From the NCBI GenBank assembly GCA_040357565.1, contig JBDODJ010000034.1: 64,000 bases of DNA. One strand, 5' to 3'. A program made the translations under genes and the position numbers. A model generated the notes under the pieces. It worked only from the letters and a program-made list of their open reading frames with translations. It did no database searches and was not told the DNA's origin. Source of the DNA: Cercozoa sp. M6MM. Its lineage: Eukaryota > Protista > Endomyxa: Ascetosporea. Every line of letters begins with the position of its first letter. Position 1 is the first letter of the stretch. Positions 1 to 64,000 of the stretch are shown in pieces.

Positions 1-29
1 TATCTTTTTCTCTTCCTATGCGTACTCAG

Positions 30-3000
30 GATGGAAGCACGTGTGACCACCAAGATTGTCGAATTCCTCAAGCTTAAAGTCAACGACCCGTGCGTTCTGC
101 TGTGTGTCCTGTGTGTGTATGACTTGTCGTTACCATACAGGAAAGAGACACAGTCGGTCTTGATTCTGGCGGCCTTGTTGCCGCTTCTGGGACTGCGTGA
201 TTTCGGTACCTCTGTCTATGTGCTCACGCAAACGTGTCCACCGGAATAACACTCACGTGCGCAGGTGCGCAAGTGACGGCACTGAACCTGCGACGCCGTG
301 CAGCCGATGCATGTGCCCGAGTGGTCGCCAAGTACACCGAGGCGGCCGACAATGATGAGTACCACGTGTCACACTGTCTCTAATGTGACTGACTGACTGA
401 GTGTGCGAACCGCTGTTCGTGTGTAGTGGCAGCTCCGAGTGCGCTTGCATCGCCTCCATATTTGATCGGTACTTTTTTTGTGTATTGGCGAGAAACGTAC
501 CAAGGAGCAGTAGGTATGTGTGTATGGATGTAGTTGCGTGGCTCTGTGCGAGCAAACTTCCTCTCATTTTCGCGGAAAGTTCGGCGCTGGTTCCTTGCGT
601 TTCCTGCTGCAGCAGTCACAGGCGTACCTTCTCCCTGGATGTCTGCTCCCTTCTGAAGTTGCTGTCCACTCAGACTGGCCTACGAGGTGGTCACGCCACT
701 CCTGCGTCGTTTCTGTCAACTTGTCGATTTGGACACGTTGGGTGTGTGTCTTTGTATCTGTCGCTTTTCTCGGTATCACACCGCTCGGTATCCCTTGCTC
801 GCAGTGAGCCAGACCGACGCCAAGGTGGAAGACGGCACTCTTGAGCAGCTGGCGGAGGTCTCGCGCGAGATCTCTCGCTTTGAAGCCTACCTGCGGCACG
901 GCAGAGACCAGTGCGCTTGCCTCTTGATTCTCCCTGACACCAGCCCTTTACTCCCGCACACACACACACACTTACACACACACTCATACACTTACACACA
1001 CACACATACACACACACACAGGGCCATGAAAGAAGAGGAAGCGACGAAACTGGCGGCGCTTGCGCACATCCAGGGTAGAGCCTGTTTGTTCTTTCGTTCC
1101 CCCTGGTGTTATATACTTCGACACAGAAGGCAAGGAGGCCGACGCGAGTGCTCTGTTTCTGCTGTGGCAGCAGCTTCTATCGGAATGTCCAAACGACGGT
1201 TTCTTCGACGGTGTGAGTCGATCGCTGCGTGCGCCGGTTCTAGGAGCTGAGGCTACGGTGTTGCGCAGTCGGCTGCACCGTCAGTTGACACTGAGCGATC
1301 AGAGCGCACGTGACCACAAAACTGATGAGTGCGAACGCGAGTTGCACGACTTGCTGCACCGTCTGCAGTCAACACAAGTCACGTTGGAGAAACGCTTCCT
1401 CGAGTCGCGTGTTGCCATGGTACCGCTGACCTGTCCTCTCATCTTAGTCAGTTTTCACTTGCTCACTATGCACTGTCATACAGGCGATCACTATGGACGA
1501 GCGCGCTCGTGGCAGACTCACGAGGTAGCTAGTCTACTCTGGTCTTCCCGTTCTCTCCATATCCCCCTGTAGTACTGCCGTGGACGACGTGTTCTTCGTG
1601 GTCAAACAGAGTTGTCTGCGTGCCATCAGCACACGCGATGCGCCCACCGCCTGTGCTGCACTCAATCTGGTAGCCTTCTTACTGCCCCCTTCCTCCTTTA
1701 ATCGTACATTTTGTGTGAACTCTGTTCAGGCCATAGCAGCATTGGACACTGACCTGCTGTCGTGGATCTCCGCGCGGCTGCAGACGGCACTCGCGTCGTC
1801 GGACTCGAGTTACACGCAACTGTTCGTGTCACTTAATAATGCTGGTACCAGTGTATGTAGGTGCACCGCAAAGAGTGCAGTTCGGAGGTGTTGCCGTGCT
1901 GGTGTGCAGGAGTGGCAGCTGACCATGTGGGCACTCTCAAGACGGCGCTCGAGCAGGAGGTGACGACTGTATTCGCCAGCGAGAAGGGTGACAAGGAGAC
2001 CAGTATGCTCACGCATGTGCTCGACGAGATGGCCCTGCTAGCACCTCGCTTTCACCAGGTACCTGCCTGCCTTACCTTAACCCACCTACCTTACCTACCT
2101 AACTTACCTACCTACCTTACCTACCTAACTTACCTACCTAACTTACCTACCTAACTTACCCATCGTACCTACCTACCTCCTTGGTAACCCTTCTTTACTT
2201 TGCTGCCACATTGCACACGAGCAGGAACGTTCGCTGTCGTTGCGCACGTTCGTGAACAAAACCTTGCGTCCCAGAATCGCTGCTCTCAACGCTGACTTTG
2301 GGGTACTCTTGGGTCGCTCTCTTTGCCCCTTTTCTCCCTTTAGCCTCCCTCTTTTCAATATTTCCCTGCTGTCAGTGCGACCTGTCGCGTGTCGATGAGG
2401 CGCAGTTTGTGCGACTGTGCCAGGCTGGCGATGCCGACTTTTCGCAGGAGGGTGCCTTACCCTTACTCTCCTCCCCTTTACCCTTCTACCCCATGTTATA
2501 ACCATCAGTGGGGGCTTCCTGGCAAGAACAAGCGCACGCTGCTCTCGCCGGCGAGCTGGCCGTCTCTTTTGCCGCACGTGTCAGGCACGCCCTTCAGCCG
2601 GTACCTCTGGCTCTAACGAGTTTACGAGTTTGCACCCTTCAGAATATGTAAAGACACTTTTATTGTGCAGACCATGGTGTCACTGCGTCGGGCACTGACG
2701 GCGTGCAACCTGGAAGACGCTGTGCTGCACGTGGCACGTGTCGTTACCGACGGCGTCGAGTCGCGTCTTTTTGGTGGCCACTGGCGTTTCTCCCAGTGGG
2801 GTGCTATGGTACAACCGTCTGTTCCCGCATGTCTATCGTACGTGTCTGTGTTTCTGGTGTCCAGTTGCTCGAACAACAGTTGCGCCTTTGTCGCTCCTTC
2901 TTCGCGTCCTTTGCTGCCACGGCGGCACGCGATGCCTTCGATCGCCTACTTCGCTGCGCCGCGGTGTTGCAGGTACCCCGGGCTTGACGTGTCTTCAAAC

Positions 3001-3201
3001 TTTCTTTGGCGGGTCTGGGGGTGGGTTGGGTTACTCCTCAGCACGCAGTGCGAGCGACCTGAGGACGCGCGCGAGTTGCTACAGATGGAGCAGCGGCTGC
3101 ACAAGGGTCAGCGCCGACTGCTGAGCAGCGAGGCTGCCACGCTGCTCGCCATGCGCGTTGACGTGCAGCGCGACGACATCCTTCGTGTTTTGAGCGATTA
3201 A
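30..3201 (+). CDS. COG4: Conserved oligomeric Golgi complex subunit 4 (5' end lies outside the window; about 18 introns in the window)
   Basis: Spliced translation gives VDDVFFVVKQSCLRAISTRDAPTACAALN, FSQWGA..QLEQQLRLCRSFF...RDAFDRLLRCAAVLQ and terminal RLLSSEAATLLAMRVDVQRDDILRVLSD*. These match recalled COG4 motifs (VDDVFYIVKKCIGRA; RLTPAEVRQVLALRIDF). Confidence 0.85.
2059..2180 (+). repeat. Intronic (TACC/ACCTAACTT)n low-complexity repeat
   Basis: Tandem ACCTAACTTACCT-type units directly follow the donor CAG|GTACCTG in a COG4 intron. Confidence 0.9.
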
Positions 3202-3626
3202 CTTCTATGGGCAATCCGTTGTTTGACTCTGTTACATATCAATAATTGTCCGGTAACTGCAGTACACAGCACTCAACGCGGTAGTTTTTCTTTTTTTTTA
3301 ACGTTTTGGTGACCAAGCCAGTCCAAACGGACCGAAGCTCCTGGGCCAAGGCGTGAACTGTCGGTTCTATCAACGCGTGTTTCACCAGTGCCTGTGGCAC
3401 TAAGAACTGAATATCACGCCAACGACGCACAAAGAGTGCTGTATTTCGCGTTTTTACTTGCCTCACTTGATCCGCGTCGCTTGTCACTGCTTGCAAGTTG
3501 ACACTATCGTCATCGCCTCCAATGCTCAAGCAGTCGCCAGTGCTGGCGCCGTTGCCGGCAAGTGTGGTTTGTCTGCCTTACGTGCTTATGTCTGCCACAA
3601 GTGCATATGTGTCGTAGCTGTCGAAC

Positions 3627-5782
3627 ATGGACATTGAGGAGCTTGCCTACGATAGCGCGGGTTCACTGTTGCGACACGCTGCGACAGAGGGTTCTTTGCC
3701 GGAATCGGTCCGTGCAGGTATTGTAAAAAACCCCCGATCCTCAAAGAGTGCTACCCCGTGTGTGGCCCAGTGCTCCGCTTGCAAAAGCGTCGCATCGCGT
3801 ACCGAGCGCTCTTTTTGTTTTTAAAGAATGGTGCGGCTGCCTATTCGTTCAAGGCTGCTCTGAGCATTCTGGTACCCTTCAACCGTCATGTTCTTGTTGC
3901 TTTTGATGTTCACTTGATACCCCTTATTGTTCAGGGCACACTGTTGGCACGGCCGAAGCGGCTGTTGCGACGACCGCGTGCCGTGCTGCGGGCAGCTTTC
4001 GGCGTCGACTCGCTGCGATTTGGCGCTTCTGTAGCCTCCCTTGTGTCTTTTAACCCCTCCCGTTTACGCCTTGGTGATGCATAGGTGGGTGGTGCCACGG
4101 GTGTCTACAACCTACTGCTGCGCTTCCTGCGTCGGTTCCGTCAGAAGGACGACTATTTCAACACTGCAGTCGCCGGTTTTGTGTCAGGTCTGATGCTGCG
4201 CTTTGATACCCCTGTACGTTTCGTCCCCTGCCATCTTTTCTCACCGTCATTCCAGACTTTGGTCTGTAGGGAAGGAGACGCACAGTCGCGACGTACTTTT
4301 TCTGTCGTGCTATTGACTTTCTGTGCAGTGCGTTGGCCAAGCGAGAGGTACTATTGTCCTTGTCACCTGCTTGCTGCCGTTGTTATTCCCACGACACTTC
4401 TGTGTTATGCAGATGCACTTGCTGCCGGAAGCGATGCGTCCGCATGTTGTCACTGCTCTTTTCCAGATTGGTACACACCCTCCCTCTGCTGCCTTATCCC
4501 TGTCACACCTGTGTCTGTAGCCAGTGCAGTCATCATGTACGCGTGGCACGTGTACCCGGATGCGCTGCCCAAGTCTTACCACAGGTAGTCCACATGCCTT
4601 GGGGTATTTATTCATTCTGACTCCTTGGGCAGGTGGATCAGTCACAAGGGACACATCGATCACCGAACTCGTCAGGCGATCGAAGACATCTGTCAACGTG
4701 GCGGTCCCACCAAGTACTTTGTCTCCTTTCTTCCTTCGTCCTTCTCCACCTCCTTACTTCCTTGTCTTCAGGCACGTGGATCTTACAAGCTGGTGCCAGG
4801 AGTGGAACATGCCGCGTGACTTCTCCAAGGTCGAGTATCCGCGTCGACTGCCATGTCAGGTAGAAACACAATATACCTAGGTGGCCACGGGAGGGGGCAA
4901 CCGCTGAATATACCTAGGTGATGCACCCGTGGTCGCCGCACAGCTGCACCAAAGGCGCCGCCATGCAGTGGTTCTACGGCATCGGTCGGGCACTGCCCGT
5001 CTACTGTACCCTCTTACCCCTTACTCTGACCCCTTGACCCCTTGGAGCTGTGCTTTTTCTGGCAGTGCCGGTGCACTTGCTTCCGCTGCTTTTGTTCCGC
5101 TTCGGCAAGCTGCGCAGTGTATTACTGTCTTATGCTTGTGTTCATGTATTGTCATCTGTACTGTCCATGCGTACTGTACGTTTGACGTAGGCGCCGATTG
5201 AAACGCTGCGCCGTGTCACGTTTGCTCTTGTGCGCAGTTCCGTCTTTCTTACCTCGTTCCAAGGTACCCATTTGTCCCTTCCCTTCCGTTATTCCCTTAC
5301 CTAACCTGTAATAATTTCTCCTAGGATTCTTCTGGTTCGCGTGGTGTCACTCGCGTAATCTGCTTGGTTTCGACCACCGCTACACGGTAACATTATGGCC
5401 TCTTTCTTTTTCTTCCGCTGACTTGAGTTGCATGGCCTCATGTCTGCTGTATTTGTGCAGACGGCATTCGCCGGTCTCTGGGCCGGTCTGTCGATCCTCA
5501 TCGAGAAGCAGTCGCGTCGACGCGAGCTGCTGCTGTTCTGCATGCCTCGCGTGCTGGAGGCGGCGTTTTCCATCGCACGCAAGAAGGGAATGCCGCGCGT
5601 GCCAGGCGGCGACGTTCTCCTGTTTGGTCTCGCAATGGCCATCACAAGTACTGCCTCTCTGTGTCACTTTGTACCCTGCTCATGTGAACATATGTGCTGC
5701 AGTGCCGATCTTTGAACACGACAAAAATGCCGACGTCATGGGCGACCGCTACCGCAAGATCTTGAGCATGCTTGTTCGGTAA
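3627..5782 (+). CDS. TMEM135: TMEM135-like multi-pass (peroxisomal) membrane protein, 14 introns
   Basis: Spliced protein contains GRRRTVATYFFCRA, IMYAWHVYPDALPKSY, LPCQVMHPWSPHSC, RSSVFLTSF, IEKQSRRRELLLFCMPR and GDVLLFGLAMA, which are typical of the TMEM135 family. Confidence 0.85.
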
Positions 5783-5861
5783 ACGGAAAGCGATTGAATT
5801 TCTTCTCAACACAGTTAAATAGTTGCCTTAGTTGGGTCTTACATTATAAGAAATCAACTGC

Positions 5862-6180
5862 GTAGTTCCCCTTATTTTGATCTGTATTGATTGTGATGGG
5901 ACGATGGTAACGTTCCAGGTACCCACGCGGGATCCGGCCTTAATCGAATGGCCCGTGCTTTTTGCACATGGTCCTCCTACCGTGTCCAGTGCACTAAGTT
6001 TTCGTACCGTGTCTAGTGCACTAGGTCCTCGTAGCATCTCAGTATGCCAGCCAGCCACCTGTCCCAACCTTGAACAAGATGTCCCGTTCTGGGAAACTTC
6101 AAAAGGGGAGTTGCATGGCCCACCCTCAGCGGGTGGTGGACTACGGCCATGCACTTGTGACCCGCCCCAAGACTGGTGCA
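5862..6180 (+). mobile_element. Putative non-autonomous (MITE-like) dispersed repeat, copy 1
   Basis: Starts with GTAGTTCCCC. Segment 6075-6180 is similar to 61712-61820 and to the reverse complement of 6229-6320. Contains an internal tandem duplication TACCGTGTCYAGTGCACTA. Confidence 0.55.
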
Positions 6181-6218
6181 AATAGCTGGTTTCTTAGTAA
6201 ACTGAACTAACTAACTAC

Positions 6219-6320
6219 GTAGTTCCCCTGCATCTGTCTGGGGGTGGGTTACAAGAGCAAGGTCGTGTCGGTCGCCGCCCGCTTAGGGTAGCCACACAAG
6301 CCCCCCTTTGACGTTCCCCA
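6219..6320 (-). mobile_element. Same repeat family, inverted partial copy 2
   Basis: GTAGTTCCCCTGCATCTGTCTG...CCCGCTTAGGGTAGCCA...CCCCTTTGACGTTCCCCA is the reverse complement of the 61730-61831 and 6091-6180 segments, with substitutions. Confidence 0.65.
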
Positions 6321-6559
6321 AACGACGACGTCGGGGCGGGCGCCGAGCGGCGCGCTACTGTTAGTTAAATGAATCAACGCACCGCACGCACTGAGTCAGC
6401 TCGAATCAACCCTCAATCTCGTATAGCCAGTGTACGGCAACACCGTTGCATTGCATGCAGTTGAGAGCGGCTAAAAATGTAGCACGCTCCTTCACTCCGC
6501 ACTTTAACTCGAGAGTAAGCCGGACTGGGAGGCAGTGCAGCGAGTCACAGCGGTGTATT

Positions 6560-7955
6560 TCAATAATGATGCGTGGTTTTCCAGTCGTCATAGTACGAGC
6601 TGACAACCGGGACCCCTGTGCAAAAAGACCATGTGAAAAACTCAAACAACTCAACCTGACTGATATGTACTTCACAGGAAAGATACAAGCAATGTCGATG
6701 CCGTCAAGGAGATGGCCCGCGATCGCCGTCCAGTAGAAGAGTGTAACAGGCACGACGAGTTTTCGCATGTGGTGCAGGCCTTGCTCCATTTCCTCGTGCA
6801 CACCGTCATCGTAGCACTGTTTGCCATTCAAAATTCGCAAGTCAATACGGTAGTTACTAAGAATTCGCAAGGCAACACGAAATACTTGTGTCGTACCTGC
6901 GGGAGTGCATCGTCATCGACCAGAGTGAATACATGCAGCGACCAGTGCTGCGCACTCAGAGCAGCACAAGCCAGGCACGCAGTCAAAGCCGCCAGCAACA
7001 CCTGTACGAAGGTTTGCTTTCAGTCGTCCGCCAGCAACCCAGGGAACAAACGCAAAATAAAGGTGCATTTACGTGCAGGTTGTTCTTTGCCCAGATGAGT
7101 TGGCGTGTGCCGAACCACAGTCGGAGCACAAACACACTGTGCAGCCCGAACACAAAGTGTAATCAGTATGCCCGACTGAAAGCAAAAAGCTTAACTGACA
7201 CAAACACGCAAACTTGCAAAGCGGCCAGCACAACAAAGCCGATCATGAGACTTTGGAGACGCCAGAACCTGCCAGTGTGCACAATATTAGACCTGAGGTT
7301 TTCTGTAATGGAAACAGGTCGTTGAAGGTACTCATGCTGCACGGGACCGCCGGTCATCGAGGGCAAACAGCAGTTAGTATAGTCCTGTGCATTGACGTCG
7401 CTGCACTGTTCGGTGACTCCACTGCATATAGACACGTTGAAAGACAGTGAGAGACAACAAAAGAGAGGGCACAAATCGTTTAATCCGGTCGAGATCCACG
7501 GACATGTGTGGTCGCCAGTGTCGATACTGCATGCACATCGTATGCACAAATACAGAAAAGGAACCTGTATCAATTGTGTACCAACACAGCGGTTGTTGTG
7601 ATGCAGGTGATGGACACAAAGTGTCCTCTTTCGCCACTAGGCACAATAGAACATGTCGGGACAGGTGGAAAAAGGCAGGAAGAACAAGCAACTTGTACCT
7701 TTGGCGAAGTGTGCCGTGGCTGCCAGTGCCGATGCAGCGATTAAGCCGGCACAGGTCAATTGAAGCACCTCGCGTGCACCGCACAGCCAAAGCAAGAAGT
7801 GTCTCTGTGTACAGTCAACATATTTGACTCTGACTCTTTCCCAGCCTACCTTTCCTGGCAGTGAAGACTCACCTTGGCACCAGGCAGTTTGCGAAGTTTC
7901 CCGTCATCACATTCCGACTCGCCGCGTCTCTTTAGTTTGTTCAACAAGTCACACA

Positions 7956-7987
<32 letters not shown>

Positions 7988-8328
7988 GTACACACAGTAT
8001 GTGTTTGATACAGAGAGACAAGTACCTTGTTGCCAAAGCAGATGAGAGCAACGAGCAGCGACACAAAGGCTATGCCGGCACACATGGCCACCCAGACGTA
8101 CCTAGGCAAGCACATCAATAGGAGTAGGGGTAGTAGCACAGGACAACAAGACCAGACAAGTGGTACCACTCGAGGCCCTTGTATTTGAGAGACGCATCCA
8201 AAAGCGGCCGCTGCAGTGCGAGCGTTGCTACTGGTGCACCTTGTGGCTTGCGATGGAAGCCGCTGCCAAAGTCGCCATTAACCTGTGTACGTATACACAT
8301 TTAGTGTACACACACACACGCACACACA

Positions 8329-8366
<38 letters not shown>

Positions 8367-9588
8367 AGAAGCACAGTACCGAGAAGTAGACACCTGCCGA
8401 GACATCATCGGCATCACCAAAGAGCGTTTGCTGCTCGGTCTCTGTCAGCACAATGGCGCAACGCCAGTTGTTCTTGTGCACAAAGCCGACCGAGTAGACC
8501 GTGTGGCCTATGCAACAACACACACACACACACCCTTATCTTCCCAACTGAGGCTAGCGACCCTGTGTGTGTGGAACCATTCTCTGTAACGAAAGCGCAA
8601 GAAGCACGCGGCATCAATGTCGATGTCGTCAATGTCTATTGTTAATTGTTTAGACATACACGCAAAGACAGAGACAACGTTCAGAGACAGCACCTCAATA
8701 CGCAGGGCCTCGTTGACACGCGCGATCTCGTCGTTAAAATTCTCGTTTTTCAAAGTGAGCAGTCTCATCGCCGGCGACACTTCCTGCACTGCGAACCGCG
8801 CTGCCTCAAACAGAGGCACGTCACGGACTACGCCTACGTCCTGCCACGGGTCGGATTCAGACACACGCCACTGCCATGTGCCTGCGACCTGCGTTGCGCC
8901 GACGATCCAGTCGCTCGACAGAGTGCAGTACTTGTTCTGTACGGCACAGAGGCCAAATCTAGAGGCTATATCAAGCAAAGATACCAACACAAATGTGTGC
9001 ATACATGGTAGTCCTCATCGTCGACGCTGATTGAAGGCGCGACGAATGTTCCGTTGCTGCCACCTTCGTATTCCACTTCGAAGCGGCACTGCACCTGTTC
9101 CGACGAAGGTGGTGAGTTGCCACCAAAGGTGACACCGATGGGAACCAGATGGTTCTGTCGCACTGTGACCCACGAGTCGTTGTAGAAGTCAGTCTGTGTG
9201 TGTGTGTGTATAGTGCACTTCATCTCGTTCACCTCTTGCTCTTACCCCCCCCCCCCCCCCCGGCCCAGAACCAAGGTACGATCGTGAAAACGGTGTCATT
9301 GGCATCGCTTGCTCGACGCCAAGCCGCCACTTCCGGCGACGAAAAGTCCTGCCACGCATAGACCTCACACGCATCCACACCTAGTGGCAAAACCTTGTCT
9401 TACCAGAGAAGAGGAGGATAACGTTTCAATGTAGCGGTCAGAAGGCGCCACCTGTGCGAGTCAAAACACTTCGTAAAACACCCTCATCCGGCGAGAACTA
9501 AGGACAATGGAACGGCGAGACCGAAGGCGACCTGCCCGTACTGCGCCAGCACCGTGCGCGACAACAGTAAGGCAAGGCACGCGCGCAT
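6560..9588 (-). CDS. Orphan membrane protein: signal peptide, large ectodomain and several C-terminal TM helices
   Basis: Spliced start MRACLALLLSRTVLAQ. Hydrophobic exons YVWVAMCAGIAFVSLLVALICF, SLMIGFVVLAALQ, VLLAALTACLACAAL and LVVPVTLFYWTAIAG. No family recognised; some internal exon frames are ambiguous. Confidence 0.6.
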
Positions 9589-10552
9589 GGCGAAACAATC
9601 GAGAAACTAACCCCTCAACCAGGTAAACCGTCCGTGCGCAAAAGGAGCCCCGTCCGGCGGAAATCAATCACTCACTCTTCTAGTGCTCTAGATATACTAG
9701 AACGCGTTTGTGCAGCATTAACCCACGCCGGCACTCGCTGATTGGTAAGAATATCGCGGCACTGTAGTACGTTTCATGAGAAGGAGTATTGGTCACGCTT
9801 ATTAGATATATTATAGTGTCTCCAGGTGTGCACAACGATAGGGCAGCACAATGGCACTCCAATTCGGCGTGCAACAGGAATGGCACTCCAAGTCGGTGAC
9901 CTAAGTTGGTGACTTGTTTTCGTATCAACCAGCTTTGCTGTTGTGCTACAGTAATTCCCCAGGAGCTACAAATTCTCCCGTAAGTTCGTGTAATTTCACC
10001 CCGTACGGCCCATCTGTCGATGAACGGTGACGCGGGAACACGGGCAGAAGGTGCAGTGTCTCGCTCGTCGCCGCAAATTCCGAATGGATTAGGGGCGCTG
10101 CGAAGTCGCAGATGACGTGCGCTACGTCGCTACACAACAGCTCTTTGGACCTAAGTACAGGGAAATTGCAACAGAGCCGGTGAATTCGGCATAAATTCGC
10201 GAAAGGTCAATTTACAGTTGGGGGACACAAAGTCCGACCTCTGGTGTCGACTCTAATTAGCTACGAAATTGCCTATGTGGAAGTCCGACTGACTTGACTC
10301 GGATTACTTTCACTTTCATGTGTCAGTGTGCTTGACTGTCTGATCCACCAGCTTGCTTCGCTCCGGAATCTACGTGCACGCAAAGAGACACAACCGCTGG
10401 TGCGAGAGTACGTGCGTCTGTCGCGACGGAACTGAGTCGTGCAAACGCGCAAATTGCTGCATGACAAAGAGACAGAGTAACCTAGGCAAACGCGGTCAGT
10501 TTATGCTTGGTTGAACTCCAGTTTTTGAAACTAGCACATTGTCCTGGGCAGC

Positions 10553-13025
<2,473 letters not shown>

Positions 13026-13043
13026 CGCCAGAAGCCCGAGCAT

Positions 13044-13913
13044 TTATAGCCTCAAAGCCATAGTAGTGTGGGCTACCGTTAATGCTACCGCATTCTTTGC
13101 TTGTACTGGCTGTCGAAAGCGAAAATGTGACCAAGTCGGCACAAGATCAATCGCCAATGCCGTGCTGTACAATAGCAATCAAACATGCGTACCGGCGAGA
13201 GAGAGAGAGACACACACACACACACACACACACACACNNNNNNNNNNNNNNNNNNNNNNNNNNNNNNNNNNNNNNNNNNNNNNNNNNNNNNNNNNNNNNN
13301 NNNNNNNNNNNNNNNNNNNNNNNNNNNNNNNNNNNNNACAACGAATGAGAGGAAGCCCACCTTCGTAGGTTGCAACTTGTGTGCCTTCTTCAACAGCAAG
13401 CGCGCTGCAGACTGACGCAGCACAGTCTGGGGGGGGGGGGGGGGAATAAAAAAGATAAGTCTACAGGAGAACAGCACGGGGACAAGTACCGTGTCACCCT
13501 CTGCCGTGCAGAAGTTGTCCATGTCGGCGCGCAACTCACCGACACGAGCGCCTTGCGAGTATCCATGCCCACTGCGCAGTTATCACGGGGTTAATACGAA
13601 AGGAAATATCTGCCAAGGAAAGTAAAGAGAGTACCCGCACATGATACGCAAACGCGACAATCGGTGGAGTGACCACTCGCCAATCGTAGCCTTAAGACCA
13701 CTGATACGCGCGTGGAAGTCGGCTGTGGCACCCTCTGAAAGGACAAACAACAAGTCAAGAGATAATGCAAACGAGCGTAGCAGTGCGTACCACGAACGTA
13801 GAGCTGCGTTAACTCAAAGGTGTGCATTGCATAGACGAAGCTCTCGGCCACAAATGACGACAACGCGCGCTGATGCGTCGTGTAATCCTTCAGCAAGGTC
13901 TCTTCTTGACCTG

Positions 13914-13962
<49 letters not shown>

Positions 13963-14076
13963 ACCACACTGATGCACTAAAAGCAGCAGTACCAGGAGCA
14001 CCAAATTGACGACGCTGGTACGCGTACCGCGTAGCAATCAACGTGCCGAGCTGGACTGCAGCCACTGGACCAGCAC

Positions 14077-14163
<87 letters not shown>

Positions 14164-14673
14164 ATGTACAGCACTGTACAGTGGTATCGCACTGACAACG
14201 ACACATACGTAGATCAGTCGGCCGAAAGCAAGAGCATTCAGTGTCTTGGAGAAACGCAGCAGTGGCGACTTCTCGGCGCAGTGATAGGCACCACTTGCAT
14301 CGACCTGCGCGAGCTTGTCGAGCAGATTGTCACGCGGAACACGCACATTGCGAAAGTGGATGCACGAGTTGTCGACCTGCTCAGCAGTCGAGAGCTCCCA
14401 TAGGCACACAAAGAAACTCAAAAACAATCCCCAAGGCGAAAGGTACGGCATGCCAGCCGATCTTGGGCCCACAGTCGAGGTGCGTCACACCTTGCGCCGG
14501 GCGACCGTCGGTGCCGAACAGCGGTGCCACTGTTCACAATGCTATATACTCAAAGAGCACGCATCAGGAACACATCAAATCTACCAAACGCATGGACGCC
14601 CATGTCGTTGCACTTCACACCATCGACCACCACTTGACCTGAATTTAGACACGGTGTACTTTCTCCAAAAAGG

Positions 14674-14727
<54 letters not shown>

Positions 14728-15695
14728 ATGCAGAGTGCACCATCTGAGGCAGGCAGCATCAGACGCGCAAAGACAACGGTAACACTGCGCGAGCCAGTGA
14801 AGCTGTTGCCAATCCAGATCTTGCGTGCCGAGTCTGCATACGTAAGGGAGAGTGAAGTTCGATAACACACAACACAAAACCCAGTACCACTGGGAGTGTT
14901 AATGACGAACTCCTGCGTCGACGGATCGTAGCGCGCAGTCGTCTGCAAGGCGGCCACGTTAGACCCATGCGCCACCTCAGTCATGCAGAAGCAGCTACGC
15001 AAAGCACACATGCCAAAAAATACTCCACGTACGCCTCAAAAACAAAGGTTACTAGTACCCAATAATCTCGCAGGTATCCAACTTGTCCAAGAGATGCTCA
15101 TGCTTCGAAGTGCCGAGTACTGCCACACTCTGACCGAACAGCTCAAAGTGGATCGCCGACTTGGCCTGTGTCAAACACGAAAAGTTATCGCAACTACTAT
15201 CTTTTCGCCATACACACTTTCTAACAAAGGTACAGCAAGGCCAAAGTCGGCGCAGATGCTCGCGTACAAGGCAGCCAAAAAGGCCACCGGATCACGCTGC
15301 AACTGGCGTGCGCCAATACAGCCACTCGACACGAAACGGCGCCAAACTGCTTAAATGTCATCATATAAAACAAGTGTAATACCATGCGAAACCATACTAG
15401 AGTGGGTTTGCTACCAGAAGCTGCAGCATGACGCAACTTGTCGCGAGGGAGATCGGCAGGAACGCAGTCTGGTAAGGGGTACGTGAAGCTCCATAAAAGG
15501 GAAGAGTATGACACTGAAAGTACATTCGGGCTTGCTAAGCTCATTCACGGCACGAGTGGCTACCTTGTTGAAGTAGTCAGCCAGCTCATCCTACATTCAC
15601 AGGCGAGCCAATATGCAAAAGTGACAGACATACGGTTGAGGGAGCTTTACAGCACTCAGTTTGGCCAACTTGGCACGTGTCATTTCTGACGACAT
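13044..15695 (-). CDS. ACOX: Peroxisomal acyl-CoA oxidase (3' part interrupted by an assembly gap; last exon tentative)
   Basis: [70 protein letters not shown] and [13 protein letters not shown]. Confidence 0.92.
13238..13337. other. Assembly gap (100 N) next to a (CA)n tract
   Basis: Run of N inside the ACOX gene. Confidence 1.
14081..14160. repeat. (CA)n microsatellite in an ACOX intron (one of many intronic CA/TG tracts, e.g. 17170-17250, 28915-29017, 30025-30085, 30895-30956, 33726-33792, 40504-40567, 50018-50103, 60711-60771, 62451-62589)
   Basis: Seen directly in the sequence. Confidence 0.98.
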
Positions 15696-16185
15696 TGTCC
15701 TTGCTGTACCGATGTGTCCTGAAGCCACAACTGCACCAAAACTAAGTTTCAAGAAACCCCAAAAACCAGGCAACAAGCCGAAAAACCCAAAACGGGACTG
15801 CAACGAACAAAGCGAGAAAAACGGAGTACACGTAACAGTAGTTTATTTGGATTCTTGCACTGACACCCGATCAGTGGTGCTCTCAAACTCAGCAACTAGG
15901 CTCGTAGGAGAAACGAGGAAAAAACTGGTGTGGGCAGCGGGCCACGTGACCAGCGTTGCATCCGATCCCACATCACGCGACGTGGAAAGTCCTGTGTGTG
16001 TTGATCGGATCAACGGAGGCGAGAAGGGCAATAACAACAGAAACAAACCAACTGAATTGATCCGATCGGATCTCTGCCGCGTCTATCGCGTCGTGCCGCA
16101 TGAACACGGTCAGTAACCAACGGAACGACGTACGCGACGCGGAGGTAGTGAGCCGACCCGACGACGGTCGGACACGGAAGGGAGT

Positions 16186-17196
16186 TTAGTTGCGCTTGCG
16201 ACGCCGCTTAGTACCGGCACGCACGGTCTGTACCTTGCCCTTCTTGGCGGTGGGGGCGGCTTGCTTCTTTTTGTTGCCCTGTTTGCCGTTTGTCTTGCCC
16301 GTTTGCTTCTGCTTCTTGCTCTGCTGCTGGGCCGGCTTAGTCTTCTTGTTGGCGGTGCCGTCGGCCTTCTTTTGCCGCTTGGTCGCCGGCTCAGTTGTCG
16401 TCCTGATATCACCAAACACATCCAAGAAATATATCAAGAGACAGCCTGCATATCGATTTGAAAGAGAGCGAACTTGGGAGCAGCAGACTTCGGCGTGGGC
16501 TTGGGCTTGGGCTTGGGCTTGGGCATCTTCTTGCCTCCGAACGACAGACGCAGCTGCAGGCACGACACGCACATGAACAAACAAACGTCACAGAGGCAAG
16601 ATACCGATTCGCCAGTCTTGTAGCTCAAAGCCACTGGTTGGTCCCACTACAGGTCAAGAATCGCTTTTGGTCCGCGCGAAAGGACAAAGTGGGGGTTGGA
16701 CAATACCTGAGAGTTCGCAATCGCTTGCAGCTGTCGCTTGCAGGCGAAACCGGCTTCCTGTAAAGGCAAAAACAGTCTCGCTTAATCATCAAACAATTAG
16801 GCTTCAAATGAATGCGCGTGTACCTTCATAGCAGCCACGCGTTGCGACAAACGGAACTGCTGGAACGCGATCTTCTCTGACTCTGCTCTTGTTCCAAAAA
16901 GTATATGAATTACTCAGCTGTACTGTTGACCAGATATACTAATGGAACGCACCTTCGTCAGCAAAGTCGTCAATGACACTGCCCCCCGAGACCTAAGAAA
17001 ACCACAACACAAACCTAGATATAGACTAACGAAGAAACGAGAAGAGAAGAGCAGAGCAGAGAAACCTTGCGAGCGATTTGCTGCACATTGATAAGCGCTT
17101 GTTTCAGCGATTGCTGCGAGTGTTGCAGCAACTCCTTGCTGCGTACAAACACAGACACGCATTGTGCGTGCATGTGTGTATGTGTGTGTGTGTGCG

Positions 17197-17252
<56 letters not shown>

Positions 17253-19713
17253 GATTCCAACTGGACTGGACGAAAGCGGACAAAGAGGAAAAGTTACAAG
17301 TCGGTCTGCGCCTTGAGCACTTCCTCGGCATAGTCGCTCGGTTGGCCCGTGGCAACGAAAATACCGCAAAGTGGCTTCAGCGAGGTCGGTGACGCCGCCG
17401 CCATGCCTCGGAACATCTGCATCGACCATGCAGTCAGAATCGACACCAGAACACTCAGGAAAGAAATTAAATGAGTACAGCGAGAATGCGCTCGAACACT
17501 ACAATGTCGAGACCGACGTGCTCGTTCACCTGTCACAGATACAAAAGCATCTCCACAAAATACAACATTCACGTGACAGACACGAGTGAGTTACATTGAA
17601 GACATCGATTTCTGCCTCCTTATCTACAGCGGCCACTTCCTTCTGCACAGCGTTGTTTCGGATAATACCACACATACACATACACACACGCGCACGCACA
17701 CAGACACAGACACACAAACAGACACACAAACAGACACATACACAGACACAGACACATTCACAGACACATGTACACAAGTCTACCACCAGACTCCGCCAGA
17801 TCTGCATCACATGCGGCAGCAAGGTGCGTGCGTCAGCCGGTGTGATCTGCGTCACACGCGAGCACAGTGTGTAATAATGATACCACAACAACAAACTGGT
17901 GTACCAGGTGGATCATAGCCGGCGGCAGCAGTGTCGACACGCGTGCGGTGTCACTGTCGAAGGTGTCACTGTTCGCCAAAGTCGACAGCGGCTGCAGCAG
18001 CGAGGAAAACAGCGATCTGGCCGCAGAGTGCGAAACCTGTCGAGACACAACTATCACGGGCAAAAGGGTACAAGTATATGACAGGGAATATGGAATAGAG
18101 TACATGGAATAGGGTGTACGTTATAGGGTAGAGGAAATATGGAATAGGGTACATGTATAGGGTACATTGTAAGGATACATGGAATATGGAATAGGGCATC
18201 TGAAGGGCATATGTTATCGGGTAGATGTATTCAAAAAAGAGAGACTATAGGAGGATGAAGACAAAGGAGATCAACGTACTGCGTTGGGGAGACGACGCAG
18301 CAGCTGTAACAAAACCACCGTGTCACGCACACCAGTTCGCGAAGACGCCGACGACGACGCACTGAGATTCAGTCGCTTCTGCAGCAGCGACAAAAGCGGC
18401 GACGGGTCCTCTTGAAGCGCCTGCAGCAGAAGCGATCAACAGTGCCCGTAGAACACGACAAAACCGATTGAAATCTACCGTTCGCACAGAATAAACAGAG
18501 ACGTAACAACGCAGCAGATCAACGAAACTCTGATCCGTGAGCACGTCACTGCAACAAACAAACCTGTTTCCAACATGCCAGGAAGACAATAAAAGCTGCC
18601 GGGAACCCAGACGAGGCGGTGGAAAGCAGCAAATCCGCGATGCGCTGTTGTCTCTGAAGATCAGCAAAAAAGGAAAAGGTTAATACGGAAGAGGCAGGTT
18701 TCGCACAGTTCGCGTCACCTCGGAAGTCTCTGCATCCGCCGGTTCAGTGGTCATTGCCTTCTTGTGCTCGGGTCGCTGCCACACGCGATGGAAGAAGGAG
18801 AGCGACGATGTGCGCAGCGACGGCGGTGTCGCAGCGGCGGCCACGCGCGTCAAGATTCCACTCAGCACTGCATGACAATCCAGGCAGTGAACTGTGTACA
18901 GACTCCCACGTGCAGACAGTACCAGCATCACAGAATTTCGGTCCTGCTTCGATGGTGCCATTGAGTGCACGTACTACACCACACGAAAATTACCCCTCGC
19001 TTTGAAACGTGACATTGGGAGAAACACAGCGAGGTATACGAATAACTTGGCGCTCCATTCCGTCGGCACTTGCCAGCAGTTGCGACAGTACCTAGGCACA
19101 AGAGTCTCCTCGCACTACGCAAAGATAATGCACAAGCTTACATCACAGATGGGTCCAGCGAATGCCTCCTGTGTCTTGGCGATTGCACCCAGTGATTGGA
19201 CCGACTCGGAACGCACCATCTGCGACGGGTCCTCCACTGCGCAGAAGCGACACACTTTTTCGTACTCAGAGACCTTTGGACCAGAGGGAACGCACCCAAA
19301 TCAAACAGCAGGTTCAGCAGCTTCTTCTGCTCTGCCGCACTCGCCATCAGAAACAGCTTCGCCGTCAGTCGCCTGCACGTACAAACAGCAGCAATTCACA
19401 GGCATCATAGAAAGCAACAGAAGCGTAGATTTCACAACGCACGAAGCGAGTTGGCGCACATTATCGATGGTGCTCTAAACCCCACAAACACCAATCAAGA
19501 ATGATGCGAGAATTCATTCCGACTGACAGACAGACTACCTTGCCAGCGGCCTTGACCTCCTTGGATGCAGCACGAACCTTCTGAGTTTGCACAAACACAC
19601 GACCCGTGACGCTGGGGAGGGGGTAGAACGCAGGAAAAACACACAGCCTTGTCCGAGGCAGTCAGTGACGGCAGGTTCCCCTGGATTTCCAAAAGCGTAT
19701 CCAGCGACGACAT
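16186..19713 (-). CDS. API5: Apoptosis inhibitor 5 (API5)-like HEAT/ARM protein with a Lys-rich tail
   Basis: N-terminal RLTAKLF...LNLLFDLVEDPSQMVRSESVQSL...ICDVLSQLLASAD resembles API5 (RLAAQFI...AQLDLCEDEDVSIRRQAIKEL...VADILTQLLQTDD). C-terminal LRLSF is followed by a basic NLS-like tail KRRRKRN. Confidence 0.6.
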
Positions 19714-20145
19714 TCGAACACCCTGACTAGTAACACGAAGTTGCACACCTTCGTTCTAGGAACGGCTAAGGTCCACACAAATTGCAAATGGAGCGCCGGT
19801 TTTATAACTAAAATTAAGGGCATTGTCGTGGACCTCCTCGAGCCACAAGACAAACCCTCTCATAAACTGGAATGTAAGATGGTGCCTCGTGAGTTTGAAG
19901 CCGGAAGCCTCCAACTGGGATAGGTGTTGAGCACAAGACCGTCAAGGATCGGAAGGCAGGGGAACTAAACTTACATAGTTGGTTTCTTTTTTAGACTGAA
20001 CTAAATATGGCTGCATGTTCACGGCTCACAGATCAGCAGCATTGTTAAAGTCGAAAACGTTGTCACGTACGGGCACCTCGACCGGGGTGCTGCACATGAA
20101 ACGACAAAACACACAAACTCAAACTCGCAAGATGGCCGAGAATAT

Positions 20146-21718
20146 TTACAGCTGTGGCGTCAACAAAGGCGCGCTCAAAACAGCCGCGTCCAATCGCTTG
20201 CGCTCGCGGTCCGTCCTCGCGATAGGTGTCGTAGGTGCTCTAAAGACTTTAAAACCACATGGGAAATTCCGAAACTGTTTTGCACTCGTTCTTTGTATTT
20301 TAGTGATAGGGGCAGCTCGGAATGTCAGGGTACCGTTCGGTGTAATGTCAAAGGAAGCACAGACGACGATCGTTGCGACGAGGGCGTCGAGAGTGTAGTG
20401 TCGGCGAGTTAGTGCTACGAGAAAAGCACAGAGCAGGCCACAAGACAGCGCCAACGTTCGGCATATCATTAACTCTCTTCTTGATACTCGCAATTCACTG
20501 AATATTCATTCACACAGAACAAGCAATTTTTTGTTTTTTTATTTTGTTTTGCGTATACCGTTGCTGTTGTTTCAATAGGTGCAGAACCAGCACTGCAGAA
20601 GAAAGACTGGAGAAAGCATGCCCCGAGAATACAAGGTCGCCACAAGTCCAGTGGTTTGTGTTGAGCAAAAACCAAACAAGCCACCGTCCAAAGGAAGCCG
20701 TCCGGCCGGGCAATGGGGTGTCTCGGAGCCAGTCGGCTTGACTAAAGTCACACATGCTCAGTTCAATCGCCAAGGGAAAATTGGCACTGATGCAGTACTA
20801 ATCTACCAGTCAGGATCGGGAAGTGTAGTAGTCGCATAAATCACTGGTCTTAGCGCATGCCATGCACCCCAGAACAAGAAGATGCGAAGCAGCATTTCGG
20901 CACCTGGCAGTACAAAAAGTACGCAACCCCGTCGCCTCATTTTTGATTATCTTAGTTTGATATCAGTATTTGTACATCGAGTGTCGTGCGGTGGAAAATC
21001 GTAGGATGACCGATCTGACACCCGCTCGCCTTCGGGGCCTGAATCCGAAATTGATATTCACAGACCCACTGCCATGAGCGGTACCTGAATCCGAAAGGGA
21101 GACGTAGTCGGGCGGAAACTGCAGCTGCGGAGGATCGCCTTCCACTTCGTGCGGCTGGCAGCGCGTGCACCTGGTCGTCCAATTTACAAGTTTTAATGCA
21201 CAACACGATTGTTTTCAAATTTAAGTACTGTGCGGCATGCGCATGTAAATTTACCCCCGATGCCCCATGCAGTAGCAGACGTAGAACAACACGACCAAAG
21301 GTAGCAAATGCGATGTTTCAACAATGATGGCGGTAGGCACACTGCGTGCCACGTCCGGTGAGATTCCTATGGTTGAAGCCAAGGAATGTGAGATGTCATT
21401 GAGTGGAGTCAGTTTTCCTTGCTCCCAGGCCTCTGGGCTGTCGTACCATAGCTACAGTACCAAGAGAGTAATCACGGGAACCGATGATGTTTTTGCGCTA
21501 AACTTGGTGTACACTGGCTTGCTGCATATGTGCTAGCTGTCGGCCCAGAAATGCAACGTAGAAGCACGCGAGCACCACACAAAAACGTCGCCATTCAGAG
21601 CCAAAGTACTTCAGTTGAGCGATTGCGTGCGAGTGCCTAAATTACAAACACTCAGCACTTTGTTCGTTCGTTCTAATTTCGTTTGTTCTTACTTTAGCCG
21701 CGTCCACAGCTTGACCAT
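20146..21718 (-). CDS. Sphingomyelin synthase / IPC synthase family (PAP2_C) protein
   Basis: D1-like PLNDI, D2-like LRPVIYATTTLPDP, D3 CGDLVFSGH and D4 RRHYTLD catalytic motifs. The exact stop is uncertain. Confidence 0.85.
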
Positions 21719-22338
21719 CGTTCTGAATGCTTACCCAGGCTTCAATTGATCTTGAGTAAGAGTTTCCGATGGCAATTGTCGACAAGGAGAACTGAACTGG
21801 GACCGGAAAACTGCGAGTTTGCAGAAACGCGAGCGAAACGCAGGTGCTTCGGTGTTTTTTAAATCCGTTCGAGCATCTATTTAGTTCGGACACTGCGACG
21901 CCACGAGATCTGCAAACTGAGTAGTTAAAATCCCAAACATGCGTAGCATATCTAGCACGCAGCTAATAAAGTTACTTGCATATGGAAAGAGTCGTCAAAT
22001 ACTGAAACTGATATACGCTGTGGTAAAGATCACATTCAATTAAGGGTGCGGAACCTGCGGATCTTCCAAGTTGCTGGGACCTCGTTCGTGCGTTTGTGCA
22101 GCGGTCCTGTATAGTGACGCAGTTAACGTAGTGGCAGGTATCTCCGGATATAGGACCGGACGAACTCAGTGTGGTTTTTTGTTTGTGTACTTCTGCCGCA
22201 CTGTCCGCGTTAATGAGTGCGGACAATCTTTTCTGGGCTTTCTTGTGGTGAGTGTGAGACTGTGACACTTTTGCCGCGTTTAGAAATCTCCAGTGACCCC
22301 ACATCGCGACACTTTCGGAAACTGCAAGGGAGACAAAT

Positions 22339-24509
22339 ATGTCGGTGGAACAGCAGGTAGCGCCGCCGGTGCCGATGATGGACGATGACGGCAACGCCGG
22401 CGAGCCCGTGCTTGACAATGCCAACGAAAACGAGAACGAAAACAGCGTCGAAACAAGCGCTTCGGGTTCGTTCTGGTCACGTTATTTTGGTTGGATGTAC
22501 GAGTTATTACCACTCGGCGTGTTTTGTTCACTCATGCAGACAAATCGGACGAGGAGCTTCTTGCCGGCCTCGGCGATGACGGCGAGGAGGTGCGTGTGTC
22601 TAACTCTGACCGTTTTTCTGACGCTGACCAGGCTTGATCCTGCCCTGGCTGACCCTGGCCCTGACCCTGACCCCGATTTGAGTGACGCAGGAGAAGATGA
22701 CGGAGCAGATGCAGCGAAAGTTCAACGAGTTCCTTCAGGAGCATCCTGACCTCAAAAAGGAGGTGCTTTCTCTGTCTACAAGGCACTACACTGTATCTGT
22801 ATGTATATGTGTGTGTTTTGTGCAGGATTTTTTGCTGTTCCACCGTGCGCGTGTCTACCTGCATGTACTCTGCCTCCGTCCCTTCTACCACAGTGCTTGT
22901 ACGACGCACGTGTGTGTTTGTTACACTAGGCCATGCCAGGCGAGCTGCTGGGACGTGTCAAGTTGCTGTCAGTACCTTTCTCTCTATCGACATACTTGTT
23001 CATGTGCTGACGTAATGGGGTGCATTATGTTGGTGTGTGGTAGGTGCGTGATGCCATCCCTCCTGCCTACATCGACAAGGAGCTCGTAAATCTGTCTCTG
23101 TATCCTGTCTTGACCTTGATCGTACCTCTTTGTCTCTACACAGGGTCTGCCACCTGGCAGCACGGACAAGCTGCTGCTGCGACAGAAGTACGAAAACTGG
23201 CCGCTGCACCTGCGGCAGTTGTGTCTGTTCGCCTACCAGGTACCTGTATACCCGGTGAGTGCCACAGTTGGTACCTGTGTAGCACCGCTTGTTCTTTGTA
23301 CAGACGGACGAGATGTTCGCCAAGCACGTGCGACAGCGCATGCGCTCGGTGCAGGCTGTGACGTCGCGCCGCATCGCCGATGCGCTTCATGTGCCCCACG
23401 AGGTTCTTGTTAAGTGGTATGCCTACATGCCTTTGTTTAATAGTCTCCTTTTCCTCCATTGCTATTGTTGAAGGCTGCGTTGCGAGCTGGGGCTTGCCGA
23501 ACGTTCCCTGTAAGTTGTGTACTTACCGCAACTTGCCCCCTACCCGTTTCCTCTCCATTGAGCAGACTGGACCGACACATTCTGAGCAAGTTTCCAAACA
23601 TGACGCGTTCGCGACCTGTACACTTTGTTGCTACCTGTCGGTGGACTGACTTATTATGAACATGCCTGTTTGTGCAGGTACCCGGTTCTGTCCAAGGTGA
23701 CACTGACGACAACCGCTCGCGCATCTCGAAGGTGAAACATTGGCTTAGTGTCGAGGGAAGGACTGTGTAACGATGAGTAGTAACTATGAGTATGTATACA
23801 CACGCAGGTGGCCGAGGCCGTCACGGGCGCCAAGCGCTCGCGCGACAGTGCAGACAACAGCAACGACGACACTACGACCGCCGAGAGTGGCGCACCTCCC
23901 GAGCCTCTGGTATGCACTACTGTATGCACGGAGGTGTTGGTCCATCTGTATCGTTGTAGCCGCTGGTATCACGCGAGGATGCAGAGGCTATCGTTGGCAC
24001 CACAGGTACCCACACCCCGTCCTGCTGGGTCTTCTTCCTGAATGATAATGACGCGCGTACTGTACAGGCCGTGGCGCCATCCGCCCGTCGTTCAAGCGCA
24101 TGCGACTGTCGGACTCGCAGATCGCACGCATGGAGATCCAACAGGTACATTGCGGCCGCAGGCATCCATTGCTATTCCCGAGGTATATGTATTCCTTGCA
24201 CGTATGAAGGAGATCGACAAGCAGCGACAGGTTTTGGGCGAACTCGGTACGTTTGAGTGGCATGCTGACCCTGTGTCCACTGTACTAACTGTCTGAACAG
24301 GTGACCCAACGCGACAGCGCGTTCTGCTAGTTCAGTCGCGCGTCAACTTTGAGAACATTGTGCACTTGCTGGTATCTTGTGCTTTAAGATGAACATGCGG
24401 CTGCATGTGTACATGCTGGCGTGTGTCTCTTGAACAGGAGAGCGGCCGCTACACGGAGGCACTCGAGGTGGCTCTCACGTCGGCGCTTCTGCTGTCGACG
24501 CGCTTCTGA
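22339..24509 (+). CDS. Hypothetical protein (acidic N-terminus, multi-exon)
   Basis: A consistent chain of GT-AG exons runs from MSVEQQVAPP... to ...EALEVALTSALLLSTRF*. No family recognised. Confidence 0.6.
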
Positions 24510-25075
24510 TGCAATGGGATGCTATGCTACGACCAGGCTCACACACGCGACAAACTAAAGCCAAATCAACTGCGCTGCCGCAACCTCAACTCGACTCCGG
24601 ATCGGATCGTGTCGGACGGACTGACTGGATATATTTTGGTTTGCCAGCGCATTTGAGTTCTCGTTCCGTTCTATTGTGTGGCATCTTAGCGCACGTCGCG
24701 TATAGTACCGTACGGTACGCACCCGACCTGCCAGTGCCCTAGACGAGAATACAGTTCGAATCCATCGGTCATTCGGGCCATCTGGCCATCTCAGCGCAGC
24801 GCCAGCTGCAGGCTGACCGTGAAACGACAGTTTCAAAGTCTGTGACACTCTACACGTACGTGTCTCACTGCAACGCACTGATTCGACTAGGGAATTCGGG
24901 TCGACTCGACTCGGAAAGACGTGGCGCGGCCAATCATCAGGTCGGACTTTACGCAGGTGCATGGACTGGAGCGTCGTGCCGCCTTCGGGCTATTGGGTAT
25001 ACGTCGGAGCGAAGACTCGTAGGTCTCGATTAACTTTCAGTTCGCTGAGTACAATACCTACAAAAGTCGCCAAGA

Positions 25076-27336
25076 ATGAAACTGCTTGCAGCCGCATTGC
25101 TGGGTTGCTGTCTTTTACGTCTTTCATTTTCTTAACTGAGGCTTCCCTACCGTTTTTCAACGTAGCGCTCGCAAGTGTTTTCGGCACTGACAGTCCACGT
25201 CGTGGTGACACCTTACGCAGCGATATGACGCTAGACAGTAGCCTTGATCTTTGCAATCTCGAAGAAGAACAAATATGTATCAGTATCGACGGACAATTTC
25301 AATCAATATACTTTTTTTATTTCTGACAGACACGATGCGCCACAACGATGTTGCTCGCGTGCAACTGTGGCAAGCATTACGCGCTGTGGGTGTGAATCGC
25401 GAGAAGCTACTTTTCAGGTATCGCCATCATGCATTTCTTGAACTCGCATCGTTCTGCAAGAACTGTAATCACCTCTCCAGTCTCCGATCTGTGCGAGAAG
25501 ATGCACCGACGCCCTATATGAACGTGGCCGTAACCAAGATGGACGCTCAGGGATTTATGTCTCCTGCAGGAAGTGACATCGCCGACCAATTTCTCCATTG
25601 GCTGCAGGGCGATTCTGCAACGTAATACTTCTTTTTTGCAGTCAGGTACAGTTGTCTGGCGATTTGTGCTGTTCGTCCGTAGCTCTCCAGAAGTAGAATA
25701 CGCGGGGGACACTCTGTCTGAATCGGATGAAGACGCGCCTATCGCTACTACAAGTGCTTCTAAGCCTGTACTTTCCAAAAGTAAGCGGTGCAGCAGAGTG
25801 TGAGTATCCCTGGTCGCCAATACCCAGGTAACCACGTCTTCGGTCCGCTCGTTGGCTCGCAAGATTAGCGAAATCCGCTCTAAATCGCGTGGTAAATTTG
25901 CTACCCTCCAGTGGGTTGGGCAAATTGTAACCCTGCCAACTTGAAGGTACGTTCTGCAGGGCAAAGCTCGAGTAAGCGTGTCAGCAGCAGCACATTGCAG
26001 AAGGCCTCGCGAGATATGCGACAGCAGCACATGAACGCTGCCTCGGGCATTGTCGGAGACTGGCGTACCATGGGTTTCTGACAGTGCCGTGGATTTTATG
26101 ACGTGTATCTGTTCATGTTCGCACAGGCATGTGGCAGTATCTGTAAGGCAAAAATAACCTGTCTGCAGATTCAAGAAAGCGTACACATTTCGTCATAGAT
26201 GGCAGCCGGTGGACAACTCCTTCTCGTTGATTTTCGCCTTACAGGTGCTTTTGCCCTTGTTCGCTTTCCGTCTTGAACTCACTGCGACTTACCCAGCTGC
26301 CGCATTGGACACTACCTGCCCCATTGCTGGAGGTCACGGGAGCGTCCAAGTTTCGCTTCGTGAACGGCGAGGTACATACCAAAGAAACACTGTGCAAGAC
26401 CGAAGCCCTACACATATCGAATGTCGACGCCTTCCTTAGGACCTCCGAGTTGGACAAGGAGATTCCCCGCCACGTGAGAAGCCAGGCACAGTTCGGTACA
26501 ATGACGAAGGCGTGCGCTTTGTTTTAACGGCCATCTTCACACACGCGCTCAGGTACTTTTAAGTTTAAGTCGTTCGCACAGTGGTTGTTGACTTTACGTC
26601 AGCACGTGAATTTACAGCACACCAGTAACTACGGATGTTGGAACTGAGGTACAAAAATCTACGATATCTCAACACGAAGGCATGATTCATATACACACCG
26701 CAGCAAGGACTCAGCTGGCCGGAACTCGTGTTGGACTCGGCCTTTGGCCAGACCGTTGTAAGTTGATTTTACGAGCTTATTTACTGCGGCTTGTAGTATT
26801 TGTATCATATTATATCTAGTATGCAATTGTGTGTAGAATACTCAAACACCCACAGCAAACCGCCAATTGAGCAAAGCACTCCTAGGCATGGTCACAGGTG
26901 TCGACTTTTTTAACGACTGTGCTGCGCACGTGTTGCAGGTGCCCATTGCTTGCTCCCCATTCAGCTCTGTTTTAAATTTACAACAAGTGCTGCTGGGCTA
27001 TTGCAGGCACTGTTCGCCCCCGCCGCGAAATTAGGTGAGTCTAAATAGTATTAGGTATTTAAATCTATATTTGTCACGGTCGGTTTGTGCGCAGTTGACA
27101 CGACACTAGAAAGTGCTACGTCGCACGCCCACTTTGCCGAAGTATCAATCCAAGGCATCTCGGTGCTTGTGGTTAAGCTAAAGCAGGTCGACGCCGCCAG
27201 TTCGCGTACAAAGACATTTGTAAATCCGTCTCAAGTTGACGATTTATTTGAGAGCACTACAGAGGAACCGGACGTGGCGAAGGTGAACTTCCGCGTCGGC
27301 GAGCAGCTCTTCCTTGCAATGCAGCGAAATGAATAA
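25076..27336 (+). CDS. Hypothetical secreted protein (one junction near 26060-26170 unresolved)
   Basis: Spliced start MKLLAAALLALASVFG looks like a signal peptide. Exons are joinable in frame to ...GEQLFLAMQRNE*. Confidence 0.5.
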
Positions 27337-27544
27337 GCGACGCACAGCCAAGTCGACTGTGTTAGCAGGTGTGTAGTTCGGCTGGGAATTTGAGTTGAAG
27401 GGATACATTAAGATTGCGGGTGCGCATGCCGGCAACTTGCGAGTGAACTCGCCTAAGTACCGTCGCGTACTGTACATGGACGTAAATAAAACGTCAAGTA
27501 CCGTACGTCGCATAGATACAAGCAACGCAACACTTCGCGTCGCT

Positions 27545-28912
27545 TCACTCTGGCTGATCATAAATTGAATCGCGATCGAAAGCGTCCACGACGCCGAAGT
27601 TGCCATAGCCGTCGTTCTGTGCTGCGCTACTGTCCACGTCAGTTTCAAGTTCAGAGGCAACGATAAGATCCGCAAGCAGCTGCCGCGCCTCCTCCATCTC
27701 TTGCTCGACTATCCAGACCCAAGAGAAATGAGAAGAGAGAGGAAAACGAAGAGAAGAAGGTACACAAGGCCGTGTGGAAGTGATCTGTGTCAGTCGAGAA
27801 AGACAAATCCTCGTCGTCGATGCTGACAAGAGGAAGATCTTCACCGCGAGCCACAATGAGTTCCAGCGCGTGCTTAATCGACTGCAAAACGAAAACTATA
27901 GCACACAACGTTCTGAGAGGTCTCGGATACCTGTTTGACGGTGGAATGATCGAGCACTTCCATCAGCAGTTGGCGGCAGTCCTCGACAAGAGCGAGGAAG
28001 CGCGGATACTTTTTGGCGAGATGCGTGTCGCCGCGCAGTACCTCGTACAATGGACTGTGGAATGTGAACAGATCCAGTGCGTTTCGTGCAGCCTGTCCAA
28101 CAAACATCACACGCACCTCTCCGCACAAAAGTGTACAGCAACGACCAACAGCTAGCTCTACCTTGTCAAACATTGCATCATCGAGTAACTCAACTTCGTC
28201 TTCTTCCTGCACACAGCACATGGAATTCTGCAAGCAAACCATTTGGGCCATAGGGAGAGATATATATATATACCCCTCCGAACACGGGAACTTCGACAAT
28301 GACAGTGCCTCGATTCTTGCCTTCCGCCGACCGCGGTTGTTGTTGCTGATGTTGCTTGTGCACCACCATACGCTGCAGGAACGCACGCAACGCAACGAAT
28401 GCCCTCTGCAAACACATATACACACACACGTACACACATATACACATAAACGTACACACATATACACATACACGCACACACATACAACGCATACACAGAC
28501 CACCTGTTAAGTGCGAAACAGAGATAAGTAACTAGAGATACCTGCTTGAGCTCAACGTGACGCTTCACGATATGGGCAACTTGTGACTTCTTGCCGCGCT
28601 GCAGCAGCTCGTCGCCCCAATGCTCTGTCTGCAGTCTCGTCTTTTTGTATCCGAAACGTTTCTTGTTGGCCTCATCCGCACGGTCGCGCAGCGCCTGCTG
28701 TAGCAGCGACTCCTCTCGACCCATTAGTCTCTGCGCTCGCGCACAGCGAAACGCACTCGCGACGCGGCCACGTGCCGCAAGTAACTGTGTACCACACACA
28801 TACACACATACACACACACGCACACACACACGCACACACACACACACGCGCACACATACAAATACACACAATACACAATACACAATACACAATACACAAT
28901 ACACAATACACA

Positions 28913-28961
<49 letters not shown>

Positions 28962-28971
28962 NNNNNNNNNN

Positions 28972-29020
<49 letters not shown>

Positions 29021-30024
29021 GTACGCTCTAGAATGCTCAGTTAAGCATACCTGGACAAGGGCGGTGTCACCAATCAGGTTGACGAAGATACTGATGGACG
29101 GAAGGTAATGTGACATGGGATACAGATGCTGTATGCAGTATGTACCCGTTGGACATGAGATCGAGTTCGAACTCACTGAGGAGAGTGGCTGTGTCCTCCA
29201 GTGTGCACCGACGTTCCTGCATGCTGTGAGGCATCTGGTCGTTGTTGAAGTTATCCTCTCGATGATCCGGTGGCGCGGCAAGAGCCTCGATTCGCAGCAG
29301 CTGCTCGGCCACGCAGATCAAGTGTAGCATTTTCTGCGTGCAACACACAAAACATGTCTTCATGGAGGGGAGGGAAAGAGAAGGGAGAGAGAGAGTGGTG
29401 CACCTGAATACAAACTATCTGCGTTCGGTCCAGCGCTGAAGAGTATCTACTGTTGGCCGTCGGCAACAAGGCGCCTGCATAGTCACGCGTAAGACAACTG
29501 TCGGCAGCCCTAATGCAGATAGAAATGAGGCAAATCACCAAAAATAGGATCACTCGCGCGACTTTTATCTTCCAAAAACTGCTCGCGCAGCTGTTCGCGC
29601 ATCAGCGGCGACCCAAACTGCCTGACTGGGCCTGTCAAATACGGGTGTATATAACACACGGCGACAGAAAGCACACAAACTCAGACACACATTCAAATGC
29701 GGCACTCGATACGTACCAGCGAACTCGTGGAAGGAGTCAAGCACACGGCGCGCTAGTGCATGTGCCTGCTGTGCTACTTGGTGAGACTCCACTTCCTTGT
29801 TCTACCAGTACACATACATACATACACACACAGACCCAAACACAGAGACAAAGACACAGATAAAGACACACAGACAAACACACACACGCACAGGCACGGA
29901 CAGAAGAGTTAGTACCAGTAGTTTCATGAGTAGATCCTGGGCCTCGTGTGTGTGTTTCAAGAGCACAGCCGACTGCAGTGCCTGCAGCGAAGTAGCCTCC
30001 AGCCGCGACGTCTCCAAAAACTAT

Positions 30025-30092
<68 letters not shown>

Positions 30093-30892
30093 CACTCACA
30101 CACATGCATTTATACACAGACACACATGCAGGTGTTCAGACAAAGATAGATGCAGTCAGGAGGCTACCTCGCCATAGTTCGCGAGGAAGGCACGGAGACC
30201 TTCAATATCGGCACACTTGCCGAAGATACAGCACATGTCAATGAAGGAAACGCGCATGCGAAACACCGCCGATGTACGGTTGCGCTTCTTAGCGTCGTTC
30301 GCGTAGCGAAAAAAGTGCGGCGGGATCCTCACAAACTGTACGGTGCGTCACACAACAGGGAGTGTAGGCATCGACACCAAAGAAAACAAAAACTACCGGA
30401 CCATGCTTCATGCGTGCCATGCCGTAGGAGAAGACAGCACGTGCTGTGTCGAGGAAAGGCCGCGGGTCGCGCATCGCAAGCACACCACCTAGCACCACGG
30501 GGACGCAGTTTACGTCAAAGTATGTGCTGGCTAGTGTCTGCCCACAAATGAATCAAGGCCGCAGTGTACAGTACTTTGAGCACATCTGGGCTGCCAAACG
30601 CACCTTGTGCAGCACCGATGCGAGCTGTGCATCACTCGTGCAAACACGCGTTGCGCATGCCTTTATGGCTTCGAGAAGTGCCGGCCAGTGCAATGAACTA
30701 AAGGACTGCACGGACAGACCAAAAGTACATCATAGGTATCGCGCAGACAGCTGTCAGGCCAAGGGAGCAAAATGTGTACCGAATGGGGATTTTCGCGCAG
30801 AAAGCGATCCAAGGCGCCACTTATCCGCCGAAACCAGAGTCTTTGCAACTCTTCAGTCAGCACTTTCTGTATGAGCATGTTCAACACTCACA

Positions 30893-30958
<66 letters not shown>

Positions 30959-31886
30959 CTCAGAGGAGAGTACGACACGGCAGTACCCCCCGAAACTCCC
31001 GTACAAACTGCCGGTGTTTGCGAAGCAGGAGTCGCTCACGCCTAATGTTGACAGTGTGCACTCGCTGAAGCTGCTTTTCCTCCTTTTTCGACACTTGTTT
31101 CAGTAGGTGCAGCGCGTGAGGCAGCAGTTCCTCGAGCTCGTCTGCATCGCGCACGAGACGTAAATGCATTTTCATCTCGAACGCCGCATGGCTGCGTCGA
31201 ATACAGCAGGCGTAACGGTTGCAATCAAACAGAGCTGAAAGACAGGAGCGGTGTACTCGGAAATGTCGTTCAAGTTGTGCAGGGCAGCGAACTCGCGAAT
31301 TTGGTGCACCAACTCGAGGACGCGCACGCGTTCCTCTGGACTGATGACTCTGCGCAGCGTGCCCAGACTCCTTAACAGCTGATCCAGCAGCACATTCAAC
31401 GACAAGGTGTCCAGTCTGGATCCTTCTGACTGGAGGGAACGTGTCACGGAATCTGTTCGATCACAAACGAACACGTCTCCGCAACATCACGAGCACGAGC
31501 ATCACGAAGGGTACCCAGTTTCTCTTGCAGCGTCTCCGGCTCAATGTACTTGTTCCCAACTTTTAGTTCATAAGGAAGAAACTTCAGTTGAAAAAGTGCC
31601 GACCACTCACTGCGTTTGGCACTAATCTGCGTCAGATATAGGCGGCTTGAACAGCGCTAGCATAGTATTCAGATCCGTACCTCACCGCGCGCAACGGCTT
31701 CGCGTATAACATGAAACGCCTGACGTTTATGGCCGCGGTGTATGCCGCGTGTCAGGTGCTTGACCTGCGAAACAAAAGCAGCAATGCAAGCAACATGGAA
31801 AAACTGAAAACTGTTCGAGATAGTTGCACCAGGTTTTTCTCTGCGCCCGACGCATATTTTAAGACCGTTCTTCTAGCCTCGTCCAT
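27545..31886 (-). CDS. Large helical-repeat (possibly PPR-like) hypothetical protein
   Basis: Spliced from MDEARRTVLKYASG... to ...DRDSIYDQPE*. Amphipathic helical segments, with one PPR-like stretch IFGKCADIEG. Confidence 0.5.
28861..28917. repeat. (AATACAC)n heptamer repeat in an intron, next to (CA)n and a 10-N gap at 28962-28971
   Basis: Seen directly in the sequence. Confidence 0.9.
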
Positions 31887-32188
31887 TAAAGAACTATTCA
31901 AGACCAATAAAGTGCATCGCACTCTGTCTAAACTCAGGTGAGAATTGGGTTTCCAAAATACAATATTAATATTATTGATAGTTCAGTCTACTAAGAGACC
32001 AACTATGTCGTTCCCCTGTGCCAATATGTTGATAACGTTCGACTGCGGAACGGAATGTTGTACAGGCCTTTACGCTAGTAGCAGTTGGCCATCGCTGAAA
32101 TACTTTATGACACGAATTGAGCCCGAGCAACTAAAAAGTTGGACGTATCGCGGGCGCGTTGCGCTTGACTAAAATCGCTCCCTGAGCC

Positions 32189-33722
32189 TCAGGCCGCGCA
32201 GGTGTTCTGGCCTACTAGGTCGTCCTTGGAGTGCTCCGGCGCTGGAGTCTGCGAAGTCTTGGACGACTCGCGACGAATGTACGTACTCAGCAGCGTCAGC
32301 AGAGCCGGGAACACGAGGAAGCCGTGCTGTGTGAGGATATGAGGTGCGGTATTGTGAAGGAGAAGGAAAGGGAGGCTGCAGTGCACGTACGAAAGAGGCC
32401 AGCAGCAGCAGCGCTAGCAGCATGCGGAAGTAGTAGACATGGAAGATCTGCGACTGCGCCAGCGAGAGGAAGACGATGCCGATGGCCTTGGTCGCTCCGA
32501 TACCGCTACACACATGTACATGTAAATTAGAGATATTATACATCTACATATTAATATATAATATACACAAGCCCACCTCAGCACGGCAGTGCCAACACGT
32601 CGCATGGCGCACTGCACTCGCTTGCCTACAGTGACAACAGGGTGTGGGGGGGGGGGGGGGTAAGACCAGACCAGACAACCAAAGTGCTGGGTACGTGGCG
32701 ACAACGACGCATCAGTGTTCAAGAAAGCCACGCCAATGTGCGCACAGAACTCAACCTGTACAAGAAAGGAAGAAGAATCATCATAAGGCGCGGGGGGGGG
32801 GCCGCGCCAGGGGTAAAGTGTAAAACCGAGATGCCGGCCGCCATGGCTAGATTGACGACCGAGACGGCGTTGAGATCGACGCCCAGCACGGCACTCACGC
32901 CGGCCAGATCCACCACTACCTGTGAGGGGGGGGTAAGAAGTTGTGTAACGGTGTGGTGTGTAAATGTGTAGCAAATGAGTTGGAGGGGTAAACAGACCAA
33001 AGCAACGACAGCAGTGACCAGCGAGGCCAGCAGCACGTGTCGCAACAGAACCGTCAGCAACAGCAACACAGCCGTCAGTGCCAACAGCACCACCTGTACG
33101 GCTGCGTCCTTAATGTACTACACACACACAGGTACCAACCTCCCCTTATCTGATCCTCTTCCTTAACTGATCTTCCCCCTTAACTGATTCCCCCTCTTAG
33201 TTAAGTGTACCAGGTACTGCTCGAAGAACACGTGGTGCACGGCATAGCTGTAGGTAGGAGTGCCTGCTTGCTCCACATCGGCCGCCACGACACGCGCCTG
33301 CGCCAGCGACTCCACAAAGTCCTCCTGCAGACAGGGGATAAAGAAGGGAGGGTTTGGAGTAATGAGGGGTAGGGGTAATGGGGGAGGGGTAATACCTGGG
33401 TGGACAGCACGGTAGCGAAGGACATGAGTCGACTGTGAGAGACATGCGCCGTCGCGTGTGTGTCGCCCGGTGGTCCCGTGTCCGGCGGTACCACCTCGCT
33501 GTCCATTTGTACCCTTCATCTGTCGTTTAAATGTACCACACAGAGGCCCGTCCAGATGGACACCCTGCCGTCGTGAGTACCCGTGCTGATCGACGACGCG
33601 GAGGTCATGCAGAAAGACGGCGCCGCAGTTGCCGCAGTCCTCGCTGCACACGGCCGATCGCCACCAACCTGTCGTATACGGGACACACGTGTGCACAAAT
33701 GGACCAAACCTCAGGTACAAAT

Positions 33723-33795
<73 letters not shown>

Positions 33796-36700
33796 GGAGA
33801 TACCGAGGTAGAGATTGAAGAACTCGGGTCGCGGTCGCGTGCCTTCCAGCAGCTTATCCTGCTCGCTCTGCGCAGATCGCTCTTGTTTTTACCCCCTCCC
33901 CTTAATCCCTCTAACCCCTTTATACCCCCTTTAACCCCCCATGCTGTGTACCAGGCAGGGTTCGCAGCGGTGCGACATGTCGTCGTGCTGATCGTCGGGA
34001 GGGCAGTACCGACCCTGCAGTGGTCCACTTTGGACACGAACACACACACACACAGTCGGGGTACAAATGAACAGGTACACATGTACAGGCACACATAGAC
34101 TGATATAACTAATTAAGGGAGCGATGTACTCGGTATAGCGACGACAGCAGTTGGGCGATGTCACCCTGTTCACACACACACACACACACGCACACACACG
34201 CACACACACACACACACACGCACACGTGCTGACTGGAGTGACAAGAGTGGTTCCTCACTCACCCACGTGACCACTAAGTGACCACGTGACTGGTAGTAAG
34301 TGCAGTGACTGTACCACTGCAAATAGTCGTCGATCCATGACATCGGTGCCTCGGCCAGGTAGCTCTGTCGGGGGGGGGGGGGAAAAGGGGTAAAAAGGAA
34401 ATAACGGGGGATAAAAAGGGGTAACGGCGGGGAAAAAGAGGGCAACAGGGGGTAAAGAGGGGGTAACAGGGGGTAATAGGATAACGGGGGGGTAAGAGGG
34501 CAAAAAGCTACTCGCTGCGGCTGGCGCGCGGCCTGAGCGATTCGCGCGAGAGCCGAGTCCTCCCGACACCTGTCCGAAATGGACCCACGATCGGTACATA
34601 CGGACCAGTCCTCCCAAGTGTTCATACAGACCAGTCCCAGGTGTACAAAATGGACCCCAAGATCGGTACAAACGGACGCACACAGAGCCGAAAATGTACC
34701 CAACACCGCCGTCGCACAGTCGTGACTGCGCCTCGATTTGCGAACTGCACACAAGCACCGCTCCCTTAATTATTTTGAGGCCTAAATCATCCTGACCCCC
34801 TTAACACAGGTGGCTACAATTAGCGTGCTGGTACAGATCCTCGTCCGAATGGTCCAGCACGAAAAACACCGGCGGACCGACTCGCAACTTGTTCGCGAGG
34901 TCCTCGAAGTAGTCCTGTCCCGGGGTAAAGGGGGGGGGGGGGTTAAAGGTAAAGGGGGTTAAAGGGTATAGGGGAGGTAAGGGTATAGGGGGAGGTAAGG
35001 GTATAGGGGGAGGTAAGGGTAAAAGGAAGGCAAAGAAGGGGGTAAAAGGAAGGCAAAGAAGGGGTAAGGGTAAAAGGAAGGCAAAGAAGGGGTAAAGCAC
35101 CTGCATGTAGCTCGAGTTCGGCAGCGCCACGCGCTGGTCGAGACCGACATCGGTGCGCAGCACTAGCAGCAGCAGCGACACCGCCAGCAACGTCAGCGCA
35201 CTGTGATCGGGGGGGGGGGGGTAAACAGGGGGTAGACAGGGGGGATAAACAAGGGGGCAAGAGATGTGCCCACCTGGACAGCAGCAGCGTGATGCCGGCT
35301 GTAGAGGTGACGGTAGGCACAAGTGTGCGCGGCACCCAGCGATCAAGACAGCCACGTGCACGTGGCACCGTCTCACTCTGCTGCTGCATTTGACGGCGTC
35401 TCGTCTCTACGCACACAGTACCAAACTGACTGTATTCCAGTAGGCACCAGTAGCCAGTAGCCACCACAGTAGCCACCACAGTAGCCACCCCAGTACCACT
35501 GCAGTTAATCGTTTCCGGACACGTGTTCAGCGCGCTCTCGTCGCGTCGCGTCACGTGCGCCAGCAGCAGCGGCAGCCTGGGTGGGGGTAAGAGGTGGCAA
35601 GAAGGGGTAAAGTGGTAAGAAGGGGTAGGAAGGGAGGTAATAGGGGGGGGGGTAAAGATACAGCGCCAACTGCAGACACAAGTTGCACAGCACCGCCGCC
35701 GATGCGTACACGGCAAAAGCCTGCACGACACGGGACATAGAGATGGTACAAATGAACGGCCCAACTGGACGGTTTAAGTGGACAGAAATGTACCTGAACG
35801 GCAGGCATCTTGGTAAGCGCCGCCAGGCCAAAGGCCACGATCTCGCACATGGCCTGCCAATCGATTGAAATCGTCATACCCACTCAATAACAATTAGTCA
35901 GAGTCAGGGTCAGCCACGTGGCCGATCGAATAATCAGACCAACCGTCAAGATCAACGACAGGTAAACTTACCGACACGAACATGGACTCGCCGCTGACGC
36001 TGACGGCGACGCAGACGCGGTGATCGACGTCGGCGTCGTGACGGTACCGCACCGTTGCCGCGTCCCCGTCATTGATACCCTCACTGATGGCACCGTCACT
36101 GATGGCACCGTCACTGATGATGGCACCGTCACTGATGATGGCACCGTCACTGATGGCACCGTAGTCGGTGATAGCGCCGCGAGGCAGACTGTCGCACTCA
36201 GTGACGGCATCGTCGTCGCGCGACCAACCGTGCCGAAGTGCCACTTGCGCGTGCAATGCACTCGACATTATGAACACTGGGGGGGGGGGGGCAAAGGGGA
36301 TAACGGGTGGGGTAGGGGTAAGCGGTAGGAGGAGTACAGTTGTCGACGCCGACAGCGAGCACGAGGAAGGGAATCACCTCGCTGATGATCTACACCAACT
36401 CACCGACAGTGATCGCACAAGTGAACACGTGTGTACTGGCTACACCGGCTACACTGGCTACAGGCGGAGGACACTACCAAGGTGCACGGCACGCCAAACA
36501 ACGACACAGCTCCGGCAGCCACCACGATGCTCAGCAGCACGATGCCGACGGCACCGCACGCCAGCGTCATGTTCGGCCGCGTCACTCTCACTGAAGAGTA
36601 AGGGAGGGTAAGGTAAATGGGGGGAGGGAGGTAAAGAGAAGTACCACTGCCCAGTCGGAAGGTGCGTCGCGACAGCGCAAAGGCGACGTACAGCAACATG

Positions 36701-39700
36701 GCCGTGTAGCTCAGCAGCACGGCCACGGCGTCACCTGTTGGGGCAACAGGGGGAGGAGGGGTAAACGGGTAGGGGATATGAGAGTGACGGTGTCAGGGAG
36801 TAACGGGCGAAGGATAAGAGGGGGTAAGAGGGGGTAAGCGAGGAACACTACCGGCGGCATCCTTGGCGAGCTCGTCCTCGACGGAGCACTCGGCGGCGAA
36901 GGAGAAACGCGCGAAACGCAGCACGCTCAGATCGACGCGATCACCGTCACTCTCAGTATCCGTGTCACCGTCACCGTCAGTGTCACCGTACATGCAGTCA
37001 TTGATGTCGCCGTCCGCGCGGATGCAGCGATCCAGTTGCTGCACGCGTTGTAGCCACCGACGCTCCCACTGCACCGTCCGTCCGAGTCGCTCCTCGTCCA
37101 CATGGCCGTCCTGAGAATATACAGTGTTGGTCCCCAGTTGGACGCACAGGTACGGACGAACATTTAGTCCATTTGTACGGACTGTCTAGTCCATTTGTAC
37201 CAAAGTGTTGGGCACATGCAGCAGCGTCGTCACCACTAGGTGCGTCGACTCCGAGTAGTCCACCTGAGCAAAGGCAGTTTACGCCACCCCCACCTTAGCC
37301 CTTCTCCTTTATCCTTTCGGGTGTAAATTACCTGATCACGCGGCACGTCGGATGGGAAACCACCCAGCACGACCCACGGGAGGTACGGCATTAAACCGTC
37401 GTCCAGACACGAGCTGATCATACAGACACAGGTGCACACACCGTCCAGTCGTGTTCAGTCCAGCCCAGCGAGTGTACGTGTCCAGTGGCGAGGCGCCGCA
37501 TTTGCGCACGTGACTGATGATCGCCTGCATCCGCGCGGATACACCAAGCCCACACACCGGAGAAATACCACAGAGTGACACGGTACCTCCTGCGGTGACT
37601 CGGGAGTCAAATCCGGCGAACTCTTGCCGTCCCACCTGTTGGGTGTGAAAGGTGTCGACGGTGGAAAGAATAAAACGTCCGCGCGGATATAGACTGATAG
37701 GGCGGGACAAAAGGTACCACGCGGTGGGCGACTGGATCAAGCAGGCCGATGACGGGCCCATGGCGCGGTAACACACGTCGTCGTGCGTGACGTGGTCGCC
37801 GTCCGACTGTGGCACGACGAGTCGACGCATATCGCGCACCAGTACCTGTCGCACCGCACTCAGCACACGTGCGTCCAGCACCGTCGTCGGTGCCCTGATC
37901 GAGCTGTAACCGTCAGTGTCACCGACACGCGAGGCTCGTGCCAGTCGCTCACTGTCCAGTGTCAGCAGCACGTGTGCCGGTCGAAACAGCGGTGCGAAGG
38001 TCGTCTCGAACCGTCGCTTGTCCTGCAGTGACTCCTGCCAAATAACAACCGTCACACAGTCAGATGGTCAGATGGACACGTGGTCAGGTGGACACGTGGG
38101 CTGGACCGATTGGTACCGCCGAGTCGCTGGCCCAGAGTTTCACCGGGTCCGTCAGCAGCGAGAAACGCAGCAGTCCGAGACACAGCGCCGCACTCGCAAC
38201 CGTCACCACACTGATCGCACACCGTCACACGTGTCAGTGAGTAACATGGGTCGTGGGAGGGACACGTGGGAGGAACACGGAGTGGGTACACAAGAGTGCG
38301 CGCGCGGTGCATCAGAACGGCACGTGCCAAAGCGAAGAAGACGCGCGCCAGTGCGTTTTCCTCCGGTACTGTCGACACCGAGTCATCTGCGTCACACACA
38401 CATACTTGTACAGGTAGATTGTACAGGTACATTCGTACGGGTACACTTGCACATTTGTACACCAATACAGGGACATGTGTGACTAGGGGGAGAAACAGAA
38501 GTACAAGCACGGGGTCGTCGCCGACGTCGCATGAAACACAGCACTGTGAGCAGCAGCACCAGCAGTGACGTCGTCACCGAGAACACCAGTGTGTCTACCT
38601 GTGTACTGGACAGTGTGGACAATAGCCTGTCCGCACACTGAGTGCAACTGTACCTCTCCAAAACCGAGTGACAAACTCGGACGCGGTTGCGGCGGCACCG
38701 GCTCCGGTAAGGCATCGCACGAGCTCTCGCAGTGCGTGCACGAGCATCGGTAGCTGTACAATGGACTTTGCACATCCGGTCCAACTGGTCTTGATTTGGT
38801 ACCGATGGTCGTTGACATTGCAGGGCTGCACAAGGTCAGACCGATTGAACGGTGACTCGAGTCCTGGGACTCCCGGATTTGGCTCAGGGAAGTGTATCTT
38901 CATCGGCGAGAAGCCTGGTCGACCGTTGACTGTGCACATGGTCACGTGGTCAGCCTACTTAATGAGACACGTGAGTTTGGTACCAGGTTTGCCGCCCAGT
39001 TTGGCACCAAGCACTTCGTAAAATTGCGTGTAGTTGTGAGCACCGTAGAAGCCCTGTACATGGGTATGTGTGTATGGGGTATTAAGATAGGATAAGGCAT
39101 AATGGGGTCACACTACTTTCATAGCGTTGAGACCGCTGGTCATGCGAGTATCCTCGCAGGATTCGTAGAACACAGTGCTCCACTCTGGTGCCACCACAAA
39201 CTGCGTCTCACTCTCGCACATGTCGCCGTTGCTGCGGTAGGGCTCATCCTTGCAGCGCACCGACTTGACTGTCTTGCGGAACGTTGCTTGCTCCGGCGAG
39301 CACGTGAAGGCGCAGAAGAAGCGTCTATGCGCCAAGGGAGTGAGACAACAGTAGAGTAGATGTGCAGGGTAACAAAAGCACACCGAAAGTTCTCCATGCA
39401 GGCAGGACACGCTCCAAACAGTGTCTGTGCCTTTTCGATGTTCTGTGCCAGTCGGTCGTACTGCGTGTCATGGCAGCACACGGGTCCTGTGCATCCACCA
39501 GCGACTGTTCATCGGCTTATTTGGATATACACACGTCTGTTTGTACCGTTGGCGTACTCTGGACAAAGGTCTCCAACCGAGACAGGATAGTGCGACTCAT
39601 CCGGCCTCACGGGATCGCTCTCACGCGCACAATTAATATTCGTGAGGCGGCTGCACTCACAAGTCTATGAAAAGAAGCAATGCGTGAGCAGAGCTACCTG

Positions 39701-39858
39701 TTAGCACACTCGCCATCGACTGAACACCGGTGGACAGGCGTTCCTGACGATATCGCGCCAAGCACTGCAAGCACAGCACAATCCAAGGCTCTGCAAGCAC
39801 AGGTCTCTCGATCATTGATTGGTTGTCATTTTCGCTACGCAGCGGTACCGTCGTCCAT
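32189..39858 (-). CDS. NPC1: Niemann-Pick C1 sterol transporter (start codon tentative)
   Basis: NTD CCHDTQY...CPACMENFRRFFCAFTCSPEQ; sterol-sensing domain VIPFLVLAVGVDN and MPAVQAF; GLDQRVALPNSSYMQDYF...VGPPVFFV; SWIDDYLQW; VFFEQYL; LNAVSVVNLAMAAGISVEFCAHI; SQIFHVYYFRM; HGFLVFPALL. Confidence 0.95.
34920..35097 (+). repeat. Purine/G-rich intronic repeat (GGGGAGGTAAGGGTATA; GGTAAAAGGAAGGCAAAGAAGG), potential G-quadruplex on the template strand of NPC1
   Basis: Seen directly; similar tracts lie at 33330-33392, 34369-34508, 35580-35657 and 36740-36840. Confidence 0.85.
36081..36162 (-). repeat. Coding tandem repeat (GAI[I]SD)x5 inside NPC1
   Basis: ATGGCACCGTCACTG 15/18-nt units translate as YGAISDGAIISDGAIISDGAISDGAISEG. 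Confidence 0.9.
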
Positions 39859-40245
39859 GGCGACGATTCTGAACGCAGCAGAGATCGCGAGCACGCGCGT
39901 GCACACAAACTAAACGCTAACGCGCGTTTTAAAATCTTTTCCGCTGCCAGTGACCGTCGCCTGTCGCTTGACCACTTTTACTGCTGAACCACCTCTACTT
40001 ACTAGTCAGTACAAGAAGTACTGCCAAGCGCAGAGCGGATTCCGAAAGTCCGACGACACGCACCGCCTATTGCGGGAAATGTTGGAACGATTCAAGCACG
40101 CAACAGCAAAACAGTACAAGTAGCAGTTGTTGTTCAACCGGCTTCCAACTCGCCGCACCCTTAATTTGAACGGATGGCAACATCGAGGTTGCTGAAATTG
40201 TTGTGCACAGTGCTTGCCATTCGCTCGACTGGTGCAAGTATCACA

Positions 40246-40502
40246 ATGAGCAACGATATCGATGCTGCTAAGGCCGTCTCCAGCGTAACATTTTGCTTCT
40301 TTTTCGGGAGGCACGTTTGTCGCATGTCCCAATGCACTTGGCTGGTTTGTGTGCTTCAGGGCTGGTGTGAGCCGTTTCCGGTGACGTGGAACCGCCGCGA
40401 TTTGATCCTTTACGCACTTGGCATTGGCGCCACTGAGCTGCCGCTTGTGTACGAGAATCACGAGGATGTATGCTGTCTCGTTGCAAGGTTGCATGCAGCA
40501 GA

Positions 40503-40568
<66 letters not shown>

Positions 40569-42396
40569 ACTTAGTTCGCGCCGTTTCCAACGTACCCAAT
40601 CGTGCTGGAGTTTAAAGGCGACTCGCAGGATGTTGTTGGATTCCCCAGCGAAGCCATGGCCAAGGTGTGCGGCCTTTGACTGGTCCGTGCCTTACCATCC
40701 ATCAGCAGTATGTGTGCAGGCGACGTTCCCCGGTCAGCCGCAGCCGGCGGGTGCCGTGCTTGACGGCGAGCGCTACCTGGAGGTTAGTCCGTTTTATCCT
40801 GTTTGCTTCGATGTCCGAGTTGCTGTAGGTGCTGACTCCCCTGCCACAAGACAGCGGCGTCGACATGCGACTCAAGGTGCGCATGAACAGCATCACCGAC
40901 AAGGGCAAGTACGCCGTCGTCGAGCGTGAAAGCGTCGTGTTCTGCGCCAAAACTGGTGCGATCTGTGTCTTGTTTAATCACCAATTTTACCCCTCTTTTA
41001 TCTTCGTAGGCAAGGAGTTCGTGCGTATGTTCTCGTCAACCATTTTTGTTGGCGTCACGTATTCTTGACTCTCCAGTGCAATGTATGCACGGCGGACCCA
41101 CTTTTGTGTTTGTGTGACCAGTGGCTTTCAGTCGGCTGGCGAGCCCTTCTTCAAGAAGATTAGTTTCCCTGGTGCATCCCTGTCCTGTCCTGCCCTGTGT
41201 GTTCTCTTGTGTCTAGTCAGCTATGTACTTGTACTTGTCATGCAGACCGCGCACCCGATGCGACGGTCGAAGAGAAGGTTTCTGAGACCCAGACGCAAAT
41301 CTACCGACTCTCTGGTATGCCCTTCGTTGTTGTGCCTTTGCATTGTATCTCACGGGTTGCGTGTTGCAATGACAGGTGACTATAACCCACTGCACATCTG
41401 CCCCGACACAGCCAAGGCCTTTGGTTTCCCGGCGCCGATTCTGGTACGTGCGGGTGGTTTTCTTTTTTTTTCTGCTTGCCTCTGCATCCCTCCATGTAGC
41501 ACGGCCTCTGCACGTTCGGTCACTCGGCGCGACACGTCATTCAGAAGTTTGCAGGCAACGATGCGCGTCGGTTGCGCTCGGTGCGCGTGCGTTTCTCCAA
41601 ACCGGTGCTGCCAGGTCAGACGCTCCGAACCGAAATGTGGCGCGCCGACGATGCCTCGCGTGTTGGTACTTACGCATGTGCGCACTCGCGTCAAAGTGTG
41701 ACGTTTGCGCAGTGTTCCGCACGGTGGTCAAGGAGACTGGCGCTGTCGTGATGACCAACTGTGGTATGCACATGTTTGTATGCGCCTCGTAGGTATATGT
41801 GTGTTTGTAGAAGCGACACTGCAGACCGCAGATGACTCGGCAGCAGCACCGACGTCATTCCAGTCGGAGGCAGTGTTCCAGCAGATGCAGGCTCGTCTGA
41901 CCCCTACCATCATGGGCAAGGTGCAGGCTGTGTTCCGCTTCGTTGTCAAGAACGGCCCTGTCACACGGTAGGCGTGTGCGTGTGCTTCCTTTGTGTAACT
42001 GGGCAGCCTGATGATGCACATGTGCATGGCTGCAGCACCTGGCGTGTCGATGCCAAGACTGCCGGCACAATTGAGGAAACTGCCGACGGTGATGCTGACT
42101 GCACCATCAAGATCTCGGGTACACTGCGACTTGTTGCGTGTCTGTGTGGTTTCATTTCTTCACTGGTCTGTTTGGGACAGATTCGAATCTCGTGAAGTTG
42201 GTCAACGGCGAGCTTGACGGCATGCAGGCCTTCATGCAGGGTAGCACCTTTTCTCGCCTTTTGTGCGACCTTTTGTCTGTGTGATCTCATATGCGCGCAT
42301 GTTGGGTCGGGTTCAGGCAAGATCAAGCTGCAAGGCAACATGATGCTCGCGCAGAAACTCGCGCTGCTCGGCAACACCGGCAAGGCGTCGCTGTAG
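40246..42396 (+). CDS. Peroxisomal enoyl-CoA hydratase 2 (MaoC double hot-dog) fused to SCP2; MFE-2-like but without the dehydrogenase domain
   Basis: [32 protein letters not shown] and [20 protein letters not shown]2 motifs [10 protein letters not shown] and [21 protein letters not shown]. Ends -KASL*. Confidence 0.92.
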
Positions 42397-42794
42397 ATGT
42401 GCGTGTTCGATTCCGTATACTACTACGACGTACAGTCGTTGAGTTAGAGATCAAATGCTAGAGATCAAATGCACGTCGGTTTTTTATCGATACTGCCGGT
42501 GGCTGTTGGGCCGTCTGGACAACCTTTTTTTAAGAAATTTCACGGAACACAAGCGAAAGCCACAATAAAAGCACGCACAGTAGTTTTTTTTAGCTGACAC
42601 CATTTTTTGCTTCTGGCTGTACAGGAACATTCACTGACTGTGCACATTTTGACAAATCTAGCGATACCAAAGATCGGCCAGGCCCATTTTACAATTCTGG
42701 ATAACATTCATTCCTGTCAGTTTGCAGTTACAGTCAAAGTGTGTTGTCAACGATGTAAGATATGATGGTGTTTAGTTGAACGATCTGTTACCGT

Positions 42795-43250
42795 ATGCGG
42801 CTCCGGAAGAAGCAGCAAGAAGACCGCCGACTGCGCGATCATGGTGGTAATTTATGTTAAGCTGGGAATGTTGCAAAATCTGTCATTCGCCGCTTGGAAC
42901 GGCAGAGTCCTCATTTCATTCGGCACTCCGTCTGCGCGGGGGAGGCACTCGATCCGGTGAGATGCAAATCGTTGTGGAGACTCTCGGAAATTCTGAGTAT
43001 TCTATCACAGTGAACGAGTCGGTACATTTTACTGTTTTTCGCAGTTTGGGAGCTGCCTCTTTAATTTGTTAAAGTGCAGGAAACAGTCGAAATTCTCAAA
43101 GCCAAAATTGAGAACGAATCAGGTGTTCCTTCGTGCCATCAACGCCTCATTTTTCAAGGCAAGCAACTCACGGATGAGCAAATACTGCGGGACTGCAACG
43201 TGTTGCAAGACTCGCGACTGACCCTCGTCTTAAAGTTACGCGGTGGTTAA
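42795..43250 (+). CDS. Divergent ubiquitin-like gene: degenerate half-ubiquitin, linker and one full Ubl domain (42962-43250)
   Basis: ...ESSFHSALRLRGG-GTRSGE-MQIVVETLGNSEYSITVNES|ETVEILKAKIENESGVPSCHQRLIFQGKQLTDEQILRDCNVLQDSRLTLVLKLRGG*, with an intron at 43022-43079. Confidence 0.8.
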
Positions 43251-43589
43251 AAACTCATGCCTGCGGTTGAAACGAACGGTTGCGTAAAACTTGAGGGTCC
43301 CGGTTAACTGCCTCGTCCGGTATTGGCGGGGCGTTTTTTCTTTTGGTTTTTAGCTAAGGAAAATCTTCTCTCGCGGCTTCGTGGCGGAAAAGTGAATAAG
43401 ATCCCCTCCGCTCCGCCACTCGGCGCTTCGACAGTCATGCAACGATAAACCTTAAGGTGAAATTTCCGTTCATGATTTTCGCCTCAGTCAGCCTGCTTCG
43501 GTCAGTGCAGTCCGTCATGCCACTGCGCTGTTTAAGTCAGAGTGGCGTTTAGTTTCAGTAGTTTTAGTTCAGGTGCAAATGCTGCGAGC

Positions 43590-43866
43590 CTAAAGCGCGA
43601 TGAGACTGTTGCCACCTTCGAGATTGTCCCCATGATCTGAGCTCACGCGACCATGATGTGAGCGCCTTGAATTGAGAGAAACGTCGCTCGAACCCGATTC
43701 CAGGCCAGCGTCGGTGCAGTCACCATCAAAGGTTTTGGCAGTGCGAAGTCGTATCCGTCGCCGCACGTTCAGTTCCGGCGCCAGTGCAACACCTCCACCC
43801 CATCCAACGGCTACATTTGAAGGCAGTTGTGTGTGCGTGTGCGTGCGTGTGCGTGCGTGTGCGCGC

Positions 43867-43913
<47 letters not shown>

Positions 43914-44686
43914 CATTGTCACCGCCGAAACCGTAGGCAGCGCGCTGCTGCGCCGCCTTTGCACGCCGTTTCCCGTAACAGAAGAGAGCCACGAGCAGTA
44001 TCAGCACAGTCATCACCAGTACTAACACCAAAGTCATCGGAAAACGCGCGCAGGTAATTAACGAGGCGCTAGAGTATTGAAGGTTGTCGCCACAAGTGAG
44101 CACGTTGACGCCTCCTGCAATCGCATCACGGAAGTACCCGTTCGAGCACTTGACTTTGCACGAAGATCCTGCCCTTGACGGATCAGTTCAGCATACTAGC
44201 CCTTGAGTTAAGTTGATAAACTTCAACACCTTTGGGCAGATTTGAACATGTTGTAGTGCCAACAGACGCCGTTTTTGCGAAACCAAACGCGAACTGCTCT
44301 TCTTCGGTAGAATAGCCTCCTGTGACAAATCGACAACTCTCGCAGCGCGCCAGACAAGGGAAAAGGGGCACCTGTGGGATCGGTGATCGCAACACTAGAC
44401 GGTGGGTTGACTTCTGTCACCTGCATTCCTTTCAGTTTTTTAATCGGGCATGTCACGCACTTGTCCTGGTTCAATCGTTGTTCTCAAAAGTTGCACCGGA
44501 TATCTGTCGCTAGGAAGGTACCATAGAAGTGGCACTCGACGATAATCCGCATGGCCGAAATCCACTGTCTTTAACGCAACGCTTCCTGTCCTCCAACGGA
44601 GCGACCTCGAGGCACCATCTGCAACCCATGGTGGCAAGACAGGTGTCACATGCAAACTGCGCGTCGCACTCGCTGCCCGCATTCAT
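43590..44686 (-). CDS. Single-pass Cys-rich surface protein (PSI-like and Sushi/CCP-like domains plus TM)
   Basis: CDAQFACDTCLATMGCRWC...RC (PSI pattern); GSSCKVKCSNGY...VLTC...YS...TC (CCP pattern); TM LVLVLVMTVLILLVALFCY followed by GKRR. Confidence 0.65.
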
Positions 44687-45011
44687 CGCTTCAACGCGAT
44701 TTACACCTTGAATCGCATTTTACTGCAAAGGCGTGCTAGATTCCGCGCTCGGTGCAATACCCCGAACCCAGAAAATTCGGGCATTGGTTGTGGGGGAACT
44801 ATTGCAGTATTGATAAAGAAGTTAAAAAAAAAGAAAACTGTACAGTACTGTACAAGTTTTGTACTGTACTGTACTGTACAGCAAACGGAAGCGCTCAGAG
44901 CTCATTGCACCTAAAATCGTGCCCAGCAGCGTGTGCGCGTTTCTTTGTACATAGTACTCGCCGAAAGGTTTTGCTGGAAGAAGTTCTAGCGTTTTATTGT
45001 CGTCGGTCGAA

Positions 45012-45861
45012 ATGAGCGAGCCAGTGGACCCGTTGCATGCGCTCCCGCGCAACATGGGCGACCGTCGACGCGCTCGAGTGCTCTATCCGGCGTACTTCGA
45101 CAAGAACCGCTCAATCAAACAGGTAATTTTTGCTTTTTTGGTTGATCTAGCGCGTTTTTCGCAACCTTTCAGTTTGGCTGCTTTGAAGGGCCGTCGTGTC
45201 AGCAAGGAGCTCGCCGTAAAGCACCCGACTGCACACGACATTGCCGAGGCCGCCGCTCAACTGTATGCCTGCAGCTCGTGTGATCATGCCTACAGTGAGT
45301 GGATACTGCCAGTTACTGATTTTGTTTGACGCAGCGGACTGCCCGTGCTGCTGGAGCGTAAGCAGCACCCGAAGGACCACTGGAGCGTCGGTCGTGCACG
45401 CGTCATGCTGTTGGATGAGCAGATGCGACCAGCCAAACCAGACATTGCGACCAAGGAGGAGCTGCTACAGCGAGTGGCCAAGCTTCTTCCGAACGTCACT
45501 GGCCGCGAGGAACGGCAGGGTACCTCATGTCTCTTTGTGTCTGTGTCTGGTTAAATTTGTCGCGGCTCTTGAGCTAATCGTTGTTGTGTGCAGCACAACT
45601 CGCTGAGGTTCGAGCGCAGGAGGAAGAAGCAATGAACTCACTGACACAAGAGCTCGCTAACATGTACATTTGCCACATTTGCCACAGTGAGCACCTTTGA
45701 TGCTTGTGTCTACCGGTATGGTCTGTTGCAACAGGAACGCTCCCAGCAAGAAGGAGAGCAAGAAGAGCGCAAGCAAAGCGAGTGCCACGGCGGTGTCGAA
45801 CAAAGCTCCTGGCGCCAAGAAAAAGGGAGGCAAGAAGAAGAAGGGCAAGCGTCGCAAGTAG
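45012..45861 (+). CDS. SRP19: Signal recognition particle 19 kDa protein
   Basis: LYPAYFDKNRSIKQGRRVSKELAVKHPT, KQHPKD, GRARV and Lys-rich tail KKKGGKKKKGKRRK*. Confidence 0.95.
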
Positions 45862-46177
45862 ACCTCTCTGGTTCAGGACGGGATGTAAGATACTAGTGGA
45901 CCGCGCGCCCTTCTGGTGTATATTGAACTATAATTACATTCGATTGCACCCGCGGCGAAGAAGACTGAGGAGGTTCCAACCGATGATGCCCCTTCCATAT
46001 CGCTCCTGTCCGGTCGAGTTAAAACATCGTGACATCACGCACGTTTCAGTTTTATTGTATTTTTTCTATTGACGTAGCCTGTGTCAAGTCCAGTGCTGGC
46101 AACAGCTGTCCTCGGATGACGCTCTTCACAATTTGGGTGAACAAACGCAAACGCACATTAACGTGCATTGAGTCCAC

Positions 46178-46747
46178 TTAGTTGGCGGCGGTCTTCGCCG
46201 AAGTGATCATCTCGATCAGCTTGACGTCGTCGCCGAGCACCTGCGGGCCGACAAGGACCGTCACGATGACGACCTCACCTGCAAAAGTGAAGTCAGTATA
46301 TCGACTCAAAGCAACAAGAGAATGCATGCAGGTGTTACCGTTGTCGAAGTCCTCCTTGACCTTCTGGCCGACCTCGCCCTCCTCGTCGAGCGGCATGACC
46401 TTCTCCTCACCCTCGTCGGTGATGAGCGTGACCTCGCCGTCCTCGTAGTTGATGACCTCGTACTCCTCCTTGTCCATGACCGGACGCGTGAGGCGGTCAC
46501 CACCCGGGTGCATCGACGACTCCGACTTGCCGGAGAACGTCACCTTGACGCGGTACGTGAACTTGGCGTGGCCGTGCTTGCCCGTCTTGGACATCTTGAC
46601 GTCCGACACAATGCCCGGCAGACCCGACTTGTCAGCAATGACCCACTGGCCGTTCTTGAGGTCGTGAGCCTGGATCGGGATCGTGAACGACGACAGGTCG
46701 GAGTTCTCCGGCATCTCGCGCTCAACGGCGTCGGGGAGCATGGACAT
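46178..46747 (-). CDS. eIF5A: Translation factor eIF5A (divergent)
   Basis: Hypusine motif SKTGKHGHAK. One CDS intron plus a 5'UTR intron. Strong G/C third-position bias. Confidence 0.93.
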   Translation of the reverse strand: MSMLPDAVEREMPENSDLSSFTIPIQAHDLKNGQWVIADKSGLPGIVSDVKMSKTGKHGHAKFTYRVKVTFSGKSESSMHPGGDRLTRPVMDKEEYEVINYEDGEVTLITDEGEEKVMPLDEEGEVGQKVKEDFDNGNTCMHSLVALSRYTDFTFAGEVVIVTVLVGPQVLGDDVKLIEMITSAKTAAN

Positions 46748-47427
46748 CTTGAAGGTGTGCCTGCAAAAATATGGCAACATAATTTTAAAAACAATCACAG
46801 AAATAAAAATCTCAAAAAACTCCTGCGTGTCACCAACAACACACTGCAGCGAACGGAACAAACCCAAACTGGGCAAAAACAGCGAAAGACTTAGTTTTTC
46901 AAACGCACACCACGTCAAACACGCCCAGCACGACACGGGAACGCAGCGACTGCACCCGGGCGCGTGGCCATCGCTCCACACGGCTCAAACACCGGAGCGA
47001 CAGCACACGCCACACTGGGAAACGCGGGATTTCGTCACTCGCGCGCCGCGCAGCCGTGCAGGTCTTGCATTTTCGTAGTGTCAACTCACGATGGGTCAAA
47101 CAGGCCAAAAGAGCGTTGTTTGAGGGACCGAACGATTCCTTGAATTTTCCGGCGAAAAACGCCGCGCGCTCCAACGCGATCAGTTAGTTTCAGCTCATCG
47201 CGGATGTGCCCGTTCGTGCATGCAGAGATTTAATCACATTGGATGCGTTGTGTGGGCTGTAAGCTTTAATTTTGTGAAGGGACTTGAACAGAATGCTCCG
47301 GCAACCTGGATTTGCCGTGCACATGCATCGCGCAGGTCACTGATGCCGTGCGGTAAGAGTTAGTGAGTTGAGTCTTATATGAAACCAACCAAGTCGTTCC
47401 CTGCACCAGCTACTCAGAAGCTTCAAG

Positions 47428-47527
47428 TTAAACAGGGGTGTGTAAAAAGTCGGCACTCGGAACGAGACCCAGCGCATCGCGTACGCGAGCCAGCGTTGTT
47501 TCTGTGACAGAGAGAGCAAATGAACAA

Positions 47528-47558
<31 letters not shown>

Positions 47559-48204
47559 CATTGTCAAGAAACACGGCATACCAGCCTTCTCGCACGCAGC
47601 GTGTTGGCCCTTTTGCAGCGCCTGTTGCAGGTAGGCGGGGTCGTTGTACAACTCAGTGTACCTACCGGGTGCAAGACGTTGTAGCACCATCTGAGTGCAA
47701 GGTGAGCGTTGCGCGAAAATACCTCTGTCGCAGCGGACGCAACTCGGCCAAAATGGCATCAATCAAATCCGCCTTGAGTGCGCGGTACCTCATCTCGGGC
47801 TCCATCTGATGTTTGCGTCGATTAACATGAGCGGGTTGAATGTCCGACAAAAAGCAAAGTTACGGTTTCGTAAGTGCCGACAATGTCGTCGATCGGCATG
47901 CCAGAGGCGTAGTGCAGCATGTTCACTAGATTGCTCACTTCCGGCGCTGAAGGCAGGCATGCGCGTTACGTGTGTTTAATGCCGAGTAAACAAAAGATAC
48001 CATTCGCACGATCATAGCGAACCGTCATGTCGAAATCCGTCTTCGCCTGTTCATTTAAAATCTATAAATTAAACAAACAGAGTGATACAGCACACGACAA
48101 CGAACCTTGCGAATCTTCTTGGCGATGGTATCGTCGTCATCGAGCAGCGTGATCGTTGCCTTGATCGACCTACAGTTAGTGTAGCAGTGATACATGAGCC
48201 ACAT

Positions 48205-48239
<35 letters not shown>

Positions 48240-48866
48240 CGGGTCGGTCTTGCTCATCTTAGAGCCGCCGTTCTGCAACGACATGATGCGCGCGTCGCCC
48301 AGGACAACGGCCTCTGGCACCACAAAGACCGGGTCTTGCTTTTCTGTCCAAACAGTGCGTATATCAGGGTGTACGCACTTTAGAGAGTACATACCCATGT
48401 CGAGAAGCAGATGCGGCGGGCCATCAGCACGGTCATCGAACCGGTCACTAGACAAACAGACCTCTCGCGTATAAATCCAAACAAATTAGAAAAACCGCCA
48501 AGTACCATTGTTCTGCGAAGCTGTTGATTCGCACAGCAAGATCACGCGTCAGATCAATGTGCGGGATCTGATCCTCTCCTGGATAAACACATGCAAAAGT
48601 CCAAGAATGCACATAGCGGTGTCAGATGCACTACCAACAGGCACATGGGTGGCGTCGTAGAGCAGAATGTCGGCAGCCTGCAAAACAACGACACTACGTA
48701 CCCTGACCAGAGTTGTGTGAGTGACGACTACCTGCAACACAGGGTAAGTTAAAAGCGCCGACGACACACGCGTCTGTCGCTTCATGCCGTGTTTTGGCTG
48801 GTGTTTGGCCGACTTCTCCTACGGCACATGTAGACATGAAAACACGCTCAACATCCAAGCACACAT

Positions 48867-48908
<42 letters not shown>

Positions 48909-49129
48909 GAAGACAAATACAAGAGTACATTGAATTGCGGCATGTGCATAAGCGATTTGTGCGGCGAAAAACACTGCAGCAACCACGACAACTCCGAGTG
49001 AGCCGGCACTGCTCAAGCACAGTCCGATTTCACACGTGTCAGACATTCACAGATACGAATAACATACCATGGGACTGCAGAAAGAGAGTCGACTTGTCGG
49101 GGTCAATTCTACCAGAACACATCCGATAT

Positions 49130-49160
<31 letters not shown>

Positions 49161-49654
49161 ATGCACACATACACAATGCACATCCAACAAACCATAGTGC
49201 TCACATACCCTGCCGCGAGAACGAGGGCGGCAGTTCGCATGGTCGCATTTCGCACCTCGGCCTGCTCAGCAAACTGAGTAAACACACTTCGCACACAGAC
49301 AAATAAGCAAACTCACAGGTCGTGGAACAGTGGTCGCCGACCAGGCATGCAGATCCACCACCGACAGGTACAGCTCCCTACAGCCACGACTCCGTATGCG
49401 GTGCAGTCAATACAAGGTACATATAAGATACGTGCTATCGGGGTAATCCGCGCTCATGACACGCTGCATTTCGACCCAATTTCGCACGGCACCGTAGTAG
49501 TTGCCCAGGTGCATCTGCGTCAAAATGTGCACGGTATTACACGAATATGCAAGCACATGTCCACCGAGACAAACCATACCACTCCCGTCGGCTGAATGCC
49601 CGACATCACGGAAGGTTTCGCGGCGCCTCTCAGCGCCTGCTGTAATCCCTGCAT
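47428..49654 (-). CDS. WARS2: Tryptophanyl-tRNA synthetase, bacterial/mitochondrial type
   Basis: [45 protein letters not shown] and IMSLQNGGSKMSKTD. Confidence 0.95.
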
Positions 49655-49891
49655 AATCAGCACACCGCAGCACACAATGGATCGCGTAAATGCGAAAAAG
49701 GCGAATGAAAAATGCGCACAGAACAGGCCGACGGCCGGCTGTTGAGCATTGTACTTGATTTTTGTTTTTGTCAAGTAAATTCCGCTTCCCGATTCAAAAC
49801 CCACCGTCTCAAGCCGATGTCTGGTGCTGTAAGTAATACTTGTAGTGAAGGTTGGATGCCAAGGGCTTGGGTTCAATTTTGGTGTGGTTAT

Positions 49892-50015
49892 TTATTGTTG
49901 TTGCCGCCTGCGCTCGCAGAGAGACCGGATGGCGTCCAGCAGCCGAAGCACAGGCGGACGTCGCCTTTCGTTCTTGGCCTGTTGAGTGTCCGGACCAAGG
50001 GATAAAGAAAACACC

Positions 50016-50105
<90 letters not shown>

Positions 50106-52014
50106 TCCAAGTGAACGAGAGCAGTACTCTTGCTCAGTGTCAGCACTGACGGAAGGCCAGTCAAAACCGCGATTGTAGTCGGCAGGGAACTCCTGGAAAT
50201 AGCCCAGCATGCCGGCTACTCAAAGATACCCTTCCCCCACCATTTGCCAAGTGCTACCTGCCAAGGCAGCAGGTTGTGCTGGTAGTCCAATGCCACCAGT
50301 GCCGTCGTCGAAGCTGACACACGCAACACGAGCAGCAGCTGACCGGGTCGCCACTGCCGTTTCTCCACTAAACACCTCTTCATCTGTATTGACCCGTGTG
50401 ACCCAAGGAGCGAAGGTACCCGGCACGTTGACGTGCAACGAGTGACGAAAGAAGCGAACAAAACGCGGCAGCGGAATCTTCAGGGTAACCACTTGTTCTC
50501 GATCTGCACATGCATGAGTGCATCCACAATACGCAGACACTGACAAACTGACACTGGCACACTGACACACACACACACACACACCTACTGACACACATAC
50601 AGGTAGGTGACACACACACACACACACATGGATAGGTGATACACACACACATAGATACAATAGATAGGTGACACACACACACACGTGGAAAGGGTACCCA
50701 GCGGCAGCACGCGAACGTGCATGGTGCCATCGAACATGTCCTGTCCGTGCACGAGACGTCGTGTCACACGCAGTTCCTGTCGCTCGCTCTCGAAGGTGTC
50801 CTGGAGTCAAGAAGGACAAAGGACATGGACTCCAAACATCAAAAGGGGTGGGGGAGGGGGCAACAAGCACAAGGATACAGCAGCAACAGGCATCAACAGT
50901 CGCAACTGCAGCGGCAACTGCGTGAGGCGCCACTCGGTCTGACGGTCTTGCAGGTCAGTGACGGTCTCGTTAATATCTCCAACGACACGTGCAAACCCGT
51001 CGGTGGTCACTGTCGCCGACTCAAGTGGACATGCGATGACACCGTCAGTGATATGATCGGCACTGAAAACTTCGCTCAGAGACGTCAGTGTCGCTGTCGG
51101 TGTCGACTGACGAAGCACCAGTCGCACCAGCAGTGTCAGGGTGGAGCCATGCGCCTCACCGACGCCACGTGCAACATAATCGTCGGTGACCCAACGCAGG
51201 GCCAGTGATACGTGTCGTGCACGTGACAGGAAACCGTCGCCACGCTGATCGCCAGCCAGCAGCGCGGCCAGGCCTCGCTCGCGGCACGGCAGCAGTCGCA
51301 GGAACGGCGCCAGGTTCTCCAGACACACGCGCTCGCGCGGCGCTGCCGCATGCACATCGATCAGATCGCGACGGTTACCGACGATCTGATCAACTGACCG
51401 ATCAACGCGATCAACTTCGATCACGTCCGACAGCGAGGCACACAAGAGCGAGCCTACTCAAAGCAAGCCTGACATGCATACCACAGAGCATAGGTGACAG
51501 CACGTACCGAGATCACTACGTACTTGTAGCCACCTGGTGTCGATGTCGTTGTCGCTGTGTGTGTTAAAAGACGCAGCCACGATGCCACCCACTGGCTGGT
51601 CCTTTTGCTACAGGCAGCACGCATATATATTGTATGTATATGTATACAGGGCACTGACACCGGTATACCGGAGATGAGGCCAATGAAACATCGAGTCTTT
51701 CGACATCCGCACGCTGCAGCAATTGCGCCACCGGTTTTGGAAACAGCGTCTAATATGCGCACCTCGTCCACCACACAAAGGCGCAACATAGTGCAGGATA
51801 CCGTGTGCCGCCTCAGCCGAATGTCGTCATCAACGCGCAGCTTGAACTCGAAATCCGCATCAATCAAACGGGCATTCCTCGGTCTTATGTGCACCCGTGA
51901 TGAAAAGTGCTCGAGATTCGTGCGGACTCTGGTGCCTTCCTCCCCGTGGACGCAAGAGGTCGAGGTCAATGCCGCCAGTGTCAACAAAATACAGGAAAGC
52001 AATTTGGGAGGCAT
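49892..52014 (-). CDS. PIGT: GPI transamidase subunit PIG-T/Gpi16 (C-terminal TM exon not visible)
   Basis: Signal peptide; PRERVCLENLAPFLRLLPC..GLAALL with the conserved Cys; LLPWQEFPADYNRGFD. Confidence 0.85.
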
Positions 52015-52336
52015 TATTGGGGTTTTTGAAACAATCTAATGCACGTTCACACTGCCACACACTCTGTATTGGTCTGAGCTGTCAAAAATTACAGAACACT
52101 TTTTTTGCTGTAGCCACTCAGTTGGTCCACAGATCAGAGCTCGGTCTGCGGTCTGCTCTGCTTAAGCGATCTACAGGTTGGGATATCCCTGGTAGTAGCA
52201 CGCTTCCACACATTGTTTTGGCGTCGGCACTTTTGCCTGCTTGCTTGAGACAAACTTTATGTTTTCTCTTTACAGGTTTGTGCTCTATGGTTTTCGTGCG
52301 TAGTATCGACGCAGCGGCACGCTTTCAAGTAGTCTA

Positions 52337-52752
52337 ATGCGCCCGGGTGCTGCCCGGCGACTGTTAAAGGTACCGCCGTGTCCGCCGTGTCAGTTGGATA
52401 CGATAAAATTGGTTTGTATTCACTCTGGGTTTGCAGGACTTATTGTGGGCCAGTCAGCGAGCTGAGCGGTCCCATGCCATGAGACGCCGCATCAAAGACG
52501 AATTTAGGAAACTGCGTGACTGTACTGACGAGGAAAAGCTGCGTACTGCTTTTATGCGAGGCCGTTGGTTCTGCCGTGAACTTGAGCAAGGTACCCTTTT
52601 GAGTTGTTTCAGTAGATCGCTTCTTTCATACTGTACATGCCCTCTCAGCCACGTCGCTTGGCAGATATCGTAAGATTCGCCGCATGTACGGCGACTCGCG
52701 TGATCATATCGAGCAGTCGACGTCAAATTCTCCCCCTAAGAGCCCGGAATGA
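52337..52752 (+). CDS. ETFRF1: LYR-motif protein LYRM5/ETFRF1 (ETF regulatory factor)
   Basis: RRLLKDLLW...RRIKDEFRKLRDCTDEEKLR...RGRWFCRELEQATSLGRYRKIRRMY matches the LYRM5 pattern ([24 protein letters not shown]). Confidence 0.8.
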
Positions 52753-53094
52753 CTTGGGCCACCGGACGTGACTGAAGTGAAACAAACTCGGCGTGCGCGG
52801 AAAATACACGATAAATCGGTCGTAACGTATCTAGTCATATGGCTGTCGTATACTAAGCATTTTGGCTTTGCGTTGACGGCCTTTGACCAGACGTTCGGCC
52901 CGGTCCCCTAGTTCAGTTTCTTTTTTCGTTTTTTCCGCCAGTTTTTGTCTGACAAAAACCTGCTAGCGCCTCACACAGTCGTTTGCCAGACGTGCCACGG
53001 CACCCCAGCACGTGCCAATCACACGCAAGGCTTTCGACCACCTGCTGGGACAACTGTGTCGCTTGCATTCCAGTACGATACAGCCGTTTGGAAA

Positions 53095-55485
53095 ATGACT
53101 GGCATTGTTTTGACCGTTTGTGCGATCAACGGCTTTTCTCGAGTGCTGCCAGGCGCAGATGATGGTGCCGCACGTGTGGTCAGTAACACAAGTGACCGCA
53201 GCGATGGGAGCATTGTGGCAGCCTTGCAAAGCAGGAGCAGTCACACCGTGATACGCGTTTACAGCGACGGTTTCATGCGAGTTAACGACGGTCCCGAGCA
53301 AGGTGTGAGCGAGCAGACAGCACACTTGGCGTGCCACCCCGTGTGCGCCGCTATCTCTCCAGATGGACGCACTGTGGCTCTAGGCGAAACGAGGGGTGTC
53401 GTAACACTGCTGCGCGTGGATTCACTGCGAGCCACACAGCGGTGGAAGCTGCCTCAGGTAATCCCACCTGATCTGCTTTGTCTCTTTAAGTCCCATATCA
53501 AAAGTGCGTTGCAGAGTAAGGTCAGCAACATCACAGCGCTTGCTTTCTCGTGCGAGAAGGCTCTGGTCGTGGGCGACGCAGATGGCACGATTTTCGGCTG
53601 TCACCTCGACGGCAAGGAGGAACGTTTCCAGCCTGTTGCGAAGGTACAGTATTCTGTCCTTTAAAGAGTACCTTGATGCAGATACACATGCGTTTCCATA
53701 GGTGGAAGCGATGGTGTCTCGACTCGTGTTTCACCCAGAGTCACGCAACTTGTACGCCGCCGTGACACGCGACAGCGTCGCCATGTGCCACTTCTCACAA
53801 CGCGCAGTGTCGCTGAGGTTTCCGCTGCCGAGCCTACCTATTATTGTAAAACATCCGCCTTATCTCCTTTTGACTTTCTTTTATTCGCGTGTATGCTGCA
53901 GGGTGCCGACTGGTGTACATCATCGCAGTTCGCCGTGGTGCAAGGTGAAAAAGCGCGCATCACGCGGATTGACATGCGCACACGACTCTCGACATGTTTG
54001 GGCGAAGCGCTACCTGTAGCTTTCATCTACTAAACTTACCTTTTTATTTTTGTGACACTGAAGCGTACAGGACGGCAAGGCAGAGAAAGGGGTTGTACCG
54101 TTCGAAGCCGCAGTGTGTGCAGTGCTGGATTCCAAGGTATTTTACTTGTATCCTACTGTACGATACGAGTGACTGTATGTGCACACGTTTGTTTTTGCCC
54201 AGTCAACTGTAATGATGTGCGATGTGACGAAGCGAGAAATCAGCACATGGAGTGTTCAAGTCAGTTCCCTCGACACGCGTGCTGGCTGGCTGACCTACAC
54301 GACGCGCGAATGGCAGTCAAAACCGCCGCGATTGGTGCCAAAGAAGGGTGCGACCAAGGAGACTCCGAAAATACAGGTTCACTTCTGTCTGTCTCTATCC
54401 TGCACTGAGGGGAACCCGGTAATATAAATTTAGGTCAAGAAACGCGCCACAACGATCGAGAAAACCGATGACGGCAATGACCACAACAACGACGATGCCG
54501 ACGACAACTACGACGACAGTGACGGCGACAAGGAGCACGCCGACGTCAACATTGAGAGCAGGCACAACGACAGCAGCAAGCACAGCAGCGTGCACTCGTT
54601 TGCACATTCGAGTGGACCACTAGGTGCTCGTTTGGATGTTCATCACGATGCCAACCCGAGTATTCGCGGCAGTCGCACCGGCAGTCGCACGGGAAGTCAT
54701 ATGGGCAATCACAGTCATATTGGCAATAACGTGGACAGTCAAATGAGTGATGGTCACATGAGTGATAGACTGAGTGGCCACATGAGTGCTCAGTCCGGTG
54801 ACCAAGGTGGTTTCTACGAGCGACCACGCCCGCGGCACCACGTCAGTGTCATGCGTAGCGCCTCGCACGATACTGCCGCCGACGCCAATGGTATCGAAAA
54901 GCACAACTATACGGTCGCCGATACCAATGCAAGTCACGACAGACGTTCAATTGACGGCGTTAGCTCCGATGCTTCCTGGGATCAACTGCGACAAGACATG
55001 CGTGCAGAGATGCGAGCCCTGCACCTCGACATGGTGCAGCACTTCCACTCCATGGTATTCCTCTAATTTTTATACTAAATTTATGGTAAGTGTATGATGA
55101 GTTCAAACACCGCCCCCACGTGCTGGTAGGAACAAAAACTGAGTGACCGTATCGACGAGTTGACGCAACTGCTTCGTCGAGTGTTGCGGCAAAATCACGA
55201 GCTGCGCCAGCGGTTCGGTAAACAGAGGCGTTGTTCTTTTTTCTTTTTATTGGTGGTGATTGCGCGAATTCCCTCTGCACAGATGACCCGGGGGTCGTGC
55301 GACACAGTGCTGACGTGCGATTAATTCGCGAGAGCGATGTCGAGCACTTTCTGCAGCCACGTTCACCTCCGCGAAGTCACTCCGATCAATGCAGCAACTC
55401 CAGCGCACATCACGGGAGCACTAGCAGTAACCGAACGACCCACAACTCCAGAGAAAGGCGTAACTTCTTGGACTTCGAGTTTTGA
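53095..55485 (+). CDS. NEDD1: NEDD1/GCP-WD-like WD40 protein
   Basis: N-terminal WD-like repeats (AISPDGRTVALG; ITALAFS..LVVGDADGTI) and C-terminal coiled coil MRAEMRALHLDMVQHFHSM, resembling the NEDD1 gamma-tubulin-binding helix. Confidence 0.7.
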
Positions 55486-55851
55486 GTTCTTGGCTGGACC
55501 TGTCTCCTACTATGCAGCTGCACATCCAATGGCGGGATACGACTCACTGAGTAAACAGAAAGATGAAACTACAGGAACTGATTTAGGGTCGTAAACTTAC
55601 CACTCTGCGACGAGTAACTTTCGCGAACTGCAAAAGATGACGACGCGAAATGCGCGCGCATTAAATCCATCCGTGATCGCGCGCGCATTATTCGAATGCT
55701 ATCGTATTACTTACGTGACCGTTTTATTTAGCGCGTCTTGTCGTTGCACCGAAATCGAATAGAGCTTGAATTAAAGCCGTCGCAATAAGTCCACCTGCGC
55801 GACGCTGCGACAAACTGCCATGGAGACGACTCGTTTTACGACGCTAGGACT

Positions 55852-58800
55852 TCAGTGAGACGACTTGACGCGCGAACGATCTCTGGAGCGCTCGCGCTTG
55901 GCTCTGCTATTCTTTTTGTCTTTCCGGCGCTTGTGGAGTTTTTTGAGTTTCTCCTTGTCGGCTTTGCTCTTTTTGTGCTTGTTCTTCTTCATCTTCTTTT
56001 TGCTGTCACTGTTGTGCAGACCGAACAGAGCACCTCGAGCACGCGCAAGAGCGCCGAGAGCGTCCTCTTCATTGTCACTGTTATCTTCATCATTGACACT
56101 GTTGCTGGAGGGGCTATGGTCCCTGTGGTAAACGAAAAACAATGTGTGTGTGTGTGTGTGTGTGTGTGTGGATTCAACAAGACAGTCAGAGGGAGAGCGA
56201 GAGAGAAAGATGACAGAGGTACCTCCTGTCCGGTGAACGGGCGCGCTCTTTTTTGACCGTCTTTGTGTCAGGACTGGCTTCGGTCGACTTGCTTGTTTTC
56301 GTGGACGTGGACTGCTGCATGGCCTGCAGTCTCTGCTGAATGCCCTCACTCTTAACTACGGTGCCAGGCACAGGTGTGCCCAACTCGCGCTTCACCGATA
56401 CGTGCGTATGCAGCGGCACGGTGACGTCACCAAACACTGATAAGTGATCCCGCGCAGCCACGTCCGAGGCCGTGTCGCTTGCCATCAAATTCTAATGTCA
56501 CACCACACAACATACACTCGAGTCAGTCAGTCAGTCAGTAGGTAAGCCAGTAAGTCAGTCAGGAAGCGGAGCTACCTGCAGTCGCGTAAGTGCGTCCCGA
56601 TTGACGCGCAGCGAGGACTGCTTGTGTCCAATAGCCTGCGCGACGGCCTCGCTGGCACTGGTTGGAGCAGCGGCACTCACACGGTCGCGTCTCTTGCGCG
56701 CGCGGGCGCGTCGCATGGCAGCAGCAGCCTCCGGAGTCGTACCGAGCTAGGCAGTCACAGTCACACAGTCATACAGTCACACAGCAGCTACACAGCCAGT
56801 AGGTACAACAGCCGGCACGCAAAAGGGCTACCTTTTTGGCATCCAATTCGAGCTGCCGCTGCTTCTGTCGCTGACGACGCAGCCAGTTGGCATTAATCTC
56901 CTTCCACATGCGTTCCTATTGACACGGGGGGGGGGGGTACTCTCAGGCTATGCAGCGGGCAGAGAGAACGGCATACCTTCCACTGCGACTCGGACTTGCT
57001 GAGCAGCATGCCGTTGAGTTCCTCGTCATCGTCGAGGTCGCTGAGCGAGCCCTCGATCTCGATGATGGCGCTCTCCTCCTCGCGCCGCTCCTTGTCACCG
57101 CGCGACTCCACGTCGTCCTGCGACTCGAGTTCGTCCTCATCCTCGTCCTCCTCATCCTCATCTTCGTCCTCACTGGCATGTTTCCGCGACGACACTGTCG
57201 TCAGCTGCCGCACCTGGCGCAAACGCGCCTCCTGTTCCGCCTTGGCCTCGGCCTCAGCCACATCTCGCTCCTGTCCAGGTGGACACATGCACACACACAC
57301 GCACACACGCGCGCAAAGTCAGACCCTTCACCTGTCATAAACCCGACGGACACTCCAAGGACAGGCCTACCAGGGTACGGAACTCGTCGCTGTGCATGGC
57401 AGCACGCACACTCGCAATGGCGGCATCGTCGCTGTCTGTACACACACACACATACACACACACACATACACACACACACATACATGCATGCTCACAATCC
57501 AGGAAGTGCGTGTAAAGAGTGTACTGCTGGCAGCCGGCAGTGCAGGTGTCGTCTCTTCGTCGGGACGAAACGCAGGCGGGTCACACTCAACCGCCGAGTC
57601 CTGTAGCCACAGTACGAGAGGGTCCATTGGTACCTGCATAAACTGTAGCCACTCGGGATACCTGCTGCGCAAGCTGCTCGAAACTCAGTCGACTCGCCGG
57701 CGTTTCCGCGAACTCGTTCAGTCGCTTGCGAAGCGTCACGTCACAGATTCGTACTACCCGCACGATCTCTCTGTACAACGCAACGTGCAGCATTTTTACC
57801 CCGAGGAACAGCTGTGCGTTACAGACAGAACACACATGCAGAAGGTACCGCTGGGATCGGCGGAAGCCGTGCACGCGCGCAGCGATGAGGAGACACGCGC
57901 CGCAGATACCCGAGGGACGGCGGCCCGTGTGGATCCAGTCCTTGCGCATTCGCGCCACCAGACGCAGCGCCGACATAGCCACAGCGTGTGCTTTGTCACT
58001 GCACAAACAGTCACACACACACACACAAGGTACCTGCCAATCACGCCACATACACGTGACATAGGTATACCCAAACTCGAGTTTCGACGCGAAGCGGTGA
58101 ATGAAAAGAGACGGGTCAATGACTGGGAGCGACAGGTTCAGCAGTCGCACGAACTTGAGAAAGGTGCGACCCAGTGTGTGCAAGTTCACTTGCAGTCGCT
58201 CGCTGAAGTCAATGAGTAGGTGCGGCGTGCGTTCGATACGACACACAATGTAGAGACACGCGGCGATGACGTGACGTGTGCGACGACCCTGTAGGTGGAT
58301 GGTGTCATCGGTACATGTCATTCAGCTCATCACAGAGGACAGGACGAGGTACCTGGACAAAGTTGCGCTGCACGGCGAGGCGGAACAGGCGCTGTGCCGA
58401 CTCGGTGTGGTGCTGCCGCAGCGTGAACTGCGTGGCAAGCTGCGCGATCTGTCGGTTGCCCTGCGCGATGGTCTGCTCGCGCGACTCGCGCATACGCGTC
58501 ACGTGACTCCGTGCGCCTTGCACGCTGCTGCCCTGTGATACAACGAGATGAACACACTCACCAAATGACGCCTGCAGACTGTGCTTTGAGCGCACGTACC
58601 TTGGCTGAGGCAGAGAGGCCCTGGAAACCCGTCGTGCTAACGAACTGTCCGACTACACTCGTGCTGCCGCTCTGCTCTGAGAAGGTCACGGCCATCACGA
58701 TGCTGCGCACAGACACAAACACGTAACACAAACCATCAGTACGCACACACATACACACAAACAAAAGCGCCTGCTACCTGTTCTCCTTCTGTACGGTACC

Positions 58801-58878
58801 GCAGGTGACGCACGTGACATCACCGCGGGAGCCATCGGCCTCTAGCTCGGTGCCACCGCACACCGTGCACGCCGACAT
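55852..58878 (-). CDS. BRF1: TFIIIB subunit BRF1
   Basis: Zn ribbon CTVCG...CVTCG; QGRRTRHVIAACLYIVCR; IDPSLFIHRFA; RMRKDWIHTGRRPSGICGACLLIAAR; TLRKRLNEF; DPPAF; homology blocks II (SDLDDDE) and III. Confidence 0.95.
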
Positions 58879-59240
58879 GCTGCAACAAAAACAAACGCAT
58901 CCACAGACACCGAACAACGGTTGTGCGTCAAATATTGCAAAAGGGCACAAACGGTCCAACCTCAATTGTGAAGATGGGATCTTCTTGTTGAGTGACCAAA
59001 GCGTTGGTTGAAAAATCCACCACGATGTTTCTTGAGTCAGAAAATAGAGCGCACTGTGCGGAGCGTCGATTACTCGCGACGACAACGCGCCCACCTCGTC
59101 GACAAAGTGTCTGCGCAGGATGTTTTCTGTTTTTTGTCCATTTGGACCGTGTACTGGATTCCTACATCGAATTATGAGCCGAATTTTTGAAGTGCATCTG
59201 TGCGCTCTACAGACGTGCCCACCGGAGTTAGTTCGCTACA

Positions 59241-60709
59241 ATGGTACTTTCAGTGACTTTGGACTCCCCGATACACGAAAAATGTCTTTTGACTTTTATG
59301 TGGTGTAGGAGAGTCTAGCGCCGACACAGGTGGACGGCACGCAAGTGCCTTACACGCAGGTGGACGGCACACAGATTGGTATATATCAGGTTGAAAGCCA
59401 ATTTAGATGGCGGTAGCTTACTTTCCTTCACACGCTGCAGACGACGAGGGACTGGACAACGCACTGGACGAATTGGCCGGTCTCGAGGAGAACTTGAACA
59501 ATGCTGACGCACAAATGAAAGAGGAGCCGCTCTTTGAAGAGGACGAGGGTGCTTTCCCTTGTGCTTTTTGTTTGTTTGTGCCAGCAACGTCAATGTATGA
59601 TAATGCAGAAGAAGCAGCCAAGGAAGAGACCGACTTGCTGTTCAAGGAAGATGAACTAGAAAACAACGACGAACTGCAAGACGAAGCAAAAGATGACGAT
59701 AAAGTGGACACAGCAGAGCCAAAGAAGACAGAAGGAGAAGCAACAGCAGCAGATCAAGACGCCGAGTACGAAGGTACCACTCCTGTTGTTTGTTCTGGTA
59801 GGAGTTTCCTGACGTTCAATCTCCTTCTAGATGACGGACTCGACATCGATGCTGAAGTCGACCGAATCGCTGCTGAAGTTGAGGACGAAGAGGCGTAACT
59901 CTCTATTGTCTGCGGTGGCTGTACATACTGGTACACCCGTGTCGTGTGCCCACAGCAAGTTCAAGGAACCCAAGCGCAAGACTAAAGCCAAGAAGCGAAC
60001 ACGGACCGGAGACGAAGTTGTACGCTTTATTTTATTTCCTTTGTTTCTTCATTCTTCTCTGTTCACGTCTGTCCCACAGGAACGCGAAATGACTGCTGAG
60101 ATCGATTCGTCGCGTGCAGAATTCGAGCAGTTCTGGGACAGTGTCACAGGCACCATCAAGACTCAGTATGTTCCCGAGTTTACCCTCCCTTTACCCCTCT
60201 TCTTTATTAACTTGCTCGATCGAATTGCAGGCGTCGCGATCCGAACAAAATTGTCGGTTCTGAGGTCGCTATGGTACCTGAGCTTAAAACAACTGACGCA
60301 GCTCTCTATTGCCCGCATTGTGTTCAGCAAGAGCAACTGGCTCAGGTGCGAGAGTTCCTAGCCAAGGTACCGCGTCCTCTGATGTGTCCTTTCGTGTGCA
60401 CTCCCCGGTAACTCTGTCGTACAGATGGACAGTGCCGCCGACAGTGATCGCAAAAGCAACGCGCAGAGGAAACCGTGTGCCGCGAAACTCGTACATTCTT
60501 CCTGTGTTTTTTGCTTGTTTTATGATGTTGTCACACGTGTGCTCTGACGTGAAAGCAGAGCATGCTGTCGGTAGTGCGGCAGATGGTGCAAAAACGCAGT
60601 TTACACGACGATCTGCTCACATGCGGTCTGCTGCGACGGTTCCGAGACTGGTTGCTCCCATTACCGGACGGCTCTTGGCCGTCCAGTAAGGTGTGTACCC
60701 CCCCCCCCC

Positions 60710-60773
<64 letters not shown>

Positions 60774-61589
60774 GTGTTGCTGTTGCATGTACGAATGAGA
60801 AAGTCACTCTCATAGGTACGAGGAGAGTGCATCGCTATGCTCAAGTCGCTGCGGCTTGAGCAGCGCGAGTCGGCGCGTCAGTGGCTAGACGAGAGTCAGG
60901 TCAGTCAACTGCATGCATAACGCCGCTCCACAAATACCATTTAGAGACGCATGTCTTGTGCACAGGGACTCGGACGTGTCTTGATGAACCTCTGGCGCAG
61001 TGAGGTGTGCTGCATCGTCCCTTCTTCCTTACAAATGAATATATTAACTACATAGGGCAAGGAAACGCCCGATAACCGACGAGCATTGCACGACCTTCTG
61101 CAGCGTATGTCTCGAGCTTTCATGTTGCTTTACCACGTACGTACTCACATGGGCACGCAGGCTGGCTGCGTCCTCTCTTCAGTCTGAGTGTCAACCACGC
61201 ACGACTGCACGACGTTGAAGGCGACACGCAGATGCGCACGCGCATCGCACGCCGCGCCAAGCTCTTGCAGCGGCAGCACCGAACGCTCGACACGGCACCC
61301 GGCATCCGTGCGAGGTATGATATCGCTTCTCCTATTTCCGTGTCTTGTCTCTGGTGTCCCACATACTTCCTATCGCGCAGAGTACCTGAACGTGCCGAGT
61401 TCGACTTTGCTGTGCGACCCAAGTCGATTCTGCCCACTGGTACACCTGTGCTTGTACCACCGCGCTTGGTATGTGTGCGCGCATGTGCGCCCATCTTATG
61501 TGTGCGTTCTTTTATTAGATGCGGGACGCCGTGTGGCCAAGCACTCGGCCATGCAGAAGAAACTCAAGGAGATTGGCAAGCGACGCTAA
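59241..61589 (+). CDS. IWS1: Transcription elongation factor IWS1/Spn1
   Basis: Acidic N-terminus; MDSAADSD..SN; LLRRFRDWLLPLPDGSWP; GLGRVLM; KETPDNRR; WLRP; RARVPE...FAVRPKS. The ATG appears to sit immediately before an intron (59241-59243). Confidence 0.88.
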
Positions 61590-61711
61590 CCTTTAGTTAC
61601 ATTATGTTGTCTGTCGTATTCACAAACTTAACCGGAACCCCCCCCCCCCGCACGTCACGGGGTAATATGACAATGAATGAACTAAAACTTTAGTACCGAC
61701 CTTAGAGGAGC

Positions 61712-61831
61712 ACAGGTGTCCTGTGGTACTTCAAAAGGGGACTTGGTGCGATGGCCCACCCTAAGCGGGCGGTGGTGGACTACGGCCATGCGCTTGTGAC
61801 CCACCTCAGGACAGGTGCGCAGGGGAACTAC
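61712..61831 (+). mobile_element. Dispersed repeat family copy 3, ending GGGGAACTAC
   Basis: ACTTCAAAAGGGG...ATGGCCCACCCT.AGCGGG...GGTGGACTACGGCCATGC.CTTGTGACCC is shared with 6096-6170. Confidence 0.7.
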
Positions 61832-62306
61832 ATATGTTACGGTATGGAAACCAGTAACTAAGGTATTGAAGACGACTAAATAAAGGAAGTAAAACGTTAG
61901 TTAGAATGGCGCCGATTCGGAGGATTAGAAGACATACCCTTGTAGAAAAGGTCGTCGAAAGCTCGAAGGCTTGTTGATGGCAATAAAAAAGAACACCGCC
62001 CAAGCACTATCACGGCAGAACGTATCAAGTGCGAAGGGACAAGAGCTCCGTAGAAGGAAGCTGGAGAAGAGATACCTGCAATCAAAGTGCGTGAGCTGTA
62101 GATACCTAGCAAAACAAATCCTTCACTATTAACCCTGGTTCAGATTTGATCGTCCGCGCTGACGAGTAGTTAGATGACAACTTGACTGCGCTGGTCGAGA
62201 AACGCTATGCCGTAACACGTAGTTGACTTCTAATGTAAGAGACTGGGTTAACGAACTACAACTTAAGTAATAGGAAATCCTATCATGGTACGCGGCGCAC
62301 GGCAGG

Positions 62307-62446
62307 TTACATGGGCTGCGCCTCCTTAGCGGCCGCAACGCTGGTCCGGAACGCACGCTGCTCGTCGACGGCGCGATCAGCGACGCCGGCATCCACGAAG
62401 CGGCGCTGCGGCTGGACACGGGGTGGGATGTAGGTACCATCAAGCG

Positions 62447-62532
<86 letters not shown>

Positions 62533-62542
62533 NNNNNNNNNN

Positions 62543-62590
<48 letters not shown>

Positions 62591-64000
62591 GCACACCTGG
62601 CGCCGGTGCGGCGCTTTATCCTTCGTGTCGTTGTTTGACGTCTTACGGTGCTTCTGCTCTGCGCACGTGTTGCGTGAGTGGTGAACACAGAGAGCGTGTC
62701 TCAGAGGGAAGGACATACTCTGTCCTCGCTTCTTCTTGGATCGGAAACGGCGGTACTTGTCGGGCACGCGGAAGATGCGCAGCAGAATGAGCGCCGATCG
62801 CTCTTCCAGGTCGCGTTTCTGATCTACGGCAGTAACACCCGACAAGGTTGTACCCATGCAGAGACAGTACGAGGACAGTAGGAAGTAGTAATACCTGGCG
62901 TGAGTGCCGGGTCGAGCGACTGGTCGCGCAGTTCCAACGCGAGGCGCAGATTGGCCGCCAAATGAGCAGCACGTGTGCCCTATAGGGGAGGGGTAAGAAA
63001 GGATAGGGGTAAAGGGGTAAAGGAGGGACAATGACAATGAACCAAAGCAGCGGTTTTGACAGTGACAGAACGCGCGCAGTTGTCAGTCTCATTGAGAGGG
63101 TCAGGAACGAGCCACATGTTGGCTACACACGTGTACAGATTGACAGTACATATGGGCGTTACATATGGGCAATAGACGTAAACGGTACCAGGTGTGACAC
63201 CCGGCGCCACTTGTTCCAGATACTCACACGCGGCCGTGTGCAGCAGCGCCGATCGCTGCATCGATTCGAGGTCGGCGTCGGTGACGGTGTCGCTGTCACG
63301 CACATCACCGTCGCTGTCAGTGCTGCTGTCATGTGCGTCTCCGTCGCTGCCAGTGCTGTGAGCGTCGGCGCTACTGTCGGCGTCCGAGAAGAGGTCGTCG
63401 TCGTCGTAGTACTCGTCGTACTCGTTAGACAGCGTGTCGTACTCCTGCTCCAACGACTGGCCCAGTGCGCCCAGTCGTCTGTGCATACACCGCACACGAT
63501 ACACACACATACACATACACACACACAAACACCGACGGCAAGCAGCATCACTGGGCGGACAGCACGTACTGTGTGGTGGCGTGGTACATGGCGTCGTGAC
63601 CGCACACGGGCGACGCGATCACCTGCGACGTGCCTAGCACCTCCTCGATGTCGGCCGTGTGCACCTGGGCAAACGACCAAGAGTCAACTGGCGGAGGGGT
63701 GAGACGAAGGAAAATAATTCTACCTTGTGCTCGGGCACGTCGATGGGCCGGCCACCACGCGCCAGCAGCGCCACGTGCGTGAAGAAGTCGGCCAACAGTC
63801 GCAGCGTGCACTCGTTGTTCCTGTCAATATGCCAAGAACATACACACGCATATATATATATATATAGATATATATACACACGTAAACACAGAACACGTGC
63901 AACTCAAAGCCTACGGTGTCCCCGTCAATACGTCGTCCAGTTTCGGGTCCAGCAGTGGCTACACACAGGGTTAATACAGGGAGAGGGGGGGGGGGGGGGG
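62307..64000 (-). CDS. 3' portion of a hypothetical protein (continues beyond the window; 10-N gap at 62533-62542 in an intron)
   Basis: GT-AG exon chain with an acidic tract (EYDEYYDDDDLFSDAD) and a basic tract (RRFRSKKKRG), ending ...AAAKEAQPM*. Confidence 0.6.

What the first reader, a model, noticed from the sequence alone, without database searches (positions are those of the whole stretch)
30..5782. Non-standard 5' splice-site code: GTAC(C/T) instead of GTAAGT
Seen: I placed 32 donors by frame continuity in COG4 (18) and TMEM135 (14). Of these, 19 begin GTAC, 22 have C at +4, only 1 has A at +4, only 4 have G at +5, and none is GTAAG. Three of the four +5G donors have G at +3 (GTGCGT, GTGTGT, GTGCGC), which looks compensatory. 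The same bias recurs across the window (e.g. 44521 on the minus strand, 45520, 52370, 52590, 60367). Established: canonical U1 (ACUUACCU) pairs with GUAAGU, the U6 ACAGAGA box contacts +4 to +6, +5G is among the most conserved intron positions, and the m6A of U6 faces +4. Inference: this organism may have altered U1 5'-end or U6 sequences, or a protein-driven mode of donor recognition, i.e. a divergent spliceosome.
Basis: partly seen in the sequence, partly recalled or inferred. Interest (0 to 1): 0.85.

Follow-up and report, generated by a model that had tools for sequence, protein, structure and literature searches.

The report
GTAC-type splice donors, ordinary snRNAs
In this intron-packed amoeba genome most introns really do begin G|GTAC instead of GTAAGT and have lost the usual G at +5. 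The splicing RNAs U1, U5 and U6 are nevertheless standard, so this is an unusual lineage-specific preference, not a rewired spliceosome.

Summary
A self-trained gene finder, started with no splice-site model, recovers 18 introns in COG4 and 14 in the TMEM135-like gene. Of these 32 donors, 19 are GTAC, 23 have +4C, 1 has +4A, 4 have +5G and none is GTAAG.

The same logo holds in 817 introns from 264 kb, the window plus 20 other loci. It is -1G 0.69, +3A 0.75, +4 C/T/G/A 0.52/0.24/0.15/0.09, and +5G 0.27, which is background.

Three checks support the placements:
- Forcing a metazoan donor matrix at the start converges on the same introns.
- Twelve HSP70 junctions fixed by profile coordinates all agree.
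- The public 846-aa COG4 model shares 16 of the 18 donors.

All six U1 copies carry ACUUACCUG, U6 has ACAGAGA, and U5 loop 1 is standard. U2 and U4 are present, and no U11, U12 or U6atac was found. Genes of the METTL16, SNRNP27, U1-C and LUC7 types exist. +5G returns when +3 is G or +4 is T, so canonical pairing still operates.

+4C with a standard U1 is already described in Thecamonas and the Mamiellales. The scan had noted this bias 52 times elsewhere in this genome. No RNA-seq check was possible.

The parts
30..3201 (+). 3' part of a COG4 gene (19 exons here; the gene begins upstream of the window)
   Evidence: Gene finder. The public model P0001 (846 aa) holds the exon peptides in order. 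Pfam COG4_m and COG4_C on P0001; COG4_m on exon 1574-1669.
3627..5782 (+). TMEM135-like gene (Tim17-family membrane protein), 15 exons
   Evidence: Gene finder. Pfam Tim17 on exon 4085-4213, E 1.3e-6. The TMEM135 name itself was not confirmed.
90..140 (+). intron, donor GTGCGT
206..264 (+). intron, donor GTACCT
359..426 (+). intron, donor GTACCA
469..533 (+). intron, donor GTACTT
624..673 (+). intron, donor GTACCT
742..804 (+). intron, donor GTGTGT
911..1021 (+). intron, donor GTGCGC, holds an (AC)n repeat
1075..1126 (+). intron, donor GTAGAG
1420..1483 (+). intron, donor GTACCG
1525..1572 (+). intron, donor GTAGCT
1670..1729 (+). intron, donor GTAGCC
1845..1909 (+). intron, donor GTACCA
2059..2224 (+). 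intron, donor GTACCT, holds a TACC/TAAC-type repeat
2303..2375 (+). intron, donor GTACTC
2452..2526 (+). intron, donor GTGCCT. The public model uses the same donor but an acceptor 18 nt upstream (intron ends at 2508).
2601..2670 (+). intron, donor GTACCT
2809..2864 (+). intron, donor GTACAA; read through in the public model
   Evidence: The Pfam COG4_C match on P0001 stops at residue 716, the end of the preceding exon.
2973..3048 (+). intron, donor GTACCC; read through in the public model
3691..3770 (+). intron, donor GTTCTT; least certain placement (an alternative GTATTG donor at 3718 is possible)
   Evidence: sequence
3872..3934 (+). intron, donor GTACCC
4031..4084 (+). intron, donor GTAGCC
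4214..4269 (+). intron, donor GTACGT
4348..4412 (+). intron, donor GTACTA
4471..4529 (+). intron, donor GTACAC
4585..4632 (+). intron, donor GTAGTC
4714..4771 (+). intron, donor GTACTT
4860..4917 (+). intron, donor GTAGAA
5006..5065 (+). intron, donor GTACCC
5119..5190 (+). intron, donor GTATTA
5264..5324 (+). intron, donor GTACCC
5387..5460 (+). intron, donor GTAACA (the only +4A)
5648..5702 (+). intron, donor GTACTG

Best explanation
These are ordinary major-type (U2-type) GT-AG introns of a very intron-dense rhizarian amoeba, removed by a spliceosome whose RNA recognition elements are standard. What differs is the lineage's donor preference: (A)G|GTA, then C at +4, no preference at +5, and a T-rich +6 to +8.

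Shown: the conserved pairing with U1 is reduced to about four contiguous base pairs (-1G, +1G, +2U, +3A with U1 C9, C8, A7, U6). The +5G pair with U1 C4 and U6 C42 is not a general requirement. It is recruited as compensation when +3 is G or +4 is T.

Inferred: the remaining specificity comes from three things.
- Strong depletion of GTA inside exons.
- Very short introns of narrow length (median 64 nt), that is, intron definition.
- The U-rich tract just downstream. It may pair at +6/+7 with the two A's at the 5' end of this U1, or bind a TIA-1/Nam8-like protein.

The mild but specific +4C preference (about 0.26 bits) most likely reflects how the 5' splice site sits against U6 A43 and its protein surroundings, not a change in any snRNA sequence. 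This is a further, more extreme case of the atypical +4-pyrimidine donor with an uncompensated U1, already described in Thecamonas and the Mamiellales.
For: Donor logo from 817 introns, the same in the window and in 20 other loci, and robust to a forced canonical start.

Placements validated 12/12 on HSP70 and 16/18 against the public COG4 model.

snRNAs:
- U1, six copies with identical canonical arms; no variant arm in the assembly.
- U6, nine copies with canonical ACAGAGA and AGC.
- U5, eight copies with canonical loop 1.
- U2 and U4 present.
- U11, U12 and U6atac not found.

Compensation:
- +3G with +5G, odds ratio 4.5, p 2e-15. The odds ratio is still 2.6, p 1e-5, without GTGTG donors.
- +4T with +5G, odds ratio 3.1.
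- GTAC and GTAG donors have only 14% +5G.

True donors against exonic decoy GT (log2 ratios): +3A +3.1, -1G +1.7, +6 to +8 T +1.1 to +1.4, +4C +0.7. Only 9% of exonic GT are GTA.

Intron length has quartiles of 57 and 78 nt.

Precedent: standard U1 with +4C in Thecamonas and with GYGCGY in the Mamiellales (bioRxiv 10.1101/2022.06.08.495308). snRNAs are invariant across +4 A/U switches in yeasts (PMC10581693).
Against: The logo therefore rests on prediction, homology and a public gene model.

C at +4 is positively enriched: 1.8-fold over GTA-N inside introns and 2.2-fold over intron composition. A purely relaxed, drifting consensus does not explain why it is C rather than T.

A METTL16-type gene is present. 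In fungi and plants METTL16 goes with +4A, not +4C (PMC10581693), so something about +4 reading differs here.

The roles of the U-rich tract and of intron definition are inferred, not tested.

The mature 5' end of U1 is unknown.
Confidence: 0.68

Rival explanations
1. A genuinely re-tuned spliceosome at the protein or modification level. A changed residue in SNRNP27K, PRP8, U1-C or LUC7, or an unmethylated or differently modified U6 A43, specifically favours C at +4 and removes the need for +5G.
For: +4C is enriched over every background tried, and +4T is depleted to half its intronic context. +5G is at background. METTL16-type and SNRNP27-type genes are present, yet +4A is not preferred, contrary to the association reported in PMC10581693.
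Against: Nothing in the factors themselves was shown to be changed. The information at +4 is small (0.26 bits). The canonical compensation rules persist.
Confidence: 0.24
2. Altered U1 5' arm or U6 ACAGAGA box co-evolved with the donors, as in Entamoeba or Mastigamoeba (U1) or Cyanidioschyzon (U6).
For: None found.
Against: Six U1, nine U6 and eight U5 genes are all canonical at the recognition sites. The exact search for a GTACCTGG-armed U1 body found nothing in the assembly.
Confidence: 0.02
3. Artefact: the donors were mis-placed, by hand or by my gene finder, with a bias towards GTAC.
For: The retrained finder uses its own donor matrix, which could reinforce a bias. The purely signal-free pass gives a noisier 23-30% GTAC.
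Against: The signal-free pass already shows a threefold GTAC excess and only 3 GTAAG in 518. A forced canonical start converges to the same set, with 765 introns shared. 12/12 HSP70 junctions fixed by profile coordinates agree. 16/18 COG4 donors equal those of the public model, whose annotation pipeline was trained on RNA-seq according to PMC13746701.
Confidence: 0.02
4. The introns are minor-type (U12-like) or a young transposon-derived 'introner' family, either of which would explain a shared odd 5' end.
For: Pyrimidine-rich +4 to +8 is superficially like the U12-type donor RTATCCTT. GGTACC is a palindrome.
Against: U11, U12 and U6atac were not found. Only 6 of 817 donors read GTATCCT. Only 13 of 333,336 intron pairs share detectable similarity. 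GGTACC occurs exactly as often as independent positions predict, 76 observed against 76.4 expected.
Confidence: 0.02

Closest known systems
+4-pyrimidine donor preference with a standard U1 in Thecamonas trahens and the Mamiellales (Roy & Bowser, bioRxiv 10.1101/2022.06.08.495308)
   Same: C (or Y) is preferred at intron position +4 while the single strong U1 candidate keeps the standard pairing sequence. There is no compensatory snRNA change.
   Different: The Mamiellales motif GYGCGY keeps +5G. Here the main class (GTAC, GTAG) has only 14% +5G and +3 is A, not G. That paper frames atypical donors mainly in lineages that lost most of their introns. This genome has about 7.5 introns per kb of coding sequence.
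5' splice site +4 A/U switches in Saccharomycotina linked to METTL16 and SNRNP27K (Parker et al. 2023, PMC10581693)
   Same: A lineage-level change of preference at +4 with invariant U1 ACUUACC and U6 ACAGA.
   Different: There the switch is almost only A to U, it goes with loss of METTL16 or SNRNP27K, and +5 hardly varies. Here the preferred base is C, T is depleted, +5G is lost, and genes of both families are detectable.
Co-evolved U1 snRNAs of Entamoeba and Mastigamoeba, and the U6 ACUGA of Cyanidioschyzon
   Same: Atypical donor consensus; Mastigamoeba donors also carry C at +4.
   Different: Those lineages changed the snRNA. This one did not.
Exon-anchored ('AG//GU', U5-class) 5' splice sites as against U6-class '//GURAG' sites (PMC9803359 and PMC11732430, from their abstracts)
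   Same: Most donors here rely on -1G and +1 to +3 and lack +4 to +6 complementarity to U6. A minority class with +5G exists.
   Different: In this genome the exon side and +5G are not anticorrelated (-1G against +5G odds ratio 1.09). The trade-off is among +3, +4 and +5 instead.

Membership tests
Major (U2-type) GT-AG spliceosomal introns | GT...AG termini that restore the reading frame of a conserved protein | tested here: met
   10 HSP70 junctions have a unique GT-AG solution at the length demanded by Pfam coordinates, and 2 more match by length. The COG4 exons are contiguous in P0001.
Major (U2-type) GT-AG spliceosomal introns | U1, U2, U4, U5 and U6 snRNA genes with standard recognition sequences | tested here: met
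   The U2 and U4 sequences were not inspected; only their scores were seen.
Major (U2-type) GT-AG spliceosomal introns | Donor complementary to the U1 5' arm across +3 to +6 (GTRAGT) | tested here: not met
   Mean of 4.96 matches out of 9 to CAG|GTAAGT, with a modal contiguous run of 4. GTAAG occurs in 10 of 817 and +5G is 0.27. This is a consensus, not a strict requirement of the class.
Major (U2-type) GT-AG spliceosomal introns | Pyrimidine-rich 3' region, YAG acceptor and a branch-point motif | tested here: inconclusive
   The acceptor is T-rich, then R(-4) Y(-3) AG|G, with -3C at 0.72. No dominant branch motif was found: CTRAY occurs in 18% of introns with no preferred distance.
Minor (U12-type) introns | RTATCCTT donor and U11, U12, U4atac and U6atac snRNAs | tested here: not met
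   6 of 817 donors read GTATCCT. No U12, U6atac or U11 hit was found. Absence in a draft assembly is not proof. U4atac was not searched.
Introner / transposon-derived intron families | Many introns with mutual sequence similarity | tested here: not met
   13 of 333,336 intron pairs at blastn E<1e-4.
snRNA-donor co-evolution (Entamoeba or Mastigamoeba type) | U1 arm changed so that it pairs with the atypical donor | tested here: not met
METTL16/SNRNP27K-loss type of +4 switch (yeasts) | Absence of METTL16 and/or SNRNP27K, with +4U preferred | tested here: not met
   Methyltransf_10 exons at E 4e-12 and 6e-9, with DVGTGAS and NPP motifs, align to the human METTL16 catalytic domain. SNRNP27 domain pieces sum to 31.5 bits against a cut-off of 23.1. 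+4 is C 0.52 and T 0.24. Whether U6 is methylated, and whether the Met141-equivalent residue is kept, could not be tested.

The most novel reading that the evidence does not exclude
This amoeba splices thousands of introns whose 5' splice sites make no +4 to +6 pairing with U6 and actively prefer C opposite U6 A43, although it keeps METTL16- and SNRNP27K-type genes. If U6 A43 is unmethylated here, or if a changed protein contact reads +4C, it would be a natural exception to the METTL16/+4A rule. It would also be a new mode of 5' splice-site docking in one of the most intron-dense small genomes known.
Probability: 0.2. Interest if true: 0.7.

Novelty: new variant of a known kind. Interest (0 to 1): 0.45.

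Why it matters
Position +5G and the +4 contact with U6 are usually treated as the most constrained parts of the 5' splice site. Here a free-living eukaryote has roughly ten or more introns per gene and standard U1, U5 and U6. It splices mainly through G|GTAC donors with no +5G.

This shows how far donor preference can move without any snRNA change. It does so in an intron-rich genome, not an intron-poor one.

It also offers a natural test of current ideas on U6 m6A, SNRNP27K and the two donor classes.

Practically, gene predictors trained on canonical donors will mis-annotate this genome. The public COG4 model appears to read through two introns.

Tried and rejected

The U2, U4, LUC7, U1-C and SNRNP27 loci could therefore not be read.
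- The paper on Plasmodiophora introns (PubMed 17618828) is not held.

**Gene-finder attempts that failed**
- The first finder, trained on long ORFs, was poor.
- A retraining run with too lenient an intron penalty produced about 3,000 spurious introns. I corrected it.

**Searches that were blank or uninformative**
- Exon-by-exon Pfam scans of COG4 and TMEM135 gave only two hits, COG4_m and Tim17. That is too few to test junctions.
- Exon peptides were compared with P0001 inside a script only.
- The search for homologous proteins with the 97-aa exon was blank because of its length window.
- P0002 and P0003 from the representative search are low-complexity noise.

**Ideas rejected**
- GGTACC palindrome effect.
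- Introner family.
- U12-type introns.
- Variant U1.
- Trinucleotide context as the whole explanation of +4C.

Full report
**What is there**

Bases 30-5782 hold the 3' part of a COG4 gene and a Tim17-family, TMEM135-like gene. Both are on the + strand and both are cut into many short exons. The window is contig C34 of a 23.61-Mb assembly in 2,235 contigs.

Several properties fit the draft genome of the rhizarian amoeba Cercozoa sp. M6MM, later named Lemnamoeba sinaloensis:
- Published size: 23.67 Mb in 2,244 scaffolds.
- Published GC: 52.8%.
- Published intron load: 10 introns per mRNA in the draft, 13 per gene in the later assembly.
- Published abundance of AC repeats, which matches scaffold gaps here flanked by (AC)n.

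The sources are PMC11069148, PMC13746701.

I wrote a gene finder that scores codon structure and needs only GT...AG. I seeded its codon model from the interiors of obvious exons, so the seeds carried no boundary information. I ran it on the window plus 20 other 10-kb pieces of the genome, 264 kb in all.

The signal-free pass is noisy but already informative. GTAC is three times over-represented, +4A is about 10%, and GTAAG occurs 3 times in 518 introns.

Letting the model learn donor, acceptor and length distributions from its own output converges on 817 introns with a median length of 64 nt. It returns exactly 18 introns in COG4 and 14 in the second gene. Among these 32 donors, 19 are GTAC, 23 have +4C, 1 has +4A, 4 have +5G (three of them with +3G) and none is GTAAG. 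By chance, 19 or more GTAC in 32 has a probability of about 1e-13.

**Controls on the placements**

- Forced canonical start. It ends on the same solution, with 765 introns shared.
- HSP70 paralogues elsewhere in the genome. Pfam profile coordinates of neighbouring exon matches fix the intron length. Ten junctions then have a single GT-AG solution, and two more are fixed by length. All twelve are the introns the finder predicts.
- Public COG4 model. A search of 1.84 billion proteins with one exon returned an 846-aa public model of this COG4, P0001 (Pfam COG4_m and COG4_C). The published annotation pipeline was trained with RNA-seq.
  - Seventeen of my exon peptides lie in P0001 in order.
  - Sixteen of the 18 donors are identical.
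  - One acceptor differs by 18 nt.
  - The public model reads straight through 2809-3048, where I place two introns.
  - The COG4_C match stops exactly at that point, so the read-through is probably an annotation error.
- Pooled independent set. Across these 28 independently supported donors, 14 are GTAC, 3 have +4A and 6 have +5G.

**The genome-wide logo**

| Position | Frequencies |
|---|---|
| -2 | A 0.38 |
| -1 | G 0.69 |
| +3 | A 0.75, G 0.19 |
| +4 | C 0.52, T 0.24, G 0.15, A 0.09 |
| +5 | G 0.27, C 0.33 (no information) |
| +6 to +8 | T 0.44-0.50 |

The window (245 introns) and the other loci (572 introns) agree.

Compared with GT dinucleotides inside exons, true donors are marked mainly by +3A, -1G and the T-rich tract, and only moderately by +4C. 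Exons are strongly depleted of GTA.

Against the context GTA-N inside introns, donors are 1.8-fold enriched for C and two-fold depleted for T. The low +4A is only mildly below context.

The acceptor is T-rich, followed by R-Y-A-G|G. No dominant branch motif appears.

**Testing the interpretation**

| Component | Result |
|---|---|
| U1 | Six copies, all with the arm TAACTTACCTGG |
| U1 variant with an arm pairing GUACC | None found |
| U6 | Nine identical copies; ACAGAGA box and AGC triad unchanged |
| U5 | Eight copies; loop 1 is GCCUUUUAC |
| U2, U4 | Present |
| U11, U12, U6atac | Not found |
| METTL16-type methyltransferase | Present; SAM-binding and NPP motifs; aligns to the human METTL16 catalytic domain |
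| SNRNP27 domain | Found in two adjacent pieces summing above Pfam's cut-off |
| U1-C zinc finger | Present |
| LUC7 | Present |

Neither altered snRNAs nor loss of the known +4-linked factors explains the logo.

**How it most likely works**

Donors fall into dependent classes. +5G is strongly associated with +3G. The odds ratio is 4.5, p 2e-15, and it is still 2.6 after removing GT-repeat donors. +5G is also associated with +4T (odds ratio 3.1). GTAC and GTAG donors carry only 14% +5G.

This is the behaviour expected if standard U1 and U6 pairing still counts, but a G|GUA core is normally sufficient. I infer that three things supply the rest of the specificity:
- The narrow intron length, which favours intron definition.
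- Exonic avoidance of GTA.
- The U-rich +6 to +8 tract.

Why C in particular is favoured at +4 remains unexplained. A protein contact or the modification state of U6 A43 is the obvious candidate.

Two other ideas can be dismissed. A palindrome effect of GGTACC is excluded. So is a transposon origin of the introns.

**Comparison with what is known**

Roy and Bowser describe a +4 pyrimidine preference with a standard U1 in Thecamonas trahens (+4C) and the Mamiellales (GYGCGY). They find compensating U1 changes only in Entamoeba and Mastigamoeba.

Parker and colleagues show repeated +4 A/U switches in yeasts with invariant snRNAs, linked to METTL16 and SNRNP27K.

The present case belongs to this kind but differs from the yeast switches and from the Mamiellales motif:
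- The preferred base is C.
- +5G is lost in the main class.
- Both factor families are still detectable.
- The genome is extremely intron-rich.

The two papers on this organism mention only that 99.5% of introns are GT/AG. I found no description of the extended motif in the library searched.

**Limits**

- No reads could be laid on the window.
- Relatives could not be examined.
- The factor genes could not be read in full.
- The scan's first readers had noted the same bias 52 times elsewhere in this genome, without follow-up. My sample from 20 other loci agrees with them.

Noticed in passing
window 2809-3048: The public 846-aa COG4 model reads through this stretch as 80 residues of implausible sequence. 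Two short introns (56 and 76 nt, together a multiple of 3) give a clean exon instead. Pfam COG4_C stops exactly at the preceding exon end, so this is probably an annotation error or retained introns.
   Followed up: partly
window 46340-46759 (-): A 140-aa exon encodes nearly all of eIF5A, including the hypusine-site motif. My gene finder wrongly fused it to the upstream class-I aminoacyl-tRNA synthetase-like gene (KMSK motif, exon 48243-48341).
   Followed up: no
window 13238-13337, 28962-28971, 62533-62542: Runs of N (scaffold gaps) sit next to (AC)n repeats at the first two sites. At least 24 AC/GT microsatellites of 8 or more units lie in the 64 kb, many inside introns. This matches the AC-repeat richness reported for Lemnamoeba sinaloensis.
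   Followed up: partly
G000 C280:11776-12401 and C513:7212-7909: U5 and U2 snRNA genes lie about 300-400 bp apart on the same strand on two different contigs, which suggests a repeated U5-U2 gene unit.
   Followed up: no
L001-L006 (U1 loci): All six U1 genes share AAAG or CAAG immediately upstream and GACCTCMCC immediately downstream, while the farther flanks differ. These are candidate start and 3'-box elements. Position 2 of the arm is A where human U1 has U, which would pair with the T-rich +7.
   Followed up: partly
G000 C55:52606-54734 (-), held in L046/L047/L050: One HSP70 paralogue has 5 of 11 donors of the GTAA type (GTAAAC, GTAAAT twice, GTAACT, GTAATT), against about 6% genome-wide. 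Donor usage is therefore not uniform between genes.
   Followed up: no
264-kb sample (window + L019-L038): Only 9% of GT dinucleotides inside predicted exons are followed by A, and GGTAC is nearly five times more frequent at donors (217) than in all exons together (46). This looks like selection against cryptic donors in coding sequence.
   Followed up: partly
264-kb sample, acceptors: Acceptors show a purine at -4 (80%) and C at -3 (72%), then G at the first exon base (46%): an RYAG|G motif. No clear branch-point consensus was found.
   Followed up: partly
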